The notes under the pieces: model-generated | The model's database searches: none | Seen by the model: only the letters and a program-made list of their open reading frames with translations | Told to the model about the DNA's origin: nothing | In this document: positions 1 to 64,000 of the stretch, piece after piece | Layout: every line of letters starts with the position of its first letter | Numbering within the stretch: position 1 is the stretch's first letter | Position numbers and translations under genes: made by a program | IMG/VR virus record: IMGVR_UViG_3300042540_001822 | Coordinates: 124,001-188,000 of that record | Direction: 5' to 3' (one strand) | DNA length: 64,000 nucleotides

Positions 1-1126
1 TAGATAACGGCATTTTTATGCTTGGGTGGGATTGATAATTCTCCAATTTCCAGAAATCTGGTTTAAATTGTTCGATCTTTTGAGAAAATGGTATATCCAG
101 ATCCATCAAATAATGGTACTCGTCTTTCCCTAACATTTGTGGTAAAGAATAAGGCTTTCTTGTTAGCTGATCTTTAACCCCATCTATTTGATTCAAGTAA
201 ATGTGACAGTCTCCCATATTTGAAATGAGTTCATATGGTACCATACCAACCTCTTTAGCTATAATTGTTAATAATAGCCCATAAGATGCCAAATTAAAAG
301 GGGTCCCTAGTGGAACATCTTGACTTCTGGCATTGCACATTAAAGAGATTGCTCTGGTTGGGATATTAGATTTAGAAAGTTCAATGTGTATTTCATGCTC
401 GTTCATGTTTTCTGAATTTGAAGTGCAGTCAAAAAACTCTTCAAAGTAACTTAATCGTTCTTTAACGCTCAACTCTCTTGTATAAACTTGAAATCCATAA
501 TGACAAGGTGGAAGAGTCATCGAATCCAATTCACCTACATTCCAAGCTGAAACCATCAATCGTCTTGAGTCTGGGTTTGTTTTGAGTTCGTTGATTAGGT
601 TTTGGATTTGGTCTATTTTATTGTTTGGCCAAAATAAAGGTAGTTTATTTGGTCCAAAGTCATCTTGCCAACTTCTCCACTGCTTACCATAGATTGGACC
701 TAAATCACCCCACTTCTTAGCAAACTCATCATCTGTTTTAATTTTGTTGATAAATTCTTCTTTTGGATAAATTAGTTGTTTTTCTAATATCTGTATTGAT
801 ATCTCACTTCTGTCACCCTCAGTCCTGATAGCATGTTTATGTTTCTTTACATATGCTTTGTAACAATCACCATCCCAAATATGACAATCATTATCAACAA
901 GGTATTTAATATTTGTTTCTCCTCTTAAAAACCAAAGTAACTCAGTTACAATTGACTTCCAATGCATTTTTTTGGTTGTGAGTAATGGAAACCCCTCACT
1001 CATTTTATGACGGATTTGTCTACCAAATACTGAAATAGTACCAGTACCCGTTCTATCTTTCTTTTCCACTCCATTATCTAATATATCTTGGAGTAGTGAT
1101 TGATATTGTTTGTCTAAATTATTCAT
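1..1126 (-). CDS. thyA: Thymidylate synthase, running off the left edge within its last codons (not in ORF track)
   Basis: Manual translation: MNNLDKQYQSLLQDILDNGVEKKDRTGTGTISVFGRQ...FPLLTTKK...ELLWFLRG...LPPCHYGF...RSQDVPLGTPFNLASY...GDCHIYLNQ...YQSHPSIKMPLS. Confidence 0.97.
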   Translation of the reverse strand, partial: MNNLDKQYQSLLQDILDNGVEKKDRTGTGTISVFGRQIRHKMSEGFPLLTTKKMHWKSIVTELLWFLRGETNIKYLVDNDCHIWDGDCYKAYVKKHKHAIRTEGDRSEISIQILEKQLIYPKEEFINKIKTDDEFAKKWGDLGPIYGKQWRSWQDDFGPNKLPLFWPNNKIDQIQNLINELKTNPDSRRLMVSAWNVGELDSMTLPPCHYGFQVYTRELSVKERLSYFEEFFDCTSNSENMNEHEIHIELSKSNIPTRAISLMCNARSQDVPLGTPFNLASYGLLLTIIAKEVGMVPYELISNMGDCHIYLNQIDGVKDQLTRKPYSLPQMLGKDEYHYLMDLDIPFSQKIEQFKPDFWKLENYQSHPSIKMPLS

Positions 1127-1418
1127 CTGTCAATTCTTTAACGTATTCTTTTACAATGTAATCAGGTGCTGGTAAAATATCAAGTCGGTGTGCTATTTCT
1201 GTCAAACCAAATTCTTCATCTACCATCAATTCTTCTCTTAATGAATCTGCATCTTTCTTTGTTGGTTTATCCCAATACCCAACAAAGTGAAGTATGTTTA
1301 TCATATCACCTTCTTGGGTTGGATCAATAACTATCAATCCGTATTTAATGTCTTTTAGGTCTGGATCTTTATTCATAATCTTTGTTAAAGGAGGTATTGG
1401 TTTATCTAAATTATTCAT
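1119..1418 (-). CDS. Hypothetical protein; N-terminus (MNNLDK) shared with thyA
   Basis: ORF track; 8-bp overlap with thyA start. Confidence 0.75.
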   Translation of the reverse strand: MNNLDKPIPPLTKIMNKDPDLKDIKYGLIVIDPTQEGDMINILHFVGYWDKPTKKDADSLREELMVDEEFGLTEIAHRLDILPAPDYIVKEYVKELTDE

Positions 1419-1420
1419 CT

Positions 1421-1639
1421 TTACCTAAATTTTTTTAATCTCTCTACAATATTATTATTGATCCCAGTACAAAAATCACGTTCAAATATATTCATTAGTG
1501 CTTGTTCAGCATCAACACCGCATTCATTTGTTGCCAATGCTATACATTCATCATCTGTCTTATTGTGCCAGAATGATAAATGTTTCAAAAACCAAGCACC
1601 GTCTTCTATTATTATTTTTCTTGGTCCTTCGTTATTCAT
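1421..1639 (-). CDS. Hypothetical protein (MNNE start)
   Basis: ORF track; coupled overlap with upstream gene. Confidence 0.7.
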   Translation of the reverse strand: MNNEGPRKIIIEDGAWFLKHLSFWHNKTDDECIALATNECGVDAEQALMNIFERDFCTGINNNIVERLKKFR

Positions 1640-1817
1640 AATGTTCTAATTGTTGTTCGTTAAAAATGTGTAATAATCCATATTCATCCATTTCGGCTAC
1701 TAATCTAATTTCACCTTTTATTGTTGTGAATACGGATACAATTGTGCAAGGAAATTTATATCCTTTCGGTTTCCACGCTTTGTCTCCTACTTTAAATTTT
1801 GTGTTATTCATTTTCAT
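1632..1817 (-). CDS. Small hypothetical protein, KOW/SH3-like beta fold (FKVGDKAW...)
   Basis: ORF track; its 3' 76 bp are duplicated at 2772-2847. Confidence 0.7.
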   Translation of the reverse strand: MKMNNTKFKVGDKAWKPKGYKFPCTIVSVFTTIKGEIRLVAEMDEYGLLHIFNEQQLEHYE

Positions 1818-2091
1818 ATTTGTTAATTGTATCTTCCATCTGGTGGAACATTTGTTTAATTCTCATCCCAAGTTCATATGGGTCGGCGTACTTAACCCCT
1901 TCTAGTGTTATTGTTTGGTTGGCTTTGAACCATTGTGGTATTTTAGACCATTTCTCTTGACCCCAAAGTCCTTTATATTTTTTATACCCCACATCATGCA
2001 TTGTAACCAAACAATCAAATTTGATTTCACATACTCGTTGTGTATTTGCAACAACTTCGGGTACAGGTGTTATTTCAATTTCTTTATTCAT
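1804..2091 (-). CDS. Hypothetical protein
   Basis: ORF track; follows junction motif. Confidence 0.7.
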   Translation of the reverse strand: MNKEIEITPVPEVVANTQRVCEIKFDCLVTMHDVGYKKYKGLWGQEKWSKIPQWFKANQTITLEGVKYADPYELGMRIKQMFHQMEDTINKYENE

Positions 2092-2213
2092 AAACTTCTA
2101 TGTTCTAAATGTTTTTTCCAAATGGTTACTACCGCTTCTGTTATTGGGCCTTTTAGTTTTGACCAACGATTAATCCAGTGTTGAATTTCTTCTTTGTCAA
2201 TAAGTTTGTTCAT
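2088..2213 (-). CDS. Small hypothetical protein, 41 aa (MNKLIDKEEIQHWINRWSKLKGP...)
   Basis: Manual translation; exactly fills the gap, with 4-bp ATGA overlaps on both sides. Confidence 0.6.
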   Translation of the reverse strand: MNKLIDKEEIQHWINRWSKLKGPITEAVVTIWKKHLEHRSL

Positions 2214-2443
2214 CTTGGTAATTTGTTGTATTTATTTACGAACCAATCAATTCGAGTTATTCGCCACAAATAATAAAGAATAATCTTTTTCTTATTATTT
2301 GTCCATATTTTACTAGTCCCATTTTTATCCGAGAGGATTATATAAGGTGTCTCCACAACAATCCAAGGAGTATGAATAACTTTTCCTTTTACCTCTATGG
2401 TTTCTAACTTTAAGTCTATTGTTGGTATTTCTTCTTTACTCAT
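2210..2443 (-). CDS. Hypothetical protein
   Basis: ORF track; ATG sits in junction motif. Confidence 0.65.
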   Translation of the reverse strand: MSKEEIPTIDLKLETIEVKGKVIHTPWIVVETPYIILSDKNGTSKIWTNNKKKIILYYLWRITRIDWFVNKYNKLPR

Positions 2444-2449
2444 AACTTT

Positions 2450-2767
2450 CTATTGTTTAGTTGGTAATATCGTTATTCTACATTCTATAAAATCTACCGA
2501 TTTATTTAGTCGATGATAAATGTTAATCTCTTTTATTGGAGTCCCATCATCCAAACTCAACTCTCTTTCCTCAATCCGTAATCCCCATGTTTCGGGGAAC
2601 TCAGAATCGGTTTTACATTTGTTGATAAACTCTTGTTTTTTTAATTGTCTGTAATTTTTTTTGCCATCTCCATCATCTAACCAATTTTCTTCGGGATGAT
2701 ATACCATTTTTTCTAAATAATTTTCATACGCCTCATCAATCATCTGATTCATTTTTTCGTTATTCAT
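2450..2767 (-). CDS. MNNEK-family paralogue 1
   Basis: MNNEKMNQMIDEAYENYL...EFINKCKTDSEF..WGL.IEERELS. Confidence 0.85.
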   Translation of the reverse strand: MNNEKMNQMIDEAYENYLEKMVYHPEENWLDDGDGKKNYRQLKKQEFINKCKTDSEFPETWGLRIEERELSLDDGTPIKEINIYHRLNKSVDFIECRITILPTKQ

Positions 2768-2838
2768 AACTTTCTAATTGTTGTTCGTTAAAAATGTGTA
2801 ACAATCCATATTCATCCATTTCGGCTACTAATCTAATT

Positions 2839-3075
2839 TCACCTTTTTTTCTTTTGAACGATATCAATATATTCTTTTAATATATTCGCAGCCCTCTGAC
2901 TCGGTTTTCCATTCTCAACCGTGAACAAATACTTCTCAAAGAAATACCTCAGCGCTTCCACGTCCGATAGTTTTGCACCTGGCAATGTTTCCTTGTTCGA
3001 TTCCATACATTCTCCTGTGCAAGATTCTCCACAACTGTAAAGACATCCTTGCGTTCCTGAATAACCTATTCCCAT
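2839..3075 (-). CDS. Hypothetical protein with Cys-rich N-terminus
   Basis: ORF track. Confidence 0.6.
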   Translation of the reverse strand: MGIGYSGTQGCLYSCGESCTGECMESNKETLPGAKLSDVEALRYFFEKYLFTVENGKPSQRAANILKEYIDIVQKKKR

Positions 3076-3113
3076 ACTTTATCCTTTATGTGTTTTTTGT
3101 TATACATAATCTT

Positions 3114-3356
3114 CTATTGTTTCGTTGTATTTCCAAAGTGTGATATGTCATAGGACATTTTCTCTGTTTCTTCAACAGTATTATCATCTTTTATTTTACC
3201 AATACTTCTAGATGACACCCAAACAGTTTGATTTTGAGTAAGTAGTTTATTCACTTTTTTTGATGACTCACCATCATTAAATTGAATGGTCTTTCCTTCG
3301 TCTGTCGTGTATCCGACAATTTCACCATTATATTTTACAGGGATTTCTTTACTCAT
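3114..3356 (-). CDS. Hypothetical protein
   Basis: ORF track; junction motif at both ends. Confidence 0.7.
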   Translation of the reverse strand: MSKEIPVKYNGEIVGYTTDEGKTIQFNDGESSKKVNKLLTQNQTVWVSSRSIGKIKDDNTVEETEKMSYDISHFGNTTKQ

Positions 3357-3711
3357 AACTTTCTATTTTAGTTCCGTTGTATGTTATTGTGATTAGTTTG
3401 GTTGGGATGTTATCATTATTTAATTCTTCTTCAAGTTGTTTTCGTTTTATGTTTAAATAATATAAACCTCTAACATTGTGAGAATACTCAAATCGTTCTT
3501 CAAAACTCAACTCTCTTTCCTCAATCTTCAATCCCCATTTTTTTGAGAACTCAGAATCGGTTTTACATTTGTTTATGAACTCTTCTTTTGTTAATCTAAA
3601 TCCCAACTCTAACATTTTTTCTTTTGACATATTAGGTAAGATTCTGGCATCTTCAATTAAGTAATTCTCATACACCTCATCAATAATCTGATTGTATTTT
3701 TCGTTATTCAT
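3349..3711 (-). CDS. MNNEK-family paralogue 2
   Basis: Shared N-terminus, FINKCKTDSEF core and KLITITYNGTKIESYE tail. Confidence 0.85.
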   Translation of the reverse strand: MNNEKYNQIIDEVYENYLIEDARILPNMSKEKMLELGFRLTKEEFINKCKTDSEFSKKWGLKIEERELSFEERFEYSHNVRGLYYLNIKRKQLEEELNNDNIPTKLITITYNGTKIESYE

Positions 3712-4156
3712 ACCTTTCTATTTTAGTTCCGTTGTATGTTATTGTGATTAGTTTGGTTGGGATATTATGTTCATCACATAATTTGTTACAATAATCAAAC
3801 TCGGTCATATTAGGAGTTAAACCCGCCATCAACCATCTTTCCATCATGTCCAATTCTCTTTCCTCAATCTTTAATCCACCACCCACTTTAAAAAATGAAC
3901 GATTTGTAAGTTGAGTAAATCTTTGTTTACCATCTTTATCTGAAAATTTCACCATATACACTTTGTTTTCATCACGTTCATTTTCAGTTGATGGTACAAC
4001 ATATCTTATTTCACCAATTTCACCTTTGTCAATAGAATATCCATATTCACCATCATCTTCATTCTTTTCAATATCATATTTTAGTTCTACCAAATCACCT
4101 TTTAAGTAGTTCTCATACGCCTCATCAATAATTTGATTCATTTTTTCGTTATTCAT
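3704..4156 (-). CDS. MNNEK-family paralogue 3, chimeric (core replaced by unrelated ~75 aa)
   Basis: Keeps MNNEK N-terminus and LKIEEREL...IERYE tail; lacks FINKCKTD. Confidence 0.85.
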   Translation of the reverse strand: MNNEKMNQIIDEAYENYLKGDLVELKYDIEKNEDDGEYGYSIDKGEIGEIRYVVPSTENERDENKVYMVKFSDKDGKQRFTQLTNRSFFKVGGGLKIEERELDMMERWLMAGLTPNMTEFDYCNKLCDEHNIPTKLITITYNGTKIERYE

Positions 4157-4484
4157 GTATCCTTTTTAGTTTTTCATATTCAGGTCGAATACATTCAAAA
4201 ATTATTTCATCTGCCACCATCTGTGCTAACTGAGGAGAGCCTCCCATAGCATTCCAACCCATATCTTCGGCTATGGAATTTCTGAGAAAAAGTTTGACTG
4301 GCTTCATGTCTACACTAGGTATTTTAATTTCAACATCACATCCCAATGCACCTGCTGGTGCATCCTCGGAAGGAGCTAATCGATAGGCTTCACTGACAAT
4401 TTGAACATCGGTTCCTCCAAATGATCTTTTCATAAATTCAACTGCTATTGGAATTGCAGGAGGAACTTCTTTAATGTTTTCCAT
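4149..4484 (-). CDS. Hypothetical protein
   Basis: ORF track; coupled overlaps. Confidence 0.75.
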   Translation of the reverse strand: MENIKEVPPAIPIAVEFMKRSFGGTDVQIVSEAYRLAPSEDAPAGALGCDVEIKIPSVDMKPVKLFLRNSIAEDMGWNAMGGSPQLAQMVADEIIFECIRPEYEKLKRIHE

Positions 4485-4725
4485 TTTCTTTTATTAGTTT
4501 GTATAGAATAGATCTATCAATATGTTTAGATAGACAAGCTGCATTTATGTCTGGGTATTTTTCCTGAACGCCTTCATTTAGACAAAATTGGTAGCTCTCT
4601 TTATCGAATTGCGCCAATTCTTCATCTGTCATTTTATTCATCCATTCTTCATTGAATTCGTTTCTGATGATTGGTCTTTGCAGCAATTCTTGTATTGTTA
4701 TTGAATAATTGTTATTCTGTTCCAT
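4471..4725 (-). CDS. Hypothetical protein
   Basis: ORF track. Confidence 0.7.
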   Translation of the reverse strand: MEQNNNYSITIQELLQRPIIRNEFNEEWMNKMTDEELAQFDKESYQFCLNEGVQEKYPDINAACLSKHIDRSILYKLIKENGKH

Positions 4726-5275
4726 ATTCTCCTTTTACGATTCTACCTCGATCGATGTCGAGTTGAATCTCATTAGTGATAAAGTCGATCTCTTTTTGGA
4801 TCTCAGCTTCAACGTCCATTCCTTCTCGAAGTCGAAGCATTCCCGGATAGAAGAGAAATCCCTTCATAATCTTGTCGTTGACTGCTAGACGTTCTCCTCG
4901 GCTCATTTCCACTCGGTAACCAGGAAATCTTTCCTGTAGGCCTTTGAGGATCCGCCAGAAAGGACGACATTTCTCACCCAGTGCATTGTACTGTTCGGGG
5001 TCTTGAGAGGCAAACACCATTCCGCCGGATTCGTTGACGATGAAGTAACCTTGTCCGAATGAGTGTCCGTAAGATCCGTAGAGGTGAACTGATTCGTAAG
5101 AATGCACACTAATTCTTCCGCTTTCGTACTCGGTAACATGGTCTCCCATGTGGTTTCGATATTTACGTTTGATGGGTTGAGGTTCCATCGAAGGCTGAAA
5201 GCCTCGAATTTGATCTGCGATGGTGGTAGCCGCTACTTGTTTGACTATCGGGAATTTCAAGTTTTCGAATGACAT
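4712..5275 (-). CDS. Hypothetical protein; N-terminus LKFPIVKQVAATTIADQI recurs in huge-phage proteins
   Basis: ORF track; visibly more GC-rich than its flanks. Confidence 0.75.
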   Translation of the reverse strand: MSFENLKFPIVKQVAATTIADQIRGFQPSMEPQPIKRKYRNHMGDHVTEYESGRISVHSYESVHLYGSYGHSFGQGYFIVNESGGMVFASQDPEQYNALGEKCRPFWRILKGLQERFPGYRVEMSRGERLAVNDKIMKGFLFYPGMLRLREGMDVEAEIQKEIDFITNEIQLDIDRGRIVKGEYGTE

Positions 5276-5332
5276 TTTTAGTATGTTTTGAAAGGAGGTT
5301 TTGGCATGTTTTTCATTCTAATTAAATGGTGC

Positions 5333-5476
5333 TTATAGTTTCAGTTTTTTGATAAATTCTTCGCCAATTTCGGGGTTAAACAAAAGAGAAACCAAAATCA
5401 CCCCCGTGAAGATTATAAAAAACAGTGCAAACAAGGACGAGAGGAAGATGAAAATAAAATTAAGCAGGCTACTCAT
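5333..5476 (-). CDS. Small single-pass membrane protein, 47 aa (MSSLLNFIFIFLSSLFALFFIIFTGVILVSLLFNPE...)
   Basis: Manual translation; ATG sits in junction motif. Confidence 0.6.
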   Translation of the reverse strand: MSSLLNFIFIFLSSLFALFFIIFTGVILVSLLFNPEIGEEFIKKLKL

Positions 5477-5512
5477 AGATTTCTATTGTTCCGTTTTTAT
5501 ATGTTATTGTGA

Positions 5513-5854
5513 TTAGTTTGGTATTAATCCAAATCTAAAATAAGGTTTACCATAAGTTGCATTTGTAACTATAATCCCTTCAGATTCATTTATTTCTCTC
5601 ACATCAGATTCAGTTAATTCACTTCTGCATCGTAAGGGGATGAAGATATTGTTATCAACAGTTAATTCTAGATTCCCATTACCATCATCAACTAATTCAA
5701 GTGCATCTGGTTGGTATTTGCCACCAACAAGACATTTTCGTGTTTTTGACCAAATAACAAGAGATGGTGATTCTGTTGCTATTATTTTGGTTTGGTAAAC
5801 ACCTTTATTGATAAACCTAGTTACCGTTTCTTGTATTGTTTCTTCTTTATTCAT
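5513..5854 (-). CDS. Hypothetical protein
   Basis: ORF track; 3' end runs into an MNNEK tail remnant. Confidence 0.7.
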   Translation of the reverse strand: MNKEETIQETVTRFINKGVYQTKIIATESPSLVIWSKTRKCLVGGKYQPDALELVDDGNGNLELTVDNNIFIPLRCRSELTESDVREINESEGIIVTNATYGKPYFRFGLIPN

Positions 5855-6155
5855 AAACTTCTATTATTTCGTTTTTATAAACAACAATCAATTTATTTTT
5901 TCTTTTTGATGTTGTAATTATAACATCACCAAAATCTTCTGTATGTGGAATCAAGTCGTAAGTTTCTTTTATTAACAATCCCCACCTTTCAGAGAACTCT
6001 GAATCGGTTTTACATTTGTTTATGAAATCTTGTTTTGTTAGCGTGGGTAATTTAATTGAAGTTGGGCCAAATCCATCATATTGAGAGGTTTTAATACTAT
6101 CCCAATATCTCTCATACACCTCATCAATCATCTGATTGATTTTTTCGTTATTCAT
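5847..6155 (-). CDS. MNNEK-family paralogue 4
   Basis: MNNEKINQMIDEVYE...LTKQDFINKCKTDSEFSERWGL...IIEVYE. Confidence 0.85.
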   Translation of the reverse strand: MNNEKINQMIDEVYERYWDSIKTSQYDGFGPTSIKLPTLTKQDFINKCKTDSEFSERWGLLIKETYDLIPHTEDFGDVIITTSKRKNKLIVVYKNEIIEVYE

Positions 6156-6158
6156 GTC

Positions 6159-6560
6159 TTAATATTTGTAATAATTACCATCGTTCTCCTTATCAGTTAA
6201 AAAATAAACTTTAAATCCTTTCAGTACTGACATTGCTCTGTTCATACAGGTTTCAATAGAATCAAATTCACCCCAATTTTCAACTCTTAAAGAAAGTTCT
6301 TCATACGTCCTTAAAGATATGGGAGATGTGGTAGTTAATTTATATTTTTTATTGATAGGTGTAATAGTAAAACTTAATGGAAATTTGGAGTTATTAATCT
6401 TTCCAATAATGTATTCCTTATTTTCCATATTTAAGTGGGTTAAATCTTGACTTTCAGATTCAAAAGATATTAGACCTACTGTCGAATACCCGTTTGATGT
6501 AAATGGATTTGATAAACCTCTACTTTCAATATAATGTTTTTTCCAATTAATTATCAACAT
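6159..6560 (-). CDS. Hypothetical protein
   Basis: ORF track; ATG sits in junction motif. Confidence 0.7.
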   Translation of the reverse strand: MLIINWKKHYIESRGLSNPFTSNGYSTVGLISFESESQDLTHLNMENKEYIIGKINNSKFPLSFTITPINKKYKLTTTSPISLRTYEELSLRVENWGEFDSIETCMNRAMSVLKGFKVYFLTDKENDGNYYKY

Positions 6561-6933
6561 AACTTTCTACTATTTCGTTGTTATATGTTATTGTGATTAG
6601 TTTGGTTGGTACATTATGTTCATCACATAATTTGTTGCAATAATCAAACTCGGTCATATTAGGAGTTAAATCAGCCATTTTCCATCTTTCTTCCATAAAT
6701 AACTCTCTTTCTTCAATCTTTAGTCCCCACATTTCAGAGAACTCTGAATCGGTTTTACATTTGTTGATAAACTCTTCTTTTGTTAAGAGATTTATAAGAG
6801 CAACTCTAACTTTTTTTCCTTGTGAACGAAGTCTTTCGACTTCTTTCTTTTGAATGTCTCGTTGCGTCTCAATGTGCTTTTTATATTTCTCATACGCCTC
6901 ATCAATCATCTGATTCATTTTTTCGTTATTCAT
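6547..6933 (-). CDS. MNNEK-family paralogue 5 (start moved to the MNNEK ATG at 6933)
   Basis: Family motifs; tail DNA nearly identical to paralogue 3. Confidence 0.85.
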   Translation of the reverse strand: MNNEKMNQMIDEAYEKYKKHIETQRDIQKKEVERLRSQGKKVRVALINLLTKEEFINKCKTDSEFSEMWGLKIEERELFMEERWKMADLTPNMTEFDYCNKLCDEHNVPTKLITITYNNEIVESYVDN

Positions 6934-7687
6934 TATCTTTTTTTTCACGTCTAAACCAATTAATCATTCCATCATAAAAAACACTACCATGATTTATTGA
7001 ACCATAATCTTTGTGTTCTGCAAAATGTTCAGCATCCAACAAATCATCTTCGTTTTGTGTTGAGTTTGGTGGTTCTATATTTGATTTTCTTTTTTCTAAC
7101 TCATCCCACCATTCATCCGATGTCATATAACTCAAATCGGGATTAATCCTAATTTCTCCGGGTTCATACCCTAGTAAGATTGTTGCGGGTAATCCATAAT
7201 ACCATATTTTTCGCCCAATCTCTTCTTTCGGATTTAGAAAATTAAAAGGATGTTCTGATATTTTGCTTATCACATGCTGTGCTTCTGCTAATGACCCACC
7301 TAAATCTCCCCAATGAAATTTATAAACTTCCTTACCATTTGCTTTAATGGTGCATATCCCACCATTTCTAATGCTCCATTCATCCCACTTATATTTGGTT
7401 GAATTAAATTGTGCATAATTTACTTCCCAACAAACTCTATGAACCCCTTTATCAATGTATGGGATAAGCTCTCTTATAGTTGGTACTTCATCATCATTAT
7501 CCGAATGATAAACTGAATAGTCCAACCACCAAGTATCAGGACACCCATTCCATTTACCTAAATTGTGTTCATATCCTTCAATTGAATAAACTGGATAAAG
7601 TTTTTCTCTTATTAGAATATCAAATATTTTACGAGGTTTTCCAAATTTTTCGGTGGCCTGTTGTAATGTGTAATTTTGTTGTTCCAT
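6926..7687 (-). CDS. Hypothetical protein
   Basis: 253-aa ORF with coupled overlap. Confidence 0.8.
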   Translation of the reverse strand: MEQQNYTLQQATEKFGKPRKIFDILIREKLYPVYSIEGYEHNLGKWNGCPDTWWLDYSVYHSDNDDEVPTIRELIPYIDKGVHRVCWEVNYAQFNSTKYKWDEWSIRNGGICTIKANGKEVYKFHWGDLGGSLAEAQHVISKISEHPFNFLNPKEEIGRKIWYYGLPATILLGYEPGEIRINPDLSYMTSDEWWDELEKRKSNIEPPNSTQNEDDLLDAEHFAEHKDYGSINHGSVFYDGMINWFRREKKDNE

Positions 7688-7690
7688 AAC

Positions 7691-7993
7691 TTATTTTTCA
7701 AATTTTTTTAATTCATCGTATAAATCTTGATTTAACTCTTTGAGTTTATTTCCCAGTTCTAAAAGAGTGTGTTCGCTCCAATATCCTTTTCCATCTTCGG
7801 GTTCAAAATAGTAAAATCCATCAACGTCAGGAACAAAATAACCTATCAATTTTCCACCATGTTTCTTGGTGGTGATTTTAAAACTATTGTTTGATAGTTC
7901 GTAGTTTAACATTGAGTTTGTAGCTTTGTAAAGTACATGTCCATTAGGATAACTGGAGTAAAATTCTATCTTCTTTTTTAAAACATTCCCCAT
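7691..7993 (-). CDS. Hypothetical protein (start uncertain)
   Basis: ORF track. Confidence 0.65.
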   Translation of the reverse strand: MGNVLKKKIEFYSSYPNGHVLYKATNSMLNYELSNNSFKITTKKHGGKLIGYFVPDVDGFYYFEPEDGKGYWSEHTLLELGNKLKELNQDLYDELKKFEK

Positions 7994-8399
7994 TTATTAT
8001 CATATCCCCACTTTCATTTCTTTCAGTTTCAACGGTACAATAAATCCATCTGAGTTGTTGAAGGTGAGATACAACGCTAGATATTTTACACCATTTAGGT
8101 TTAAACATATCACTTGCCGTGTCTATATCATCTAACAACTTAAACATAAATTCAAGTTTATGTGTTAATGTTGCAATATTAATACCTCTACGTTGTGATA
8201 AATCAATAGCATAAGTATCTTCAATCATTTTAACTAATTCATCATCAACAGAGTGAGCCTCTTTTGCTTTGTTATAGCAATACTTCACATAATTTTTATT
8301 ACCTTCTATCCCTTCATACCCTTCGAGAATATCTTCAATTGATGATAACACATCTCTTAATTTGTTTGCTGAATATAGCATTTTGTCTTTGTCATTCAT
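7944..8399 (-). CDS. Hypothetical protein
   Basis: ORF track; ATG sits in junction motif. Confidence 0.75.
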   Translation of the reverse strand: MNDKDKMLYSANKLRDVLSSIEDILEGYEGIEGNKNYVKYCYNKAKEAHSVDDELVKMIEDTYAIDLSQRRGINIATLTHKLEFMFKLLDDIDTASDMFKPKWCKISSVVSHLQQLRWIYCTVETERNESGDMIINGECFKKEDRILLQLS

Positions 8400-8419
8400 A
8401 ACTTTCTATTGTTTACAGT

Positions 8420-9001
8420 TCAATTAGGATTAACAAGAAAATCAGGTTTTTTGTAATACTCCCATACTTCATCTAATTGTTTTGGGTCTTTCACCCACAT
8501 AATCCAATCATCTTTTTTAATTTCTTCCTCCAACACATCAATGTAAAATGTTTTCGGTGTAAATGGAAATCCTTTAATTTCCAAAATACTGCGAAATGGG
8601 TTTGTATTGTTGATAGCATCTTCTCGGGTCATATAAATAGTTCCCGACCAAGTTGTTCCATTAGGACATCTTTTGATAATAGCGTCATTATATGTAACCT
8701 TACCATCGTTATCCTTAAACAATCCACTTTCTCTTTTATTTTGATACCAGGGTTCACCTGCTATATCACTAATATCTCCCCACTCTTCATCTTTACCTGT
8801 AATAGGCCCCAGTGGTTTGTAGTTAGCTAATTTGTGAAATAACGATGCTACAATCGGGGCTGAACCACCTGAGTGTCCTTGCTTTGCGAAGACTTCCATT
8901 AGTTCCATAACCGCCTCTCCGATTGCTCCTCCATAGTCAGAATCTTCATCAAAGAAGCCTGCTAATTCTAATTCAAATTTTGCGTGTGATGTTGTGCTCA
9001 T
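8420..9001 (-). CDS. Conserved phage hypothetical protein (FAKQGHSGGSA motif)
   Basis: ORF track; GHSGxSA motif recognised from phage hypotheticals. Confidence 0.8.
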   Translation of the reverse strand: MSTTSHAKFELELAGFFDEDSDYGGAIGEAVMELMEVFAKQGHSGGSAPIVASLFHKLANYKPLGPITGKDEEWGDISDIAGEPWYQNKRESGLFKDNDGKVTYNDAIIKRCPNGTTWSGTIYMTREDAINNTNPFRSILEIKGFPFTPKTFYIDVLEEEIKKDDWIMWVKDPKQLDEVWEYYKKPDFLVNPN

Positions 9002-9005
9002 AGTT

Positions 9006-9626
9006 TTATTTTAAATTTGTAAAGTTTACTTCTCCGTTGGGCATACCAATGTTGATGTCAGTAGTAGTATTAGTCCACCTTATTCCAGTTCCATATTTTT
9101 TTGGATTAGGGACCATCTTATTACCCATAATACAACCACATATACCACTTCCACCATTTGTTGGATTACAAGAGCAAATACTTCCATAAGGGACTTCATC
9201 GGGTTCTGAACTTAGACTGAATCCACCTGGATGACTTTTGTCCCAAGTTGGAATATTTGGGATAGTTTCATCGTGTGGAATAGATCTATCATCTTGAATT
9301 TTTTCAAGAGTATCCAATTGTTTTTTGAATGCCTCTCTTTCAGTTTCTAAAACTAAAATATCCCTATCAAGTGATTTTCTTTCAGTTTCTAAAACTAAAA
9401 TATCCATATCAAGTGATTTGATATGTGATTTGATATCACTAATTGCTCTTTCAATTTTGTTCATAGTATTTGTTTTTTCAGTTTTGTAAAAACCAAGACC
9501 TACAACTTCTTCCCAAAGTTGCTTCATAGTTGTTCTAATGGAGTCTTTTTGATTTTGGTCTAATAAACCAAAATCGTGCCTATATCTCATCGCCATAGAG
9601 TCAATCAGTTTTGGGTCTGGTTTCAT
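9006..9626 (-). CDS. Hypothetical coiled-coil protein with internal 14-aa duplication and CSCNP...CGC motif
   Basis: ORF track. Confidence 0.75.
   Translation of the reverse strand: MKPDPKLIDSMAMRYRHDFGLLDQNQKDSIRTTMKQLWEEVVGLGFYKTEKTNTMNKIERAISDIKSHIKSLDMDILVLETERKSLDRDILVLETEREAFKKQLDTLEKIQDDRSIPHDETIPNIPTWDKSHPGGFSLSSEPDEVPYGSICSCNPTNGGSGICGCIMGNKMVPNPKKYGTGIRWTNTTTDINIGMPNGEVNFTNLK
9336..9419. repeat. 42-bp tandem duplication encoding KSLD(M/R)DILVLETER twice
   Basis: tctttcagtttctaaaactaaaatatcc(c/a)tatcaagtgattt at 9336 and 9378, one mismatch. Confidence 0.95.
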
Positions 9627-9628
9627 AA

Positions 9629-9916
9629 TTAATATAGTTGGGAAATTTTTATTTCTCTTTCTACTTCTATCAAAAAATTACTTTTCGGATGATTAGCCCA
9701 ATAAGCAGTTTGGGATTCATCATCATCTTCCCTCATAAACTGAAATATTTCTTTCACAACAGTCAATGCACATTCTTTGTAGTAAATGTTCGTTGGGATA
9801 GGTTTCATTGTGCCATCAGAAAAATCATTTGATTGATTTTTACTGAACATAACTGAATCTATCAGTTGTTCGGCTTTTTCTCTTGGTGTAATCGTGATTG
9901 GTTTGTATTTAGGCAT
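9629..9916 (-). CDS. Hypothetical protein, paralogue of 13593..13877
   Basis: Both contain QFMREDDDES.TAYWANHPKSNF. Confidence 0.85.
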   Translation of the reverse strand: MPKYKPITITPREKAEQLIDSVMFSKNQSNDFSDGTMKPIPTNIYYKECALTVVKEIFQFMREDDDESQTAYWANHPKSNFLIEVEREIKISQLY

Positions 9917-9927
9917 ACATTTGTTTT

Positions 9928-10293
9928 TTATCGGTCGAAGGTTTGTATTTTTGCATCAACCTCTCTTAATTCAGACCAGGTTCCCAGATAAGTTACCGCT
10001 CTGACTTTTCTATTATCAATCCAAACGTACTCTTGGCCATCCTTAATTGTTGGTTTGTCCATAATTAATCCGTGATATTTGAATCCATTTAAACTCAACC
10101 ATTCTTCTGTGACCATTCTGTCTTTTGATTCTCGAGCAGTGAAAAAGGTTATTATGTTTCCTTCATCAAACCACTTGTTGATGATCTTTTGTGCATCCAT
10201 AAAAGGTTTGGCACTCGAATACAAATGTGAATCTTCATTCGAAATATCATCACAGATAGTTCCATCAATGTCAATCAAAAAAATTCTGTTCAT
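9928..10293 (-). CDS. HAD-superfamily phosphatase
   Basis: FLIDIDGT motif I, FFTAR motif II, KP, WIDN. Confidence 0.85.
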   Translation of the reverse strand: MNRIFLIDIDGTICDDISNEDSHLYSSAKPFMDAQKIINKWFDEGNIITFFTARESKDRMVTEEWLSLNGFKYHGLIMDKPTIKDGQEYVWIDNRKVRAVTYLGTWSELREVDAKIQTFDR

Positions 10294-10311
10294 TTTTAAT
10301 CCATTTAAAGT

Positions 10312-10635
10312 TTAAACCTCCAACCAATTGAATATTTGGGCAAAGTCTGAATCTGATTTTACCCTTTCCCAAAATTCATCTTCTGTCATTATCCTGGTAC
10401 AATTTTGATTTGGATCATCAATTAGGTACCTGTAATTAACTTCCTCTAATGAAGAAGCAAAATCAAGATATCTGTTGTACATTATCGAAATACCATTGGG
10501 ATCTATATAGGATTCTTCCATCGAAGAAAGATCATCCCCTGTGTCTAATGGATGTTCCGATTTCATTCGTTCTTTTCCCCTTACCCATAGGAAGGCTAAC
10601 ACTAAAGAAACAATAAAAATTACAGTTAGAATCAT
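10312..10635 (-). CDS. Membrane-anchored protein with an MNNEK-like core
   Basis: N-terminal hydrophobic helix; YNRYL...MTEDEFWERVKSDSDFAQIF resembles LTKEEFINKCKTDSEFSE.W. Confidence 0.7.
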   Translation of the reverse strand: MILTVIFIVSLVLAFLWVRGKERMKSEHPLDTGDDLSSMEESYIDPNGISIMYNRYLDFASSLEEVNYRYLIDDPNQNCTRIMTEDEFWERVKSDSDFAQIFNWLEV

Positions 10636-10667
10636 AATTTAATTTTGAATAAAAGTAATTGAAAAAA

Positions 10668-10889
10668 TCAATCATCCTCAAGACCGTCTAACAAAGTTAC
10701 ATCCCAATCGGAAAATTCCGTGCCCAACCCCGAAAGGTCGGGAGACTCCTTCAAAATTTTGTCTTTAATCCAAGACTCATAACTTGGAATTTCATCTTCA
10801 CTTTTGAAGCTACCACTATCTTTCGACTGCTGGATAAAGTTATGATATTGTGTTTTTAAATTTATCATGTTCTTTAATTTAAACCTCAT
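10668..10889 (-). CDS. Hypothetical protein
   Basis: ORF track. Confidence 0.65.
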   Translation of the reverse strand: MRFKLKNMINLKTQYHNFIQQSKDSGSFKSEDEIPSYESWIKDKILKESPDLSGLGTEFSDWDVTLLDGLEDD

Positions 10890-11118
10890 CTGGATCGTCG
10901 TTTTCCCAAGAATCTCTAAATTTAGGTTTCGGCTTCAAGTCAACCTCATCCTCTGAATAAAATTCTCCAAAATAGAAAGATCCATCTGGACCAATTTGAA
11001 AATCATCATTCATTTGGTTGGGAGAAAATGAAACCTTCTTTTTCCATTCCTCAAAGTTCAAATTAGATCCTGGATTTTTATCCAAAAATTCCTGATATGA
11101 ATTTTGGGAAAATTTCAT
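10879..11118 (-). CDS. Hypothetical acidic protein
   Basis: ORF track. Confidence 0.65.
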   Translation of the reverse strand: MKFSQNSYQEFLDKNPGSNLNFEEWKKKVSFSPNQMNDDFQIGPDGSFYFGEFYSEDEVDLKPKPKFRDSWENDDPDEV

Positions 11119-11405
11119 TGTTTACTTGGCAAAAAAGAAAAAGTAAGTAAGAAAAGTAAACATCCCAAATAAATCAAAAGTTCTGCTTTCCAAAAAGACA
11201 AATCCCCAGCTCTTCGATTTCTAAAATTTAAAAGATTAAAAGATTTTATGTAATTACCTTCTATCCAAAGCTCTTCGGATTTAGAGAAATCTATTGTTAC
11301 CGAAGATCCCATAGCTCTAAAATAGAAAAAAAATCCCAATAACCATCCTTCAGCTTGTACGTGAAAGATTCCACAGGGTTTATATTTCCATTTGAACATA
11401 ATCAA
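11115..11405 (-). CDS. Hypothetical protein with C-terminal hydrophobic segment
   Basis: ORF track. Confidence 0.65.
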   Translation of the reverse strand: MIMFKWKYKPCGIFHVQAEGWLLGFFFYFRAMGSSVTIDFSKSEELWIEGNYIKSFNLLNFRNRRAGDLSFWKAELLIYLGCLLFLLTFSFLPSKQ

Positions 11406-11477
11406 TTGATTTTGAATATAAAACCAATTTTATACGAATAAAAAATAAAATAATTTCGATTTTTTTGGGTAAAAATC

Positions 11478-11711
11478 TTAAAGATCGGATGAAATCTTTT
11501 TCAAGATTCTCCAATCCTGAACGAAAGAATCTTTCGAATATCTATTGGAGGTTCCTAAATTAGAAGAATCTAATTCCTCCACCAGAATGGTTGTGGGTGT
11601 TTTCTCTATAACCTTGATTTTCATGTAGCTAGAAAAAAATTGAATCTCCTCGTTGGTTTCGGAATTCGGACCCAACAAATAAATTTCTCCCGGGATTAAA
11701 TCAAACCACAT
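11478..11711 (-). CDS. Hypothetical protein
   Basis: ORF track. Confidence 0.65.
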   Translation of the reverse strand: MWFDLIPGEIYLLGPNSETNEEIQFFSSYMKIKVIEKTPTTILVEELDSSNLGTSNRYSKDSFVQDWRILKKISSDL

Positions 11712-12200
11712 TTAGCAGTGAATTTTTTGAATCCTTTTAAGATGTCTACCCCCTTCAAAATCAGTTTTTAAAAAAATTTCTATTGATTTTATTGCCTCGA
11801 ACGTAGAAATAAATCTGGCAGGCAAACAAAGTAGATTTGCGTCGTTGTGTTTTCTTGAAAGAGCAGTAATATCAGAGTTCCAGCACAATGCTGCTCTAAC
11901 ATTTGGCCATTTGTTTGCAGTTATTGCAACCCCATTACCAGATCCGCAAATTAAAATTCCAATTCTGTCCGTGTCAATCAATCCTGCAACCCGGTGTGCA
12001 TAGTCTGGATAGTCTGTTGATTCTTGGTGGTAGGTACCTACGTCAATTACCTCATAATCATTTTCGCAAAACCAATCCAAGATTTTTGTTTTCAATTCAA
12101 ATCCTGCATGGTCTGAGCCTATTATGATGGTTTGGATATGATTTGACATGGAAGAAGAATAGATTTTTTTTCTTAATTTTCCATTCTTATATTTAAACAA
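11712..12200 (-). CDS. rpiB: Ribose-5-phosphate isomerase B (true start probably MSNHIQ)
   Basis: GSDHAG, DYPD, GILICGSGNG, ANK, RAAL, RKHNDAN, FEGGRH motifs. Confidence 0.95.
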   Translation of the reverse strand: MFKYKNGKLRKKIYSSSMSNHIQTIIIGSDHAGFELKTKILDWFCENDYEVIDVGTYHQESTDYPDYAHRVAGLIDTDRIGILICGSGNGVAITANKWPNVRAALCWNSDITALSRKHNDANLLCLPARFISTFEAIKSIEIFLKTDFEGGRHLKRIQKIHC

Positions 12201-12243
12201 TTACGAAATTGTTCCAGAAAAACCAATTTTTTTGAAAATAATT

Positions 12244-13011
12244 TTATCCAATATTAGAAAAAAAATTCGTCAGTAAATTTTTTCTTTCCTCTTCTGTCAT
12301 TTTTCGGGGAAGATCATAGTCTGATTTAGAATTTTCCTCAAGCCATTCATGTAAATCTTCGATAGTTTCACACAGTACATTTCCAGAAGAATCTGTCATA
12401 CGCAAATCTTTTCTCGTTCCCCATCCTTTTTCGTAACACCACCAATTGAAAGTTTCTAAACCTTCTTTTCCGTAGATGCTTCCGATTAACATGGAAACAA
12501 CACTTTGGAGTTCATCCTCAAAATTTCCCAAATCAATCCCATAATAACAAACTGCCCGGAATCTTTCTTGAGAGGATTTAAGTTTAAAAATAATTTCTTT
12601 AAAAACTTCGAAATTAATTTTATGTGAAAACATACTTTTTTTCATCTTTTGAATTAAAGGATGAAGATCCAAATGAGAAAATTCCTTATAAGGCAAGAAA
12701 ATTTTTTCCTTGTACTTCAAACCATGTTTCACAGCATTAACACCGTGAATAACAGTTGAATGATCCCTTCCAATTAAAGTTCCAATTTTACCGAAAGAAA
12801 ATATGTGACCAAATTTTTCTCTCAAAACGAACATGAGAAGGTGACGTGCTGCAACCAGGTGTTGGGTCTTTTTTTTGTTTTTAAGTTCGTCCAGACTGAA
12901 TCCAAAAACCCTATTTACCTCATTAACGTAGTGGTCAAAAATTAAAAGCTCTAACGTTGAATGGTACATTTTAAAAAAGATATGGATTACTATGGACGAA
13001 TGGCTAAACAA
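12244..13011 (-). CDS. DnaA C-terminal (domain IV) HTH-like domain fused to an unknown domain
   Basis: ARHLLMFVLRE...SFGKIGTLIGRDHSTVIHGV matches the DnaA signature GRDHSTVIHA. Confidence 0.75.
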   Translation of the reverse strand: MFSHSSIVIHIFFKMYHSTLELLIFDHYVNEVNRVFGFSLDELKNKKKTQHLVAARHLLMFVLREKFGHIFSFGKIGTLIGRDHSTVIHGVNAVKHGLKYKEKIFLPYKEFSHLDLHPLIQKMKKSMFSHKINFEVFKEIIFKLKSSQERFRAVCYYGIDLGNFEDELQSVVSMLIGSIYGKEGLETFNWWCYEKGWGTRKDLRMTDSSGNVLCETIEDLHEWLEENSKSDYDLPRKMTEEERKNLLTNFFSNIG

Positions 13012-13562
13012 TCAAAACCCCAGGGTCCCAGGCCGTAAGTAACTGAGAAACCTAGGGGTTCAAGAAATGAAATTAATTTTAGATTGTTAATGTGAACTGA
13101 CTCGTAATAAATTTGTTTGATGTCAAATTTTCTCCAGTCCAAACTGTAAAGAATTTGATCGTCGATTCCTTCGGCATCTAACATTAAATAATCTAAATGA
13201 TACAAATCAAATTCTTCTAAAATAGAAGAAAGAGTTCTTGCTGGAACGGAGATCTGAACCACTCTTTCTTTTTGGAGTAATCCGTGTCTTGGCTGGAAAA
13301 AATGATCTTGTGAAATAGATGATAAAGGATAATGTGGTCCATCATCCATGTGAAAAAAGAAAGAAGTTTTTCCCGTTGGTGTTGGATCTGGGACCACTGC
13401 ACAGTCCAAAATAACATGAGGAATTCCAAAATAAGCCTGTGAAATAATCCCGTGGTGAATTTTCAAAGGCTCTGCTAAAACAACTAATTCGGCATTATTT
13501 TCTTTAGCCAATTTAGGTAAATGGTCTTCAGCAGTAGAAGTTCCAACTTGTAAAATTTTCAT
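12990..13562 (-). CDS. FkbM-family SAM-dependent methyltransferase-like protein
   Basis: ILQVG, LVVLAEP, RTLSSIL, LDYLMLDAEG.D, IYYES. Confidence 0.75.
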   Translation of the reverse strand: MKILQVGTSTAEDHLPKLAKENNAELVVLAEPLKIHHGIISQAYFGIPHVILDCAVVPDPTPTGKTSFFFHMDDGPHYPLSSISQDHFFQPRHGLLQKERVVQISVPARTLSSILEEFDLYHLDYLMLDAEGIDDQILYSLDWRKFDIKQIYYESVHINNLKLISFLEPLGFSVTYGLGPWGFDCLAIRP

Positions 13563-13592
13563 TTTGTGAAAAGGGTTATTAAATTTGGGATT

Positions 13593-13877
13593 TTATGGAT
13601 TATAATCTTTAATTTCTCTTTCAACTTCCACCCAAAAATTACTTTTAGGATGGTTAGCCCAATAAGCAGTTTCGGATTCATCGTCATCTTCTCTCATGAA
13701 TTGAAGTATTTCTTTCACGATTGCCAAGGCACATTCTTTGTGGTAAATGTTTGTTGGGAGAGGTTTCATTATACCATCATAGTAATCTATCGATTGGTTT
13801 GTGCTAAAAGCCACCGATTCTATCAGTTGTTTTGCTTTTTCTTTAGGAGTTATTTCAATGGGTTTGTACTTAGACAT
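13593..13877 (-). CDS. Hypothetical protein, paralogue of 9629..9916
   Basis: Direct alignment. Confidence 0.85.
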   Translation of the reverse strand: MSKYKPIEITPKEKAKQLIESVAFSTNQSIDYYDGIMKPLPTNIYHKECALAIVKEILQFMREDDDESETAYWANHPKSNFWVEVEREIKDYNP

Positions 13878-14390
13878 TTATTTCCAGTCAATTTTAGGAC
13901 AATACTTGTAATAGGTTGCTTTAACCATTTCAACAGTAATATTAGAACTTTTTTCTTCTTTCGGTAGATTTTTCCTCCCCCATTTTCTTTCTTTTCTTTC
14001 TTTTATTTTATCTTGGATGTATTCAATAAACCAAGCACAACCCCAAGTCAAACCTACCGCCCATACAAAAAAACCGTAAATAATTAAATTTTCTAAAATA
14101 GATCCTTTATGTGGTGTGTGCCAAAATAACATAATGGGACTGAGAGCTGCAATTAAAAGCAAAAGTATAAACCAAGAAATGAAACTTATCCAAATTCTAT
14201 TACCAAGTGATTCGTTATACGTATCTTTATCTATAATAACATAAGGAAGGGAAAAAATAAATAGTGGGATTGCGAATACATAAGCTATTACCAATTTCCA
14301 AAAGTATGGACATAAGTTGGTTGGAAGTTCACTTGTTCTGTAAAACCAACGGAAGAGTTTTGCTGAGATTGAGTTTTTGTTGAGTTTCAT
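13878..14390 (-). CDS. Multi-pass membrane protein (NLCPYFW; YYKYCPKIDW)
   Basis: Three hydrophobic segments. Confidence 0.8.
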   Translation of the reverse strand: MKLNKNSISAKLFRWFYRTSELPTNLCPYFWKLVIAYVFAIPLFIFSLPYVIIDKDTYNESLGNRIWISFISWFILLLLIAALSPIMLFWHTPHKGSILENLIIYGFFVWAVGLTWGCAWFIEYIQDKIKERKERKWGRKNLPKEEKSSNITVEMVKATYYKYCPKIDWK

Positions 14391-14761
14391 ACTTTTACAA
14401 GTTTAAATTTTTCACCACCAATTACAATTTCTTTACCTTCGCAAGATTTGGGTCGGTTGTCTTTGATTATACCTTTTGAATTCTCAAAGTAGATTAGATT
14501 ACCTTGAGAATCCCATTCCTGCTTTAACCAATACCCAGTTGAATCCTCAAAGTAGATTCTATTACCTTGAGAATCCCATTCCTTCTTTGCCCAATATTTC
14601 TTTGAATTCTCATAGTAGATTTCATTACCTTGAGAATCGTATTCACTCTTTACCCAACGTTTATTTGAATTCTCAAAGTAGATTTTTTTGCCATTCGTGT
14701 CTAGGATTACCAATGTACCATTGGTCTTGAAATCCCATTTAATTTGTTGTGCGATTGTCAT
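14387..14761 (-). CDS. Beta-repeat family member, 3 internal units, 124 aa
   Basis: xWxKxE(W/Y)DSQGNxIYxE(N/D)S repeats, YD/RHS-like. Confidence 0.9.
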   Translation of the reverse strand: MTIAQQIKWDFKTNGTLVILDTNGKKIYFENSNKRWVKSEYDSQGNEIYYENSKKYWAKKEWDSQGNRIYFEDSTGYWLKQEWDSQGNLIYFENSKGIIKDNRPKSCEGKEIVIGGEKFKLVKV

Positions 14762-15069
14762 ACTTTTACAAGTTTAAATTTTTCACCATCGATTTCTACT
14801 ACTTTATTTTCGCAAGATTTAGGTCGGTTGTCTATGATTTTACCATTTGAATTCTCATAGTAGATTCTATTACCTTGAGAATCCCATTCTCGTTTTGACC
14901 AATATCCATCTGAATCATGATAGTAGGTTTGGTTACCTTGAGAATCGTATTCACACTTTCCCCAATATCCATCTGAATTCTCATAGTAGATTCTATTACC
15001 ATTCTTGTCTTTAATTTCCAAGTAACCGTTGGTCTCAAAGTCCCAGTTGATTTGTTGTCCTATTGTCAT
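14758..15069 (-). CDS. Beta-repeat family member, 2 units, 103 aa
   Basis: Same family motifs. Confidence 0.9.
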   Translation of the reverse strand: MTIGQQINWDFETNGYLEIKDKNGNRIYYENSDGYWGKCEYDSQGNQTYYHDSDGYWSKREWDSQGNRIYYENSNGKIIDNRPKSCENKVVEIDGEKFKLVKV

Positions 15070-15314
15070 ACTTTTACAAGTTTAAATTTTTCACCATCGA
15101 TTTCTACTACTTTGTTTTCACAAGACTTGGGTCGGTTGTCTCTGATTACGCCATATGAATTCTCATAGTAGATTTCTTTTCCTTGGGAATCCCACTCCTT
15201 CTTTGACCAATGTCCATTTGAATTCTCCCAGTAGATTTCTTTACCATTCTTGTCTTTAATTTCCAAGTTACCGTTGGCCTTGAAATCCCATTTGATTTGT
15301 TGTGCGATTGTCAT
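15066..15314 (-). CDS. Beta-repeat family member, 1 unit, 82 aa
   Basis: Same family motifs. Confidence 0.9.
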   Translation of the reverse strand: MTIAQQIKWDFKANGNLEIKDKNGKEIYWENSNGHWSKKEWDSQGKEIYYENSYGVIRDNRPKSCENKVVEIDGEKFKLVKV

Positions 15315-15622
15315 ACTTTTACAAGTTTAAATTTTTCACCATCAATTACGATTTCTTTATTTTCACAAGGCTTGGGTCGGTTGTCTTTGATTACACCACG
15401 TGAATTCTCAAGGTAGATTTCATTCCCTTCAGAATCCCATTCCTCCTTTACCCAATCTCCCTTTGAATCCCCAGAGTAGATACAATAGCCATTAGAATCG
15501 TATTCTTGTTTTGTCCAATACCCATATGAAGCCTCTCGGTAGATTTCTTTACCATTCTTGTCTTTGATTACCAAGGAACCATTGGTTTCAAAGTCCCATT
15601 TGATTTGTTGTGCTATTGTCAT
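15311..15622 (-). CDS. Beta-repeat family member, 2 units, 103 aa
   Basis: Same family motifs. Confidence 0.9.
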   Translation of the reverse strand: MTIAQQIKWDFETNGSLVIKDKNGKEIYREASYGYWTKQEYDSNGYCIYSGDSKGDWVKEEWDSEGNEIYLENSRGVIKDNRPKPCENKEIVIDGEKFKLVKV

Positions 15623-16014
15623 ACTTTTACAAGTTTAAATTTTTCACCACCAATTACAATTTCTTTGTTTTCACAGGATTTGGGTCGGTAGTCTACGATT
15701 GCACCATCTGAATCCTCGTGGTAGATTATATTACCTTTAGAATCGTATTCCCACTTTCTCCAATCTCCCTTTGAATTCTCCCAGTAGATTAATTTACCTT
15801 GAGAATCGTATTCACACTTTACCCAAAATCCATCTGAATTCTCATAGTAGATTAGATTGCCTTGAGAATCCATTTCATACTTTCTCCAAGTCCCATGTGA
15901 ATCCTCAAAGTAGATTAGGTTGTCATTCTTGTCTCGGATTATCAAGTCACCATTGGTCTTGAAATCCCATTTGATTTGTCGTGCTATTGTTTCCATAATT
16001 TTTTTAATCTTCAA
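15619..16014 (-). CDS. Beta-repeat family member, 3 units (start possibly METIARQ)
   Basis: Same family motifs. Confidence 0.9.
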   Translation of the reverse strand: MKIKKIMETIARQIKWDFKTNGDLIIRDKNDNLIYFEDSHGTWRKYEMDSQGNLIYYENSDGFWVKCEYDSQGKLIYWENSKGDWRKWEYDSKGNIIYHEDSDGAIVDYRPKSCENKEIVIGGEKFKLVKV

Positions 16015-16540
16015 ACAGATTTTCTAAATATCGACACATTTCCCCGAGTTGATGAGCTTGTCCTTCAACAAATCCAAGACTAGTTAAGAAATGGTCATTT
16101 TCTTTTTTATACATGTCAAACATACGGCTACCAGTCATTTTAGAGTATTGAACATTAGCTATTCTATCACAAAGTTTAACAAACACAGCTTCTTTGAAGT
16201 TACGAATTCCCTCGTAGTATTTGTCATTTGCACGTTCCTTACGGTTCTTACCCTTTTCATTGGTACATGCATATATGATATCCGCTGTAAATAGTCCAAG
16301 ATTTTCCTTTACATCATTATAAGAAACTCTTGTGTCTTCGATTAAATCGTGACCGTATGCGGCTAGTAGAACCATATCTCTCCATGCTGTTTCTCCATCA
16401 TTTAAATTGGGGATTAATTCTATGAACTTCTCTGCCACCTTAGCAACCATTCGCAGATGGAACTCATAAGGCAAATATGCGTCGTACATATGGTTTGTAG
16501 ATTCGTGTTGCTTAAGAATCCATTTGATTTTTTCATTCAT
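16004..16540 (-). CDS. HD-domain hydrolase, RelA/SpoT hydrolase-like (SAH/Mesh1-type)
   Basis: PYEFHLRMV, AAYGHDLIEDT, VKLCDRIANV. Confidence 0.85.
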   Translation of the reverse strand: MNEKIKWILKQHESTNHMYDAYLPYEFHLRMVAKVAEKFIELIPNLNDGETAWRDMVLLAAYGHDLIEDTRVSYNDVKENLGLFTADIIYACTNEKGKNRKERANDKYYEGIRNFKEAVFVKLCDRIANVQYSKMTGSRMFDMYKKENDHFLTSLGFVEGQAHQLGEMCRYLENLFED

Positions 16541-16593
16541 ATATTCGATTTCTTTTGTGAAATTAAAATTAAGGTAGGACGTTATTATTATTG

Positions 16594-18036
16594 TTAACCC
16601 TCTGATTTTTTGCTACTAGCCAAACCGTTCAACATTGATAAAATGTTTTTACCCTCCTCAGTTTGTTTTAGTCCTTCGAGTAAACCGTTAATTTGTGAAG
16701 CTCCTTTGGACGTGAAAAGGTCTGAAAGCTTTCCAATGCCGGATTGTACGTCTCCACTGTTAATGAGAAGCTTGAGATCAGCTGCGGATAAGGCTTTTGC
16801 CATAGATTCGTACTGTGCAACCCCGACCACTTGGCTCACCTCCACCTCTTTTACCCGAATCAAGTACTCTTGATAAGGTTTGTTTTCCCCGATCTCTTTG
16901 GCCAAAGTGGTCTGTGCAGAAACGCTGGCCAATTCCATCGCCTTTCTTGATTCAGCCTCTGATATACCTTTGGCCTTAATAACATCTGCCTCTGCAGAAC
17001 CAACAGTTTTGGTAGCCTCTGCCTCTTTACGTTTTGCTTCCAGTGCAGCTGATGCTTCTGTTTCAATACGGTATTTTTCGGCCATAGCACGAATTTCTGT
17101 CTTCTGTTTTTCTTGTTCTGCAGTGATGATCTCACGTTCTCTGTCGATCTCGGCTTGCTTGACTTGATTTACCTTTATAACTTCCATCTCTTGCTCGGCA
17201 GTCATTCTTTGTGATTTTGCGATCTCCGAGATAGATTCTTGTTCTGCAATTCCTGTGCGTTTCTTTGACTCTGCTTTGGCTATTCCGATGGCCTGTTGAG
17301 ATTGAGCCTGTGCCTCCCCTGCGATCTTTTCTGTTTCTGCAGTGGTGACGTCAATTTCTTTTCTGGCCTCTAGCTCTGCTTGTTTTGCCATCTTGTTGTT
17401 TTTCGCAACTTCAGTTCTTGATTCCATGTCTATGGCTGACATTCTTTTTGCCATGATTTGGTGGATGACCTGGGATCCGTCTGCGTCTCTTACGTCCATC
17501 AATTCAATGCTTTTGATAGCTTCTACCCCCCAGTTTTGCAAATCATTGTTGACCGCCTCTGTGAACTGCTTACCGAAAATGGATCTTTCCTCCATGATTT
17601 CTTCCAATTTTGATTTGGCCAAAATCGAACGGACTGCTCCTTGAACTACATTTTCTAACTGTCCTTTAAGTTCTTCAAATGATTCAACCTTTTGTGCTGC
17701 AACGTTTGTGTCAGATATATGAAAGAAAGCCTTTACGTCAACCACGAAAGGAACACGATCTTTATCATAGGCCTCATATCGTTTTAAATCGATGTCGAAG
17801 TTGCTAACTGGCAAAACACGTTTTGATACACCGAAGAAAGGAAGCCAACTTGGCCATTCATAGTATACGTTGGATTGTTTATTGGTTCCATATGAGACCG
17901 TCTGTTTTCCACGTTGAACAATGTGTACCACGTTGGTCGGCACGATTCGGCGAAGTGAAACAACGTAAATCAGAATGGAAATCCCGATGATGGTTGGTAA
18001 CGATAGAGCTACCATGGAGAGAATTGATAGAAACAT
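16594..18036 (-). CDS. SPFH/band-7 (flotillin-like) membrane protein
   Basis: N-terminal TM; VPTNVVHIV; DKDRVPFVVDVKAFFHI; GAVRSILA; long AE-rich coiled coil. Confidence 0.9.
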   Translation of the reverse strand: MFLSILSMVALSLPTIIGISILIYVVSLRRIVPTNVVHIVQRGKQTVSYGTNKQSNVYYEWPSWLPFFGVSKRVLPVSNFDIDLKRYEAYDKDRVPFVVDVKAFFHISDTNVAAQKVESFEELKGQLENVVQGAVRSILAKSKLEEIMEERSIFGKQFTEAVNNDLQNWGVEAIKSIELMDVRDADGSQVIHQIMAKRMSAIDMESRTEVAKNNKMAKQAELEARKEIDVTTAETEKIAGEAQAQSQQAIGIAKAESKKRTGIAEQESISEIAKSQRMTAEQEMEVIKVNQVKQAEIDREREIITAEQEKQKTEIRAMAEKYRIETEASAALEAKRKEAEATKTVGSAEADVIKAKGISEAESRKAMELASVSAQTTLAKEIGENKPYQEYLIRVKEVEVSQVVGVAQYESMAKALSAADLKLLINSGDVQSGIGKLSDLFTSKGASQINGLLEGLKQTEEGKNILSMLNGLASSKKSEG

Positions 18037-18091
18037 TTTTTTTGGGTTTAAATTGGTTTATGAAATTGGTTTTTGGATTTTAAAATTTAAA

Positions 18092-18739
18092 TTAAGAAAG
18101 AGAATTTGGAAGGTATAACAGAGTTGGATTCTTCTTTTGAATGTCGATATCTGGATACTTTTTTTTAAATTCCATCACATCAAACTTTTTTGTTATTAAA
18201 TGATGGCCGTTTTTCGTTGGAATAATTGCTTCTATCTTCGGACCCACTTTATGACCGATAGGAAATCCAGCTTCATCAAAGTCAACTTTGGTAATGGGTT
18301 GACAGGAATACTCCAGATGTGCCATCATAAGGGGGGATGGTGTTTGTGATCCATCTACATCCACAATCCATCTTTTCTCATGAGTTTGCATTTGACCAAC
18401 AACAGAATCAAAAAGATTTTTTTGGTTTGGTTGACCATTTCGAATTCTTTCAGCCAAGGAAACCATCATGTTTAAAGAAACATCTTTGTGATTTTGTTTC
18501 TGAACATGAATATAAGCTCTTGCTTTGAACATCTCGCACAATTGTTTTATCTCTTCATATCTTTGGTCGAGATGGTCAACACTTTCTATACAGTAGGTCT
18601 TGATTGTTCTGACCGACTGGTGGTTGTCTTTTTCACCCTCTGGTTGGTCTTTCTTCCTTTTGAAAACATACAACATGTAGAAATCTCCAGATTTCTCAAA
18701 ATTAAGAAGAGGTTTGATTAGAGGAAGATTGTCTATCAT
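18092..18739 (-). CDS. Prim-pol / archaeo-eukaryotic primase-like protein (start moved to MIDNLP)
   Basis: WIVDVD (hhhDhD) and IPTKNGHHLI (sxH) match AEP motifs I and II; canonical promoter just upstream of 18739. Confidence 0.6.
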   Translation of the reverse strand: MIDNLPLIKPLLNFEKSGDFYMLYVFKRKKDQPEGEKDNHQSVRTIKTYCIESVDHLDQRYEEIKQLCEMFKARAYIHVQKQNHKDVSLNMMVSLAERIRNGQPNQKNLFDSVVGQMQTHEKRWIVDVDGSQTPSPLMMAHLEYSCQPITKVDFDEAGFPIGHKVGPKIEAIIPTKNGHHLITKKFDVMEFKKKYPDIDIQKKNPTLLYLPNSLS

Positions 18740-18756
18740 TTGCTGTAAGTTGTAGC

Positions 18757-18789
18757 AAATATACGAAAAAGGATTCGATAAAAAACAAA
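18757..18789 (-). promoter_or_regulatory. Bacteroidota-type housekeeping sigma promoter (-33 TTTG / -7 TAnnTTTG)
   Basis: Minus strand TTTG (18789-18786), 21-nt spacer, TATATTTG (18764-18757). Confidence 0.6.
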
Positions 18790-18817
18790 AACCCAAATTT
18801 TTTTTGGGTTTTTTGTT
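18783..18817 (-). terminator. Hairpin, probable intrinsic terminator downstream of the tRNA-like RNA
   Basis: aaaaacccaaa-ttttt-tttgggttttt inverted repeat with A/T tails. Confidence 0.65.
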
Positions 18818-18824
18818 ATCTTTG

Positions 18825-18946
18825 CCAGAAGGGCGGGGTTCGAACCCGCGGCTCGCCATTACCTCGACCTTAGCGTGCATTCGATCTCGACTTTGCTTGC
18901 GCTTTCAGTGGGTTTCCTTGTAGCACGTTGTTACCCACACCTCCTG
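18825..18946 (-). ncRNA. 122-nt tRNA-like non-coding RNA without a canonical anticodon arm
   Basis: 7-bp acceptor stem CAGGAGG/CCTTCTG; T-arm GCGGG-TTCGAAC-CCCGC; TGGGT/ACCCA stem at D-arm position; GC-rich intergenic island; no CCA. Confidence 0.7.
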
Positions 18947-18950
18947 TTTT

Positions 18951-19178
18951 TTAGTCGTCGTTTCTTTCTCTGATTGAACCTGATGTTGAATCCGGAGGGA
19001 TTGCACCCCAAATTTTTGCAAAATTTTTGTCTTCTATTACACGGGCAATGAAGTCAGATTTTGAAAGCGGATCATTGGTTGTCATCATCCAGGCGTTGTA
19101 ATATTTCTGGTAAACAAGATCAATGTTAGATTTTTCTTCTCCGAAAGAAATTTGTTGTTTTTGTGAATTTGAAATCAT
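18951..19178 (-). CDS. Small protein with an MNNEK-like core
   Basis: VYQKYY...LSKSDFIARVIEDKNFAKIWG aligns with VYERYW...LTKQDFINKCKTDSEFSERWG. Confidence 0.7.
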   Translation of the reverse strand: MISNSQKQQISFGEEKSNIDLVYQKYYNAWMMTTNDPLSKSDFIARVIEDKNFAKIWGAIPPDSTSGSIRERNDD

Positions 19179-19191
19179 AAGAATTTTTTAT

Positions 19192-19929
19192 TTAAGAAAT
19201 TTCTCCTACAGATAGTTTTCCTTTAACATCAATAAGAAATTTACCAATTTCTAAAGCATCTGCCAAATAATATTTTCCACCCATATACTTTCTCATGTGA
19301 CCAAGATTTAAATCCTTAACTTGGGTGTGACCCACAATTTGAATAAAATTCTTTTTGATCCAATAATTTGAATCTGACCTCCTCTTTTTATTCGAAGCTA
19401 GTAGAGCGGGTATACGAATCCAAACAGGAGATTGTGTTACATCATTACCGTAAGAATTCCAACCAGAGAAACAAAAAGCTTTAGGTCGGAATACGAACAT
19501 TTCGTTTATCTTTTCAACCAGATTCCAACAATCCCAGCCATTTATTCCAAATGTATTTTCCATCCAAATGTGGCTGACCCCTGCGTGTGTACAAAGATAT
19601 CTATCGAAAGAGAATGACATTTGGAATTGAGGTAAGTTTTCGGACAGAACTGTGGAAATATCGAATTGTAAACCCGGTTGAAACCCTGAGTATGTTTCAC
19701 CAACGTGCATATAGTGAAGGTCGTGATTACCTACGAGTAAAACTACTTCCTTGTCACTTGACTTTTTAAATTCAACTATTTCCTTGAAGTTGTGTAATTG
19801 GTCTATGCCAGGAATATCAAAAGAATCAAAGTAATCCCCTAAGAATACAATTCTATCTGGATCCTCCTGCTGAATAATTTTTTTCCAGATGGATCTTCCG
19901 TGAATATCACCTATAAAAACTGTTTTCAT
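19192..19929 (-). CDS. Calcineurin-like metallophosphoesterase
   Basis: GDIHG, GDYFD, GNHD, THAG, GHT. Confidence 0.92.
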   Translation of the reverse strand: MKTVFIGDIHGRSIWKKIIQQEDPDRIVFLGDYFDSFDIPGIDQLHNFKEIVEFKKSSDKEVVLLVGNHDLHYMHVGETYSGFQPGLQFDISTVLSENLPQFQMSFSFDRYLCTHAGVSHIWMENTFGINGWDCWNLVEKINEMFVFRPKAFCFSGWNSYGNDVTQSPVWIRIPALLASNKKRRSDSNYWIKKNFIQIVGHTQVKDLNLGHMRKYMGGKYYLADALEIGKFLIDVKGKLSVGEIS

Positions 19930-19970
19930 TTAATTGTAAATGTGAATAATTATGGTTCTGTTATTTCTCA

Positions 19971-20429
19971 TTATGATTCTATTAGTTGTGCAACGATGTT
20001 CTTAACAGTTCCAATATCTGCTCTTCCTTGGAATCTTTTATTGAACTCACCGATAGTTTTTCCTTGAAGAGCTTGCGGATTTTTGATTGTATCGCTGAAT
20101 CCTTTCATGATCTCGATAAGAGAATCTGCGATTTCTTGGTCTGACATTTGAGCAGGCATGTACCTTCTTAAGACACACGCTTCATCACATTCTTTGCGGG
20201 CAAGTTCATCTCGTCCAGCATCCTCAAAGATCTTTTGAGATTCTTCTCTCTGCTTGATGGCTTTCACCAAAACTTTAACGACTTCTTCATCTTTTAAGTT
20301 TTGCGAAAACCCCGCTTTCTCGGCCTCGGTGATTTTTGCTTTTAAGCTGCTTAAAGCAGACTTCGCATTTTCATCTTTGGCTTTCATAGCCACCACGAAA
20401 TCTTTTTGAATTTGTTCTTTGAGTGTCAT
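19971..20429 (-). CDS. GatB/YqeY-domain protein
   Basis: MTLKEQIQKDFVVAMKAKD...IKQREES...GRDELA.KE...YMP.QMS. Confidence 0.9.
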   Translation of the reverse strand: MTLKEQIQKDFVVAMKAKDENAKSALSSLKAKITEAEKAGFSQNLKDEEVVKVLVKAIKQREESQKIFEDAGRDELARKECDEACVLRRYMPAQMSDQEIADSLIEIMKGFSDTIKNPQALQGKTIGEFNKRFQGRADIGTVKNIVAQLIES

Positions 20430-20430
20430 A

Positions 20431-21531
20431 CTATTTTTCGTTTTTAAGAAGGAACTTGTTGCTAATTGCCTTGAAAGAAATGGTAGTGTCCATACTACGA
20501 ATGACCACTCCTTCCCGTTCAGTATTGGGATTTAGAACTGATTTTCCTTCTGCTTGTTGTAGAAGTTCTTCGATGGTGTCTGGTAGAAGAAACTCAATCC
20601 CGAGAATTGGCACGGTTTCGAATCCCAATAACTTCATTATGTTGATAAAATCTCGAAGGTTTAGTCTTTCCTGCTTATCAATGTCAAAAGCATTGTAGAA
20701 ACGAACGGTATGACCTTTGAGCTTGTAAGGATTCTTTTGAATTCCTTCTCCGATCAATTCTCCTTGGATGCAAATGTTAAGACCGGTTGCTAGTAACTTT
20801 TTCTTAATGTCCATTTCACGAGCTACTTTCCAGAAAGTGTTTTCCTGCTTCGGTCTTTCCAAGCCATCTTCACACATTACAGTGCCAGGTACAAAATCTC
20901 CGGGGTCAGCAAGTTCCAGGTTGCGAGAGCAGACCCCAAATTCACCGTCCTTGATGTAGAATGTAGCAGAACTCCCATCCAACTTTTCAGTTGCATAGAA
21001 CTGGTGTTTGCTGGAGAACTTCCATTCCTCGTATTCCTTGGTTAGATTCTGCACCCTCTCTTCATCGGTCTTACGGATAAAAGATGGGAAGTAGCCTTTG
21101 ACCTTGCCGGCCAGCTCGGCAGGAACTGGCGGCTCGTACTTGACAATGTTCAACATTTCTGTAACATCTAGTCCTTCGAACCAGCCCATATCCAGGTTAG
21201 GAGTGCTACGTTTGTAGATCGCATAGGAATCTGCCAATGGTAGGATGAGACCTTGTGATACTTGCCCGCGAAGTTTGATCGTCTTCAATCGAAATCCTTC
21301 AGATCCGTCAGACATTTTTTTATACGAGCTCTTCCGAAGAAACTCAAACTCTGGCTCAATTGGCAAGTAAGAGTCGATCTCGCAATAGACTACAAGATCT
21401 CCCTCTTTGTGGCCTACGTTTTTGCCAACCACCACTTGCCAGGAATTGATGATTGCCAGTTCAATGGAGTCTGCTCCTTCGATTGGTCGAATCTCACGGA
21501 TTCTTTGTATGCTTGCTAATTTTCTTTCCAT
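20431..21531 (-). CDS. ATP-dependent RNA ligase (DRB0094/Rnl5-like) with N-terminal OB-like domain
   Basis: RKLASIQRI...ADSIE; TEKLDGSS (motif I), QGELIG, FYNAFD, REGVV, FKAISNKFL. Confidence 0.92.
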   Translation of the reverse strand: MERKLASIQRIREIRPIEGADSIELAIINSWQVVVGKNVGHKEGDLVVYCEIDSYLPIEPEFEFLRKSSYKKMSDGSEGFRLKTIKLRGQVSQGLILPLADSYAIYKRSTPNLDMGWFEGLDVTEMLNIVKYEPPVPAELAGKVKGYFPSFIRKTDEERVQNLTKEYEEWKFSSKHQFYATEKLDGSSATFYIKDGEFGVCSRNLELADPGDFVPGTVMCEDGLERPKQENTFWKVAREMDIKKKLLATGLNICIQGELIGEGIQKNPYKLKGHTVRFYNAFDIDKQERLNLRDFINIMKLLGFETVPILGIEFLLPDTIEELLQQAEGKSVLNPNTEREGVVIRSMDTTISFKAISNKFLLKNEK

Positions 21532-21533
21532 GG

Positions 21534-21791
21534 TTAAATTGGATTTGTTAGTTGTCTTGTTACAATTCGGCTATCTTCATCAGGACGGGACTCGATTCCC
21601 AAAGAAACGGACTTCCCGTAACATTTGGCAACAACAATTGGGTCTCCGTATATGGGGTCAAAATCTGATCTAAAGGAGACGAACCCGGCACCATCACATT
21701 TTCGATTATATCCTACCATATCCTTGTGTTGAATTGCCGCAGAAAAAACTATTGCGCTTCCGTCCACAATTACGTATTTTGCTTCGTACAT
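21534..21791 (-). CDS. Hypothetical protein
   Basis: ORF track. Confidence 0.75.
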   Translation of the reverse strand: MYEAKYVIVDGSAIVFSAAIQHKDMVGYNRKCDGAGFVSFRSDFDPIYGDPIVVAKCYGKSVSLGIESRPDEDSRIVTRQLTNPI

Positions 21792-21867
21792 AAATATTTA
21801 AATTTTATTAGAACAACAATAATTTCATATTCTTATTGAACGCTAAATTAATAATTTATTTCCAATT

Positions 21868-22281
21868 TCATTCGAATTTTTCCCGAAAATTGTGAATTTT
21901 TTCAAAGTAAAATTGTACAGGTGTACCAGTTTCAATAACCAATCCATAACGTTTGGCAAACTTGTATTGGGTGCTATATTCATTGAGAGAATTCACGAAT
22001 TGCTTGATATTTGACCTGAACTCTTCCACAGTAAATGAGTTCTTTTGGATATTACAACTGGGGCAGGCTGGATTAAAATTTTCTAAAATTTCATTTTCTG
22101 GATTCCTACATGTTCCCTTGTTTACAAACTTACCTTTTTTTCTGTCCCATTTACTATCTCTGACAATTGGTTGAACATGGTCTGCATGCCAACTTTTTGT
22201 TAAATTACATCCACAATATGCACATTTCCCGCCATACTTCTCAAAAATTTTGATCCTATCAGATTTTTTCATCCATTTCAA
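21868..22281 (-). CDS. HNH endonuclease
   Basis: CAYCG...DHVQP...NPACPSCNIQK. Confidence 0.9.
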   Translation of the reverse strand: MKWMKKSDRIKIFEKYGGKCAYCGCNLTKSWHADHVQPIVRDSKWDRKKGKFVNKGTCRNPENEILENFNPACPSCNIQKNSFTVEEFRSNIKQFVNSLNEYSTQYKFAKRYGLVIETGTPVQFYFEKIHNFREKFE

Positions 22282-22633
22282 TCTGTCTGATTTTGTGAAT
22301 GGCCTCCATAGGCATTGTCTTCACACAATATTCAACGATATGTTTGAATTCTTCCATAGGAAAAACTAGAAGTTCTAAGGAGAAGACTTTTGAATCTCGA
22401 TGTTCTTCTACCTGTAGGTGTTTACTAACCTTACCTACGATCTGTTCGGACAATCGTTGGGTTATTTCTTTGTATACAATTTTCTCAAAATCCACAGACG
22501 AATGTTCCAAGATATCTTTGGACAAAGTATGTTGACATTTGTGATGTGCATTTTCTAACATTAACGCTTGTTTGGCGGTTTGTAGAGATCTGACGAGTTC
22601 TCTAGAAACATGATCGAAATCTTGTGTGTTCAT
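22259..22633 (-). CDS. Hypothetical protein
   Basis: ORF track. Confidence 0.75.
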   Translation of the reverse strand: MNTQDFDHVSRELVRSLQTAKQALMLENAHHKCQHTLSKDILEHSSVDFEKIVYKEITQRLSEQIVGKVSKHLQVEEHRDSKVFSLELLVFPMEEFKHIVEYCVKTMPMEAIHKIRQIEMDEKI

Positions 22634-22637
22634 TTTT

Positions 22638-23339
22638 TTAGGAATTTATTTGAACGTCAAATATGGTATTTTTGTGGTAATCTGATACATAACAACCCAT
22701 AACGAGCAAAAATGTTTTTTCTCCGGGTATTCCAAAAAAACACCTCGAATCATTGGCGGAAAAGATTTCCAATTCAGATATTCCAACGAACAAAAGATTA
22801 TCAATCAATTCCCTTGTAGTCTTCATAGATAAGTAAACTCCATCCACATTAAAGTAATGATTTTCTGGTAAGTGGTAATGTCCAGTTTCCTCCGTGCCTG
22901 AGGGTATTTCACCTTCACCATCACATTTTTCACAATCAGATTCCGAACCACAACAGTCACACTCAATAGTTCCAAATCCATCACACTCAGAGCATTCTAT
23001 GTATTTTTCCGAAAATTCTGGAATTAATTTGATTTTTTCAAAAACTTCTTCAAAATCCTTGATTTTAATTCTACCGATAGGTCGGGGAACACCCTCGTAA
23101 AATTCGGAGAATTTCTCAACAACTGGAAGTGCCTTGATCCCTTCTGTATCCGAATAAATGTATCTGTTTTCAAAATTTTTATAATCAGGATCGTAGGTCC
23201 AAATTAATTTGTAAGAATCCGTAGCACAGACCCATCCATCGTCAAAACAGGTTGGTTTCAACATTTGTGTTCTAAGGATGCTATCCTTAGAACACCAGGA
23301 TTCAATGAACGTTTGATATTTTGGATGTTCTCTAAGCAT
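22638..23339 (-). CDS. Hypothetical protein with a DnaJ-type zinc-finger insert
   Basis: CSECDGFG...CDCCG...CEKCDGEG. Confidence 0.8.
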   Translation of the reverse strand: MLREHPKYQTFIESWCSKDSILRTQMLKPTCFDDGWVCATDSYKLIWTYDPDYKNFENRYIYSDTEGIKALPVVEKFSEFYEGVPRPIGRIKIKDFEEVFEKIKLIPEFSEKYIECSECDGFGTIECDCCGSESDCEKCDGEGEIPSGTEETGHYHLPENHYFNVDGVYLSMKTTRELIDNLLFVGISELEIFSANDSRCFFGIPGEKTFLLVMGCYVSDYHKNTIFDVQINS

Positions 23340-23535
23340 TATTTTTTTTATTTAGAAAAGAAACTAAGAAAAAAATACCGAAGAAAATGGTAAAACCCCA
23401 TCGGTGAGGTTCAATAGGACTATTGAACTTAAACTGACTAGTTGCGTAGGCGCCTAGCATTAAACTACAAATAAAGAATAGGAACAAGAAGAAGTATTTT
23501 TTCATTGGTTTTTTTTACAAATATACAGATAAATC

Positions 23536-23991
23536 TCAAACAAAGTGTGGAATATTCACTCGAACACAAGATTGTGGTTGACCCTCGTTCATCCAAAAAT
23601 TGTTAATGTAGCCCATAATGTTGGCGGATCCAATTGGGTTGGCCGAATGGGTGTAAACTAAGGGAAAAACGATACCAGATGATTTTTTTTCTGACCTACT
23701 TTCTTGAGTAATGTAATTGTCAAGATAGTGATTGACCAACCACTTAGCACAATCCATTCCCGTCTTTTCAAGGATGTTATTGTAATCCAATTTGTAGTTT
23801 GGACTCACGTTATTGAAATATTCATTCATCGCTGTATCATCCAAATCGTGATCCAAAGAAATAAGTTCAATATTTTCCAAACCCGTATTCGTGACAGTTT
23901 CCACGAATTGTTCGTAGTTCCTAACAACCACCCAATTTTCATCTTTGGGTGTCCTAACGTCATCTAAGTAAATTTGTTTTTTCATTTTCAA
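23536..23991 (-). CDS. Cyclic-phosphate-processing receiver-like domain protein
   Basis: IYLDDVRTP, ISLDHDL, GMDCAKWL, HSANPIG. Confidence 0.8.
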   Translation of the reverse strand: MKMKKQIYLDDVRTPKDENWVVVRNYEQFVETVTNTGLENIELISLDHDLDDTAMNEYFNNVSPNYKLDYNNILEKTGMDCAKWLVNHYLDNYITQESRSEKKSSGIVFPLVYTHSANPIGSANIMGYINNFWMNEGQPQSCVRVNIPHFV

Positions 23992-23997
23992 TTTTTT

Positions 23998-24240
23998 TTA
24001 AAGCCACTTCACGACGGATCCCCAAACGGAATCTATAGAGTTAAAGAAAACTCGGTGATTTCCATTTCCTAGGGTTTGGGGTATGAACTCGAATTTAAAA
24101 AACCCCCTTATATAGAGGAATCCGATTTGTTTGTGCATATAGAAACCTCCCTGAGTGAATTGTGGGGTTTCAATTTCAACATATGATCGACCTAGGATAA
24201 AATCGTACAATTTAGAAAAAAACAGCAAGAATAATTTCAT
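23998..24240 (-). CDS. Hypothetical protein
   Basis: ORF track. Confidence 0.6.
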   Translation of the reverse strand: MKLFLLFFSKLYDFILGRSYVEIETPQFTQGGFYMHKQIGFLYIRGFFKFEFIPQTLGNGNHRVFFNSIDSVWGSVVKWL

Positions 24241-24485
24241 AGATTGATGTAAGTTGTTTTTTTGATGCTCTCTCCTATTTTTTCTTTTTGATTTTCTTTA
24301 AAAAGTTCAATTACATCTTCGGCTTGTTTTTGGGTGGGGTATATGTGTCTAGACTTATCACTTGTTGATGTTGTGTGAGAATCCGAAATTATATTTTCCC
24401 ATGATTCCCATTCCCAAAATTTAACTTGTGGAGTATATCCCATCTCGCCAGAGTTTTTTTCCTCTACCATAATTCTGTATTTCAT
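24237..24485 (-). CDS. Hypothetical protein
   Basis: ORF track. Confidence 0.7.
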   Translation of the reverse strand: MKYRIMVEEKNSGEMGYTPQVKFWEWESWENIISDSHTTSTSDKSRHIYPTQKQAEDVIELFKENQKEKIGESIKKTTYINL

Positions 24486-25117
24486 TGTTTAGTTTGTTTG
24501 ATTAAAGTTCTATTCAATTTTCCATAGTTTGATTCACCGTCAAAAGCTCTACCAATACGGTACAAATGTTTAGGTGATAATCCAAAGTAACCATCACAAT
24601 GATAAAATTTATCCATTTGTTCTGGAAGCATATCAGAGTCATCATCTAAAATTGCATAATCCTCAACTTCAGGATTTTTATCTAACCATTGCTGTATTTC
24701 TTCTCCCCTCATACCAAACCCCCTTCCAGTAATCCCAACAAAAGTTCCCTCATTAAATCCAAAATGTACCAAAGCATCTTCCCACCACTCTGGAATTAAT
24801 TCTTTTTTCTTACCAAAATGATGTCTCCAAACAGATGAAACACAAATTTTAGTTCCAGTTTCATTACAAAAATTAGAAAGCCATTTCCATTTTTGTGGAC
24901 AAGTTTCTCCAATCAACCTTTTAAGCTGAAATTCGTAGGTGTAGTAAATATCGGGTGTTTTGTGATTTGCATAACTCACAGGTTTTGATTTGATACCTAA
25001 AAACTTTCTGATTAAGTAGTAGTAAGTCCTGGGTTTCAACCACCTTTTTTTGTGTCGGTTCTCGTAAAAAACTTCAGAGTTCATAACCCCATCAATATCT
25101 AAAAATATAACTTTCAT
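24482..25117 (-). CDS. HAD phosphatase of the Swiss-Army-knife RNA-repair type
   Basis: VIFLDIDGVMN, ICVSSVWR, RGEEIQQWL, YAILDDDSDM. Confidence 0.82.
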   Translation of the reverse strand: MKVIFLDIDGVMNSEVFYENRHKKRWLKPRTYYYLIRKFLGIKSKPVSYANHKTPDIYYTYEFQLKRLIGETCPQKWKWLSNFCNETGTKICVSSVWRHHFGKKKELIPEWWEDALVHFGFNEGTFVGITGRGFGMRGEEIQQWLDKNPEVEDYAILDDDSDMLPEQMDKFYHCDGYFGLSPKHLYRIGRAFDGESNYGKLNRTLIKQTKQ

Positions 25118-25425
25118 ACTTTTACAAGTTTAAAATTTTCGCCATCGATTAGGATTTCTTTGTTTTCGCAAGACTTAGGTCGGTTGTCTATGATTAGACC
25201 ACCTGAATCCTCAAAGTAGATTTTATTACCTTGAGAATCGTATTCTCGTTTAGCCCAAACTCCATCTGAATCCTCAACGTAGATTAGATTGCCTTGAGAA
25301 TCATATTCACACTTTTCCCAATATCCATTTAAATGCTCATAATAGATTTCATTACCATTCTTGTCTCGGATTACCAAGAGACCATTGGTCTTGAAGTTCC
25401 ATTTAATTTTTTGTGCGATTGTCAT
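25114..25425 (-). CDS. Beta-repeat family member, 103 aa
   Basis: Family motifs. Confidence 0.9.
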   Translation of the reverse strand: MTIAQKIKWNFKTNGLLVIRDKNGNEIYYEHLNGYWEKCEYDSQGNLIYVEDSDGVWAKREYDSQGNKIYFEDSGGLIIDNRPKSCENKEILIDGENFKLVKV

Positions 25426-25874
25426 ACTTTCACGAGTTTAAATTTTTCACCACCAATTAGGATTTCTTTGTTTTCACAAGGCTTGGGTCGGTAGTCTATG
25501 ATTTCACCATATGAATTCTCATAGTAGATTACATTACCATTCTTGTCTTTGATTTCCTTTAAGTTACCGTTGGCCTTGAAGTTCCATTTGACACTGGCCT
25601 TGAAGTTCCATTTGGCACAGGGTTTAGGTCGATCGTCTCTGATTTGGCCAACTGAATTTTCAAAGTAGATTACATTGCCTTGAGAATCCCATTCTCGTTT
25701 TGACCAATACCCATTTGAATCCTCCAAGTAGATTTGATTACCTTGAGAATCCCGTTCATACTTTTCCCAAAACCTATTTGAATCCTCAAAGTAGATTAGA
25801 TTATCATTCTTGTCTTGGATGTTCAAGCATCCATTGGTCTCAAAATCCCATTTGATTTGTTGTGCTATTGTCAT
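25422..25874 (-). CDS. Beta-repeat family member, chimeric, 150 aa (partial second copy fused in frame)
   Basis: RPKPCAKWNFKASVKWNFKANGNL...; 24-bp tandem repeat at 25571-25618. Confidence 0.88.
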   Translation of the reverse strand: MTIAQQIKWDFETNGCLNIQDKNDNLIYFEDSNRFWEKYERDSQGNQIYLEDSNGYWSKREWDSQGNVIYFENSVGQIRDDRPKPCAKWNFKASVKWNFKANGNLKEIKDKNGNVIYYENSYGEIIDYRPKPCENKEILIGGEKFKLVKV

Positions 25875-26185
25875 ACTTTCACGAGTTTAAATTTTTCACC
25901 ATCGATTTCTACTACTTTGTTTTCACAGGGTTTGGGTCGTTTGTCTTTGATTACACCTTTTGAATTCTCATAGTAGATTTCTTTACCTTGAGAATCCCAT
26001 TCTTGTTTTTCCCAATATCCATCTGAATTCTCATAGTAGATTAATTTTTCTTCAGAATTGTATTCATGCCTGTCCCAACCTCCCGTATTTTCAAAGTAGA
26101 TTAGATTACCATTCTTGTCTCGGATTTCCAAGACACCGTTGGTCTTGAAATCCCATTTGATTTGTTGTGCTATTGTCTGTATCAT
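25871..26185 (-). CDS. Beta-repeat family member, 104 aa
   Basis: Family motifs. Confidence 0.9.
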   Translation of the reverse strand: MIQTIAQQIKWDFKTNGVLEIRDKNGNLIYFENTGGWDRHEYNSEEKLIYYENSDGYWEKQEWDSQGKEIYYENSKGVIKDKRPKPCENKVVEIDGEKFKLVKV

Positions 26186-26523
26186 ACTTTTACAAGTTTA
26201 TATTTTCCACCAGGTGCAAACATAGAAAAAAGACCTAAGCCTTTAAATTCTACTACTTTACCTTCACAGGGCTTGGGTCGGCTGTCTATGATTTCACCAT
26301 ATGAATTCTCATAGTAGATTACTTTTCCTTCAGAATCCAGTTCCCACTTTCTCCAAGTCCCATGTGAATACTCCAAGTAGATCAATTTACCTTGAGAATC
26401 CCATTCATACTTTTCCCAAACTCCATCTGAATTCTCCAGGTAGATTGGTTTACCATTCTTGTCTCGGATTACCAAGAGACCATTGGTCTTGAAATCCCAT
26501 TTGATTTGCTGTGCTATCGTCAT
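26182..26523 (-). CDS. Beta-repeat family member, 113 aa, with C-cap insertion (GLGLFSMFAP)
   Basis: Family motifs. Confidence 0.9.
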   Translation of the reverse strand: MTIAQQIKWDFKTNGLLVIRDKNGKPIYLENSDGVWEKYEWDSQGKLIYLEYSHGTWRKWELDSEGKVIYYENSYGEIIDSRPKPCEGKVVEFKGLGLFSMFAPGGKYKLVKV

Positions 26524-26828
26524 ACTTTCACGAGTTTAAATTTTTCACCACCAAATTCTACTATCTTACCTTCACAAGACTTAGGTCGTTTGTCTTTAAT
26601 TAGACCATCTGAATTCTCATAATAGATTTCATTGCCTTCAGAATCGTATTCATGCTTTCTCCAATATCCCATTGAATTCTCACAGTAGATTTCTTTGCCT
26701 TTAGAATTCCGTTCCCACTTTGCCCAATATCCATCTAAATCCTCAAAGTAGATTATTTTACCATTCTTGTCTAGGATATCCAAGTCACCATTAGTGAAGT
26801 CCCATTTGATTTGTTGTGCTATTGTCAT
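26520..26828 (-). CDS. Beta-repeat family member, 102 aa
   Basis: Family motifs. Confidence 0.9.
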   Translation of the reverse strand: MTIAQQIKWDFTNGDLDILDKNGKIIYFEDLDGYWAKWERNSKGKEIYCENSMGYWRKHEYDSEGNEIYYENSDGLIKDKRPKSCEGKIVEFGGEKFKLVKV

Positions 26829-27076
26829 ACTTTCACTAGTTTATATTTTTCACCTTCAAATTCTACTATCTTACCTTCACAGGGCTTGGGTCGTTTGTCT
26901 ATGATTCTACCAAATGAATTCTCCCTGTAGATTAGATTGCCTTGAGAATCGTATTCGCTCTTTTCCCAAACCCTATTTGAATCCTCCCAGTAGATTAGTT
27001 TACCATTATTGTCTTTGATTCTCAATTCATCATTGGTCCTGAAATCCCATTTGATTTGTTGTGCTACTGTTTTCAT
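26825..27076 (-). CDS. Beta-repeat family member, 83 aa, 1 unit
   Basis: Family motifs. Confidence 0.9.
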   Translation of the reverse strand: MKTVAQQIKWDFRTNDELRIKDNNGKLIYWEDSNRVWEKSEYDSQGNLIYRENSFGRIIDKRPKPCEGKIVEFEGEKYKLVKV

Positions 27077-27384
27077 ACTTTTACAAGTTTAAATTTTTCA
27101 CCACCGATTAGGATTTCTTTGTTTTCACAAGATTTGGGTCGTTTGTCTGCGATTACACCATTTGAATCCTCACAGTAGATTACATTACCTTGAGAATCGA
27201 ATTCATACTTTGCCCAAAGTCCTTTTGAATCCTCCATGTAGATTAGATTGTCTTGAGAATCGTATTCACGCTTTGCCCAAAATCCACTTGAAGTCTCAAA
27301 GTAGATTAGGGAATCATTCTTGTCTCGGATTTGCAAGACGCCATTGGTCTTGAAATCCCACTTGATTTGTTGTGCTATTGTCAT
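27073..27384 (-). CDS. Beta-repeat family member, 103 aa
   Basis: Family motifs. Confidence 0.9.
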   Translation of the reverse strand: MTIAQQIKWDFKTNGVLQIRDKNDSLIYFETSSGFWAKREYDSQDNLIYMEDSKGLWAKYEFDSQGNVIYCEDSNGVIADKRPKSCENKEILIGGEKFKLVKV

Positions 27385-27388
27385 ACTT

Positions 27389-28000
27389 TCATTTTTTATT
27401 TTGTAATTCTTCTAAATAATCCTGAAGATCTGATGAGGTCATATATGTTTTACTAAAATCAGGTTCAATTTTCTTAATTTGTTTAATTGTGTCTTCTTTT
27501 TTACCAAGTCTGTAATAATGAGCCTCAATAGCATCTGCTAAGTCTTGAATATATTTTGGTGCAGCAACCGAGATTCTTAAATCATACCAAGACCATTTTG
27601 TTTTATAGTCTGTGAATGTTATTCCTTTGGTTAGTTTTCTATGCAAATTATGTAGTGTTCTATTACGAACTCTTACAATTGATTTATCATTACCAAATAC
27701 CTGAAGAAATCTAAGAAACCAACGAGGACACCACCAAGGTTTTGCTTCATAATCCATGGCCAAAACTAATGGGACCATAGCTTTATTATAGTATTTGTCA
27801 TCAGGTACAGAACCTAAATAACCATACTTTTGGGAAAAGTTTTTGGGAAAGAATATGAAACAAATATCACTCCACTTTAAATCACGAGTATAAATTATTC
27901 CTTTCTTTCTTCCTTTCCAAAATAGTAGAGATTGTCCAAAGTCTTTGACTTTATCAATAAGCGGACGATTGTCCTTAATGTAAAATTTACTTTTTTTCAT
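27389..28000 (-). CDS. Hypothetical protein (KPWWCPRWFLRFL)
   Basis: ORF track. Confidence 0.8.
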   Translation of the reverse strand: MKKSKFYIKDNRPLIDKVKDFGQSLLFWKGRKKGIIYTRDLKWSDICFIFFPKNFSQKYGYLGSVPDDKYYNKAMVPLVLAMDYEAKPWWCPRWFLRFLQVFGNDKSIVRVRNRTLHNLHRKLTKGITFTDYKTKWSWYDLRISVAAPKYIQDLADAIEAHYYRLGKKEDTIKQIKKIEPDFSKTYMTSSDLQDYLEELQNKK

Positions 28001-28134
28001 TTTTTGTAATTTTATGAAAGCATATCTTCAATTAACATGTACATTCCATAAAGGAAAAAAACCAAGATGGCAAATAAAATTAAATTAGAGATGAATGAGA
28101 AAATTGGGTTTATTTTTTGGGTTGACATATAAAA

Positions 28135-28461
28135 TTAATTTGAATCCGGGGAAGAATTAGAAATGGGTAAAGAATCAGGTTCACAGTGATTTCTGGTACA
28201 AATCTGTTGAATTTTTTCTATTACAATAATTGTGTCTTTTGTAGGAAGTTCTTCTACAATTTCCACTGGGGAATCCATAACTTTTGGTGAGGAAATCTCC
28301 GTTTTCACTGATTTAATTTGTAAGTGGATTAACCTTTGAAGCGGTTCTAAAATTTGAAAAACCAATCCTAGAATTAAAACACAAGTGACTAAAGTCATAA
28401 GCAACCCGGCCCAAAAGGCAATTTGGAATCCATAATTTCTAGGCTTTTTGTTCGAGCTCAT
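28135..28461 (-). CDS. Single-pass membrane protein
   Basis: N-terminal hydrophobic helix. Confidence 0.7.
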   Translation of the reverse strand: MSSNKKPRNYGFQIAFWAGLLMTLVTCVLILGLVFQILEPLQRLIHLQIKSVKTEISSPKVMDSPVEIVEELPTKDTIIVIEKIQQICTRNHCEPDSLPISNSSPDSN

Positions 28462-28897
28462 CTAAAATTGTTTTGAGTGAGTGTTTTATGTTAGAGGTTA
28501 TTTCCATTTCAAATCCAAGTCTCCGTTCTTCCATTTCAACATTGTAAAAGTCAATGAGTCTTTTCCAACTTCGATGACTGAGAGAAACTGAGTAAGAATG
28601 GACGTTGTTGATAATTTGAACGTGTTGGTTCTGCATGATGACATAGATCTCAAGTCTTTGATTTTTAATGTACCTCTTGTCTGTTAGAGGGGTCATTAAA
28701 ATGACAGAGTCTTTCATTTTGACTAGTTTTTTGCACAAAACTACACAGTCTCCCTCATGGGGAAGAAGCTCTGACCTATTGGAATAATCTATGTCGAATT
28801 TTCGTACAATCCAAATGTAAATTTTTTGGATCTTTCTTCGCAAGGAGTGTGAATTGAAGGGTTTATTAGTTATCATTTGAATTGATTTACTACCCAA
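28439..28897 (-). CDS. Hypothetical protein
   Basis: ORF track. Confidence 0.75.
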   Translation of the reverse strand: MGSKSIQMITNKPFNSHSLRRKIQKIYIWIVRKFDIDYSNRSELLPHEGDCVVLCKKLVKMKDSVILMTPLTDKRYIKNQRLEIYVIMQNQHVQIINNVHSYSVSLSHRSWKRLIDFYNVEMEERRLGFEMEITSNIKHSLKTILDELEQKA

Positions 28898-28952
28898 AAT
28901 TACAAAAAGATTTCCACAAATAAAAATAAAAAGGGTAAAATATTTTGTGCTT

Positions 28953-29837
28953 TTATGCCTTTTTTAAATTGTCCAGGTCAAGGTTTCGGGCAAAAGCAAG
29001 TGCTTTTTGTGTTCCCTCCCTGGGAATACCCTTGTCAATATTTGTAGCTGGTCCAGCATTGGCATTAGATACCGCCTTTGTTGCATTTTCTAGGTTGCTA
29101 AAATCGTTGTGGTCTTTATTGCCGTATTTGCGTTTAATTGTGGGATTATTGAGCATATCTCTAAAATAAAGGGCAACCACATCTGCTGCAACCTTAGAAT
29201 CACGATCTAATATTTCTGGATCAGAAACCAAATTTACATTAGATCCAATTGACTTTAAAAGGTCCGTATATCTTTGATAGTTGGATTTGAATGTTAGCCC
29301 ATTGTATCCCCTACCTCTATACTTCCATCCATCTCCTGGTGAAGTGTTCCCGTACCCTTGTGATGTACCACTTGGATCATCTTTTCCATAAACACGATCC
29401 CAAAATTTAGAATCATCTTTTTTTAGAGCATCTAATTCCGAATCTGAAAGTTCTTTGACCCTGGATCCAAAGATTTCTCTAATTCTAGAATTCGGAGTGG
29501 TTTTATAGGACATCTCCGCTCTCTTGTGATTGAAAGAGCTTTCTTTTGAAATTACACCAAGAACTCCCGCTTGAACATATGGATTTGTAATGCCTGCCTT
29601 TTTCAGAGAATCGATAATTTCCCCCATCGCCTCCTTAACATTGACCGGGGAAGAATCCAATTTTATTTCTCCTGAAACGGGTGAAGTTGAATTTTTTCCA
29701 TCCAAACCTTTTTCTATTTCTGATGCTAAACTGCTTACACTTTGTGTAGAATACACCCCCATCGCTTCTTTTCTTTGATTAACAAGCCATTTTTTGAAAT
29801 CATCTACACCAGATGAATTTTCTTTATCTTCGTTCAT
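28953..29837 (-). CDS. Glycoside hydrolase family 19 lysozyme/chitinase-like, probable lysin
   Basis: AGVLGVISKESSF, YGN..PGDGWKYRGRGYNGLT..SNY. Confidence 0.85.
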   Translation of the reverse strand: MNEDKENSSGVDDFKKWLVNQRKEAMGVYSTQSVSSLASEIEKGLDGKNSTSPVSGEIKLDSSPVNVKEAMGEIIDSLKKAGITNPYVQAGVLGVISKESSFNHKRAEMSYKTTPNSRIREIFGSRVKELSDSELDALKKDDSKFWDRVYGKDDPSGTSQGYGNTSPGDGWKYRGRGYNGLTFKSNYQRYTDLLKSIGSNVNLVSDPEILDRDSKVAADVVALYFRDMLNNPTIKRKYGNKDHNDFSNLENATKAVSNANAGPATNIDKGIPREGTQKALAFARNLDLDNLKKA

Positions 29838-29850
29838 AATTTGGTTTTAT

Positions 29851-29859
29851 TTATATATC
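29851..29859 (-). promoter_or_regulatory. GATATATAA putative phage late-promoter element, overlapping T4-like TATAAATA
   Basis: Exact copies also at 36021-36029, 47590-47598, 56804-56812 (minus) and 50064-50072 (plus), each upstream of a gene start. Confidence 0.6.
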
Positions 29860-29861
29860 CC

Positions 29862-30689
29862 TCACCAATTTGGAATAGATTGGTAATAAGAATCTGAATC
29901 TATAAATTGAAAGAGGTTTGAATTTTCGGCAACTCTAATTTCCATGTTTCTTACTTTTTGTTTGTGGTCAGAGAAAGACAAAAATTCTCGAGAAATCATG
30001 GGCCAAATGGTGTAATTCTGGATAGGAACTTTTTCTGACGTTATGAAGTGGTCAAAGTCTGGGAATTCTTTAGATTTTTGAATATTTTGTTCCACTTTTG
30101 AAATGATCGTGTTTCTATAAACCACAAAGTTAATTGTTGAGGCGTACCCTATCGGTTTGGAAAGATTCTCTGTTAGAATTTGCATTTCTCCAAAAAAATA
30201 ATGGTTTCCAATTAGACAATCCCAATCATAAGGCAAATCGTTGAATGCCAATTTCAACTTAGATAAGGCACCAGGTACCAAATAAGCGTCGTCCTCCATA
30301 ACAACTATACATTCTTCTTCTGATAGTCCTTGTTTGAGACAAGAAAAATGTGATTCAAAAATTGCAGACTGTCTGTCTTCTTTCTCAATTGCAGAAAATC
30401 TTGAAACTTCAAAGTTATCGAATAAATCGAAATTTCTGGATTTAAATTCATCCCATCGATCTGATCTTCTATCTAAATTTATAACATAAGCTTTGGAAGG
30501 GAATTTACATGGATTCAATTTCCGTAATTCACCAGAATCTATGGATTTCTTAATTCTTGATAAATTTTCTTCCTTGTTACTTTTGGAGACAGCTCTAAAA
30601 TAACCATGGCCCCCAGATGAACGTAAAGGATCATTCATCGTCCCAAAGATCAAAGTCTTCTTGTTCTTCGTAGGGATTTGTTTCTTCAA
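29862..30689 (-). CDS. Glycosyltransferase family 25-like
   Basis: YVINLDRRSDRW, SH, VMEDDA. Confidence 0.8.
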   Translation of the reverse strand: MKKQIPTKNKKTLIFGTMNDPLRSSGGHGYFRAVSKSNKEENLSRIKKSIDSGELRKLNPCKFPSKAYVINLDRRSDRWDEFKSRNFDLFDNFEVSRFSAIEKEDRQSAIFESHFSCLKQGLSEEECIVVMEDDAYLVPGALSKLKLAFNDLPYDWDCLIGNHYFFGEMQILTENLSKPIGYASTINFVVYRNTIISKVEQNIQKSKEFPDFDHFITSEKVPIQNYTIWPMISREFLSFSDHKQKVRNMEIRVAENSNLFQFIDSDSYYQSIPNW

Positions 30690-31032
30690 AAATCAACTCC
30701 CATCCATCAGATTCTTTCTTCCAAACTTTTGAAGAATAGGGGAGATCTACAGTCCAGGAATAATTTGATCCTTGATCAAATTCAACAAAGATTGATTCTA
30801 GAGATGCAATTAAATTCGAGAATTCTTCGTCCCCTAAAATTTCAACTCCATCCTCCTCCAAGAAAATCTCCCAAACCCCAATTTTTCCCACCTCGACACT
30901 TGATGAGATTTTTTCCAAAAGAACTTTATTGTAATTTAATTTTAGAATTTCGGATTGAATGAATTCTAATTTAGTTTTGTCTGCTTTTTCAGATGAGATC
31001 AAGTCGATCTGAAAAGATCCATAGTCGGACAT
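30631..31032 (-). CDS. Hypothetical acidic protein
   Basis: ORF track. Confidence 0.7.
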   Translation of the reverse strand: MSDYGSFQIDLISSEKADKTKLEFIQSEILKLNYNKVLLEKISSSVEVGKIGVWEIFLEEDGVEILGDEEFSNLIASLESIFVEFDQGSNYSWTVDLPYSSKVWKKESDGWELIFEETNPYEEQEDFDLWDDE

Positions 31033-31051
31033 GTTTTTTATTTTTTTTATA

Positions 31052-31648
31052 TTATTTTCTCAGACACCAAACAAATTGGTTTTCATATAAGTTTACCTGG
31101 TTTGGTGTAAAAATGGGTAAACTCAGAAATTCATCTACAGCTTGAACAACGCTAGGCCATTTAGGATTATAGTCATGACCTGCTATAAATCCTCCAATTT
31201 TGATTTTTGGGAACCAAGAAGTTATGTCTTCTTTAACATTTTCATATGAATGTCCGGCATCTATGAACACAAAATCTAAAGATCGATCATCATAATCAAA
31301 AGAGGCCAGATTGGATTTTTTGCGGACCGGATTGATAATTTCTTGAACAGGACTTACGTTTTTTAAAAACTCTTCATAAAGCCAATTTGGATCTTCAAGA
31401 ATTTTAGGGTTGAACGCGTATGAATTTGGATCGATGTGTTCATCAGATCCATCCCATGTATCAACACAATCAAATCTTATTTTTTTCTTTGAATTTATAA
31501 TTTCAACTGCCATATAGGATGAACTTCTTCCCTTCCATGACCCAACTTCGACAAAATGAGATCCATCTACAAAATGTGAAACCATTTGAGAATAAAAATC
31601 CGGATATGTAAACCAGTTTTCTCCTAGATTTTGATAAAAATGATCCAT
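31052..31648 (-). CDS. Class I SAM-dependent methyltransferase (Methyltransf_24-like)
   Basis: FVEVGSWKGRS, VDTW, LDFVFIDAGHSYE.VKEDI..W, GHDY. Confidence 0.9.
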   Translation of the reverse strand: MDHFYQNLGENWFTYPDFYSQMVSHFVDGSHFVEVGSWKGRSSSYMAVEIINSKKKIRFDCVDTWDGSDEHIDPNSYAFNPKILEDPNWLYEEFLKNVSPVQEIINPVRKKSNLASFDYDDRSLDFVFIDAGHSYENVKEDITSWFPKIKIGGFIAGHDYNPKWPSVVQAVDEFLSLPIFTPNQVNLYENQFVWCLRK

Positions 31649-31650
31649 TG

Positions 31651-33186
31651 TTATACGTTGGCCATTAAGGTGACTTTCAAACCTTTTGAAGGATGAATAA
31701 GATAACCGTGTAATGCCCGTGTAGATCCTTCATATCCATGGTTGTGGTGCCATCGATCTGATCCAGAAAGACTAGGCATTTGAAATACCTTTACTCCCTT
31801 ATAATCTTTTACCATTTCGTGGTGGAGGTGTCCAGTAAAAAAGCTTCTGTGTTTAGTTCTGGCCCAAGCTTCTTGCGCTTCGTTGGCCATAAGATAAGGA
31901 AGTTCTTGGAGTTTGGTTCCGTCTCCGTGTGTGAAGCCCAGCAGATTCTCCCCGTACTCAAAATACTGTCTGAATTTGTGGCACCGAATAACATTCACGT
32001 CCGAGCAGTTCCGATAATATGCACCCAGATATTGTAAGAGCACGTGTGAAAGTTTGAAATCGTGATTACCTGCGGTCAGAAGAATTTCAACAGGAGCTAT
32101 CTGTCTTAGTGTGTCAATAAATTCAACCATGAGCTGCTGACCTTCCACCATAATTTGGATGAATGTTCCGTCACAATCTTGAGGAGTACCTTTGGTGGTA
32201 GTACCACCTAAAGTATCAACATGGAAAAAATCAGATCCTACTGGAACTACAATTTTTTCCACATTGTAATGAACCACATCAGCTAAAATTTCTGCAGTCT
32301 TTGTCATTAACAGATCTTTCGCCATTTGCCTGCTATATGCTTCTCTGACTTCCCCAGACCAAGAATATTTTCCGTAGTGAAGATCGAAGGGAGAAATTAC
32401 CAAAGAATGAGGATCTCCATCGGGCAATTTCAATTTGGGTACCTCATACTGGGCAAAAACCTGGGAAAGTTTTTCAACTAAAGGGTTAATGATCAGTCCT
32501 CTAAATGCCCACCAATTGCTGGCCGCTTCTTTAATCATTTTTTCCTCTTCCCTAGTATATTTTTGAAAGAAAGAAAATTTTCTTTTTTGTAAAGCATCCG
32601 CCACCATTTCCTCCTCTTCTCTCATGAACATTTCCTCGTCGGTGAAAGGCTCAGAATCGTGGGTCCATCCCAGAATTGTCTTCAAAGCGACAAAGATGTT
32701 TCGAGGGATTTCAAAATTGCGGCAAATTTCGTTGATTGTCTCGGGTGATCCTGTTAAAGCAGAATATCTGCTTTTCATATCACGGATGATTGTACCTGTA
32801 AATTTGTAAGCTTTATTTTTGATGTAGACTATGTATAGATCTTTGGTCTCGTCATAGTAATAATCCGTGCTGTGTTTGTACTTTTTAAAAGCAGATCTAG
32901 CAGCAGATTCTTCCTCCTGGATCATTTGGTCCAAATCTTCATCGGTCACCTCCTCAGTTTTAAATTTTTCCTGGATGTGTTCCGTCACTTCCGATTCAGA
33001 ATCAGGTTCGGCCAAACGGGAAGAAATTGCTCGACGAAACGAATCCAATTGGGAAGAGCCTAAAGTTATGTTCTTGTCCTCGACAATTTTTTTTGCAATC
33101 TCCGTTTTGCTGAGACCAGATTGGTGCAACTGTCTAATTTCTTCTTCATACTTTAAAACTAAATCTCTAAGGGAAAATGAACTCAT
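31651..33186 (-). CDS. Metallophosphoesterase with N-terminal HTH-like and acidic regions
   Basis: DLHYG, GSDFFH, GNHD, THGD, GHLHH. Confidence 0.85.
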   Translation of the reverse strand: MSSFSLRDLVLKYEEEIRQLHQSGLSKTEIAKKIVEDKNITLGSSQLDSFRRAISSRLAEPDSESEVTEHIQEKFKTEEVTDEDLDQMIQEEESAARSAFKKYKHSTDYYYDETKDLYIVYIKNKAYKFTGTIIRDMKSRYSALTGSPETINEICRNFEIPRNIFVALKTILGWTHDSEPFTDEEMFMREEEEMVADALQKRKFSFFQKYTREEEKMIKEAASNWWAFRGLIINPLVEKLSQVFAQYEVPKLKLPDGDPHSLVISPFDLHYGKYSWSGEVREAYSRQMAKDLLMTKTAEILADVVHYNVEKIVVPVGSDFFHVDTLGGTTTKGTPQDCDGTFIQIMVEGQQLMVEFIDTLRQIAPVEILLTAGNHDFKLSHVLLQYLGAYYRNCSDVNVIRCHKFRQYFEYGENLLGFTHGDGTKLQELPYLMANEAQEAWARTKHRSFFTGHLHHEMVKDYKGVKVFQMPSLSGSDRWHHNHGYEGSTRALHGYLIHPSKGLKVTLMANV

Positions 33187-33269
33187 ATTGGGTTTGAATT
33201 TTATACCGAAACGGATTTTGCTATATACTTTAGAAGTGTTGAAAAATTTCGAATTCTAAAAAATTAATT

Positions 33270-33530
33270 TTAAGATTCTAAATTTTTTTGTTCTACGGAT
33301 TTTACAATCGATTCGATAAGGAGGTCTTTTTCTAATTTCGAAAAGAAATCAGTTACGTATTTACATTTCTCATATTCTTCCGTCGATTCGTAATAAATCA
33401 ACAAGGAAGTTTTAATGACATCTCTTCTTTGTATAAGATGAGGATGCATTAATGCACGAGATCCCATTTTCTCCATTCTTTGGAGAGCGCTCTCATAAAT
33501 ATTCCGATCCAGTTTTGGTTCGTTTTGCAA
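33270..33530 (-). CDS. Small protein with EEYEKC (UVR-like) motif
   Basis: YYESTEEYEKCKYV. Confidence 0.75.
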   Translation of the reverse strand: MQNEPKLDRNIYESALQRMEKMGSRALMHPHLIQRRDVIKTSLLIYYESTEEYEKCKYVTDFFSKLEKDLLIESIVKSVEQKNLES

Positions 33531-33539
33531 TTTATTTTT

Positions 33540-33743
33540 TTATTTTGAGTTGTTTCTCGGATCTTTTTTTTTGGTTAAAATCCTGTATAATTCTTCACAC
33601 TTTTCATATTCTTCAAAAGATTCCAAAATTTTTAAACAAGATTCACTTTGTGTCCAAAGAGAACTTCTTTCTCCATATTTTACCAGCTCCGAGTAAATTT
33701 GAAGTGCCCAATTAAGATCTTCGATTGATTTGGGGTTAGACAT
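33540..33743 (-). CDS. Small protein with EEYEKC motif
   Basis: LESFEEYEKCEEL. Confidence 0.7.
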   Translation of the reverse strand: MSNPKSIEDLNWALQIYSELVKYGERSSLWTQSESCLKILESFEEYEKCEELYRILTKKKDPRNNSK

Positions 33744-33788
33744 AAGTGAATCTGTAAATTCACTTATATATTCATAACAACAGATAAA

Positions 33789-34052
33789 TCAGTTTAAAAA
33801 TTGAAAAGAATCAGCAGGTTTTTGGAATGGTAAACCAAATTCCCCAGGTGCGTTATATTCAACCTGTAGAAGAGATTCATTTTGTTTGTTTTTATATACG
33901 TTCAAAACCTTGACAGTTTTTTTTGTAGAAGATTCTCTCAGTATATCTCCTTTTTCTACTCTCATTCCATGTACGTATGTAGAGCTGGCTAATTTGTAGT
34001 CTTTAAGTTCCATTTTTTTAATTTTTGTATTTGTTTTTTTACTTCTGCACAA
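33789..34052 (-). CDS. Hypothetical protein (start probably MELKDY)
   Basis: ORF track. Confidence 0.7.
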   Translation of the reverse strand: MCRSKKTNTKIKKMELKDYKLASSTYVHGMRVEKGDILRESSTKKTVKVLNVYKNKQNESLLQVEYNAPGEFGLPFQKPADSFQFLN

Positions 34053-34297
34053 ATTTCATACCGTTCCAATTCTTCACACCAAAGAAGAAAATTTTTGAGA
34101 AAAAGATCAAAATTTTGTCTTTCGATGATAATGGAATACCCTTCTCCACCGACCTCTTGATCGTCTATTTGAAAAATGATTGTGTAATCCTGTTTTTTTG
34201 TGATGGCTTTTGAAACCTGTGCATAGATGATGGACCAGAATTTATCCTTCTCCTCGAAAGAAAGATCGTCACTGAACGAAAAATTTGAGTTTTTCAC
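33989..34297 (-). CDS. Small protein with ERYEIC motif
   Basis: WCEELERYEICAEVKK. Confidence 0.75.
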   Translation of the reverse strand: MKNSNFSFSDDLSFEEKDKFWSIIYAQVSKAITKKQDYTIIFQIDDQEVGGEGYSIIIERQNFDLFLKNFLLWCEELERYEICAEVKKQIQKLKKWNLKTTN

Positions 34298-34307
34298 TAT
34301 TCAAATT

Positions 34308-35369
34308 TTATTTCGGGAGAATTGAATTTATAACACCAGAAAGATAATTGGTGATTTTATAAGGATCTGCATTTGAACCTGGCCTCCTGTCTTCTAGATA
34401 TCCTTTCCATGTTTGAGAGGTAGACAATGGAATTCTAATAGAAGCACCTCTGTCGCTAACTCCCCAGCTGAATTTATCAATGCTTTGGGTCTCATGCTTG
34501 CCTGTCAATCTCATTCGATTGTCAGAGCCGTAAAGAGAAATGGCGGTTTCGTGAGTTTTACCCAATTCCTCACAAATTTGTTCGAAGTATTCTTTGCCTC
34601 CAGATTCTCTCATTTCGAAGGTTGAGAAATTGGTGTGCATGCCAGAGCCATTCCAGTCCTCATGCTCGCCCATGGGCTTTGGATGAAAATCAACTTTTAT
34701 TTTATATGACTCTGCAATTCGAACCAGAAGAAATCTTGAAATCCATAGGTCGTCTGCCGCTGCCTTTTCTCCTTGACCAAAAATTTGGTATTCCCATTGG
34801 CCTAACATTACTTCTGCATTAGTTCCAGTGATGTTGATTCCACAAGACAAACAAGCTTCTAGATGTTGTTCCGAAATTTCTCTTCCTGCAGAATATGGGT
34901 GTCCAATTGAACAATAATATTTACCTTGTTCTTCCGGTACACGGAAATTTTCGAATCCTACAGGAAGAGTTTTGTCTTTATTAAACCATCGAAGAACATA
35001 TTCTTGTTCGAAGCCGAACCAAGTGTTGAAATCCTCATCGTTTATTTTAGCTCTAAAATTCGAGGTGTGTGGGGAATAATCTGAATTTAAAACTTCACAT
35101 AACACAATGAATGAAAATCCACCTTTGAGAGGGTCCGCATACATTTTCACGGGTTTTAAAATACAATCTGAAAGTTTTCCATCCGCTTGTCTAGTAGAAC
35201 TACCGTCAAAATTCCATTCTGGTATTTTCGAAAAGTGATTTCTTGCCCAGTGCATCGGAGAAAATGAACTTTCCCCTTCAAAGGGAACATCCAACACTTT
35301 AATTTTCGATCTTAGATTCGGCTCTGGTTCATATCCATCCAACCAGACATATTCCAATTTTATTTTCAT
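34308..35369 (-). CDS. glnA: Glutamine synthetase, type II (GlnII-like)
   Basis: LEYVWLDG, WNFDGSST, GFEQEY, AEVMLGQWEYQ, DWNGSGMHTNFS, RLTGKHET, RGASIRIP, YLEDRRP. Confidence 0.95.
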   Translation of the reverse strand: MKIKLEYVWLDGYEPEPNLRSKIKVLDVPFEGESSFSPMHWARNHFSKIPEWNFDGSSTRQADGKLSDCILKPVKMYADPLKGGFSFIVLCEVLNSDYSPHTSNFRAKINDEDFNTWFGFEQEYVLRWFNKDKTLPVGFENFRVPEEQGKYYCSIGHPYSAGREISEQHLEACLSCGINITGTNAEVMLGQWEYQIFGQGEKAAADDLWISRFLLVRIAESYKIKVDFHPKPMGEHEDWNGSGMHTNFSTFEMRESGGKEYFEQICEELGKTHETAISLYGSDNRMRLTGKHETQSIDKFSWGVSDRGASIRIPLSTSQTWKGYLEDRRPGSNADPYKITNYLSGVINSILPK

Positions 35370-35437
35370 ATGGGAATTTTAATTTTGATGTTGTTTATAC
35401 ATCAAATTTTAAAAAAATTTCCAATACAGAAATGAAA

Positions 35438-35614
35438 TTATTTAGATTGAAATCCAGTAAATGTTTTCTTGAAATCTTCGAATCCCATCAACTTTCCTAC
35501 AGTTGAATGTTTCAAACCTAAGGAACCTTGCTTTGTTCCAAAAATCTTTTGGTCGTACCACTTAATGAAATTATCTGGCGTGGTGTATTTTGCTTGTGGG
35601 GTAACTGTTTTCAT
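35438..35614 (-). CDS. Small protein, 58 aa (MKTVTPQAKY...KLMGFEDFKK...)
   Basis: Manual translation; fills the gap between flanking genes. Confidence 0.6.
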   Translation of the reverse strand: MKTVTPQAKYTTPDNFIKWYDQKIFGTKQGSLGLKHSTVGKLMGFEDFKKTFTGFQSK

Positions 35615-35617
35615 AAT

Positions 35618-36013
35618 TTAGGGGGTTTCCGATAGGAAAAATATTTTTGCCAGAATTCCAACCAGGGATGTAAAGAAAATCCAAAGAGCCTTGTTGACTC
35701 CAGATTTCCACTTTACTAAATCAGAGTGTTCTAAAACCATCTTTTGGTAGGCAGCATCCTCTCTTTCTTGCTTTCTTTCGAATTCTGCACGAAATCTGGT
35801 ATTTTCGTTTACTTTTACGATAACACCATCGTCTGGATCTAACAATTTGCGTTTAATGTCTGATAACTCTCTTTTCATTTCGGCTTGAGAGTTTTTAAGA
35901 TCCTCCATAGCCATCTGAATAATTCTAAGATCGCTAGAAGGAATTCCTCTCATGTTAGAAAGTTCTTCGTGAAGAATTGCACGGATAGTTTCGGCGAGTG
36001 GGGTAGGTTCCAT
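35618..36013 (-). CDS. Coiled-coil protein with C-terminal TM (holin/XhlA-like architecture)
   Basis: Heptads plus ALWIFFTSLVGILAKIFF; GATATATAA upstream. Confidence 0.65.
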   Translation of the reverse strand: MEPTPLAETIRAILHEELSNMRGIPSSDLRIIQMAMEDLKNSQAEMKRELSDIKRKLLDPDDGVIVKVNENTRFRAEFERKQEREDAAYQKMVLEHSDLVKWKSGVNKALWIFFTSLVGILAKIFFLSETP

Positions 36014-36048
36014 GGTTGGATTATATATCCAACATAAACCTGAAATTT

Positions 36049-36252
36049 TTAGGAATTAGATTCCCAGCATACACTTGTTTCGGAGGCAATAATGAAAGAA
36101 TCCACAGTTTCTGGATCGGTATCTATCACGAACATCCCATAATATTCACCGTTTAAAATTTTCGATTCAATTATAAGAGATTCGTGCATATTAATTAGGG
36201 TGCAAACTTCCAAATGTGATTTTGCACTTTTTGTTTTAATTGTTGTTATCAT
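36049..36252 (-). CDS. Hypothetical protein
   Basis: ORF track. Confidence 0.6.
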   Translation of the reverse strand: MITTIKTKSAKSHLEVCTLINMHESLIIESKILNGEYYGMFVIDTDPETVDSFIIASETSVCWESNS

Positions 36253-36719
36253 GATTCATCAATCTTTAAAATTATATTGTTGACTCTTGGAGAATCTACT
36301 ATGAAAAATTTGCTTTTATCAACTTCTTCAATTATAAATTCTGTGGGATTTATACTTCCTCTCAACCAATATTTGGTTTTTCCAATTTTGAATTCGGTAT
36401 CCAAATGATCTGGGGTTAACTTTGAAAGTCTTATCCATTTGCTTTGATTTCTGATAAACTGGGTTCGATAGTATTCCAACAAAGAATCCGTTGGTTTTTT
36501 TATTTCTCTAAAAATTTGGGCCATTAATTTGTTTTTTCCTTGAGTTATACAACCAATTGGAAAAATAATTTCCCCGGTTGAATTTGAATTTTTACTTACG
36601 ATTGTTGTGGTGTTTGCATTTGTAATCTCAAACTTGTTAGATCGTCCATAATAGGACCAAGAATGAAAAATTCCTTTGACTCTTTTCCCATCTCGCAAAC
36701 TCCAGGTTGGCAGTACCAA
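36249..36719 (-). CDS. Hypothetical protein (true start probably MAQIFRE at 36524)
   Basis: Track start overlaps the upstream gene by >100 bp. Confidence 0.6.
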   Translation of the reverse strand: MVLPTWSLRDGKRVKGIFHSWSYYGRSNKFEITNANTTTIVSKNSNSTGEIIFPIGCITQGKNKLMAQIFREIKKPTDSLLEYYRTQFIRNQSKWIRLSKLTPDHLDTEFKIGKTKYWLRGSINPTEFIIEEVDKSKFFIVDSPRVNNIILKIDES

Positions 36720-37339
36720 TAAATGTTATAGTGAAAATGATTGTGATCCCCCGAAGACATTCTCTTCGATCCATTGACCTCGTTGGTCCAAGGATCCTCT
36801 CCATCGACCAGATGTTTTAAAAGATAATTTCTATCCCAAATGGTGGCATTGTGGGAGTGTAAATAATTTTCTCCATCCGAGTACTTTAGAATTTGTTTTT
36901 TGTTTATTTCAAATGGGGTTGGCTCCAATTTATAGGATTCATAGTAGTGCAATTTGGTGTGGATTTTGATTGAGTTTGCATTGTGTAACTCAACAAAAGA
37001 AACCAATTCTTCTAAAACTTCATCCCCGGGATATGAAAAAGGCCACATATCTTCTTGGATGTAAATTACCCACTTAGAAGGAATACGTTCTAATGCCAAT
37101 CTCATCCTGGTAGAAAAACCATTTTTGTCTGTCAACCCTGTTAAAATTGGTGTAATACCGGGATTCACGGTATATGGAAGATTACGACAAGACAAATTGA
37201 TGTCATGTACATTTTTTTCCTCTGAAGCCCAATAGACCGGTACCTTTTCAAAATTCCAATTGAAGTCAAGACCATAAAGCATACCAAACCAATATTGTTG
37301 GTATGAATCACAGGTGTGAACGAGCAAAGAAAGATCCAT
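36596..37339 (-). CDS. Glycosyltransferase-like protein (GT-A fold)
   Basis: LLVHTCDSY...WVIYIQEDMW; cluster context. Confidence 0.6.
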   Translation of the reverse strand: MDLSLLVHTCDSYQQYWFGMLYGLDFNWNFEKVPVYWASEEKNVHDINLSCRNLPYTVNPGITPILTGLTDKNGFSTRMRLALERIPSKWVIYIQEDMWPFSYPGDEVLEELVSFVELHNANSIKIHTKLHYYESYKLEPTPFEINKKQILKYSDGENYLHSHNATIWDRNYLLKHLVDGEDPWTNEVNGSKRMSSGDHNHFHYNIYWYCQPGVCEMGKESKEFFILGPIMDDLTSLRLQMQTPQQS

Positions 37340-37340
37340 T

Positions 37341-38336
37341 TTAAAAATTTTGGAAATAATTCGATTTTTGAAGCTTTTCTAGATAATCTGTAATTTTAGA
37401 ACACTCTGATTCTCTCTTTTCCCCGTGTAAAACTTTGATCGATCTTTTTTCTTCCGGAATTTTATAAAAGCATAAAGAAGGATCTGGATTTTCCTCGGTC
37501 ATCCACGATGAAAATCCAGGTTGACCCTGTTCATAAAAATGTACGGTTGTCTCTAAACCATCTCTTAAATTAATGTAACACAAAGGCAAACCCTCGTTCG
37601 TTTTTTTCCAGGACAAAACATTGTAAATGGTTTCCTCGTGATAGGCAGCATAATAATTCAAATCTAAATTGAGTTTTGGTAACATAAAACAAAGCTCACG
37701 CCACATTTTCACAAAAGATAAACAATCTGGTGTGGCTAATATCACGTTAGTTGTTCTGTAGGTACCCCTCGAATCTGGAAACATCTGTAGAAATTGCATT
37801 AAAGGCCATTCTAAAGTTTTTGTGTGATCTGCCATGGGCCAACATCCTTCAAATGGATTACCTCTTTCTTTTCCAGATTCAATCATAATCATGTACTGAT
37901 GTATGCCTTCTGAACAGAGAGGATAGTTCTTAACAAGCGGAATCCAATCGAACAACTCGTCAACAATAGGAGTTCCTAAACAATCTGAATCTAGATAGCA
38001 AACCTCTTCGACACCAGACTCCAAAGCTTTTTCGATGGCAACAGTTTTGGCACAAAGGATTTGATAAATTCTTGGGCTTTTTCTTTCGATATAAAAATTT
38101 CCATCTGATTGTGTTCCAAAATCTTCAGGTCTCAAAGAATCGATAGGTAAATCAATATGAATTAGATGAACTTCCGTAATATCTTCGAAAGGATTGACGT
38201 TTTCCCGACAATTTATTCCATAAATTAGAATAGGAATGTCGGAAAATTTACGAATAGATAAAGCCAGATTTCTAGCGACCTGAAAATAATTTTCAGTCAC
38301 ATGGGTAATGTATGCTCTTTTCATAAGAACTCCCAT
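37341..38336 (-). CDS. Glycosyltransferase-like protein (DxD; start probably MKRAY)
   Basis: ARNLALSI, K..AI..AL, CYLDSDC, EETIYNVL. Confidence 0.65.
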   Translation of the reverse strand: MGVLMKRAYITHVTENYFQVARNLALSIRKFSDIPILIYGINCRENVNPFEDITEVHLIHIDLPIDSLRPEDFGTQSDGNFYIERKSPRIYQILCAKTVAIEKALESGVEEVCYLDSDCLGTPIVDELFDWIPLVKNYPLCSEGIHQYMIMIESGKERGNPFEGCWPMADHTKTLEWPLMQFLQMFPDSRGTYRTTNVILATPDCLSFVKMWRELCFMLPKLNLDLNYYAAYHEETIYNVLSWKKTNEGLPLCYINLRDGLETTVHFYEQGQPGFSSWMTEENPDPSLCFYKIPEEKRSIKVLHGEKRESECSKITDYLEKLQKSNYFQNF

Positions 38337-38443
38337 CCTCCACCTGGAAATTTTTCTTCTTGGACTAAAACATTAAAATTTTTTAGTTGTTCATTAAAAT
38401 AACAAATGTAATTAATGTACAGGTCTTGTAGTTTCATGGGTTA

Positions 38444-39271
38444 TTAATTAATTGATTTTATTTGATCAATGTTTCTTTTAGTATATCCTTCTTCTGGGAC
38501 ATTTACCAAAATCTTATTGATAAAAACCGACCTAAGGCTATTGCTTACCATATACTCACGAACACGCTCCCATAAATCACAATCACTTGGTGATACATTT
38601 CCAGTTTCCTCGTAAACATCCCGAAATAAAAGGGGTATTTTCACAAAATTCATGCAAACTGTTTGTGTTAATAAACGTGTGCAATGAGGGTAAATTTCGT
38701 GATAATCCTTGTCGCTCGGCAAACTATATAAAGGAAATTCCTGTCCATTTGTGAAATATCCTTTGGCAAAAACAAAGTCAGCCCCCGTTATCTTGATGCA
38801 CCGATTAACTTCCTCTAAATAAGTTGGATAGTAAAAATCATCATGGTTCTGCAAACATATAAAACTATGACCATCTCTCTTTGCCAACTCAATACCAGTA
38901 TTTATTGCATTTGCTCCGCCCGAACTCCAAAGCTTATCTCCATCTTCATATTTATCCCTCTCCTTGGCGTGAGGTAAATTTACAGCTTTGATTCTATGGT
39001 CGTAACTCTTGGCGATCTGGCCGAATTGTTCTTGGTCTGAGTATTTGTCACCAATCATGTAAACTTCAAAATCTTGGTGAGATTGAGCATAAATACTATC
39101 CAAAAGCCTGCGAATGTAAAATTCGCTTAGGCCATCGGGGCGTTGGTAAGTCGGAAATACTATTGGGAATGTCATATCTTTATTTTTTAATAATCCGGAA
39201 TCTAATGTTTGTTTCACATTAATCTTGATTTTTTTTATAAAAACGTTTATTTTCTGGTTGATACCATTCAT
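38444..39271 (-). CDS. Glycosyltransferase family 2 (start probably MTFPIV)
   Basis: IVFPTYQR, LLDSIYAQSHQDFE, AINTG, QNHDDFY. Confidence 0.85.
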   Translation of the reverse strand: MNGINQKINVFIKKIKINVKQTLDSGLLKNKDMTFPIVFPTYQRPDGLSEFYIRRLLDSIYAQSHQDFEVYMIGDKYSDQEQFGQIAKSYDHRIKAVNLPHAKERDKYEDGDKLWSSGGANAINTGIELAKRDGHSFICLQNHDDFYYPTYLEEVNRCIKITGADFVFAKGYFTNGQEFPLYSLPSDKDYHEIYPHCTRLLTQTVCMNFVKIPLLFRDVYEETGNVSPSDCDLWERVREYMVSNSLRSVFINKILVNVPEEGYTKRNIDQIKSIN

Positions 39272-40004
39272 CTAATGAAGCTGGGACTCTTGAATGGTAA
39301 CCTAAAAATTGTTGCATTTCATAAGTAAACGAATTCATTCTTTCATATCCTAAAGCTCTAGGATAATCTAATAATTGTTTCATAAATGATTTACTTATAG
39401 TAAAAGGAATAGCTCTTCTATTATTCTGGGTTTTATTAGGAGCTGAAGAATGCCACACATTAGAATTGAATATTAATATATCTCCTCTTTTTCCTGTTGC
39501 TTGGTGGGCATTGTTAAAAAACTCTTCATCGGTTGGTTTTCTTTCTTCTAAATGGGAACCGGTAAGAAGATAAGTCCCGCCATTCTCAATAGTAAAATCA
39601 TCTATCATAATTAAACAATTAAGCATTATAGGAAATTCTCCAGAATAAAATCTTAGATCACGATGTACTATGGATGAAAAATTAGGTTGGTTAGGTAAAT
39701 TATTTAAAGCACTAAATGAATTTAAAATACATTTACTATGGAAAAAATTATCTTGTAATGATTGAATAAACCCATTTTTAAGTAAAGTTTGTAAAAATTC
39801 TATAAATACCGGACTACTTAATAAAACATGAAGGGCAACCCCCATTGAATTAATATCATTATTATTATATAATTGAATATTTCTATGTTCTAAAAATGCT
39901 TTATCTATTTCACTAGATAGTATATCTAACCATTTTTTAGTTATTTGATTACGAACAATTACATAACCTTTTTCTTTTAATTCTTGGGATTGCTGTATTA
40001 TCAT
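39219..40004 (-). CDS. Phytanoyl-CoA dioxygenase (PhyH)-like 2OG-Fe(II) oxygenase
   Basis: HRD, ENGGT..L.GSH, GDILIF...WHSS..N...RR. Confidence 0.85.
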   Translation of the reverse strand: MIIQQSQELKEKGYVIVRNQITKKWLDILSSEIDKAFLEHRNIQLYNNNDINSMGVALHVLLSSPVFIEFLQTLLKNGFIQSLQDNFFHSKCILNSFSALNNLPNQPNFSSIVHRDLRFYSGEFPIMLNCLIMIDDFTIENGGTYLLTGSHLEERKPTDEEFFNNAHQATGKRGDILIFNSNVWHSSAPNKTQNNRRAIPFTISKSFMKQLLDYPRALGYERMNSFTYEMQQFLGYHSRVPASLDEWYQPENKRFYKKNQD

Positions 40005-40666
40005 TTTAAAAATTTTTCTCCTTCAACTCTATTTTTAATTATTTTAGCAGGGTTGCCGTATGCTAGTACATTTGATGGGATAGATTTAGTAACTAAACTA
40101 CCTGAGCCTATTACTGTGTTTTCTCCTATTTCTAATCTATCCATTATAGTTACCCCTAATGTAATAGCCGAAAATTTTCCAATTTTAACATATCCCCCTG
40201 TTAAGGATCCCGCAGATATACTAGCAAAATCTTCTATTTCATTATCATGTTCTACTTGTGCCCCTGTAGCAAAAAAAGTAAAATTACCTATTTTAGCTTT
40301 AGGATTAAAAATACATCCAGCCATTGCTACAATCCCTATTCCTAATTCAGTAGTATTTCCTATAATAACTGAGGGGTGAATAGCATTCACAAATTTAAAA
40401 TTAGGTATTAATTCATGTATTTGATTATAAACATAATACCTACTCCAATTATCTCCTATAGAAATTACTCCCCCATATATGTCATTTTGATTAATAATTT
40501 CTTTCAAATTTTCTTGACGACCTAAAATAGAATAACCAAATCTTTTACTTCCTATCTCATGGATTGAGTCAACAATACCAATAATATTATATTTTTTTTC
40601 TTTTTCAATAATATCTATAGTATAATGAGCTTGGTTACCTCCTCCTATTAAAATTATATTTTTCAC
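40001..40666 (-). CDS. Sugar acetyltransferase, NeuD/PglD hexapeptide-repeat family
   Basis: IILIGGGNQA, ISIGDN..R, IHPS, hexapeptide repeats, GNPAK. Confidence 0.92.
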   Translation of the reverse strand: MKNIILIGGGNQAHYTIDIIEKEKKYNIIGIVDSIHEIGSKRFGYSILGRQENLKEIINQNDIYGGVISIGDNWSRYYVYNQIHELIPNFKFVNAIHPSVIIGNTTELGIGIVAMAGCIFNPKAKIGNFTFFATGAQVEHDNEIEDFASISAGSLTGGYVKIGKFSAITLGVTIMDRLEIGENTVIGSGSLVTKSIPSNVLAYGNPAKIIKNRVEGEKFLK

Positions 40667-41289
40667 TTTGTATAAATTTTAAATTTAGATAAGTTGGGGT
40701 ATGGAAGCTCCAAATCAGCGTTATGCTTTTTGCTACCATCGGTGTTGTAAAATTGATTCATTAACAACAAGCCCCTCGTTGCAAGTTCGGGCATCATATA
40801 GAAATTCCATCCGAGCATATCAAAATGATCATCGTGATAACTGCACTCTCTCCTACCGCTATACCTTGCTCTTTTAAACCACAAATAAGCCTGATGATCA
40901 TCGGTAAGTATTGCTCCTCCCTTGGATAACTTAAAATGCTTGTACGGACCTGTAAACGATATGCACATATGGGTATTGGGAAGATACATATCAGCCGTAA
41001 ACCTTAAAGCACTATCCCAAACCCGGCTCGGTTTGAGTTGGTATGCGCCCTTCAATGTCGTTCCTTCAACTTCTTCAAAATCCACCCTTGCCCCTGCGTG
41101 GATGATTTCGCAAGGCACGGATGGGTATGTTCGTTCCGGGATAGTAATTGTTGTGCCTCCAACTTTCTCGTACATCAATGCTAAAAACAGTCCATTGGAT
41201 TGGTTGTCTAAGCACACTGCATAAGGAGCGCCGGTGTAGTCCGCAAGGCGTTTTTCAAATTCGTTGGTAATGTCATAAACAGTTTTCAT
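40663..41289 (-). CDS. Short DegT/DnrJ/EryC1/StrS aminotransferase-like protein (208 aa)
   Basis: FEKRLADYTG, DSA, SFTGPYKHF..SKGGAILTDD, GWNFYM. Confidence 0.8.
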   Translation of the reverse strand: MKTVYDITNEFEKRLADYTGAPYAVCLDNQSNGLFLALMYEKVGGTTITIPERTYPSVPCEIIHAGARVDFEEVEGTTLKGAYQLKPSRVWDSALRFTADMYLPNTHMCISFTGPYKHFKLSKGGAILTDDHQAYLWFKRARYSGRRECSYHDDHFDMLGWNFYMMPELATRGLLLMNQFYNTDGSKKHNADLELPYPNLSKFKIYTK

Positions 41290-41324
41290 CCAGATAATTT
41301 TTTTTCTTCTTGGTGAATAAAATT

Positions 41325-41966
41325 TTAAATTTTGATTTTTTTTAAATAACCATTAGGGTTGAAAGTAACATTGTAACCATAAAAATCACACCATTTTCTA
41401 TCTATTTCGAATTGTGGATTTTGGGGCAAAAATTCTCCTATTGCTCTAAGAGGACCTCCGTCATAGTTTTTTTCGATGCCCATCCAATTCACAGTTCCAT
41501 CTTCAACGATCATATAGGAATCTTCGCTGATTAAATCTTTGAATTTATTCATCACAGACAAAACATCGTTATATTTGTGTGACCCGTCTTCAATCAACAT
41601 AATTTTTTCAAATGAGGATGCATAATCCAAGTTGTATTCTTGATAACCTCCCAAGAATCTCTGAATTCTTGGATGTCGATTAATCAAACCCCTCTTTTCT
41701 TCGGAATTTGATAAAAAAGTTTCATCCTGAATATCCACAGTATGAACCATACCTTTACCTATATTATTTAAAATATCACCCAAATACAGGCAGGATCCTC
41801 CATAATTAGTCCCTATCTCTATTATCAAATCGGGTTTTATTTCATTAATTATCATTTGATACATTACGTAATCAAATGGGGATTTTTCAGTTATGATTCC
41901 TCTATATAAAGTTTTTAGATGTCCATCCATGATACCATCTAAATTTAAGTTGTATGAATTGTTCAT
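41325..41966 (-). CDS. CmcI / rhamnosyl O-methyltransferase family
   Basis: EKSPFD, KPDLIIEIGT..GGS, EDGSH, YMIVED. Confidence 0.88.
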   Translation of the reverse strand: MNNSYNLNLDGIMDGHLKTLYRGIITEKSPFDYVMYQMIINEIKPDLIIEIGTNYGGSCLYLGDILNNIGKGMVHTVDIQDETFLSNSEEKRGLINRHPRIQRFLGGYQEYNLDYASSFEKIMLIEDGSHKYNDVLSVMNKFKDLISEDSYMIVEDGTVNWMGIEKNYDGGPLRAIGEFLPQNPQFEIDRKWCDFYGYNVTFNPNGYLKKIKI

Positions 41967-41975
41967 TTTTTTATT

Positions 41976-42380
41976 TTAAAGATCCACTCTCATAGTATTG
42001 CACTCCCTGAAAAATCCACATCTTTCATAGAAATTTATTCTCTCATCAAAACAGGATAGAATAACCTTATAACATCCAAGATATCTTGCTTTTTCCAATG
42101 CTTTTTGAACTAATAAATAACCAATTTTATTACCTCTAAATTTTTCTTTTACTGCTACATCCTCAATATACCCAGCTATTCCCCCGTTCCTTATTAATTT
42201 TTTTTGAATATGAAGGGTAATTGTTCCTATAATTTCTTCCCCTTCAACCGCTACAAAGTTATGATTGTTAAGCATCCACTGGTCTAAATTGTGAATTTCA
42301 ATTTCTGTAATCCACCATGTTTCACTAAGGACTTTCAATAAACCTAGTTCATCTCCTTTTTGAAATTCTCGAATAATCAT
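41976..42380 (-). CDS. GNAT acetyltransferase, glucosamine-6-P N-acetyltransferase-like
   Basis: GYIEDVAV...RGNKIG..LV...GCYKVILSC...FYERCGF. Confidence 0.88.
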   Translation of the reverse strand: MIIREFQKGDELGLLKVLSETWWITEIEIHNLDQWMLNNHNFVAVEGEEIIGTITLHIQKKLIRNGGIAGYIEDVAVKEKFRGNKIGYLLVQKALEKARYLGCYKVILSCFDERINFYERCGFFRECNTMRVDL

Positions 42381-42385
42381 GATAT

Positions 42386-43546
42386 TTATTTTTGAGATTC
42401 TAAAACTCGATCAATTACAAATTCAATTTCTTCGTCTCTTAAATAAAGATGCAAAGGAAGACTGATGATTTTTTCGCTTGAAATTAAAGAATTGGGGTTT
42501 AGCCCAAATTGAGATTTATACATCTCATAATTAGTATTGTCTCTATAATGAACCCCGGGATAGATTCCGTTCATATTCAAGTATTCCATAGTTTTATTTC
42601 TTTCCTCTACAATTATTTGGTACAAATGTCTGGAAGAGATTTCCGTATAAGGAGAAACTTTAACTGATTTAATGCCAGATGATTCAAAAGCAGTTTCATA
42701 AATTTTGCAGATCTCCCTCCTTCTTTCATTATCTTCTTCCAAATATTTGAGACCTACCAAAGCCATAGAAGCCATCATAGAATTTCCATGGTATTTAAAT
42801 CCGACATCTACCAGATCATATTCCCATTTATAACTCCCTTTATCATGGGATCTCTGGTAAGTGTCTTTTGAAATTCCAAGCCAAGATAATTTTCTAGCTA
42901 AAGCGTCGTAATCCTCGTTTTTAAAACAGATCATTCCTGAATCAGCGGTAGGGAGGTTTTTAACAGCCTGAAAACTAAAAATGGAAACATCAGCATCTAA
43001 ACCAACATGGTCTTTCGAGTATCCAACCCCAATCTCTGTTTTGTTTTTGACCCAGGTTCCGGCCATATGTGCGGCGTCTAAAATAATTTTTAGGCCTTTT
43101 TTTTTGCAAAGTTTTACTATTTCATCAAACCTACCGGCATTACCACCAATACCAACAAATAAAACAGCTTTGGTTTTTTTAGTAATTTTTGATTCAACTG
43201 ACTTAGGATCTAAGCAAAGAAATTCATCCACGTCCGCAAAAATTGGTTTCAACCTTTCGTACAAAATCGCATGATTCGAAGAAACGAAAGTTAGAGGAGA
43301 CGTGATAACCTCATCTCCATCTTTCCATTTATTTGCATCTTTCAAAATTTTCAAGGCAAGATGTAAACCTGATGTGTTAGAATTTATAAAATGCGAATGG
43401 TTGAATCCAGTGTACTTTTTCCATTCTTCTTCAATCTGCTGAGTTTTAAAACCTAAACCAGTCCAGCCCATTTCCATACATTCCTCCATTATTTCGAAAA
43501 TTTCGGAAGTTCTAAATTTAGGTTTAAATAATTGAATATTTTTCAC
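42386..43546 (-). CDS. DegT/DnrJ/EryC1/StrS PLP-dependent sugar aminotransferase
   Basis: NSNTSGLHLAL, DAAH, FSFQAVKNL...DSGM. Confidence 0.95.
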   Translation of the reverse strand: MKNIQLFKPKFRTSEIFEIMEECMEMGWTGLGFKTQQIEEEWKKYTGFNHSHFINSNTSGLHLALKILKDANKWKDGDEVITSPLTFVSSNHAILYERLKPIFADVDEFLCLDPKSVESKITKKTKAVLFVGIGGNAGRFDEIVKLCKKKGLKIILDAAHMAGTWVKNKTEIGVGYSKDHVGLDADVSIFSFQAVKNLPTADSGMICFKNEDYDALARKLSWLGISKDTYQRSHDKGSYKWEYDLVDVGFKYHGNSMMASMALVGLKYLEEDNERRREICKIYETAFESSGIKSVKVSPYTEISSRHLYQIIVEERNKTMEYLNMNGIYPGVHYRDNTNYEMYKSQFGLNPNSLISSEKIISLPLHLYLRDEEIEFVIDRVLESQK

Positions 43547-44649
43547 AACAAATAATAATTTTTTACTAGAGCATACTTAGACAAGTTTTCTCTTTTAATT
43601 TTTATAGAATCTGTGAATTGACATGTTTCATCTCCTATATTCTGTAATTTTTTTGTAAAAACTACAGAATCCCCATCTACAAACAAATCATTCAATTTTT
43701 CTTTGTACCAAGTTCCTTTTCTCAAAATAATTTCTCGTTTATAAAATAATTCGCCATTTTCATTTTCAATCTGAATTTCGAATTTTATTTCTTCCCCGAA
43801 AAAACCGTAGTCTACTTCCAAAAGCAATGAACATTCACTAAGATCTTCTTTCCAAAATATCGAAGAAGTTGTTTGGGAATGTAAAGAACTAGGTCCTGGT
43901 TGTATAACTGAACTTTTTAAGTTCCAATTCCCAATTCCAAAAAAATTATCTAATTCTTCATAATTGCAAATTAAATTGTCGTCTTGAACAAAAAGTTGTA
44001 AAATTACATCTTCACCAGAGCAATTAGGAAAATGTTTTTGATAAACTGAATTATCAGAAAAATCTATATTTGGAATTCTGTTTATTAAAATTTCATCAAC
44101 GCTGAATCCGAAAAAGAATCCAGAAAACCAACTGCTAAAATTTGGGCTATTTCTAATAAAGAAATTCCTTTTTTTTCCTAGGTCATTAAAAACCTGATTA
44201 AATTTTTCTAGGATATTATCTGGGCATTTAAAATCACCTACAAAATAAAAAGAAAAATCATAACCTTTAGAATGAACAAATTTTATAGAGTTAAAAAATT
44301 GGGACATAATAGCAACAGACCAACCAGTGATTACTACATAATCTCTAAACATCTCGTTTCCAATAGTCATAAATTTCATATAAATTGGATTCGATATACC
44401 TTGTAAATTGTAATTTAAAATGTCGGAATCAAGGAAATGGTAATTGTTTTTCTTTTCAAAAATAAAATAAGTCGAGTTTTCAATTATTTCTGGAGTACAC
44501 GGGTGATGGCTGGTAAGTAAAACATCTATGTTATTTAATTTGAATTTTTTTAAGTTCTCTAATAGAATTTTCTGTTCATCTTCTGTTTGAGGATAAGCAT
44601 CAATAATAACACAAAATTTTTTTTCTGTGTAATTTTTTTTGGAGTCCAT
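43543..44649 (-). CDS. Unknown protein, paralogous N-terminal domain with 50458..51390 (GT-like?)
   Basis: AYP...KIL.E.L...LLTSHHP...Y.IFEK.N. Confidence 0.65.
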   Translation of the reverse strand: MDSKKNYTEKKFCVIIDAYPQTEDEQKILLENLKKFKLNNIDVLLTSHHPCTPEIIENSTYFIFEKKNNYHFLDSDILNYNLQGISNPIYMKFMTIGNEMFRDYVVITGWSVAIMSQFFNSIKFVHSKGYDFSFYFVGDFKCPDNILEKFNQVFNDLGKKRNFFIRNSPNFSSWFSGFFFGFSVDEILINRIPNIDFSDNSVYQKHFPNCSGEDVILQLFVQDDNLICNYEELDNFFGIGNWNLKSSVIQPGPSSLHSQTTSSIFWKEDLSECSLLLEVDYGFFGEEIKFEIQIENENGELFYKREIILRKGTWYKEKLNDLFVDGDSVVFTKKLQNIGDETCQFTDSIKIKRENLSKYALVKNYYLL

Positions 44650-44683
44650 TCTTTAAAAAATATTTAATTTTTCTTCCAAATTA

Positions 44684-45598
44684 TCAATTTTTCCAAGCCC
44701 ATATCATGTTTCCAGTGTGGTGTGTTTGGAATCCATTTTCTGAAAAGATAAGCAACAATTGATCCGGAGGATGAATATGATATTCTAAAACTATCTTTGG
44801 TATAGACTTTAAAAATTCAGAGCTTAAGTAAGGCAAAATTTCCCATTCACATCCTTCACAGTCGATTTTCAAAAAATCTATTTTTACTCCAGATTCTCTA
44901 GCCCATTCTTCCAGAACAACTCCTTGGCAAGAAACACTTTCATCAGTATGATCAAACGAAAAAGAAACTGAATTCAAAACACTAAAGTCATGTATGTTTA
45001 ATCTTAAATCTTTTTTTTCAGACCACACGGCTGAATTGTTAACATGAATTGGTAAATCCCCAAAATTTGTTTGTATAAAGTTTGATAATTTGGGATCTGG
45101 TTCAAAAGAGTGAACTTTAGAAGCACCTTGTGTAATTGAAAAATAAGTGAATAAACCAATATTAGCCCCAATATCAACAACAACATCTCCAGGTTCTACT
45201 TTACAACGATCGTGGTTATATTCACCGTTAAGAAAAATCTCCCAAAGTACCAATCCGGTTGATAAGTCTTTTTTTGAAAGATTACTCCCTATATTTTTCA
45301 ACTTGTTTTTTTGGTCTAAATTTCTTACATCATGTTGAAAAACATCCGAGTAATCACAAACTTGAAGTAGGATTTCTTCAGTTTTAGAATCTTCCACTAC
45401 AAAAGTCATTAATTTTGTAATTCTACCGTCATAAGATGCCCAGTAGGAACATTTTGGAAGGACTTTCATTGTTTCCCCCCTGAAAATTAAACTAGTATAT
45501 GAATCAATGAACTTAATTACAATTTCTTTTTCTTCATCAAAATGACTTGTAAAATCTATTCCGTTTCTATCTGGTAAAATGTGATTCAATGAGATCAT
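44684..45598 (-). CDS. FkbM-family methyltransferase
   Basis: VVDIGANIG, FEP, IDFLKIDCEGCE, VLEYH. Confidence 0.92.
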   Translation of the reverse strand: MISLNHILPDRNGIDFTSHFDEEKEIVIKFIDSYTSLIFRGETMKVLPKCSYWASYDGRITKLMTFVVEDSKTEEILLQVCDYSDVFQHDVRNLDQKNKLKNIGSNLSKKDLSTGLVLWEIFLNGEYNHDRCKVEPGDVVVDIGANIGLFTYFSITQGASKVHSFEPDPKLSNFIQTNFGDLPIHVNNSAVWSEKKDLRLNIHDFSVLNSVSFSFDHTDESVSCQGVVLEEWARESGVKIDFLKIDCEGCEWEILPYLSSEFLKSIPKIVLEYHIHPPDQLLLIFSENGFQTHHTGNMIWAWKN

Positions 45599-45604
45599 AA
45601 TTTA

Positions 45605-46381
45605 TTATTTGTTGTTTTGTTTAAGAACTTCTTTTTCTTTATTGAAGCAATGTAAAGAAGTGATGTGCATGGTAAAAAGTCCAGGTTTTACATTTTCCCA
45701 AGATTCGGGACTTCTCTCTTTCAATTTTTCTAGAACCCAAAAAACTTTGCGGCAAGCCATGTAAATATCGTCCCTGAAATGGCGGAGGTAGTCGCAAGAC
45801 CTTATGTAATACACGATGTGTAAATAATCTGCTCTTCTCATAAAATGATAACCGATTGTACAAGGAACTCGTTCACCGTGAACAGAACCAGTGTCTTCAG
45901 GGAACCACAAAGGAAGAAATGCCTGCCTTGTAAAAGGTTCTCTTTGTAGCAAATCGATCACATCCCCAAAGTCACCATAATGGTACCTGATACCAAACAT
46001 GGTAGATTTGGGTTCTTCCGATGCAAATTTAGGCCAGAGCCTTTCGGGATAAGTGTGAGAAAATTTCTCCTCGATTTTAAACTGGGCGTTCTTCTTTTGG
46101 TTGAAAGGCCACCATTCGTTCGAAGGTGGTGGATTTAAAGGTTGGCCCCCTATTCTTTCTTCAAAATGATCGTCCGCCCAGGGAAGATTAGGTCTGACCT
46201 CCTCGCGTAGCTCCTGAAGTGTACCTGGCACAAACATAGAGAAAGATGTATTTAAAGTTTCCCACATGTCGTCGGGAGAAGTTATACCCTGCCATCTCTC
46301 GGTCTGTACAACATATCCATAGTCGATCAATTTTTCCTTAGCCCACTTGATGGCTTGTGAGGGCTTTTGAAATGTTTTCAA
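45605..46381 (-). CDS. Thymidylate-synthase-fold pyrimidine-modifying enzyme, dCMP hydroxymethylase-like
   Basis: TRQA, VPCT (catalytic Cys), IRSCDYLRHFRDD with Asp at the TS Asn177-equivalent position, SLH. Confidence 0.8.
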   Translation of the reverse strand: MKTFQKPSQAIKWAKEKLIDYGYVVQTERWQGITSPDDMWETLNTSFSMFVPGTLQELREEVRPNLPWADDHFEERIGGQPLNPPPSNEWWPFNQKKNAQFKIEEKFSHTYPERLWPKFASEEPKSTMFGIRYHYGDFGDVIDLLQREPFTRQAFLPLWFPEDTGSVHGERVPCTIGYHFMRRADYLHIVYYIRSCDYLRHFRDDIYMACRKVFWVLEKLKERSPESWENVKPGLFTMHITSLHCFNKEKEVLKQNNK

Positions 46382-46455
46382 TTGAAATAAATTTTGAAAA
46401 TTATACAGATCAGAAACTATAAGTTTCTGTTTGATTTTATTTTATCTCAAAAATT

Positions 46456-47109
46456 TTATTGGTTCAACCAAAAAAATAATTCTTCATTACCAATCAAATT
46501 TAAATCCCTAACTCTATTTTTTTGAAAAACTTTATATTCGAAATATGGGTTGTCAAAGGGAACGAGCTCTTGTCTTCCTCTTTTAATAAGACCAACTCCC
46601 TCATCGATATTAAGAGTACAAATATTTAAGTCAGATCTAGTTGCCTTTAATTTATAAATCGTTTTCCAAACCGTTCCGTTCCATGGCTGTCCCCAATTAT
46701 CCTCAACTAATCTGGTATAATTTTCTTCATACATAAATGGGTCACAATCATGCAAAACAATAACACCATTTTCTGATAAGTGATTCAAAGAATTCAATAT
46801 GTCTTTTTCCACCTGATAAGAAAGATGTAATCCATCAATAAAAATTAGGTCCCACTTATAATCAGGAGGTAAATCCAACAAATTATTTTCTAGCCTAATA
46901 AAGAATTCATCCGATGTGTATTGGTATTTAACTGGATTTTCCTGGTACTCTAAACCTGGATCTACCCCGGATTTTTCTGGACATTGAATTAAATCGAAAC
47001 AATCCCACGGGAATCTAACTCCTATTTCTAAATAGGTATTAAAATTTTTTGTTTGAATGATTTGGTTGATTACTTCAGATCTGTGCATGAATATAAACTT
47101 GTTTACCAA
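46456..47109 (-). CDS. Class I SAM-dependent methyltransferase-like
   Basis: YLEIGV, GVDP, DLIFIDGLH, VLHDC, WNGTVWK. Confidence 0.85.
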   Translation of the reverse strand: MVNKFIFMHRSEVINQIIQTKNFNTYLEIGVRFPWDCFDLIQCPEKSGVDPGLEYQENPVKYQYTSDEFFIRLENNLLDLPPDYKWDLIFIDGLHLSYQVEKDILNSLNHLSENGVIVLHDCDPFMYEENYTRLVEDNWGQPWNGTVWKTIYKLKATRSDLNICTLNIDEGVGLIKRGRQELVPFDNPYFEYKVFQKNRVRDLNLIGNEELFFWLNQ

Positions 47110-47172
47110 TTGTACTGAATTGATAATTAAAGTTTCTTGGATACAAAAAATAGCAGGATTTAATCCTATAAA

Positions 47173-47583
47173 TTATCTATTCTTACTGCTCATTTTCCGG
47201 TACAACTTGTATTCTGGTGTTTCCTCAATGGAATCTAATTCGAATCTCTGGAAATTTCCGAACCTCATAGGTCCATTTAAATTAAACCTTTTGTGTGGTT
47301 CGACTGAATCCTCGTAAAATTGACAAATTTGCTCGTGATATTCGGAATCTTTTTCAATAAAATATTCTTCTGGGTTGTGATAGTAGTCAAAAAGATACTC
47401 TGCCCATTCGGAGGGATTCTTTCCTCCTCCAAATTGTTCGACAAATTTTTCCATTTGGATTTCTTCATCCGTCATGCTTATACCCAAATTTTGGAAACCT
47501 GAAATCAAATCATCTAGATCTGACCCAATATCATTATTTTCATTCAAAATTGAGAACACCCAAAAGGATTTTAAATTATTCAT
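47173..47583 (-). CDS. Hypothetical protein, possibly virion-associated
   Basis: MNNLKSFWVFSILNE N-terminus; GATATATAA directly upstream of ATG. Confidence 0.75.
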   Translation of the reverse strand: MNNLKSFWVFSILNENNDIGSDLDDLISGFQNLGISMTDEEIQMEKFVEQFGGGKNPSEWAEYLFDYYHNPEEYFIEKDSEYHEQICQFYEDSVEPHKRFNLNGPMRFGNFQRFELDSIEETPEYKLYRKMSSKNR

Positions 47584-47615
47584 GATAAATTATATATCCA
47601 TTTTTTTGCCCACAA

Positions 47616-47644
47616 AAAACCCGACCTGAATTGGGTCGGGTTTT
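47616..47644 (-). terminator. Intrinsic terminator after the lipoprotein gene
   Basis: aaaacccgacc-tgaattg-ggtcgggtttt hairpin with U-tract on the minus strand. Confidence 0.8.
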
Positions 47645-47658
47645 AAGCTTGTCCGGAA

Positions 47659-47817
47659 TTACTGAACTGCCGTGGTTGAATCTACAGAGGTAGTGTCCGC
47701 AGATTCAACTACTGTAGAATCCACTGTTGTCTCCTCGGAAGGAGCAGTTTCTTCTGTTGGTGTAGCACATGAGCTCAGAATCAAAGCTGAGACAAGCAAG
47801 AAAAACAAATTTTTCAT
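47659..47817 (-). CDS. Small lipoprotein, 52 aa (MKNLFFLLVSALILSSCATPTEETAPSEETTVDST...)
   Basis: Manual translation; signal peptide with LSSC lipobox; Ser/Thr/Asp-rich tail; own terminator. Confidence 0.8.
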   Translation of the reverse strand: MKNLFFLLVSALILSSCATPTEETAPSEETTVDSTVVESADTTSVDSTTAVQ

Positions 47818-47887
47818 TTTTTTGGTTTTGAATTTTAAATTATATATTCATTTCGAAGAATGTTTCAATGAATTCAATATTTTTTAT

Positions 47888-48133
47888 TCAAATAGAAGAA
47901 GATCCATATTCCATTTCGAGGTAAGACATCTCTATTTCTGCTTTTTTCTGGTCATATCCAAATTCATTCTGAATTAAATTTACACCATATTGTCTCCATT
48001 CCAAAAGCGTTTCCCCCTTCAAAGGAAAATTCAAATTCCAATAGGGATCTTTATTTAAAACTTCTTGTTTCAGATCAAGATAAATTCTGTGTCTCTCTTT
48101 TAGAGCGGCAAAAATTTTGTTTTTGTTTTTCAT
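47888..48133 (-). CDS. Hypothetical protein
   Basis: ORF track. Confidence 0.7.
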   Translation of the reverse strand: MKNKNKIFAALKERHRIYLDLKQEVLNKDPYWNLNFPLKGETLLEWRQYGVNLIQNEFGYDQKKAEIEMSYLEMEYGSSSI

Positions 48134-48149
48134 TTAATTTTTGATTTTA

Positions 48150-48938
48150 TTAAAATTTTGAGGATTCGAGATATTGTCTTTTTCTTTCATTCAGTGTTTT
48201 TCTTCCTTCCGATAACCAATTTTCCTGTGCGTTTGAATTTTCATCTTTAGTTTCTGATGGATAAGTTAATGAATTAGGATGAACACGATAAACATAACTG
48301 GGATATTGAAGATATTCAATTTTTCCTCTTAGAGAAAGCTCAAAGTTCATCGGCCAGTCGGAATAAGGAAATTCTTCCATATATTTTTGAAATAAATCAG
48401 GATAATTCACAAAAAATCTAGAAGATGAAGTAACACAGTTGTGTTGATTAGCAATAAAATCCGAAGAAGTATATTCCTCTTTTTGTAAGTGTTCAGGAGG
48501 CCCAAAAAAATAATTTCCTGTTCTTAGAGGTTCGAATTTTTTTTCATTCTCGTTGTATATTATGTAAGCCGTGAAACACATTGATAAATCTTTATTATTT
48601 TCCATAATTTCATACTGATTTTGGAGTTTGTTCGGATCTATCCAATAGTCATCAGCATCTAAATAAGCTATGTAATCACCGGTTGCCTGTTCAAGTAAAA
48701 ATTTTGTATTTTGTATTTCTCCGGAATTAGATCTAGAAAAATAGCGAAACGAAAATTTATGTCCTGGAAGTATATTTTTAAAGTACTCTAAAACTTCTAA
48801 ACTTTGATCCGTAGATCCATCATCCGAAACCAGAATTTCTACGGGGAAAGAAGTTTGTTGACATAAAACGGAAAATAAACAGGTGTCCAAAAATCTACCA
48901 TAATTATAATTAGGTATAATGACCGTTACTTTTTTCAT
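48150..48938 (-). CDS. Glycosyltransferase family 2
   Basis: VTVIIPNYNYGRFL, VSDDGSTD, YIAYLDADDYW. Confidence 0.93.
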   Translation of the reverse strand: MKKVTVIIPNYNYGRFLDTCLFSVLCQQTSFPVEILVSDDGSTDQSLEVLEYFKNILPGHKFSFRYFSRSNSGEIQNTKFLLEQATGDYIAYLDADDYWIDPNKLQNQYEIMENNKDLSMCFTAYIIYNENEKKFEPLRTGNYFFGPPEHLQKEEYTSSDFIANQHNCVTSSSRFFVNYPDLFQKYMEEFPYSDWPMNFELSLRGKIEYLQYPSYVYRVHPNSLTYPSETKDENSNAQENWLSEGRKTLNERKRQYLESSKF

Positions 48939-48948
48939 TTTTAAAAAA

Positions 48949-49629
48949 TTATTGATTTACAAAATAAAACATTGTTTGATGTTCCCCGTTATTATTTACA
49001 TCCCAATAAAAAGAATGTCTAACTTTTCCTGGAATAAAAAAAGTTTCATTAAGAATAGGATCGTGTGTTTCTACTGCTATTTTATTTATTTTATTTAAAA
49101 TTGATTCATCCAAGTTTTGGAATAAATCATATTCTCCACCTTCAATGTCACACTTCAAAAAGTCAATTTTTTCCAAATTGAAAATTTTGAAAACATCCTC
49201 CATTTGCAAATAAAGGGGGTTGTGTTTTGGTGACCATAAGTGTGTTGGATGTAGGGATTTTCCCAAAACAGAAGCATTCAAATATTTTACATTGTTGTGT
49301 TCTTTTGTATTTTCTATAAGACAAGAAAAAACTTCATAACCTCCATCTATAGCTATTATTTCTTTACATTTTTTTGCTGCCAAGTGAGTAAAGAAACCAA
49401 CATTTGCCCCCAAATCAACCACCACATCTTCTGGATTAAGTTTGCAATCCCACATTTCATAAATGCAATTAGTTTCAGAGAATTCCCAGCCATAAATTTC
49501 CTTGAAGAGAAATTCATAACCAAAAAAAGAATTGGAACTTAAAACAAAATCAAGATTTTGATTCCAATAATGGTTATTCTTGTCTGAAAAAAGTTTCCAA
49601 TTTTTTCCTGTCATTTTATTTATATTCAT
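48949..49629 (-). CDS. FkbM-family methyltransferase
   Basis: VVDLGANVG, IDFLKCDIEGGEY, AVETH. Confidence 0.9.
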   Translation of the reverse strand: MNINKMTGKNWKLFSDKNNHYWNQNLDFVLSSNSFFGYEFLFKEIYGWEFSETNCIYEMWDCKLNPEDVVVDLGANVGFFTHLAAKKCKEIIAIDGGYEVFSCLIENTKEHNNVKYLNASVLGKSLHPTHLWSPKHNPLYLQMEDVFKIFNLEKIDFLKCDIEGGEYDLFQNLDESILNKINKIAVETHDPILNETFFIPGKVRHSFYWDVNNNGEHQTMFYFVNQ

Positions 49630-50055
49630 TTATTTTTGGCTATCACCTTTCGAAACCCGATAAGAATCTGACTCAATGTGGTGAGTTGAAACTTCAAAGA
49701 TTATACCCTCTGTTATTGCTTCCAGTTGATGTGGTGTTCCTGGCTTTTGTCTCACACAGTCACCTTTTTTTAAGGTTGTCTCAACTACATCTGCATTCCT
49801 GGTGTCGATGAATCTATAAATGAAAGTTCCTTCCTGAACATACCACGTTTCATCCTTAATCAAATGGTAGTGCATAGAAAATTTGGCTCCGGCTTTGAAG
49901 CAAAGAAGTTTCCCACAATACAATTCGTTGTTTTCGAAAACAATCTCTTGCCCCCACCCTTTTGGTATATTACAACTGGGGCATTCCAAAGCATTGTAAA
50001 TATGTGAAAGGTTGATTTCAATCATTTCAATTGGAGGATTTGGCAAATAGGACAT
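49630..50055 (-). CDS. Cupin-domain protein, sugar isomerase-like
   Basis: PKGWGQE, YCGKLL, SMHYH..KDETWYV, PGTPHQL. Confidence 0.85.
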   Translation of the reverse strand: MSYLPNPPIEMIEINLSHIYNALECPSCNIPKGWGQEIVFENNELYCGKLLCFKAGAKFSMHYHLIKDETWYVQEGTFIYRFIDTRNADVVETTLKKGDCVRQKPGTPHQLEAITEGIIFEVSTHHIESDSYRVSKGDSQK

Positions 50056-50135
50056 TTTAATTCGATATATAATTTTATGGAATTTGAATAAAAGTTTTCG
50101 AATTTTGGTTTATATTTGTAAATAATTAATTAATA

Positions 50136-50342
50136 ATGGAAATTGATAAAATAATCAATTCGATCAAAAATCACCTGCTGAGCATCGAGCTTTCATCTGA
50201 TGGGGAAGATAAAAAAAATCATTTGATTGTAATTAAGCAGGAAGTTGAAAACTTATCTGTGGAATATCAAAAATTAAAAGAAACACACGATACAATCATT
50301 TCTCAGTTGAAACAGGAAATTTCTAGATTGAATAGGCTTTGA
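50136..50342 (+). CDS. Small coiled-coil protein
   Basis: ORF track; upstream GATATATAA (50064) and TATATTTG (50111) on plus strand. Confidence 0.7.
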   Translation: MEIDKIINSIKNHLLSIELSSDGEDKKNHLIVIKQEVENLSVEYQKLKETHDTIISQLKQEISRLNRL

Positions 50343-50364
50343 TTTCAATTATTTAAAATTTTTG

Positions 50365-50449
50365 CGGAGAGGGAGGGATTCGAACCCCCGGATCCTTGCG
50401 GATCGGCTGTTTTCAAGACAGCTCTCGTAAACCACTTGAGTACCTCTCC
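50365..50449 (-). tRNA. tRNA-Ser, anticodon TGA; CCA not encoded
   Basis: Acceptor GGAGAGG/CCTCTCC; anticodon arm GCTGT-CTTGAAA-ACAGC; long variable arm GATCC-GCAA-GGATC; T-loop TTCGAAT. Confidence 0.95.
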
Positions 50450-50457
50450 AATTTTTA

Positions 50458-51390
50458 TCAAACGAAAAATTCTAACAAACCTCTTTGGTTGTATTTGACC
50501 TTATTTTCTTCATTCAAAACAAATTTTTTTGTAAGGATAAATTCTTTATCTTGTATTTTAACTTCTGTTAATTCTTCAGAAGGATAATACCAATACGTTC
50601 CAGGGTATAGATCAAAACTTTTACCATTCACTTCACACTGTAAACCATAATCTTTATTGTTCATAATATACAAATAATAGCCTTGATCAGAAGGAATAGT
50701 TTCACAGATTATTTCAATCCCGGAAATTCTATTAATATAACTGTTTTCGAAACCTTGAATAGAATTAAATCCATCACACGATTTTATCAAAAATAATTCC
50801 TCTTCTGGATAAAAAAAATTATAAAAATCATCTTCTAAATATCCACTTAAATTTTTGATGTCTGGACTTTCTTTAGTAATTGGAAATCTAAAATTCCTAA
50901 CGAAAAAATCAATATTTCCACCAAACAATAAAGTATGATAGCCATAACTTGATTCAGTTGGATATTTGTGAAAAATCAATTTTTTATTTTCTTTCAACAT
51001 CTCTGAAAGATGTAAATCAAATGTTTGTAAATCAATATCACCAATTAGATTGTCACACTCAGTGAAAAAAAAGTTGACAAATCCCAAACGTTGACCTAGT
51101 GAAATTCCATTGATCATATTTCTTAAAATAGCGATAGAGTGACCTGGATTTGAGATAGAAACTCTAAATTGGGAGTTAGCGAACCAAAACCAAGATGTAG
51201 ATTCTAACATGATGTTTTCCGAATCATAAACACAATAATCAACCATTTTTTGAATTTCTTCTGGTATTGGGAGGTGTGAGCACACCATCAATTTGTAATT
51301 TGTTTTTTTCAATCTGGTCAAACAATCTTTTAAAATATCCAAATGATATTGACTAGAGTGATAAGAATTGACAATAATTATCTTTTCCAT
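50458..51390 (-). CDS. Unknown protein, paralogous to 43543..44649
   Basis: SY...DILKDCL...LMVCSHLP...DYCVYDSEN. Confidence 0.7.
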
Positions 51391-51392
51391 AA

Positions 51393-51842
51393 AAAGGCGT
51401 AGTTCTGCGATTTTATCCCTCTGTCTGGGAATTTTTTTTGTTTGAAATATCGTTGAACCTCATTTGGCTCAACTCGTAATTTGCGTTGACCTGAGCCCAG
51501 AGTTTATCACATCTGGAATCCAATTGTTTCTGTAATGATTCAAATAGTTCTTTTTCAGCTCTTATTCTCGAGTCTTCTCGTTTGCCGATTTCATCTGTAA
51601 CTTCATCGATTCTACTGTGGATGTAAGAATCATCAGAATGTAGGTTTCCCCTTGTAATTTCAATCTCTTTCCAAACCGATTCAATGCGGTCAGAGATTTT
51701 GTTTGTGATTTTTCGGTCTAAATCCGAATTCATCTTAAACACGCCCACCACAGTGACCAAGACCACCACGGTAAGCGCACCTAAAAGAAAATAAAGTGTT
51801 TCCATAATTTTTAAATTTTTTTTGAAGCAGAACTACGCCTTT
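51393..51842. repeat. Perfect 16-bp inverted repeats flanking one gene
   Basis: aaaggcgtagttctgc (51393-51408) and gcagaactacgccttt (51827-51842). Confidence 0.95.
51413..51805 (-). CDS. Membrane-anchored coiled-coil protein
   Basis: N-terminal hydrophobic helix. Confidence 0.8.
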   Translation of the reverse strand: METLYFLLGALTVVVLVTVVGVFKMNSDLDRKITNKISDRIESVWKEIEITRGNLHSDDSYIHSRIDEVTDEIGKREDSRIRAEKELFESLQKQLDSRCDKLWAQVNANYELSQMRFNDISNKKNSQTEG

Positions 51843-51875
51843 GGGATTTGTATATGAAATTCCACAAAAGTTTCC

Positions 51876-51906
51876 AAAAAAAAAAGTTTGTCCGAAGACA
51901 AACTTT
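51876..51906 (-). terminator. Intrinsic terminator after tmRNA
   Basis: AAAGTTTGTC-TTCG-GACAAACTTT followed by U-tract. Confidence 0.85.
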
Positions 51907-51910
51907 GTTG

Positions 51911-52347
51911 TGGAGCTGGGCGGATTCGAACCGCCGTCCTGTTAGGTAGATCTTGGAAACTCATTCACAGGCTTAGTCTATTTTTATAAACAGACAAATC
52001 TTTACCTCCTAGTTTTTGACTGTGATAGGAGATAATCCACAGCGTCTTCCCTTACAGCGATCTGAAGGGTATTGGGCCGGAGCCCGCAGGGTTACTGAGG
52101 GTCGACGAATTTTGTGGTACTATTAACCCTTTTTCCCACAATTGTGACTTTCTGTTCCTGGGCGTCACCTCCCGGTGTTTAGGCTGCCAAGGCAACTTCA
52201 ACCGACTCCACTGAACCTAGTCCAGCAAGAGCAAAAAATGGATTTTCGCCATTTGAAAAGTACTTAGGATATTTAGGTGCTTCCAAAGCTAGCACCGCCT
52301 GCATCATGTCAAAGAACTTGTTCCTCCAGTCGATTCCTGTCAGCCCC
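51911..52347 (-). ncRNA. ssrA: tmRNA, 437 nt; tag reading frame 52250-52179 = (A)GENPFFALAGLGSVESVEVALAA*
   Basis: 5' GGGGCTGACAGGAATCGAC; acceptor GGGGCTG/CAGCTCC with G3:U; T-arm GGCGG-TTCGAAT-CCGCC; tag ends ALAA-stop. Confidence 0.95.
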
Positions 52348-52382
52348 GAAGTTGTGTTTATATATGTACGAAAAAAAAAGTT

Positions 52383-52775
52383 TCATAATTTGACCTCAAA
52401 TCTTTTCGCCATAGCATCTAACTTGTCAGAAGGAACTCCGTGAACATTTTCACCCATGTGTCGGTTTTCTACGATCGCGGTGGAAACCAGATAACCGAAT
52501 TTTTCGGCCATTTGAAAATAAGGTTCCATTTCCCATTCCTGTGTAAATGTATTTGATACGATAATTAAAGGGTGGTCCAAAAACATCCAATCTTTAACCA
52601 TTGTTTGGCACCACTCGTGAGCCTGCTTTAATTTGTCACCTTGGAATTTATATTCTCCATCTACCATGAAAAATTGGTCAGCTTCAACGTGAAAAACCCC
52701 ATAACCTCCTAACCTTTTGGCCAAAGTTGATTTACCAGATCCGGGCAAACCCCGGAGTAAAAGAAGTGTATTCAT
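52383..52775 (-). CDS. P-loop kinase (AAA_33 / polynucleotide-kinase-like)
   Basis: LLRGLPGSGKSTLA, EADQFF, IIVSNTF..EWEMEPY. Confidence 0.85.
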   Translation of the reverse strand: MNTLLLLRGLPGSGKSTLAKRLGGYGVFHVEADQFFMVDGEYKFQGDKLKQAHEWCQTMVKDWMFLDHPLIIVSNTFTQEWEMEPYFQMAEKFGYLVSTAIVENRHMGENVHGVPSDKLDAMAKRFEVKL

Positions 52776-52788
52776 GATTTAAATTTGT

Positions 52789-53463
52789 TTAATTGGTTTT
52801 CTTTGTGATTACCCCATCGATGATTCCATAGGCCTTGGCTTCCTCGGCATCGAGCCAAAAATCACGGGTTGCGTCCTCCTGAACCTTTGCCGGATCCTTA
52901 CCACAAAAATCACCAAGTAGTTCAAATAGGATTTTATTCACCTTTTCCCATTCTTGAAAGTCAATTTTTGCGTCCTGGATGTTTCCTTCGAAGCCTCCAG
53001 AAGATTGGTGCAACATCACCTTAGAGAAGCGAAGAGAAAATCTTTTTCCCTTGGTCCCAGCACCTAATAGCACAGATCCCATAGAAGCTGCCATGCCCGT
53101 GTTGATTGTGGAGATGTCAGATTTAATGTACTGCATGACATCCACCATTGAAAGTCCAGATTTAACCGATCCCCCTGGTGAATCGATGTGCATTGTGATG
53201 TCCCTTTCATCAACGGAATCTAAAAACATCAGCTGTGCCTGAACTACTGTCGACATGGAATCACGGACCGGACCTGCCACCCATAAAATTCTGTCCATCA
53301 TGAGTCTTGAAAAAATGTCCAATTGTGTCACCCGAAGTTCTCTTTCTTCTAGAATGTAGGGGGTTAGTGAGCTTTGAACTTGTTTTTCATAGTAGTCCAA
53401 AGTGGAGGAACTAATTCCTTGAGATAGGGAGAATTTTTGAAATTCCGAAAAAAGTTTTGACAT
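52789..53463 (-). CDS. clpP: ATP-dependent Clp protease proteolytic subunit
   Basis: DIFSRLMMDRI, IDSPGGSV, AASMGS, MLHQ, RDFWL.AEEAKAYG. Confidence 0.96.
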   Translation of the reverse strand: MSKLFSEFQKFSLSQGISSSTLDYYEKQVQSSLTPYILEERELRVTQLDIFSRLMMDRILWVAGPVRDSMSTVVQAQLMFLDSVDERDITMHIDSPGGSVKSGLSMVDVMQYIKSDISTINTGMAASMGSVLLGAGTKGKRFSLRFSKVMLHQSSGGFEGNIQDAKIDFQEWEKVNKILFELLGDFCGKDPAKVQEDATRDFWLDAEEAKAYGIIDGVITKKTN

Positions 53464-53662
53464 GGTTTTAATTTAAAATGTAAAATTTTCTAACCCAAAT
53501 ATACGAACAAGAGAACTTAAAATTCCCTTACTTGTGATAATTAATTAACCTTTGATGATTCCTTTTAAAAAGGTTTCTTTAGCAATACACTCATCCTCAA
53601 ATTCGTTCAAAAGCATGAACATGAAACCAAACAAAAATATGGCCCAAAACATGCTATGAAAT

Positions 53663-53974
53663 TTAAATCAAAGAGGTGTTTACTGTTCTATTTGCAACCC
53701 CGGCTATTCCTGGAAAAGAAGAAAAAACGTTGGTCATATCTTTAATCGTCGTGTCCCAAGGAGAATGGCTTTCGTTAAATCTGACCATAGGATAAAATAC
53801 TGGTGATTCGTAATTTCCACCCCGGATTGGCATTTTGCACCTGACTGGCGGGTGACTAACCGCCTGTAAATAAAAAACTGCAGATCCATCTGGAGTAAAT
53901 CGAATTTCGGACACCTCAATGTCACTTCTCTCTTTTCCAGTGAGAAAATTTTTTAACTCGTCTCTGAAGTTCAT
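53663..53974 (-). CDS. Hypothetical protein
   Basis: ORF track. Confidence 0.65.
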   Translation of the reverse strand: MNFRDELKNFLTGKERSDIEVSEIRFTPDGSAVFYLQAVSHPPVRCKMPIRGGNYESPVFYPMVRFNESHSPWDTTIKDMTNVFSSFPGIAGVANRTVNTSLI

Positions 53975-54255
53975 AATTCTGAAGTGTGTTTTTGAATGAG
54001 ATCCTGATAAAAACCTTCGGGTTTCAAACCTTTAACGTTTTCTAAAACTGAATTTTCTTTCATAAATAAAACCGTAGGCAAAGATCTAATTCCAAATTCC
54101 GCTGTTCTTTCCTTATTTTCATCAACGTTAATTTTCACAATTTCAACGTTTGGATTTTTTGATTTTAAATTTTCTAAAATTGGATTAAGCATACGGCAGG
54201 GTCCACACCATTCGGCATAAAAATCTAAAATTGTAAGTGGAGTAGGGTTTGACAT
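53971..54255 (-). CDS. trxA: Thioredoxin
   Basis: DFYAEWCGPCRML, IRSLPT. Confidence 0.95.
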   Translation of the reverse strand: MSNPTPLTILDFYAEWCGPCRMLNPILENLKSKNPNVEIVKINVDENKERTAEFGIRSLPTVLFMKENSVLENVKGLKPEGFYQDLIQKHTSEL

Positions 54256-54300
54256 AAAAGTTTTTAAAATATTAGATAAAATAGAAAAAATTGTTTCTTT

Positions 54301-54621
54301 TCAATAAACAATAGTTTGTGTCATATCTGGATTTGTTCTGTAAATTACCTCGGGACCAGGTGACATGATAACTGAAAGTTCATCTGACAGTGTTTGCAAA
54401 CTTTGGATAAAATTTTGAACGTCGTCTTTTTTGGAAGCGGGAAAATTAAAATGAGTCATAACATCATTAGTCAGGGACTCAATAGAATCATCAAATTGCC
54501 CGGCATCATGAAAATCCATGTCCTTTTCATATTTTGAAACGAAGTCTTTGATTTCGTCCTGTTCTACCTGTGACAAAGAAAGATTCGACACAAAATCATC
54601 AAATTCTAGAATTCTTTTCAT
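54301..54621 (-). CDS. Hypothetical protein with MKRILEFDDFV N-terminus, possible internal head protein
   Basis: ORF track; (TA)n element at 54637-54650. Confidence 0.75.
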   Translation of the reverse strand: MKRILEFDDFVSNLSLSQVEQDEIKDFVSKYEKDMDFHDAGQFDDSIESLTNDVMTHFNFPASKKDDVQNFIQSLQTLSDELSVIMSPGPEVIYRTNPDMTQTIVY

Positions 54622-54669
54622 ATGACAAATTTTTTTGATATATATATATTATAACCAAATAAATACAAA

Positions 54670-55116
54670 ATGGAAAAACATGATAAGGATAAAGATTTCT
54701 TGATCCAAGATTCGACAGAAGAATTTGAAACAACTGATTTGGATTCAAATGATGAATTCACCCTTGAAGAGGAGGATTTTGACGAAGAGCCAGCAGAAGA
54801 TATCGTAATTCAACCCCAAGAAGATAAAGACGAGGATGAAGATGATGATGATGAGGAAGATGATGACGAAGATCAGAAATCATCTGACACCGAAGATGAA
54901 ATTTCCATGCAATATTACATGGATGATGAACCAGGAAAACCGGAGTTTAAAAAATCTAATAAAGAAGAAGATGATGGGGAAGATGATGAGGATGATGAAG
55001 ATGAATATATTTCTTTAAGTCACTCAGGGGAAGAACACAAAACCCCACAGAAATCCTCAAAAGGAACAAAGATACTTTCATTTGAAGATTTTGTAGATGG
55101 TCTGGACGAGGATTAA
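54670..55116 (+). CDS. Extremely acidic (poly-Asp/Glu) protein ending KILSFEDFVDGLDED
   Basis: ORF track; divergent from 54301..54621. Confidence 0.8.
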   Translation: MEKHDKDKDFLIQDSTEEFETTDLDSNDEFTLEEEDFDEEPAEDIVIQPQEDKDEDEDDDDEEDDDEDQKSSDTEDEISMQYYMDDEPGKPEFKKSNKEEDDGEDDEDDEDEYISLSHSGEEHKTPQKSSKGTKILSFEDFVDGLDED

Positions 55117-55295
55117 TCCTCTGAAGTAGTACTTCTTCCAAGATCTCTACGGATCAGTTTTCTGACATAGTGAGAAATAGAAACTGGGGGATCACCTTTA
55201 GTTAAAGCTTGTTTCGAGATTTTTTTCCCAAGTTCTTCTAGATCTTCGCTAGAAAGCAACACTTGGATTTTTTCGGATTTTTCTTCTTTTGCCAT
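55113..55295 (-). CDS. Small ribbon-helix-helix/CopG-like DNA-binding protein
   Basis: KIQVLLSSEDLEEL...SISHYVRKLIRRDL. Confidence 0.55.
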   Translation of the reverse strand: MAKEEKSEKIQVLLSSEDLEELGKKISKQALTKGDPPVSISHYVRKLIRRDLGRSTTSED

Positions 55296-55308
55296 GATTG
55301 ATTTTTTT

Positions 55309-56781
55309 TTAAATTGATTCGAATTTTATACCTCCATGAGGCATTCCTTTTGTTTTAAGTGGTCTGTAACCTTTCATTTCGTCTGTAACTACGAATGCCT
55401 TATGAGGATTAACCATTACCCCCATTCTTTTCATTAAACCTCTATTTGCCAAAAAAGGAGTGCTTTTTTGAATTCTGTCAGTAGGTGCAACCTTAACATC
55501 GGAAATTTTAACTCCATTGAGCATCAAATCCAATGATATAATAGGTCTTTTTTCTTTTTCCCTTCCAATTTCAGTGTTTGTGTAACCTATAATTTCATCT
55601 GCGAAAGTATTTTCACCTATTTTCCAATATAGAACTCCATTTTTTTCCTCCAATTCATCAGCGTGAATCGAAGAGGCTGAAGATCCATTACCAGTGTCAA
55701 ATTTTGCCACCATTTTACCAATTCTGGGAATATCTAAAGTTTCTAAATAGCCAACCTCCATTTTGCTATAGCTCCAATTATTCTTGTCTATAACATAGTC
55801 AATAACATCTCCAACAATAGGTCTTCCAATTGCCTGAGAAATACCTTCTGTTCCAGGAGAAGAATTGACCTCCAAAATGTAGGGTTTACCCGATTCAGCA
55901 TCAATCATGATGTCTACTCCACACCAGTGGCTTCCGACTGCATTAGCGGCTTCACAAGCGAGAGCTGCTGTTTCTTCGTCGATATCATAGGATGAAACCT
56001 GCCCTCCCAAAGAGTAATTAGTTCTAAAGTCTTTTTCAACAGCTTCTCTTTTCATGGAACCGAGAATGGTGTAATTTCCTTTTTTTGAAATAAGTGGATC
56101 GAATCTTTTAACGATTACCTGAATTCTAAGATCAAAATTAGAATTAATCTTTTCTTGTATCAAAATTTCCTTTTCCGGGTCTAGCTTTGCTATGGTCTGA
56201 TAAACCGACTTTAAAGAAGCATAAGAATCAACAATCGAAACTCCAATTCCCTGGGTCCCAGACAGTAATTTCATAACGACAGGAAATTTACCTCCAATCT
56301 GCTCCAAAGCGGAATCTAGATTGTCTTCCCCGTTGACTAATGCGTATCTAGGAACGGGTAAACCCTCACCCTCCAAAATCCGGGAGGTAAGAAATTTGCT
56401 TTCACAAATCTCAATTGATTCTAAAGAGTTAACGCAAAAATATCTAGATGCCTCCAAATCTCTCATGATTTGTTTGGTGTAGGAGTTGGTAATAACTCCT
56501 CTCCGAGGAATAATTGCAGTTTTATCTGGTTTAATTAGAATTTCTTTGCCATCTTTTTTTCCTTCACGAACCATGTGTCCGTTGTAAATTTTTTCCAACG
56601 TTATGTTGTTTATGTCCACCACGTTGCAGACGATTCCCCGATTTTCACACTCGGCCATAAAAGATTTAGAGGTAGGGCTGGGTTTGGCGGTACCGGACAG
56701 GATAAGAATTTCTACCCCATCTGAGGACTCGGATTCATTCAAGAAGGTTGAAAAATTAACAACAGAAGGAGCAAAGGACAT
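55309..56781 (-). CDS. RimK-family ATP-grasp ligase fused to a C-terminal retropepsin-like (RimB/DUF785-type) protease; start moved to MSFAPS
   Basis: SKFLT..IL...GLPVP, FPVVMK...GTQGIGV, IQEKI, DLRI, FRTNYSLGG, GVDIM, LEVNSSPG; then AKFDTGNG...SSIHA. Confidence 0.88.
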   Translation of the reverse strand: MSFAPSVVNFSTFLNESESSDGVEILILSGTAKPSPTSKSFMAECENRGIVCNVVDINNITLEKIYNGHMVREGKKDGKEILIKPDKTAIIPRRGVITNSYTKQIMRDLEASRYFCVNSLESIEICESKFLTSRILEGEGLPVPRYALVNGEDNLDSALEQIGGKFPVVMKLLSGTQGIGVSIVDSYASLKSVYQTIAKLDPEKEILIQEKINSNFDLRIQVIVKRFDPLISKKGNYTILGSMKREAVEKDFRTNYSLGGQVSSYDIDEETAALACEAANAVGSHWCGVDIMIDAESGKPYILEVNSSPGTEGISQAIGRPIVGDVIDYVIDKNNWSYSKMEVGYLETLDIPRIGKMVAKFDTGNGSSASSIHADELEEKNGVLYWKIGENTFADEIIGYTNTEIGREKEKRPIISLDLMLNGVKISDVKVAPTDRIQKSTPFLANRGLMKRMGVMVNPHKAFVVTDEMKGYRPLKTKGMPHGGIKFESI

Positions 56782-56810
56782 GAAAGTGGGAAGAAATTTT
56801 TCCTTATATA

Positions 56811-57440
56811 TCACTTTTTTTCAACAAACTCTGTAAAATAATGTTGATCTGTCTCGAAATTTGTTTTATTTTCTACCGAATAAACATTCATATCAATTTT
56901 GTAACCAGGATTTTTTTCTATCCTCTTAAATGTCCACGCATTATCCATCCAAATTATTCTATTATTTGGATAGATGAAATAATTTCCATTGTCCATCTTG
57001 AAAACGTGTCCACATTTGTGTTCTGGTGTTTCTGAAAAATTGGTATCTAATAAGGATCTATTTTCAAAAGACCAATCAAGAGTAAAAAGGTAAATCCCCT
57101 GTCTTTTTAAACCCGAAATTGAAATTAAATCTGCTCTTAATCCGCTCATTCTTGCCCTCACCTGAACATCGATGTACGAGCTAAAGCAATCCCAATAAAT
57201 ATGCTCGCTTAAAGGCAATAATTCAGCATCCTTTTTCCAACAAAAAGCGTTAATGGGTCTTCTTGTCCAATTGACCCCATTTTCCAAAAAAGCTTCAAAT
57301 AATGGAACTCTTTTTTCAATCGAAGCAACCGAATGAACATCTGCTAAGGTAAAATCACCGTGTCCTTTTTCGTGGTTAAATAAAAATTCATTTCTGATGA
57401 AACAGGTCAGAGTTGGGATGTTGTGATTTAGATAGGGCAT
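56811..57440 (-). CDS. Conserved phage hypothetical protein
   Basis: 209-aa ORF (YLNHNIP...WDCFS...YPNNRIIW). Confidence 0.8.
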   Translation of the reverse strand: MPYLNHNIPTLTCFIRNEFLFNHEKGHGDFTLADVHSVASIEKRVPLFEAFLENGVNWTRRPINAFCWKKDAELLPLSEHIYWDCFSSYIDVQVRARMSGLRADLISISGLKRQGIYLFTLDWSFENRSLLDTNFSETPEHKCGHVFKMDNGNYFIYPNNRIIWMDNAWTFKRIEKNPGYKIDMNVYSVENKTNFETDQHYFTEFVEKK

Positions 57441-57468
57441 TTTTTGGAATTAAAATCGATTTTCGAAT

Positions 57469-57732
57469 TTAAATATCAAGCAAATATTGGATTTCTACTG
57501 CATTCTTGATTTTAAGAAGTTCTGCACACTGTGTGTAATTTTCTTCTAACAACAAAAAATCGATTATTTCCTGAACTCTCTCGCACTTAAATCCGGAGGT
57601 AAAGGTGGGGTCAGAAATAAATTCAAATTTGTATTTCAAAATTTGGTTGGCATTTTCAAACATGAATTGCCTGTAATCTTCAAATTCTTGGTCAATCTCG
57701 TCCAGAAGTGGGGTTGTCGTTTCTTTTTTCAT
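57469..57732 (-). CDS. Small protein with EENYTQCAEL (UVR-like) motif
   Basis: ORF track. Confidence 0.7.
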   Translation of the reverse strand: MKKETTTPLLDEIDQEFEDYRQFMFENANQILKYKFEFISDPTFTSGFKCERVQEIIDFLLLEENYTQCAELLKIKNAVEIQYLLDI

Positions 57733-57892
57733 TTTGAATTAATTGTTTCATATAAGACATAGATTCTTCGGGTCCAGTCAAAGCGTCGGGCTTGTGCCAA
57801 TACAGTTTCATGAATCTTTGGTCATCTGCCATTCTTTCCCTAATAAGAATTAGTTCCTCTACAGAAGGTAAAGTGCGTCGGTGGAATCCCAT
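57692..57892 (-). CDS. Hypothetical protein
   Basis: ORF track. Confidence 0.65.
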   Translation of the reverse strand: MGFHRRTLPSVEELILIRERMADDQRFMKLYWHKPDALTGPEESMSYMKQLIQNEKRNDNPTSGRD

Positions 57893-57893
57893 T

Positions 57894-59060
57894 TTAAAAA
57901 AGAGTATTAATCATGAAAAGGTTGGGAGAAATCGGGTGGTGACCCATTACTTCTATGAAGCGGTTGATTGGATCTAAAATTGTTTTGGTGAACTGTTGGT
58001 CTAAATCCACCGGAGGAGCATACTCGTAAGGGTAATTTCCTTGAGAATAGGCAAAAACATTGTTTTCCTGTGGATTATTGGTTTTAACAAAGTAAAATCT
58101 AACTTTTTCTCCGCTTCCTAACAGGGGATATTTGTCCTTGTACTTCGAGTTGTTTAGTATGTAATTATGATAGCCAGAAGCTCTGACGTGAATAGGGGTA
58201 GCCTTGGCAAATTCGAAACCTGTGGTGTCGTTTAAAATGAACTTCTCGTAGTTGTTAACCGAAATAGCCAAGGCGATCCGTTCTGGTTCCTGGGCTTTAA
58301 AATCTTTCTTGATTGATTTTAACTCTGTAACGAACTCCCTAATGTTGAAAGACCTACCTTTCGTTAAAATAAACTTAGTTAAGTACATTAGCTTCTCACG
58401 AACAAAGGCAGGTGTGCCTCCTTTTATCATCTCAACTCCAGTGGTTTTGATGTTGCTTAGAGGTTCGAACTCCACACCATCTGAGTAAACTGTGTTCGTA
58501 ACATATTTTTTCTTGCCAAGAAAGATGGCATTAATCGACAAGGTCTCAAGTTCGAAATCCTGATAGTTTTCCGTGTTCCATTTTTTGGCGTAAATCTCAA
58601 AGCACTTTTTAAGATAACCTTTTAATCTAAATTCATTGATTTTTAAAATCAATTCCTTTGGATCTCCTTGCCAGTTACAAGACGCCACGACTTCCTGAAA
58701 TGTTACATAATTGGAGTCAGTATCACCATAGATAGTTAAGGGCCGGTGTACCTTCTTGACATCGGTGACTCCTAGTTTTTCATGAAGATCGACATCATCG
58801 TGCCAGAAATCGTGAAAGTATCTATGAATAATTTTTTCTGAATACTTGATTAAATCCTGTCCCTGAAGAGTAACTGCTTCTGCAACGTCTGTATTAAAGC
58901 AAGCAAAGAAATTATTTCCTACCGCTCCATAGATGGAGTTCATCGTTAACTTTACGGCTTGTTCCTCGTTCTTGAGCTCATTCTTTAGGGAGGTGAGCTC
59001 TTCTATTTTTAATTTTAGTTCTTTCGCATTTAGATTATGTGGTTCCATTCTTGTTCCCAA
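57894..59060 (-). CDS. Family-B DNA polymerase, C-terminal subunit only (split polymerase)
   Basis: KLTMNSIYG (motif B), AVTLQGQ, YGDTDS (motif C), KKKY; no exonuclease domain or motif A. Confidence 0.9.
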   Translation of the reverse strand: MGTRMEPHNLNAKELKLKIEELTSLKNELKNEEQAVKLTMNSIYGAVGNNFFACFNTDVAEAVTLQGQDLIKYSEKIIHRYFHDFWHDDVDLHEKLGVTDVKKVHRPLTIYGDTDSNYVTFQEVVASCNWQGDPKELILKINEFRLKGYLKKCFEIYAKKWNTENYQDFELETLSINAIFLGKKKYVTNTVYSDGVEFEPLSNIKTTGVEMIKGGTPAFVREKLMYLTKFILTKGRSFNIREFVTELKSIKKDFKAQEPERIALAISVNNYEKFILNDTTGFEFAKATPIHVRASGYHNYILNNSKYKDKYPLLGSGEKVRFYFVKTNNPQENNVFAYSQGNYPYEYAPPVDLDQQFTKTILDPINRFIEVMGHHPISPNLFMINTLF

Positions 59061-59066
59061 TCTAAT

Positions 59067-59828
59067 TTATTTCTCGATGATTCCAATCGCAGTGGAAGTT
59101 TTTGTCTGCTCTGAACAGAAAACGATGCGATTATCGTGAACATAACAGTGGGATGATTCAGAGTCTACATAATTCAAATGCGATTTGTAAATTGAGGAAT
59201 CCATTTTACCTGACCCCTTGATTTCTGAAGTTCCAATGTTTAATTTAAAGTCAAAAGAATCTCCGGTTACCCTAACGTTGTCTTTTTCAATTCGGAAAAC
59301 AAGAAGTTCCTCTGCGTTGGACTCCATGCCACACAAAGAAGATAAAGAAGAAAAATCGGAAGAATACAATTTGAAGTTTGCTTCTGAATCTTCTTTCGAA
59401 TGAACCATTTCTCCAATTGAATCCTCGACATAAGACAGCAAAGAAAGATCTGCACACTTAATCTTAATTTTCAGCGAGTTTGAAATGACATTGAGTTCGG
59501 TAGCCACACAAGATCCATCCAATTTAGAAATCTCAAGATTCAAAAAGATTTCTTCTTCTGCACGGTAGTACCTGAAGCAGTCTATCAATCTAACGACATC
59601 GATCAAACCAATTTTAATTCTTTCGCACTTCAATTTTGCGAATCCTTCGAGTGGTTCGAAAATTTGATCTACTGGAATCGATGCAAATTTCATAACAGAT
59701 TTATCTGGTGTGTGAATTTTGCAAAAAAGTTCAGTTTCATTCAATTCCAATAGAACGCTTCGATCTACAACCTTTAATTTCTTCAGAAATGCGATTAAGT
59801 TGGTGGTACTTAAAACCCTAATTTTCAT
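59067..59828 (-). CDS. Probable sliding clamp (gp45/PCNA-like)
   Basis: 253 aa, alternating helix/strand pattern, directly upstream of the polymerase; no diagnostic motif. Confidence 0.45.
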   Translation of the reverse strand: MKIRVLSTTNLIAFLKKLKVVDRSVLLELNETELFCKIHTPDKSVMKFASIPVDQIFEPLEGFAKLKCERIKIGLIDVVRLIDCFRYYRAEEEIFLNLEISKLDGSCVATELNVISNSLKIKIKCADLSLLSYVEDSIGEMVHSKEDSEANFKLYSSDFSSLSSLCGMESNAEELLVFRIEKDNVRVTGDSFDFKLNIGTSEIKGSGKMDSSIYKSHLNYVDSESSHCYVHDNRIVFCSEQTKTSTAIGIIEK

Positions 59829-59892
59829 GTGTTTAAATTTTTATGTTTATTGTATGTCGGGCCCGAGATTTGTTTTCGTCTTTGCCCAAAAT

Positions 59893-61278
59893 TTATTCTT
59901 CTTCTTGTTCTTCGGTTGGTGTTTCTTCTTCTACCTCGAAAATTTGAATGTCGGAATCCAAATTTCTGACGGAAGGTTGTGAAGAGGTAACAAGTAAGGT
60001 GGCAGAAGTCTTTTTAACCGGAATCACCTCGAGAAGTTTTACGACCTTTTCTTGTGCTTTAATAGCCACCTGTGTTGTCTTTATTTGTTGTTTGATGGAT
60101 TTAATTTCCTCTTGAATTTCAACAATGTGATTGGTAGAAAGCTTTACTAGTTGAATCGATGAAAGACGTCCAGAGATGGATTTATTAAACTGGGTCAGGA
60201 ATTCCAAAATCTCTTCGTTTTTCCTTTTGCTTCCGCTCATGTAAATTAAAAATTTCAATTTTGCCTCCAGAAATTCCATTTCGTTGGTCAAATCCTGAAC
60301 ATCCCGATTTAATCTTTTAAGTTTAACATATTCAAGATGAGATTTGAATTCTTCGAGATAGGACTTTACAGAATCAAACTGCCTGACCCCTCCATCTTTG
60401 ATAAAAACAATGTCCTCCTTAACCAAAATTTGAGTTAGCTTTTTTACTGTCTGTGTTAAAGATGTAAACTCGGCAGAGGTGCTTTTATAAAACCAAAGGG
60501 TAATGTCACACTTGCTTTGTGAGTTATTGTTTAACTTGTAGTCGACGCCCAGATTTTCCAATTTTCTGACAATTTTTTCCATAAAGGAATCAAATCTCAT
60601 CACTGGGGGAAGATCAAAAATACGTATGGATTTTTTTTGTTGGTTAGCCTCAAACCCGCTCTCCAATAACCACACATTTTCGTGATCTTCGTATTTGTAA
60701 ATTTTACCGGAGAAATCTTTAAAGTAGGGCTTTAATACCTTGTTCTTTCCCTGTAAAAATTCAACAATGTCCTCAAGCTTACGTGGCAAGATATTGGTTC
60801 GATATCCTACTGCTATGCCAATGATATGGGTTAGCAATCCGATGGGTATTTCCACGTTAAGCCAGTCGTGGCCTCCCTCTTCGTTCTGCTCATTCAAATC
60901 GGAATGCCGAGTAATGATATCTTTCACACCACGGTTTATTCTCACCGAAGTGTATCTTGGAGCGGATGGATTTGGATTGACCGGTGATCCAAAAAATCCA
61001 TCTCCTTCTAAAATGGAGAAGGAACATCCAAAGGGTCTGGCCAATTTTGAAATAGCTCCGGCCAAAGAAGAATCTCCGTGGTGATATAAACCAGTTCTGA
61101 TGACCTCTCCAACTAAACCAATTGTTTTGTGAAAAGTAGACGGACTATTTTCTAAAATAATTCTTTGAACTGGGGTTAGAGAATCGTAGAAATTTGGAAT
61201 ACCTCTGGACTGAAGAACATAAAGAGCATAATCCCTATATTGGGTATTAATTTGGTCTGTAATCGAAATAAAGTTCAA
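59893..61278 (-). CDS. Type II DNA topoisomerase subunit A (GyrA/ParC/gp52-like)
   Basis: YALYV..SRGIP...DSLTPVQR, YHHGDSS, GDGFFGS, SAPRYT (catalytic Tyr). Confidence 0.93.
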   Translation of the reverse strand: MNFISITDQINTQYRDYALYVLQSRGIPNFYDSLTPVQRIILENSPSTFHKTIGLVGEVIRTGLYHHGDSSLAGAISKLARPFGCSFSILEGDGFFGSPVNPNPSAPRYTSVRINRGVKDIITRHSDLNEQNEEGGHDWLNVEIPIGLLTHIIGIAVGYRTNILPRKLEDIVEFLQGKNKVLKPYFKDFSGKIYKYEDHENVWLLESGFEANQQKKSIRIFDLPPVMRFDSFMEKIVRKLENLGVDYKLNNNSQSKCDITLWFYKSTSAEFTSLTQTVKKLTQILVKEDIVFIKDGGVRQFDSVKSYLEEFKSHLEYVKLKRLNRDVQDLTNEMEFLEAKLKFLIYMSGSKRKNEEILEFLTQFNKSISGRLSSIQLVKLSTNHIVEIQEEIKSIKQQIKTTQVAIKAQEKVVKLLEVIPVKKTSATLLVTSSQPSVRNLDSDIQIFEVEEETPTEEQEEE

Positions 61279-61377
61279 TTTTCAAATTTTTAATTATAGC
61301 AACAAGAAAAGCTCAATGTTTCTCATTTTAAAATTTAAACGAGTAAACAAAAGATGTGATTTGAAATTAGTGAATGG

Positions 61378-62517
61378 TTAAGAGGTAGACTTATCGCCCT
61401 CGCCTTTAATTGCAGAAGCCAGAACAGGAGCTGGAACATCGTCCATTTCTACCAAAACAAAGTCAATTTGATTCTGGTTTTCCTTCCTCATTTCTTGAAG
61501 AACTTTTTGTAAATCGGTTGCATTTTTGAAAACGATACATCCAGCTGAATACCAACCTATTTCTTCTGTGGTGCCTGTTTTATTTCCTCTGTGAATGTTG
61601 ATTCCATAATTTCCAGTTTCCGCATTTCCAGGAGAAAAGGTGGTGAACTTGGCCTTATTCACATCATCGACAATTGGGAATCTTTCTACCTTTACAGGTC
61701 CAGCCTGTACCAAAGCATCATAATCATTATGTTTACCAATTTTGTAAGGATATACCCCTGGCCGTAAAATTGCCAATCCATCTGGATTAAGAGCTTCTTT
61801 GCTTTTGGCGAACCAATAATTTCTCAATTTAGAAATTAGAAAACTAGCACCTGGAACCGTGGTTCCTTGCATGATGGACAAAGATTTTTCATTTTCTGGA
61901 CTCATCAAAATCAAAGCATCAATAAATCTATTGGGATAATTCTTTTTAACCGAAAGGTAATTTCTAAGACCAACCAGGTTATATTTTTTAAAGTTCATTT
62001 CCCTGGCCAAACCTTTTTTTTCTAAAATGTATTTTAATCCTTCCCAAGACAAATCTTTAACGTCGTCAAATTTGTAATCTCCAGATTTTAATTCTTTGAA
62101 AATTTCTTTTGTTTCAGCCTCATCTGCAGTGGAAACCCCGGCAGAATTTAAAGCCTCAATGTCTTTTTCGGTTGTATCTTTAGAATTAGAAGATTGATCA
62201 CCGGATGTCCAATCCTGAGGGAGAATCCCCTTTTTTTTCAAAGCATCGAGTAATTCTTTATTTTCGTCCTTATGGAATTCCCCGGCAATTTTTTTGCCAA
62301 TTTCGGTTCCATAAAAAAGGTCTGCAACGGAGATCGAGCTTTTACCCAGAGAGGTTGATTTGGACGTACTAGAACTATCCTCAGATGAAGATTTTGTTTC
62401 TTTTGTTGCTTGTTTTAAAATAGATTCACTGGAATCTTCCTGAATTTTGGTGTAGCTATTAGAATTCAGAATAACGAAAAATTCAGAAAATTTCAAAATG
62501 TTTTGTGACACAGACAA
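61378..62517 (-). CDS. Protein with C-terminal YkuD/L,D-transpeptidase-like domain
   Basis: GINIHRG...IGWYSAGCIVF (H...SxGC); N-terminal ILKFSEF motif and Ser/Thr/Lys-rich linker. Confidence 0.65.
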   Translation of the reverse strand: MSVSQNILKFSEFFVILNSNSYTKIQEDSSESILKQATKETKSSSEDSSSTSKSTSLGKSSISVADLFYGTEIGKKIAGEFHKDENKELLDALKKKGILPQDWTSGDQSSNSKDTTEKDIEALNSAGVSTADEAETKEIFKELKSGDYKFDDVKDLSWEGLKYILEKKGLAREMNFKKYNLVGLRNYLSVKKNYPNRFIDALILMSPENEKSLSIMQGTTVPGASFLISKLRNYWFAKSKEALNPDGLAILRPGVYPYKIGKHNDYDALVQAGPVKVERFPIVDDVNKAKFTTFSPGNAETGNYGINIHRGNKTGTTEEIGWYSAGCIVFKNATDLQKVLQEMRKENQNQIDFVLVEMDDVPAPVLASAIKGEGDKSTS

Positions 62518-62526
62518 GAATTTTTT

Positions 62527-62880
62527 TTAGATTTCTCCATCTGTATATATCTTTCCTGGACTATTTTTTATTAGATAAACAATTAGGGTATTAATAATGA
62601 CACTTGCCCCGCTAATCCAAAATCCAGAAAAAAGTATTGTTAGAATTTGGTAAAAATACCCATCATATTCCAATAAAAACATGAAAGGATTAACCATCTG
62701 ATTGGCGGAAATCAGCAAACCAAATAAGATTCCCACCCAAAAGCCAGAACACTGCATACAGGTCAATAATTTTCCCAAAGTTGGGTACATTACCTGCAAA
62801 TAAATTCTGAGAGGATCAAATATGGAACCATTGACTAAAATACTGGTGATGGCCCAACCTAAAAAACTAAATTCAATCAT
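62527..62880 (-). CDS. DUF1360-like membrane protein
   Basis: LGKLLTCMQCSGFWVG between TM helices. Confidence 0.65.
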   Translation of the reverse strand: MIEFSFLGWAITSILVNGSIFDPLRIYLQVMYPTLGKLLTCMQCSGFWVGILFGLLISANQMVNPFMFLLEYDGYFYQILTILFSGFWISGASVIINTLIVYLIKNSPGKIYTDGEI

Positions 62881-63914
62881 GACGGAAAGATTTTCTTGTA
62901 AGTAGACAAGAAATCCCTTTGTGTTTCATTTAATTCTTTAGGAATTCTTAATTTTAATCTGATTAATATGTCTCCTCTGAAATCAGAGTTAAATTCAGGA
63001 ATTCCCTTTCCTGCTAACCGGAGAATCTTTCCTGGATCTGATCCAGGAGGTATTGAAATTTTATATTCTCCGTCTGGAATTTCTAAATTTGGAATTTTAA
63101 CCTCTGCACCCATACAGGCATCATAAAAATCAACATCCATATCACAATACAAATTCAGGGAATCACGTTTGTAAAAATGATGTTGAATATCCTCTACAGA
63201 CACAATTAAGTCTCCAGGATCACATGGGGATTTTTCAAAATCTCCACCTCCGTCGATCTTGAAATTTATACCCGTAACTGAACCTTTAGGAACCGTAATG
63301 TCTACCTGTGTTGTCTGTCTTATGGTTCCAGAACCAGAACAAGAATGGCAAGGTGTTTTGGCAGTTTCTCCAAATCCACCACAGGAAAAACACGTTCCAT
63401 CCACAGCCATTTGACCAAACCCTGTATTTACAATTTTTCTATTTACTCCTGTTCCATTACACTGAACACAAAAAACGACCTCAGCATTATGTGCTCCTGT
63501 CCCTTTGCACGGTTCACAAGGAAATCTTTTGAATAGTGTTACCTTTTTCTGTGCTCCCTTTAGTACATCCGCTAGATTAATTTGCAATCTGGCGTTTATA
63601 TTTTTCCCCTTTCGAATTTGTGTTTTATGTTGATGCCAGGAGTTTGCTGAATTGAAATTATTAAAAAAATCTGCAAATGGACTTCCCCAGTTTGCTTGAT
63701 TAGGTCCGCTCCACTTCGGAGAATCATATGCTTTCTTTTTTGAAGGATCCCCTAAAGTTTCGTAGGCTTCGTTTATTTGTTTAAATTTTGCCTCTGCAGA
63801 GGTGTCTCCTGGATTTTTATCTGGATGATATTTTAAGGCCAATCTCCTGTAACTTTTTTTTATTGCATCAGAAGACGCTTCTCTTCCAACTTCTAAAATT
63901 TGATAAAAGTCCAT
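62877..63914 (-). CDS. dnaJ: DnaJ chaperone
   Basis: J-domain with HPD; four CxxCxGxG repeats; C-terminal GDLIV / GDILI. Confidence 0.96.
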   Translation of the reverse strand: MDFYQILEVGREASSDAIKKSYRRLALKYHPDKNPGDTSAEAKFKQINEAYETLGDPSKKKAYDSPKWSGPNQANWGSPFADFFNNFNSANSWHQHKTQIRKGKNINARLQINLADVLKGAQKKVTLFKRFPCEPCKGTGAHNAEVVFCVQCNGTGVNRKIVNTGFGQMAVDGTCFSCGGFGETAKTPCHSCSGSGTIRQTTQVDITVPKGSVTGINFKIDGGGDFEKSPCDPGDLIVSVEDIQHHFYKRDSLNLYCDMDVDFYDACMGAEVKIPNLEIPDGEYKISIPPGSDPGKILRLAGKGIPEFNSDFRGDILIRLKLRIPKELNETQRDFLSTYKKIFPS

Positions 63915-64000
63915 TTGGGATTTTAAAATGTGGATTTAAGCCATGATCTAAGTTGATCGATCTTGGTTTTTTTCTTTTTAGGAAGGGATTTCCATTTTTG

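What the first reader, a model, noticed from the sequence alone, without database searches (positions are those of the whole stretch)
52179..52250. Phage tmRNA with a double-length degradation tag, close to a phage ClpP
Seen: the tag frame reads (A)GENPFFALAGLGSVESVEVALAA*, 23 codons. Established: Bacteroidota tags are about 9-10 aa of the GE(N/T)NYALAA type. The first 10 residues resemble a whole host tag but continue into a second segment ending VALAA. clpP lies ~440 bp away and thioredoxin follows. Inference: a phage ribosome-rescue and proteolysis module whose extended tag may redirect substrates to phage ClpP or a different adaptor.
Basis: partly seen in the sequence, partly recalled or inferred. 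Interest (0 to 1): 0.7.

Follow-up and report, generated by a model that had tools for sequence, protein, structure and literature searches.

The report
Phage tmRNA with a long tag
A large freshwater phage carries its own, actively expressed ribosome-rescue RNA (tmRNA) whose built-in degradation tag is 23 codons long, against 8-10 in every host-phylum bacterium sampled; the longer tag would let experiments tell phage-made tags from host-made ones.

Summary
A one-piece tmRNA lies on the minus strand at 51908-52347 (Rfam 67.2 bits, cut-off 47). Its tag frame is 52250-52179, GENPFFALAGLGSVESVEVALAA plus UAA.

- **Frame:** ARAGORN's tag call is wrong. The Rfam alignment, PK1 spacing, an A at -4 and homology to Bacteroidota tags all place the resume codon at GGC.
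- **Conservation:** 39 copies from viral and metagenome contigs are all exactly 23 codons. They show mostly synonymous change; Leu8 uses five codons.
- **Expression:** Six lake metatranscriptomes hold contigs matching only the tmRNA. DNA runs cover the flanks evenly.
- **Host contrast:** 79 of 79 chromosomal tmRNAs sampled from the host order and phylum have 8-10-codon tags. This tmRNA type occurs almost only on viral contigs. Sister viral types have 23-40-codon tags.
- **Origin:** The first half is homologous to a host tag. An indel put the ancestral TAG out of frame.
- **ClpP link:** ClpP is a cellular-type enzyme, often but not always upstream in relatives. The phage has no SmpB or Clp unfoldase, and ClpP does not read tags. 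The 'redirect to phage ClpP' idea is therefore untested and imprecise as worded.

This is a new variant of a known kind. Interest 0.6.

The parts
51908..52347 (-). One-piece tmRNA (ssrA) gene, about 438-440 nt
   Evidence: ARAGORN. Rfam RF00023 67.2 bits, full model 1-374. The acceptor stem has G3:U, and the T-arm and P2 are in the consensus fold with compensatory pairs. RNA contigs of 394-432 nt cover 51910/51911-52339 in 6 metatranscriptomes.
52262..52296 (-). Pseudoknot PK1 (tmRNA positions 52-86)
   Evidence: Stem 1 is GGUGCU/AGCACC, with 3 compensatory pairs against relatives. Stem 2 is GCUUUGG/CCUAAGU, against GCAUUGG/CCUAUGU in relatives.
52251..52261 (-). Single-stranded spacer upstream of the resume codon, with A at -4 (52254)
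   Evidence: It is 11-12 nt long between PK1 and GGC. The A at -4 is present in 20 of 20 aligned family members.
52179..52250 (-). Tag reading frame: resume codon GGC, 23 codons (GENPFFALAGLGSVESVEVALAA), stop UAA at 52181-52179
   Evidence: The length is invariant in 39 copies, change is mostly synonymous, and the conserved blocks are GENPFF[A/V]LAGLGS and EVALAA with variable residues 14-17.
52206..52230 (-). Hairpin inside the tag frame, homologous to helix 5 of host tmRNAs. Its loop still holds a TAG (52219-52217), now out of frame.
   Evidence: Rfam aligns it to the model's stop-codon helix. It has two compensatory pairs, both made by synonymous codon changes. Alignment to host-type tmRNAs shows GCTG-CCTAG against GCTGGACTAG.
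51883..51906 (-). Intrinsic terminator directly after the tmRNA 3' end
   Evidence: 10-bp stem, 4-nt loop and a T-run. RNA contigs end at 51910/51911.
52383..52775 (-). 130-aa P-loop protein (AAA_33; phage ATPase / polynucleotide-kinase-like), 35 nt upstream of the tmRNA
   Evidence: Pfam PF13671 3.7e-12. phrog_2071 2.9e-39. It lies next to the tmRNA in 11 of 38 metagenome loci.
52789..53463 (-). Cellular-type ClpP proteolytic subunit (224 aa)
   Evidence: Pfam PF00574 1.3e-58. NF011091 scores 249 bits against 66 bits for the ClpP-related head-maturation model. PDB ClpP 8r04 matches at E 2.7e-48, with the AASMG, HQ and RD motifs aligned. It is 53% identical to the ClpP of the putative host MAG.
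53663..54621 (-). Conserved block: hypothetical 103 aa (53663-53974), thioredoxin (53971-54255), hypothetical 106 aa (54301-54621)
   Evidence: Pfam thioredoxin 3.5e-22. Synteny is conserved in G004:C32 and in metagenome loci. The two small proteins have no assignable family.
55309..56814 (-). RimK-like ATP-grasp ligase (501 aa), the first gene of the conserved block
   Evidence: Pfam RimK 2.9e-32. phrog_2599. It is 70-92% identical in relatives, in the same order.
50364..50449 (-). tRNA-Ser (anticodon TGA), 1.5 kb downstream of the tmRNA
   Evidence: ARAGORN. Rfam tRNA 53 bits.

Best explanation
This is a functional, phage-encoded one-piece tmRNA.

Shown here:
- It has all the tRNA-like and mRNA-like features of a tmRNA.
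- It accumulates as a discrete RNA of about 430-440 nt in lakes.
- Its 23-codon tag frame is under protein-level selection.
- It belongs to a tmRNA lineage found almost only on viral contigs, while bacteria of the host phylum use 8-10-codon tags.

Inferred mechanism:
1. The RNA is made during infection. Its 5' end is trimmed by RNase P, and CCA is added, because the gene encodes ACAA rather than ACCA.
2. Host AlaRS charges it with alanine, via the G3:U pair.
3. Host SmpB and EF-Tu deliver it to ribosomes stalled on broken or non-stop mRNAs. Such mRNAs should be plentiful once the phage degrades host transcripts.
4. Translation resumes at GGC and appends A-GENPFFALAGLGSVESVEVALAA.
5. The host-like C-terminal ALAA is read by the host ClpX or ClpA unfoldase. 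The substrate is then fed into ClpP, for which the phage supplies its own cellular-type subunit. This frees ribosomes and recycles amino acids.
6. The conserved N-terminal block GENPFF[A/V]LAGLGS, separated from EVALAA by a variable 4-residue linker, most likely forms a second recognition element, making the degron bipartite. It could bind an adaptor or a second protease, or improve engagement.

Evolutionary origin (inferred): a host-type tag in which a 1-nt indel pushed the ancestral TAG out of frame. The frame then ran on to a new UAA and acquired a new ALAA end.

The confidence given is for the whole chain. For 'a real, expressed, virus-borne tmRNA with a translated 23-codon tag' alone I would say about 0.85. 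For the specific role of the N-terminal block, about 0.25.
For: - **tmRNA identity and structure:**
- **Resume codon:** Rfam alignment, PK1 spacing, A at -4 in 20 of 20, nucleotide homology to host tag starts.
- **Coding selection:** 8 synonymous and 3 non-synonymous codon differences between the window and L048/L065/L117. Differences by codon position are 3/2/9. All 39 copies are 72 nt, and Leu8 uses 5 codons. Identity by codon position is 0.90/0.91/0.72, and the tag is as conserved as the tRNA-like domain (0.84 against 0.87-0.90), while the PK2-PK4 region is at 0.60-0.62.
- **Expression:** tmRNA-only contigs in 6 of 6 metatranscriptomes, with even coverage in DNA runs. A terminator follows the gene.
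- **Viral, not host:** the gene is internal to a 219 kb virus record. The 3'-end signature occurs in 25 viral contigs and in 1 contig among 185,579 species genomes. That one contig is syntenic with the window, and its MAG has a separate host tmRNA with the tag GESNYALAA.
- **Host tags:** 8-10 codons in 79 of 79.
- **Dependence on host factors:** no SmpB and no Clp unfoldase in the record.
- **ClpP:** cellular type with catalytic motifs.
- **Stop-loss origin:**
Against: - No direct evidence of aminoacylation, tagging or degradation; steps 1-6 are inference.
- The record is only 88% complete, so SmpB or an unfoldase could lie in the missing part.
- I found no capsid or terminase gene in the 219 kb. 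'Phage' therefore rests on the IMG/VR classification and many PHROG replication and lysis matches.
- ClpP linkage is not universal (L235, L246), and all linked loci are related, so the linkage is not independent evidence of a functional tie.
- Codons 1-5 and 22-24 of the metagenome copies were fixed by my search pattern, so their invariance is not evidence.
- The host is only tentatively Bacteroidota/Saprospirales (MAG binning; tag homology).
Confidence: 0.6

Rival explanations
1. The extension is a neutral by-product of stop-codon loss. Only the terminal ALAA matters, and the extra 14 residues are a tolerated spacer with no function of their own.
For: The first half aligns to a host tag, and a 1-nt indel explains the read-through. 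Residues 14-17 vary freely.
Against: The length is invariant in 39 copies even though my pattern allowed 40-52 nt in the middle. Residues 6-13 and 18-21 are held at the protein level through many synonymous changes. Sister viral tmRNAs have 23-40-codon tags with their own conserved motif, SLxGLxIDWHLA, and the same third-position bias.
Confidence: 0.15
2. The long tag switches protease or adaptor. The N-terminal block recruits Lon, FtsH or an unidentified phage or host adaptor, as the extended Mycoplasma/Mesoplasma tags are read by Lon. Phage-tagged proteins would then follow a different route from host-tagged ones.
For: The architecture is bipartite, with a variable linker. The block is aromatic and hydrophobic, the whole tag has no basic residues, and sister tags are acidic and aromatic. 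Extended tags read by Lon are a known precedent (own knowledge; Mesoplasma florum tag and Lon systems are used in PMC9097571 and PMC10873288). Conserved small proteins of unknown function sit next to ClpP.
Against: The host-like ALAA terminus is retained, and it is the ClpX determinant in studied systems. No adaptor-like family was found for the neighbouring proteins. The complex prediction gave no answer.
Confidence: 0.2
3. The true resume codon lies downstream, for example at GGA-CUA-GGU, so the real tag is of ordinary length and the upstream codons are untranslated.
For: ARAGORN does not call this frame. There is no direct protein evidence.
Against: The Rfam alignment puts the resume codon at GGC. 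PK1 sits 11-12 nt upstream and the A at -4 is conserved. Codons 6-13 show synonymous-only or conservative change, with Leu8 using 5 codons. The start GGC-GAA-AAT is homologous to host tag starts.
Confidence: 0.05
4. The RNA acts mainly as a decoy or sensor, titrating host SmpB or competing with host tmRNA, and tagging is incidental.
For: A phage tmRNA reduced to the tRNA-like domain exists (DS6A), and such molecules can inhibit tmRNA (PMC4131195). The phage lacks SmpB.
Against: The mRNA-like domain and the tag are complete and under coding selection. That is not expected if tagging were irrelevant.
Confidence: 0.05
5. The tmRNA is not a phage gene. It would be a host ssrA at a prophage edge, or a mis-assembled or mis-binned host fragment.
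For: Host tmRNA genes are common integration sites. Four host-type 9-codon tmRNAs in my viral sample sit at contig ends.
Against: This gene is internal, at about 176 kb of 219 kb, flanked on both sides by genes shared with other viral contigs. A 41 kb DNA contig from an independent run spans it. 117 of 121 host-phylum genomes have a single tmRNA of 349-405 nt, and none has this type except on the phage-like contig.
Confidence: 0.03

Closest known systems
Chromosomal one-piece tmRNA of Bacteroidota (tags such as GENNYALAA, GESNYALAA, GEYNYAMAA)
   Same: Same overall architecture. The resume context (AAT/ATT then GGC GAA), the tag start G-E-N and the ALAA end are shared. The first 10 codons and the helix-5 hairpin align at nucleotide level.
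   Different: The tag is 23 codons rather than 8-10. The gene is 438-440 nt rather than 349-405 nt. The 3' region carries CUGUGAAUGA where hosts have AUGUAGAAAG. It is carried on viral contigs.
Known phage tmRNAs: Bxz1-type mycobacteriophages, Bacillus phage G, huge phages, OM43 phage Melnitz (PMC4131195, PMC7162821, PMC9004378)
   Same: A complete tmRNA carried by a large lytic-type phage without SmpB. The roles proposed for those phages (keeping translation running, recycling amino acids) apply here too.
   Different: None of the papers I could search discusses tag length against the host. Melnitz has a two-piece tmRNA with a riboswitch. No GenBank phage matches this tmRNA beyond the generic 30-nt 3' end. 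Some phage tmRNAs in my sample have ordinary tags (ANSQSAFALAA), so long tags are a trait of this lineage, not of phage tmRNAs in general.
Extended ssrA tags of Mycoplasma/Mesoplasma, read by Lon (about 27 residues; length from my own knowledge; systems used in PMC9097571 and PMC10873288, context in PMC8403727)
   Same: The tag is far longer than the usual 10-11 residues, with recognition determinants plausibly spread along it.
   Different: Those organisms lack ClpXP and their tags do not end in LAA. Here the ALAA end is kept and a ClpP is supplied by the phage. Here the long tag belongs to the virus, not to the cell.
Bipartite E. coli and Caulobacter ssrA tags: an SspB-binding N-terminal part plus a ClpX-binding LAA end (established knowledge)
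   Same: There are two conserved blocks, and the C-terminal one is the unfoldase determinant. A bipartite reading of the phage tag follows this model.
   Different: No SspB-like adaptor was identified in the phage. The N-terminal block is unrelated in sequence, and the two blocks are separated by a variable 4-residue linker.

Membership tests
tmRNA (Rfam RF00023, one-piece) | Covariance-model score above the family's gathering threshold over the full model | tested here: met
   67.2 bits against 47, model positions 1-374. Relatives score 94 bits.
tmRNA (Rfam RF00023, one-piece) | tRNA-like domain: 7-bp acceptor stem with a G3:U pair (alanine identity), T-arm, discriminator A and 3' CCA | tested here: met
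   Pairs 1-7/439-445 include GU at 3:443, and the T-arm has 2 compensatory pairs. The gene encodes ACAA, so CCA must be added after transcription. RNA contigs end at 51910/51911.
tmRNA (Rfam RF00023, one-piece) | PK1 immediately upstream of a resume codon, with the conserved upstream A | tested here: met
   Both PK1 stems have compensatory changes, the spacer is 11-12 nt, and the A at -4 is present in 20 of 20.
tmRNA (Rfam RF00023, one-piece) | Short open frame without a start codon, conserved as protein, ending in hydrophobic residues (typically ALAA) and a stop | tested here: met
   23 codons ending in ALAA-UAA, with a coding signature across 39 copies. The length is atypical for the host phylum.
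tmRNA (Rfam RF00023, one-piece) | Pseudoknots PK2-PK4 downstream of the tag | tested here: inconclusive
   RNAalifold cannot model pseudoknots. Several downstream helices have compensatory pairs, but this region is the least conserved (0.60-0.62) and I did not assign PK2-PK4.
tmRNA (Rfam RF00023, one-piece) | Accumulates as a stable small RNA | tested here: met
   Contigs of 394-432 nt confined to the gene in 6 of 6 metatranscriptomes, with flanks at about zero. DNA runs cover the stretch evenly.
tmRNA (Rfam RF00023, one-piece) | Works with SmpB; is charged with alanine; tags proteins on stalled ribosomes | not testable with these tools
   No SmpB in the 219 kb record, so host SmpB would be needed. 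There are no biochemical data.
ClpP (ATP-dependent Clp protease proteolytic subunit, Pfam PF00574) | Full-length match to the family above its threshold, closer to cellular ClpP than to ClpP-like prohead proteases | tested here: met
   PF00574 198 bits, positions 6-181 of 182. NF011091 249 bits, which is below its equivalog cut-off of 361, against NF045542 head-maturation at 66 bits, below its cut-off of 120.
ClpP (ATP-dependent Clp protease proteolytic subunit, Pfam PF00574) | Ser-His-Asp catalytic residues | tested here: met
   The AASMG, HQ and RD motifs align with those of solved ClpP 8r04_A. The assignment of these motifs to the triad is from established knowledge of ClpP.
ClpP (ATP-dependent Clp protease proteolytic subunit, Pfam PF00574) | Partner AAA+ unfoldase (ClpX, ClpA or ClpC) | tested here: not met
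   No AAA_2-type unfoldase in the virus record. A host unfoldase would be required. Whether this ClpP docks to it was not testable.
   ClpP is on the same contig in 5 of 5 close relatives. It is upstream on the same strand in 13 of 38 metagenome loci, and in 6 of the 7 with at least 8.2 kb upstream. It is absent from the block in L235 and L246, and found in only 1 of 5 contigs of the sister clade. All linked loci are related phages, so this is synteny, not independent co-occurrence.

The most novel reading that the evidence does not exclude
A virus-restricted tmRNA lineage has evolved extended, bipartite tags: 23 codons here, 35-40 in a sister clade with the conserved motif SLxGLxIDWHLA. These tags would mark the products of phage-driven trans-translation as distinct from host-tagged proteins. 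They would route those products through a phage-controlled pathway, either phage ClpP with a host unfoldase or a yet unidentified adaptor or second protease. Alternatively, they would give the tagged proteins a role other than simple disposal.
Probability: 0.2. Interest if true: 0.8.

Novelty: new variant of a known kind. Interest (0 to 1): 0.6.

Why it matters
Why phages carry tmRNAs is unresolved, and the published ideas (keeping hijacked ribosomes running, recycling amino acids) have not been tested directly. A phage tag that differs in length and sequence from the host's is a natural barcode. In infected cells, mass spectrometry could separate proteins tagged by the phage tmRNA from those tagged by the host tmRNA, showing what the phage RNA acts on and when.

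The conserved extra block also gives a defined peptide with which to look for a new adaptor or protease specificity.

There is a practical point as well. ARAGORN, the tool used in the huge-phage surveys, mis-calls or truncates these tags. Tag lengths in existing phage annotations of this lineage are therefore unreliable.

Tried and rejected
1. **ARAGORN's tag** (VPQNSS...RSL). Rejected: no hydrophobic end, wrong position relative to PK1, and not conserved.
2. **ClpP as a prohead protease.** Rejected: the cellular ClpP models score far higher than the head-maturation models, and the gene sits among replication and metabolism genes.
3. **Stop-codon recoding as the reason for a phage tmRNA** (suppressor tRNAs cause read-through and stalling). 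Rejected: the record has only tRNA-Met, tRNA-Arg and tRNA-Ser, with no suppressor. Recoding TAG or TGA barely raises ORF coverage.
4. **A phage adaptor next to ClpP.** Pfam, PHROGs, NCBIfam and the ESM Atlas gave nothing for the 103-aa and 106-aa proteins. The complex prediction of the 103-aa protein with the tag returned 'no answer', which is evidence neither way.
5. **A cultured relative.** No GenBank phage matches either long-tag tmRNA type beyond the generic 3' end. An exact 5'-end pattern found nothing in viral contigs.
6. **Virion hallmark genes.** Terminase_6N, Terminase_6C and Gp23 models found nothing (the Gp23 control rang nowhere). PHROG scans of the 30 largest ORFs found none. This leaves a caveat, not a refutation of viral origin.
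7. **'Internal duplication of the tag'.** The two halves share only the ALA motif. Nucleotide similarity is too short to show duplication, so I prefer stop loss by indel.
8. **ClpP co-occurrence in the 35-40-codon clade.** Only 1 of 5 fragmentary contigs had ClpP: inconclusive.
Full report
**What is there.** ARAGORN and Rfam both find a one-piece tmRNA on the minus strand at 51908-52347. Rfam scores it at 67.2 bits against a gathering score of 47. The window is bases 124001-188000 of a 219,475-bp IMG/VR virus record that CheckV rates 88% complete.

GGC at 52250 opens 23 codons reading GENPFFALAGLGSVESVEVALAA, followed by UAA at 52181-52179. ARAGORN reports a different tag further downstream (VPQNSS...RSL), which has none of the properties of a tag.

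**The resume codon.** Four independent lines place it at GGC.
- The Rfam alignment puts the model's resume codon there with high posterior probability.
- PK1 lies just upstream. Stem 1 (GGUGCU/AGCACC) has three compensatory pairs against relatives. Stem 2 (GCUUUGG/CCUAAGU) has one. The spacer to GGC is 11-12 nt.
- An A stands at -4 in all 20 aligned family members. An A at the equivalent position in E. coli is important for frame selection (PMC2481249, abstract, plus my own knowledge).
- The start GGC-GAA-AAT aligns at nucleotide level with the starts of Bacteroidota tags.

**The frame is translated, by comparative evidence.**
- Three viral or MAG contigs (L048, L065, L117) carry tmRNAs 66-77% identical to this one. 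Their tag is GENPFFVLAGLGSVETAEVALAA. Of the 11 codons that differ from the window, 8 are synonymous. Nucleotide differences fall 3/2/9 on codon positions 1/2/3.
- A metagenome scan anchored on the first 17 and last 9 nt of the frame found 38 more contigs. All 39 copies are exactly 72 nt although the pattern allowed 40-52 nt in the middle. There are 15 nucleotide versions and 8 peptide versions.
- Leu8 is written with five different Leu codons. Codons 6, 9, 13, 20 and 21 change only synonymously.
- Amino-acid change is concentrated at residues 14-17, with A/V at residue 7 and a rare G/V at residue 12.
- This gives two conserved blocks, GENPFF[A/V]LAGLGS and EVALAA, joined by a variable linker.
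- Codons 1-5 and 22-24 were fixed by my search pattern, so their invariance in that set proves nothing.
- Over 21 distinct complete tmRNAs, the unanchored part of the tag is 0.84 identical pairwise (0.90/0.91/0.72 by codon position). That is as conserved as the tRNA-like domain (0.87-0.90) and much more conserved than the region downstream of the tag (0.60-0.62).

**Expression.**
- The phage recurs in many lake and freshwater metagenomes from several studies.
- In six of six metatranscriptome runs, the assembled contigs that match this 2.2 kb stretch cover the tmRNA almost end to end (51910/51911 to 52339). They are 394-432 nt long; in one run the coverage comes from two overlapping pieces.
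- The flanking protein genes have essentially no RNA coverage. Two DNA runs cover the whole stretch evenly, one with a single 41 kb contig. The flanks serve as the silent control that the tool asks for.
- The RNA 3' ends coincide with the discriminator position, and an intrinsic terminator follows at 51906-51883.
- No variant in any RNA contig falls inside the tag frame.
- Loose ends in the same runs match the L065-type tmRNA, so relatives are expressed too.

**Viral, not host.**
- The 3'-end signature of this tmRNA (CUGUGAAUGA at a fixed distance from the T-arm) occurs in 25 IMG/VR contigs. It occurs in only one contig among one-genome-per-species representatives of 185,579 species.
- That contig (C32 of a Saprospirales MAG) is syntenic with the window. 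RimK is 70% identical, thioredoxin 41% and ClpP 77%, in the same order, with the tmRNA downstream.
- The same MAG has a second, ordinary tmRNA of 377 nt with the tag GESNYALAA.
- In the viral sample, the four host-type 9-codon tmRNAs all sit at contig ends, as expected for host ssrA genes used as integration sites. The long-tag ones are internal.
- Relatives L006, L080 and L094 share several genes with the window at 55-60% identity.
- Caveat: I could not identify a capsid or terminase gene in the 219 kb. What I found is a T4-like replication and nucleotide-metabolism set plus lysis-type domains.

**Host-lineage tags.**
- In the order of the MAG, 29 of 29 ARAGORN-called tmRNAs have 9-codon tags of the form GxxNYA[L/M]AA.
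- In a sample of 121 genomes from the phylum, 117 have a single tmRNA of 349-405 nt. The only second copy is the phage-type one on C32. Fifty of 50 tags read are 8-10 codons.
- Across all bacteria, tags of 8-35 residues are known (PMC8012679). The length is unusual for this phylum, not unprecedented in biology.

**Origin of the extension.**
- Against host-type tmRNAs, the window reads GGC GAA AAT ... GCT CTT GCT GGA CTA GG where hosts read GGC GAA AAT ... GCT CTC GCT GCC TAG. There is one extra codon early on, then a 1-nt indel that puts the ancestral TAG out of frame.
- Rfam aligns this spot to helix 5, whose loop normally holds the stop codon.
- The hairpin is still there, with two compensatory pairs made by synonymous changes, and the out-of-frame TAG is invariant in the loop.
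- The frame then runs on to a new UAA inside another hairpin and ends again in ALAA.

**A wider pattern.** These calls are comparative inferences, not measurements.
- The same 3'-end family contains two further kinds of tag when read from the aligned resume codon.
- The first kind has 23-24 codons: DEKSTFTFEDAMSFVGADLAVAA in L080 and L094, and a related tag in L006.
- The second kind has 35-40 codons, for example GDNSLDGLVIDWHLAGAEMGFDNYVEESVSDSQPTYAYAA.
- In the second kind, the N-terminal extension with the motif SLxGLxIDWHLA shows differences of 105/49/229 by codon position. It is therefore probably translated as well. ARAGORN reports only the tail of these tags or misses the genes.
- Another genome of the order (G012) has a second 430-nt tmRNA with a probable 31-codon tag.
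- Not all phage tmRNAs are like this. Others in the sample have 10-11-codon tags.

**Neighbourhood.**
- Upstream on the same strand lie RimK-like ligase, a 106-aa protein, thioredoxin, a 103-aa protein, ClpP and an AAA_33 P-loop protein, followed by the tmRNA.
- ClpP is of the cellular type, with the catalytic motifs in place. It is 53% identical to the MAG's own ClpP, against 77% between the window and C32 phage copies.
- ClpP is on the same contig in 5 of 5 close relatives. It is upstream on the same strand in 13 of 38 metagenome loci, at either about 0.44 kb or about 5.5-7.5 kb from the tmRNA 5' end. Among the 7 loci with at least 8.2 kb of upstream sequence, 6 have it.
- Two loci have the block without ClpP. 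The sister clade shows ClpP in only 1 of 5 fragments.
- The record has no SmpB and no Clp-type unfoldase.

**How it most likely works.**
- Shown: a complete, expressed, virus-borne tmRNA with a selected 23-codon tag that ends like the host's.
- Inferred: it uses host AlaRS, SmpB and EF-Tu to rescue ribosomes stalled on damaged mRNAs during infection. It appends a 24-residue tail. The ALAA end is read by the host ClpX or ClpA, which feeds ClpP, including the phage's own subunit.
- The conserved N-terminal block is best read as a second recognition element in a bipartite degron. Its partner is unknown.
A different adaptor or protease remains possible but untested.

**Comparison and novelty.** Phage tmRNAs are known (PMC4131195, PMC7162821; 2.3% of phage genomes in PMC9004378). 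Long tags are known in some bacteria. In the literature I could search and in GenBank phages, I found no description of a virus-restricted tmRNA lineage whose tags are 2.5 to 4 times the host's, conserved and expressed. I rate it a new variant of a known kind.

Noticed in passing
L027, L032, L033, L036, L067, L071, L093, L095, L100, L108, L114, L115, L116 (viral contigs): A sister clade of viral tmRNAs whose tags, read from the aligned resume codon, are 35-40 codons long and share the motif SLxGLxIDWHLA. They end in YAYAA or YANA. Third-codon-position change dominates in the extension. ARAGORN calls only the last 10-25 residues or misses the genes.
   Followed up: partly
L162 (G012:C38:22819-23248): A genome of the putative host order has a second, 430-nt tmRNA on a 30 kb contig. 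ARAGORN does not detect it. Its probable tag is 31 codons, DNSKSLYQSNAGFILGFMSMVGLQQTEDALA. This may be another phage-borne long-tag tmRNA.
   Followed up: partly
window 51910-51939: In DNA run X6 the contigs break at the tmRNA 3' end, and one carries different sequence beyond it. This looks like a strain-level mosaic junction, or possibly a recombination or integration point, exactly at the tmRNA 3' end.
   Followed up: no
window 14390-16014 and 25117-27384, minus strand: At least eleven tandem ORFs of about 83-150 aa are paralogues of one another; all hit the same region of L094 (1515-1889). This is an expanded small-protein family of unknown function.
   Followed up: no
window 20431-21531 and 52383-52775: A T4-type RNA ligase (phrog_968, 4e-92) and a polynucleotide-kinase-like P-loop protein are both present. 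Together with the tRNAs and the tmRNA, this suggests an RNA-repair capacity, a possible counter to host tRNA or mRNA nucleases.
   Followed up: no
window 55309-56814: A RimK-like ATP-grasp ligase with a weak C-terminal match to a zinc-protease domain is conserved at 70-92% identity at the head of the block that ends with ClpP and the tmRNA. RimK modifies ribosomal protein S6 in bacteria, so the block may be a translation and proteostasis takeover island.
   Followed up: no
window 57894-59060; G000 116324-117538 and 202487-204055: Three separate ORFs match family B DNA polymerase families and lie far apart in the record. They may be a split polymerase or several polymerases.
   Followed up: no
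whole record G000 (219,475 bp): No capsid, portal or terminase gene was recognised among the 30 largest ORFs or by three Pfam models. The largest standard-code ORF is 821 aa. The region from 20 to 80 kb has low long-ORF coverage that recoding TAG or TGA does not rescue.
   Followed up: partly
L235 and L246 (metagenome contigs): Relatives have the RimK / thioredoxin / 103-aa block and the tmRNA, but no detectable ClpP between them. ClpP has been lost or replaced there while the long-tag tmRNA is kept.
   Followed up: no
window 51956-51998 and 52055-52098, RNA runs X15-X19: Many other metatranscriptome contigs match only these short conserved tmRNA segments and then diverge. Several related tmRNAs of this viral family are therefore expressed in the same lakes.
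   Followed up: no

What the first reader, a model, noticed from the sequence alone, without database searches (positions are those of the whole stretch)
54670..56812. RimK-protease fusion with a capsid-targeting-like N-terminus beside a poly-acidic protein
Seen: a RimK ATP-grasp domain and a DTG aspartic-protease-like domain in one ORF, a GATATATAA element upstream and N-terminal VVNFSTFLNE. A poly-D/E protein is encoded nearby on the other strand. Established: RimK polyglutamylates ribosomal protein S6, and the RimB-type protease encoded beside rimK in Pseudomonas trims polyglutamate. Inference: a fused writer/eraser, possibly virion-delivered, that retunes host ribosomes. The acidic protein could be a substrate, a mimic or a DNA mimic.
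Basis: partly seen in the sequence, partly recalled or inferred. Interest (0 to 1): 0.6.

Follow-up and report, generated by a model that had tools for sequence, protein, structure and literature searches.

The report
Phage glutamate-ligase/protease fusion, likely packaged
A huge freshwater phage encodes one protein that joins a RimK-type glutamate-adding enzyme to a RimB-type glutamate-trimming protease, and its short N-terminal tag and late-gene signal suggest, without proving, that it is loaded into the phage head.

Summary
ORF 55309-56781(-), 490 aa from the ATG that homologues use, is a RimK-family alpha-L-glutamate ligase. It scores above the NCBIfam subfamily cut-off and has a RimK fold. 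It is fused to a C-terminal retropepsin-like peptidase of the RimB/Rlo (PF05618) type with an invariant DTG.

This domain order is the reverse of the published bacterial RimBK hybrid. The family is large: more than 5,700 metagenomic homologues and more than 550 viral contigs, from freshwater jumbo phages (230-430 kb) probably infecting Bacteroidota.

The 16-residue N-terminus fits the pattern of the T4 capsid-targeting sequence and is nearly invariant in the family. Relatives carry a T4-type prohead protease fused to a scaffold built of 12-14 repeats of that pattern. GATATATAA is a real recurrent upstream element. In relatives it precedes terminase, tail-fibre and prohead protease genes, and the RimK fusion.

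Late expression and encapsidation are therefore plausible but unproven. The ribosomal S6 target is unsupported: S6 in five co-binned Bacteroidota MAGs does not end in Glu.

The acidic ORF is a real, positionally conserved gene with a hypervariable D/E body and a conserved C-terminal aromatic motif. Its role is open.

Verdict: a new variant of a known kind, of moderate to high interest.

The parts
56804..56812 (-). GATATATAA element, starting 31 nt upstream of the ATG; late-promoter-like
   Evidence: Sequence. 19 of 26 genomic copies lie upstream of an ORF in sense. The same element sits 25-37 nt upstream of the RimK-fusion gene in most relatives, and about 30-35 nt upstream of the prohead protease-scaffold ORF in 5 of 5 relatives. 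In relative G002 it precedes terminase L, a head-closure-like gene and tail-fibre genes.
55309..56781 (-). RimK-RimB-like fusion gene (490 aa plus stop), from the ATG used by homologues
56734..56781 (-). 16-residue N-terminal leader MSFAPSVVNFSTFLNE. It fits aromatic-x-x-aromatic-hydrophobic-x-Glu and ends in L-N-E followed by Ser.
   Evidence: F, F, N and E are at least 90% conserved in 26 homologues. T4 IPIII and IPII begin with the same pattern. The leader is disordered in the model (pLDDT below 50 for residues 1-29).
55792..56712 (-). Pre-ATP-grasp plus ATP-grasp domains of a RimK-family alpha-L-glutamate ligase
   Evidence: Pfam, NCBIfam TIGR00768, PDB RimK by sequence, Foldseek. The nucleotide- and metal-binding motifs are invariant.
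55387..55755 (-). Retropepsin-like aspartic peptidase domain (RimB/Rlo/DUF785 type); catalytic DTG at 55690-55698
55312..55386 (-). Conserved C-terminal tail (Y..P..KG..H.GI.F) beyond the peptidase domain; function unknown
   Evidence: Conserved. Also present in a chromosomal Flavobacteriales MAG homologue.
55113..55295 (-). 60-aa ORF directly downstream, 67-95% identical in 31 related loci; possibly ribbon-helix-helix
   Evidence: tblastn against related loci. The Atlas feature search gives only a lead: RHH clusters at 0.90-0.91. No Pfam hit.
54670..55116 (+). Poly-acidic protein, 148 aa, 45% D+E, convergent with the fusion gene
   Evidence: Positional counterparts exist in about 25 loci. No family hit in Pfam, PHROGs or NCBIfam.
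55069..55113 (+). Conserved C-terminal motif of the acidic protein (KILSFEDFV...); relatives have RV[LM]x[FY]x[DE][FY]
54637..54654 (.). GATATATATATATTATAA in the 48-nt divergent spacer; starts 33 nt before the acidic ORF's ATG and also faces the 106-aa gene
   Evidence: The same arrangement occurs in relative G002.
54301..54621 (-). 106-aa ORF of unknown function with N-terminus MKRILEFDDFV; conserved in 31 loci as part of the cassette

Best explanation
The gene encodes a bifunctional enzyme.

Shown by homology and fold:
- Residues about 24-330 (numbered from the ATG at 56781) are a RimK-family ATP-grasp ligase. Such enzymes add alpha-linked L-glutamate to a carboxylate acceptor.
- Residues about 343-465 are a RimB/Rlo-type retropepsin-like aspartic peptidase with an intact DTG. 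In Pseudomonas this type of peptidase cuts polyglutamate and stimulates RimK.
- The domain order, ligase then peptidase, is the reverse of the bacterial RimBK hybrid.

Inferred:
- The gene is transcribed late, from the GATATATAA element that also precedes head and tail genes in relatives.
- The 16-residue N-terminal leader works like the T4 capsid-targeting sequence. It takes the protein into the scaffolding core of the prohead. The T4-type prohead protease then removes it after ...L-N-E.
- The mature enzyme is carried in the head and leaves with the DNA into the next host, probably a freshwater member of Bacteroidota.
- In the host it would build and trim alpha-polyglutamate, either on a protein C-terminus or as free polymer.

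The target is not identified, and ribosomal S6 is not favoured here. The neighbouring acidic protein carries a related aromatic motif at its C-terminus and the same upstream element. It is most simply a co-expressed, possibly co-packaged, acidic head-core protein, comparable to the acidic-tailed T4 gp67.
For: Enzyme identity:
- Pfam, NCBIfam and PDB sequence hits.
- Fold matches: RimK TM 0.89; RloA2, Lpg0085 and then HIV-1 protease.
- Profile hits to PF05618-type structures at 8.4e-11.
- Invariant catalytic motifs.
- RimB biochemistry and the RimBK hybrid are described in PMC11957791.

Leader:
- It is nearly invariant across the family and is kept in members at 43-47% identity.
- The Pelagibacter phage Mosig homologue starts with ...FKNYLEE.
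- T4 IPIII and IPII begin with MKTYQEFIAE. In T4 these 10 residues suffice for encapsidation, and gp21-type proteases cut after Glu (PMC9026906; PMC3012670).
- The pattern is enriched at residues 3-22 of ORFs: 11 observed against 2.7 expected in this genome (p=1e-4), and 13 against 2.0 in a complete relative (p=2e-7).

Head machinery in relatives:
- All five relatives examined (230-430 kb, two with terminal repeats) carry a Peptidase_S77 domain. It is fused to a scaffold containing 12-14 repeats of Y-S-x-Y-L-A-E, next to a gp23-type capsid gene.
- Tenacibaculum phage PTm5, a cultured relative, has the same fusion, annotated as scaffold plus protease.

Promoter-like element:
-.
- Genes carrying the element are enriched for aromatic N-terminal leaders (odds ratio 5.0, p=1e-5 here; 3.7, p=4e-4 in G002).

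Other:
- The YerA41 homologue is annotated as a structural protein.
- T4 gp67 has an acidic tail.
Against: - There are no virion or transcript data for this phage.
- The contig (219 kb, estimated 88% complete) has no hit to the T4 prohead-protease or major-capsid-protein families, so the protease argument rests on relatives.
- The leader pattern is short and degenerate. I chose it after seeing examples.
- A position-specific matrix built from the scaffold repeats did not retrieve the leaders. The likeness to the scaffold repeat therefore holds only at the pattern level.
- Tandem paralogues inflate the promoter-leader association.
- The gene sits among replication genes (DNA polymerase, topoisomerase, thioredoxin).
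- The YerA41 particle proteome lists 63 proteins, including polymerases and topoisomerases, and the genome record flags ribonucleotide reductase alpha as present in the particle, so that list is weak evidence.
- That the element is a late promoter is inferred from the genes it precedes, not measured.
Confidence: 0.5

Rival explanations
1. The enzyme is the same but is not packaged. It works in the cytoplasm of the infected cell as a host-takeover or auxiliary enzyme. It would glutamylate and trim a host protein (classically ribosomal S6) or make free poly-alpha-glutamate. The N-terminal motif would serve another purpose, such as docking to a different partner, stability or translation.
For: - The gene lies in a replication-gene neighbourhood. 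In Pelagibacter phage Mosig its homologue lies next to regA and DNA polymerase.
- Cyanophage RimK-like genes lacking the peptidase domain are annotated as auxiliary genes.
- RimB stimulates free polyglutamate synthesis by RimK (PMC11957791).
Against: - The leader is conserved, fits the T4 targeting-sequence pattern, and ends in a protease-type site.
- The gene shares its upstream element with morphogenesis genes.
- S6 of candidate host lineages lacks a C-terminal Glu.
- The protein fails the S6-ligase equivalog model.
Confidence: 0.28
2. The enzyme acts during head morphogenesis on the phage's own proteins. Either the ligase extends the Glu C-termini created by the prohead protease, which cuts after Glu, or the peptidase degrades the co-packaged poly-acidic protein. 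Either activity would tune a polyanionic filling of a very large capsid.
For: - Each prohead holds many Glu-terminated fragments: 12-14 repeat sites per scaffold molecule.
- The acidic neighbour carries a related docking-type motif and the same upstream element.
- T4 cores contain an acidic-tailed protein, gp67.
- RimB cuts internal acidic (polyGlu) runs.
Against: - This is entirely inferential.
- The acidic ORF is missing from several close relatives and from all distant ones that keep the enzyme.
- Its acidic runs are mixed D/E, whereas RimB is reported to be Glu-specific.
- It is unknown whether ATP and glutamate reach the inside of a prohead.
- The complex prediction gave no answer.
Confidence: 0.1
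3. The ligase does not modify proteins. It would add glutamate or another amino acid to a small molecule, a cofactor or a DNA-linked group. The peptidase-like domain would then be a binding or regulatory module.
For: - The second-best NCBIfam hits are cofactor glutamate ligases: MptN 121.6 bits and CofF 77 bits.
- YerA41, which has a homologue, carries hypermodified thymidine (PMC9023294 abstract).
Against: - Those hits are far below their cut-offs (350 and 300 bits).
- The best structural and sequence matches are RimK proteins.
- The DTG and the rest of the peptidase core are invariant, which argues for an active peptidase.
- This phage's DNA is sequenced routinely in many lake metagenomes.
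Confidence: 0.07
4. This rival concerns the acidic ORF only. It would be a gp33-like late-transcription co-activator, or another sliding-clamp client whose C-terminal hydrophobic-acidic tail binds the clamp, unrelated to the enzyme.
For: - T4 gp33 is small and ends in ...TLDFLL.
- The acidic ORFs end in ...VLSFxDF plus a few residues.
- A clamp-like gene may lie at 59067-59828. This is my reading and was not scanned.
Against: - There is no conserved folded body, only a hypervariable low-complexity D/E region.
- The motif is not at the extreme C-terminus.
- The same kind of motif sits at the N-terminus of many unrelated proteins.
Confidence: 0.05

Closest known systems
RimK (E. coli, Pseudomonas): ribosomal protein S6 / poly-alpha-L-glutamate ligase
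   Same: ATP-grasp fold with a pre-ATP-grasp domain, the same nucleotide- and metal-binding motifs, and a score above the RimK subfamily cut-off.
   Different: - Only about 26-28% identical.
- Fails the S6-ligase equivalog model.
- Has an insertion of about 10 residues.
- Carries an N-terminal leader and a C-terminal peptidase domain.
- Is phage-encoded.
RimB (Pseudomonas fluorescens) and RloA/RloA2, Lpg0085 (PF05618/DUF785 retropepsin-like peptidases)
   Same: The same fold, and DTG in the same position. RimB removes glutamates from S6 and cuts internal polyGlu (PMC11957791).
   Different: - Divergent enough to miss the Pfam threshold as a single sequence.
- The motif is DTGN rather than DTGA.
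- Fused to the ligase.
- Has an extra conserved C-terminal tail.
RimBK hybrid (Desulfotalea psychrophila DP2392; Flavobacteriales, Rhodobacterales)
   Same: Both activities sit in one polypeptide. The hybrid has been shown to be proteolytically active. It is common in aquatic Bacteroidota, the probable host group here.
   Different: - The domain order is reversed: RimB is N-terminal in RimBK and C-terminal here.
- The phage protein adds a leader.
- The reversed order points to an independent fusion. That is an inference; no phylogeny was made.
T4 internal proteins IPI-III and Alt (capsid-targeting sequence, cleaved by gp21)
   Same: An N-terminal leader of 10-16 residues with aromatic-x-x-aromatic-hydrophobic-x-Glu, followed by a small residue. 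A T4-type protease is present in the clade.
   Different: The cargo is a 54-kDa two-enzyme fusion. Neither packaging nor cleavage has been shown. The phages are jumbo relatives of Lak and PTm-type phages.
Yersinia phage YerA41 Gp066 and Pelagibacter phage Mosig gp5
   Same: The same ligase-then-peptidase architecture at 32-35% identity. YerA41 Gp066 was found in particle preparations.
   Different: They have different genomic contexts and no acidic neighbour. The YerA41 leader is less clear.
T4 gp67 prohead core protein (comparison for the acidic ORF)
   Same: A small protein with a long D/E run, in a T4-type head system.
   Different: No sequence homology. The topology differs: a conserved C-terminal motif and an acidic body here, a structured N-terminus and an acidic tail in gp67.

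Membership tests
RimK family alpha-L-glutamate ligase (TIGR00768 / PF08443) | Score above the curated family cut-off | tested here: met
   TIGR00768 scores 148.3 bits against 143.4. PF08443 scores 112.3 bits against 21.
RimK family alpha-L-glutamate ligase (TIGR00768 / PF08443) | ATP-grasp fold with a pre-ATP-grasp domain | tested here: met
   Foldseek to 7qys, 7qyr and 5zct gives E about 1e-23 and TM 0.85-0.89. Rimk_N matches partially at E=7e-5.
RimK family alpha-L-glutamate ligase (TIGR00768 / PF08443) | Conserved nucleotide- and Mg-binding motifs (K...GTQGIGV loop, QE, FRxN, E-V-N) | tested here: met
   These are invariant in 26 homologues and align to the RimK structures.
Ribosomal protein S6--L-glutamate ligase (equivalog NF007764) | Score above the equivalog cut-off | tested here: not met
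   96.6 bits against 331.
Ribosomal protein S6--L-glutamate ligase (equivalog NF007764) | An S6 acceptor ending in Glu in the host | tested here: not met
   S6 of five Bacteroidota MAGs that co-bin with relatives ends in A, S, S, S and G. The host assignment itself is uncertain.
RimB/Rlo retropepsin-like peptidase (PF05618) | Pfam gathering score as a single sequence | tested here: not met
   17.6 bits against 27.
RimB/Rlo retropepsin-like peptidase (PF05618) | Profile-level homology to, and shared fold with, solved members | tested here: met
   hmmsearch gives 9g59 8.4e-11, 2pma 1.2e-9 and 9g58 2e-8 over the whole domain. Foldseek gives 1.8e-8 with TM 0.71-0.76.
RimB/Rlo retropepsin-like peptidase (PF05618) | Catalytic Asp in a DTG motif | tested here: met
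   DTG is invariant in 26 plus 22 sequences and aligns to the DTG of 9g59 and 2pma.
RimB/Rlo retropepsin-like peptidase (PF05618) | Homodimer forming the active site; polyGlu-specific cleavage | not tested
The activity needs an assay.
RimBK hybrid (Little et al. 2025) | RimB domain at the N-terminus of RimK | tested here: not met
   The order here is ligase (about 24-330) then peptidase (about 343-465).
T4-type capsid-targeted (CTS) head protein | N-terminal leader resembling the CTS and ending in a (L/I)-x-E site | tested here: met
   The leader contains ...NFSTFLNE followed by S. T4 has MKTYQEFIAE followed by A.
T4-type capsid-targeted (CTS) head protein | A T4-type (Peptidase_S77) prohead protease in the phage | tested here: inconclusive
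   Present in 5 of 5 relatives examined. Not found in the window's own, incomplete contig.
T4-type capsid-targeted (CTS) head protein | Presence in virions with the leader removed | not testable with these tools
   The only indirect evidence is the 'structural protein' annotation of YerA41 Gp066, which comes from a permissive proteome.

The most novel reading that the evidence does not exclude
The fusion is an encapsidated polyglutamylase/deglutamylase that acts inside the head. The T4-type prohead protease cuts after Glu, so it creates thousands of Glu-terminated fragments per particle. These are the kind of acceptor a RimK enzyme extends. Together with the co-packaged poly-acidic protein, ligase and peptidase would build and size a polyanionic filling of these very large capsids. 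Alternatively, the pair would be ejected as the first known phage-delivered protein-glutamylating effector.
Probability: 0.1. Interest if true: 0.85.

Novelty: new variant of a known kind. Interest (0 to 1): 0.6.

Why it matters
RimK and RimB are known as a bacterial system that adjusts the polyglutamate tail of ribosomal protein S6. Their biology outside Pseudomonas and E. coli is largely unknown.

Here the two activities are fused in the reverse order. The fusion is found in a very abundant family of freshwater jumbo phages, with thousands of metagenomic homologues. It carries sequence signals of late expression and capsid targeting.

If the enzyme is packaged, it would be a new class of phage-delivered or head-internal enzyme. 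It would also offer a tractable entry into two open questions: what jumbo phages of Bacteroidota carry inside their heads, and what RimK-type enzymes do when S6 is not a suitable acceptor.

Two by-products may be useful to others:
- a candidate late-promoter element, GATATATA(A);
- a candidate targeting leader for this uncultured phage clade.

Tried and rejected
- **Complex prediction, enzyme plus acidic protein.** Score 0.00, verdict 'no answer'. This is not evidence for or against binding.
- **Matrix built from 39 scaffold repeat units, scanned over both genomes.** It did not retrieve the RimK leader or the other leaders. Only 5 of the top 25 hits were N-terminal, against 11-15% expected. 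I therefore dropped the claim that the leader is a copy of a scaffold repeat and kept only the pattern-level likeness.
- **Alignment of the relatives' capsid protein to T4 gp23.** It did not place their ...SLNE/SAGAY at the known T4 cleavage site. That site stays a guess.
- **T4 protease and capsid families in the window's own contig.** No hits. The hits came only from relatives.
- **Megablast of 10 kb of the window against the phage collection.** No match.
- **Acidic protein as a C-terminal acceptor for the ligase.** Rejected as a general idea. Relatives end in N, K, Q or I, not Glu.
- **tblastn of the acidic protein against related loci.** No hits. Its conservation is positional, plus the C-terminal motif.
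- **Atlas feature searches.** They gave only a weak ribbon-helix-helix lead for the 60-aa ORF and nothing for the 106-aa ORF.
- **Iyer et al. 2009, on RimK-peptidase gene neighbourhoods.** The paper was not held. My recollection of it is not used as evidence.
Full report
**Setting**

The window is bases 124001-188000 of a 219,475-bp viral contig. The contig is about 34% G+C, linear, and estimated 88% complete. Near-identical DNA occurs in lake and freshwater metagenomes from about 15 studies. The finding spans three genes:
- an acidic ORF, 54670-55116(+);
- a 60-aa ORF, 55113-55295(-);
- a 501-aa ORF, 55309-56814(-).

**The fusion protein**

The true start is almost certainly the ATG at 56781. 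25 full-length homologues of 62-92% identity begin there.

The N-terminal two thirds is a RimK-family ligase:
- Pfam RimK scores E=2.9e-32.
- NCBIfam TIGR00768 scores 148.3 bits against a cut-off of 143.4.
- RimK crystal structures match by sequence at 4e-28 and by fold with TM up to 0.89.
- The glycine-rich ATP loop, the FRxN motif and the E-V-N metal site are invariant.

It is not an equivalog of the S6 ligase (96.6 bits against 331).

The C-terminal third is a retropepsin-like peptidase. It scores below the Pfam threshold as a single sequence (PF05618, E=0.0037). A profile of 22 diverse family members matches the whole domain of three solved PF05618-type proteins: RloA2 (9g59, 8.4e-11), Lpg0085 (2pma, 1.2e-9) and RloA (9g58, 2e-8). 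The domain model (pLDDT 88.9) hits the same structures at 1.8e-8, followed by HIV-1 protease. The DTG at 55690-55698 is invariant.

**What is already known**

RimB is a retropepsin-like endopeptidase. It removes glutamates from polyglutamylated S6, cuts internal polyGlu and stimulates poly-alpha-glutamate synthesis by RimK. [quoted passage not shown]

Here the order is reversed. Phage homologues with this reversed order include YerA41 Gp066 and Pelagibacter phage Mosig gp5. Cyanophages carry the ligase alone.

The family is very large. More than 5,700 proteins score E<=1e-5 among the 8,000 candidates scored, and at least 556 viral-contig loci encode it. A chromosomal homologue in a Flavobacteriales MAG has the same peptidase and tail behind an ATP-grasp region that appears degenerate.

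**The phage clade**

Five relatives of 230-430 kb were examined, two of them with terminal repeats. Each carries:
- a T4-type capsid gene;
- a Peptidase_S77 prohead protease fused to a scaffold region containing 12-14 tandem 14-residue repeats, each with Y-S-x-Y-L-A-E.

The capsid protein is closest to an uncultured 462-kb phage, Prevotella phage Lak-C1 and Tenacibaculum phage PTm5. PTm5 has the same protease-scaffold fusion, and its depositors annotated it as such.

The eight bacterial MAG contigs that encode relatives are, with one exception labelled only 'uncultured bacterium', all filed under Bacteroidota. The host is therefore probably a freshwater member of that phylum. This is an inference from co-binning and from viral relatives.

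**The N-terminal leader**

MSFAPSVVNFSTFLNE is disordered in the model. Its F, F, N and E positions are at least 90% conserved. The motif persists in members at 43-47% identity and in Mosig.

It fits the pattern aromatic-x-x-aromatic-hydrophobic-x-Glu. T4 IPIII and IPII show the same pattern in MKTYQEFIAE. In T4 those ten residues are sufficient for encapsidation, and gp21-type proteases cut after Glu.

The pattern is enriched at residues 3-22 of predicted proteins:
- 11 observed against 2.7 expected in this genome (p=1e-4);
- 13 observed against 2.0 expected in the complete relative G002 (p=2e-7).

Looser aromatic patterns are enriched 1.4-2-fold. Bearers include LysM, endolysin-like and LRR-like proteins and tandem paralogue families.

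Two caveats apply. I chose the pattern after seeing examples. A matrix built from the scaffold repeats does not retrieve the leaders.

**The upstream element**

GATATATAA lies at 56804-56812. 19 of its 26 genomic copies lie just upstream of ORFs in sense.

In G002, ATATATA is the most over-represented upstream 7-mer, at 17-fold. There it precedes the large terminase, a head-closure-like gene, tail-fibre genes and the protease-scaffold ORF.

The element lies about 30-35 nt upstream of the protease-scaffold ORF in 5 of 5 relatives. It lies 25-37 nt upstream of the fusion gene in most relatives.

It is absent before the replication genes of this window.

Genes with the element are enriched for aromatic leaders: odds ratio 5.0 (p=1e-5) here and 3.7 (p=4e-4) in G002. 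Paralogues inflate these figures.

I read it as a late-promoter-like element. This is an inference.

**The acidic ORF and the cassette**

The 60-aa ORF (67-95% identical) and the 106-aa ORF (32-80% identical) follow the fusion gene in 31 related loci. The flanking genes vary.

The acidic ORF sits between those two genes, on the other strand, in about 25 of these loci. Its D/E body is hypervariable: no tblastn hit, and lengths of 93-164 aa. Its C-terminus is conserved...QKNTP...RV[LM]x[FY]x[DE][FY]. It is absent from several close relatives and from all distant ones.

It shares the AT-alternating element with the divergent 106-aa gene.

Its C-termini are not Glu, so it is not a natural C-terminal acceptor. 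T4 gp67 shows that poly-acidic proteins occur in T4-type head cores. A gp33-like clamp-binding reading is weaker.

**The target**

S6 of five Bacteroidota MAGs that co-bin with relatives does not end in Glu. The ribosome-retuning idea therefore lacks its precondition there, although the host is not established.

**Verdict**

- The enzymatic reading is well supported.
- Late expression and encapsidation are a reasonable, testable inference (about 0.5).
- The S6 target is not supported.
- The acidic protein's role is open.

This is a new variant (reversed order, phage-borne, leader-tagged) of the known RimK/RimB kind.

Noticed in passing
G000 77263-82810, 87529-88997, 112196-114745 (outside the window; loci L006-L008): Tandem arrays of paralogous genes (about 190-290 aa). 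Each is preceded at a fixed 12-15 nt by GGATATATA, and each starts MKH[IL]xxFxxFE...; one member has a weak LRR hit. Each upstream gene ends ...GFDELGLF.
   Followed up: partly
Relatives: L098-L100 (G001, G002, G005), about 400 aa upstream of the capsid gene: The prohead protease (Peptidase_S77) is fused to a scaffold region with 12-14 perfect-register 14-residue repeats, (I/N)xYS(E/K)YLAEN(L/V)Dx. Tenacibaculum phage PTm5 has a fusion of the same kind with a different repeat.
   Followed up: partly
window 57894-59060 (-): A 388-aa ORF that reads as only the C-terminal part of a family-B DNA polymerase (it contains YGDTDS). The polymerase appears to be split, or its other part is encoded elsewhere. 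Pelagibacter phage Mosig also annotates two polymerase ORFs.
   Followed up: no
window 59893-61278 (-): A topoisomerase II medium-subunit-like ORF ends in an acidic tail, ...EEETPTEEQEEE. It is one of the few phage proteins here that end in Glu, and so a conceivable RimK-type acceptor.
   Followed up: no
window 52789-53463 (-): A ClpP-like protease ORF (224 aa, identified by eye) lies among the replication genes. It is separate from the T4-type prohead protease of the clade.
   Followed up: no
L127 2557-3768 (Flavobacteriales MAG, chromosomal context with purF, fabD, phoH): A 403-aa bacterial homologue with the same C-terminal peptidase and tail. Its ATP-grasp region seems degenerate: the E-V-N metal site reads H-I-Q.
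   Followed up: partly
window 56811-57440 (-): The 209-aa upstream gene matches PHROG 3704, labelled 'ferredoxin' (E=4e-49), but has no Pfam or NCBIfam hit. The label looks doubtful. The gene is shared only with the three closest relatives.
   Followed up: no
G002 169783-170223 (+): A second acidic protein with the opposite topology: a leader-like N-terminus (MNKIASFEDF...) and a poly-D/E C-terminal tail ending ...EEEEEEA, reminiscent of T4 gp67.
   Followed up: no
window 61378-62517 (-): A 379-aa protein with an endolysin-like C-terminal region (PHROG 3000, E=1e-20; endolysin family 1e-6). It has a leader-like N-terminus (...ILKFSEFFV) and the GATATATA element 34 nt upstream.
   Followed up: partly
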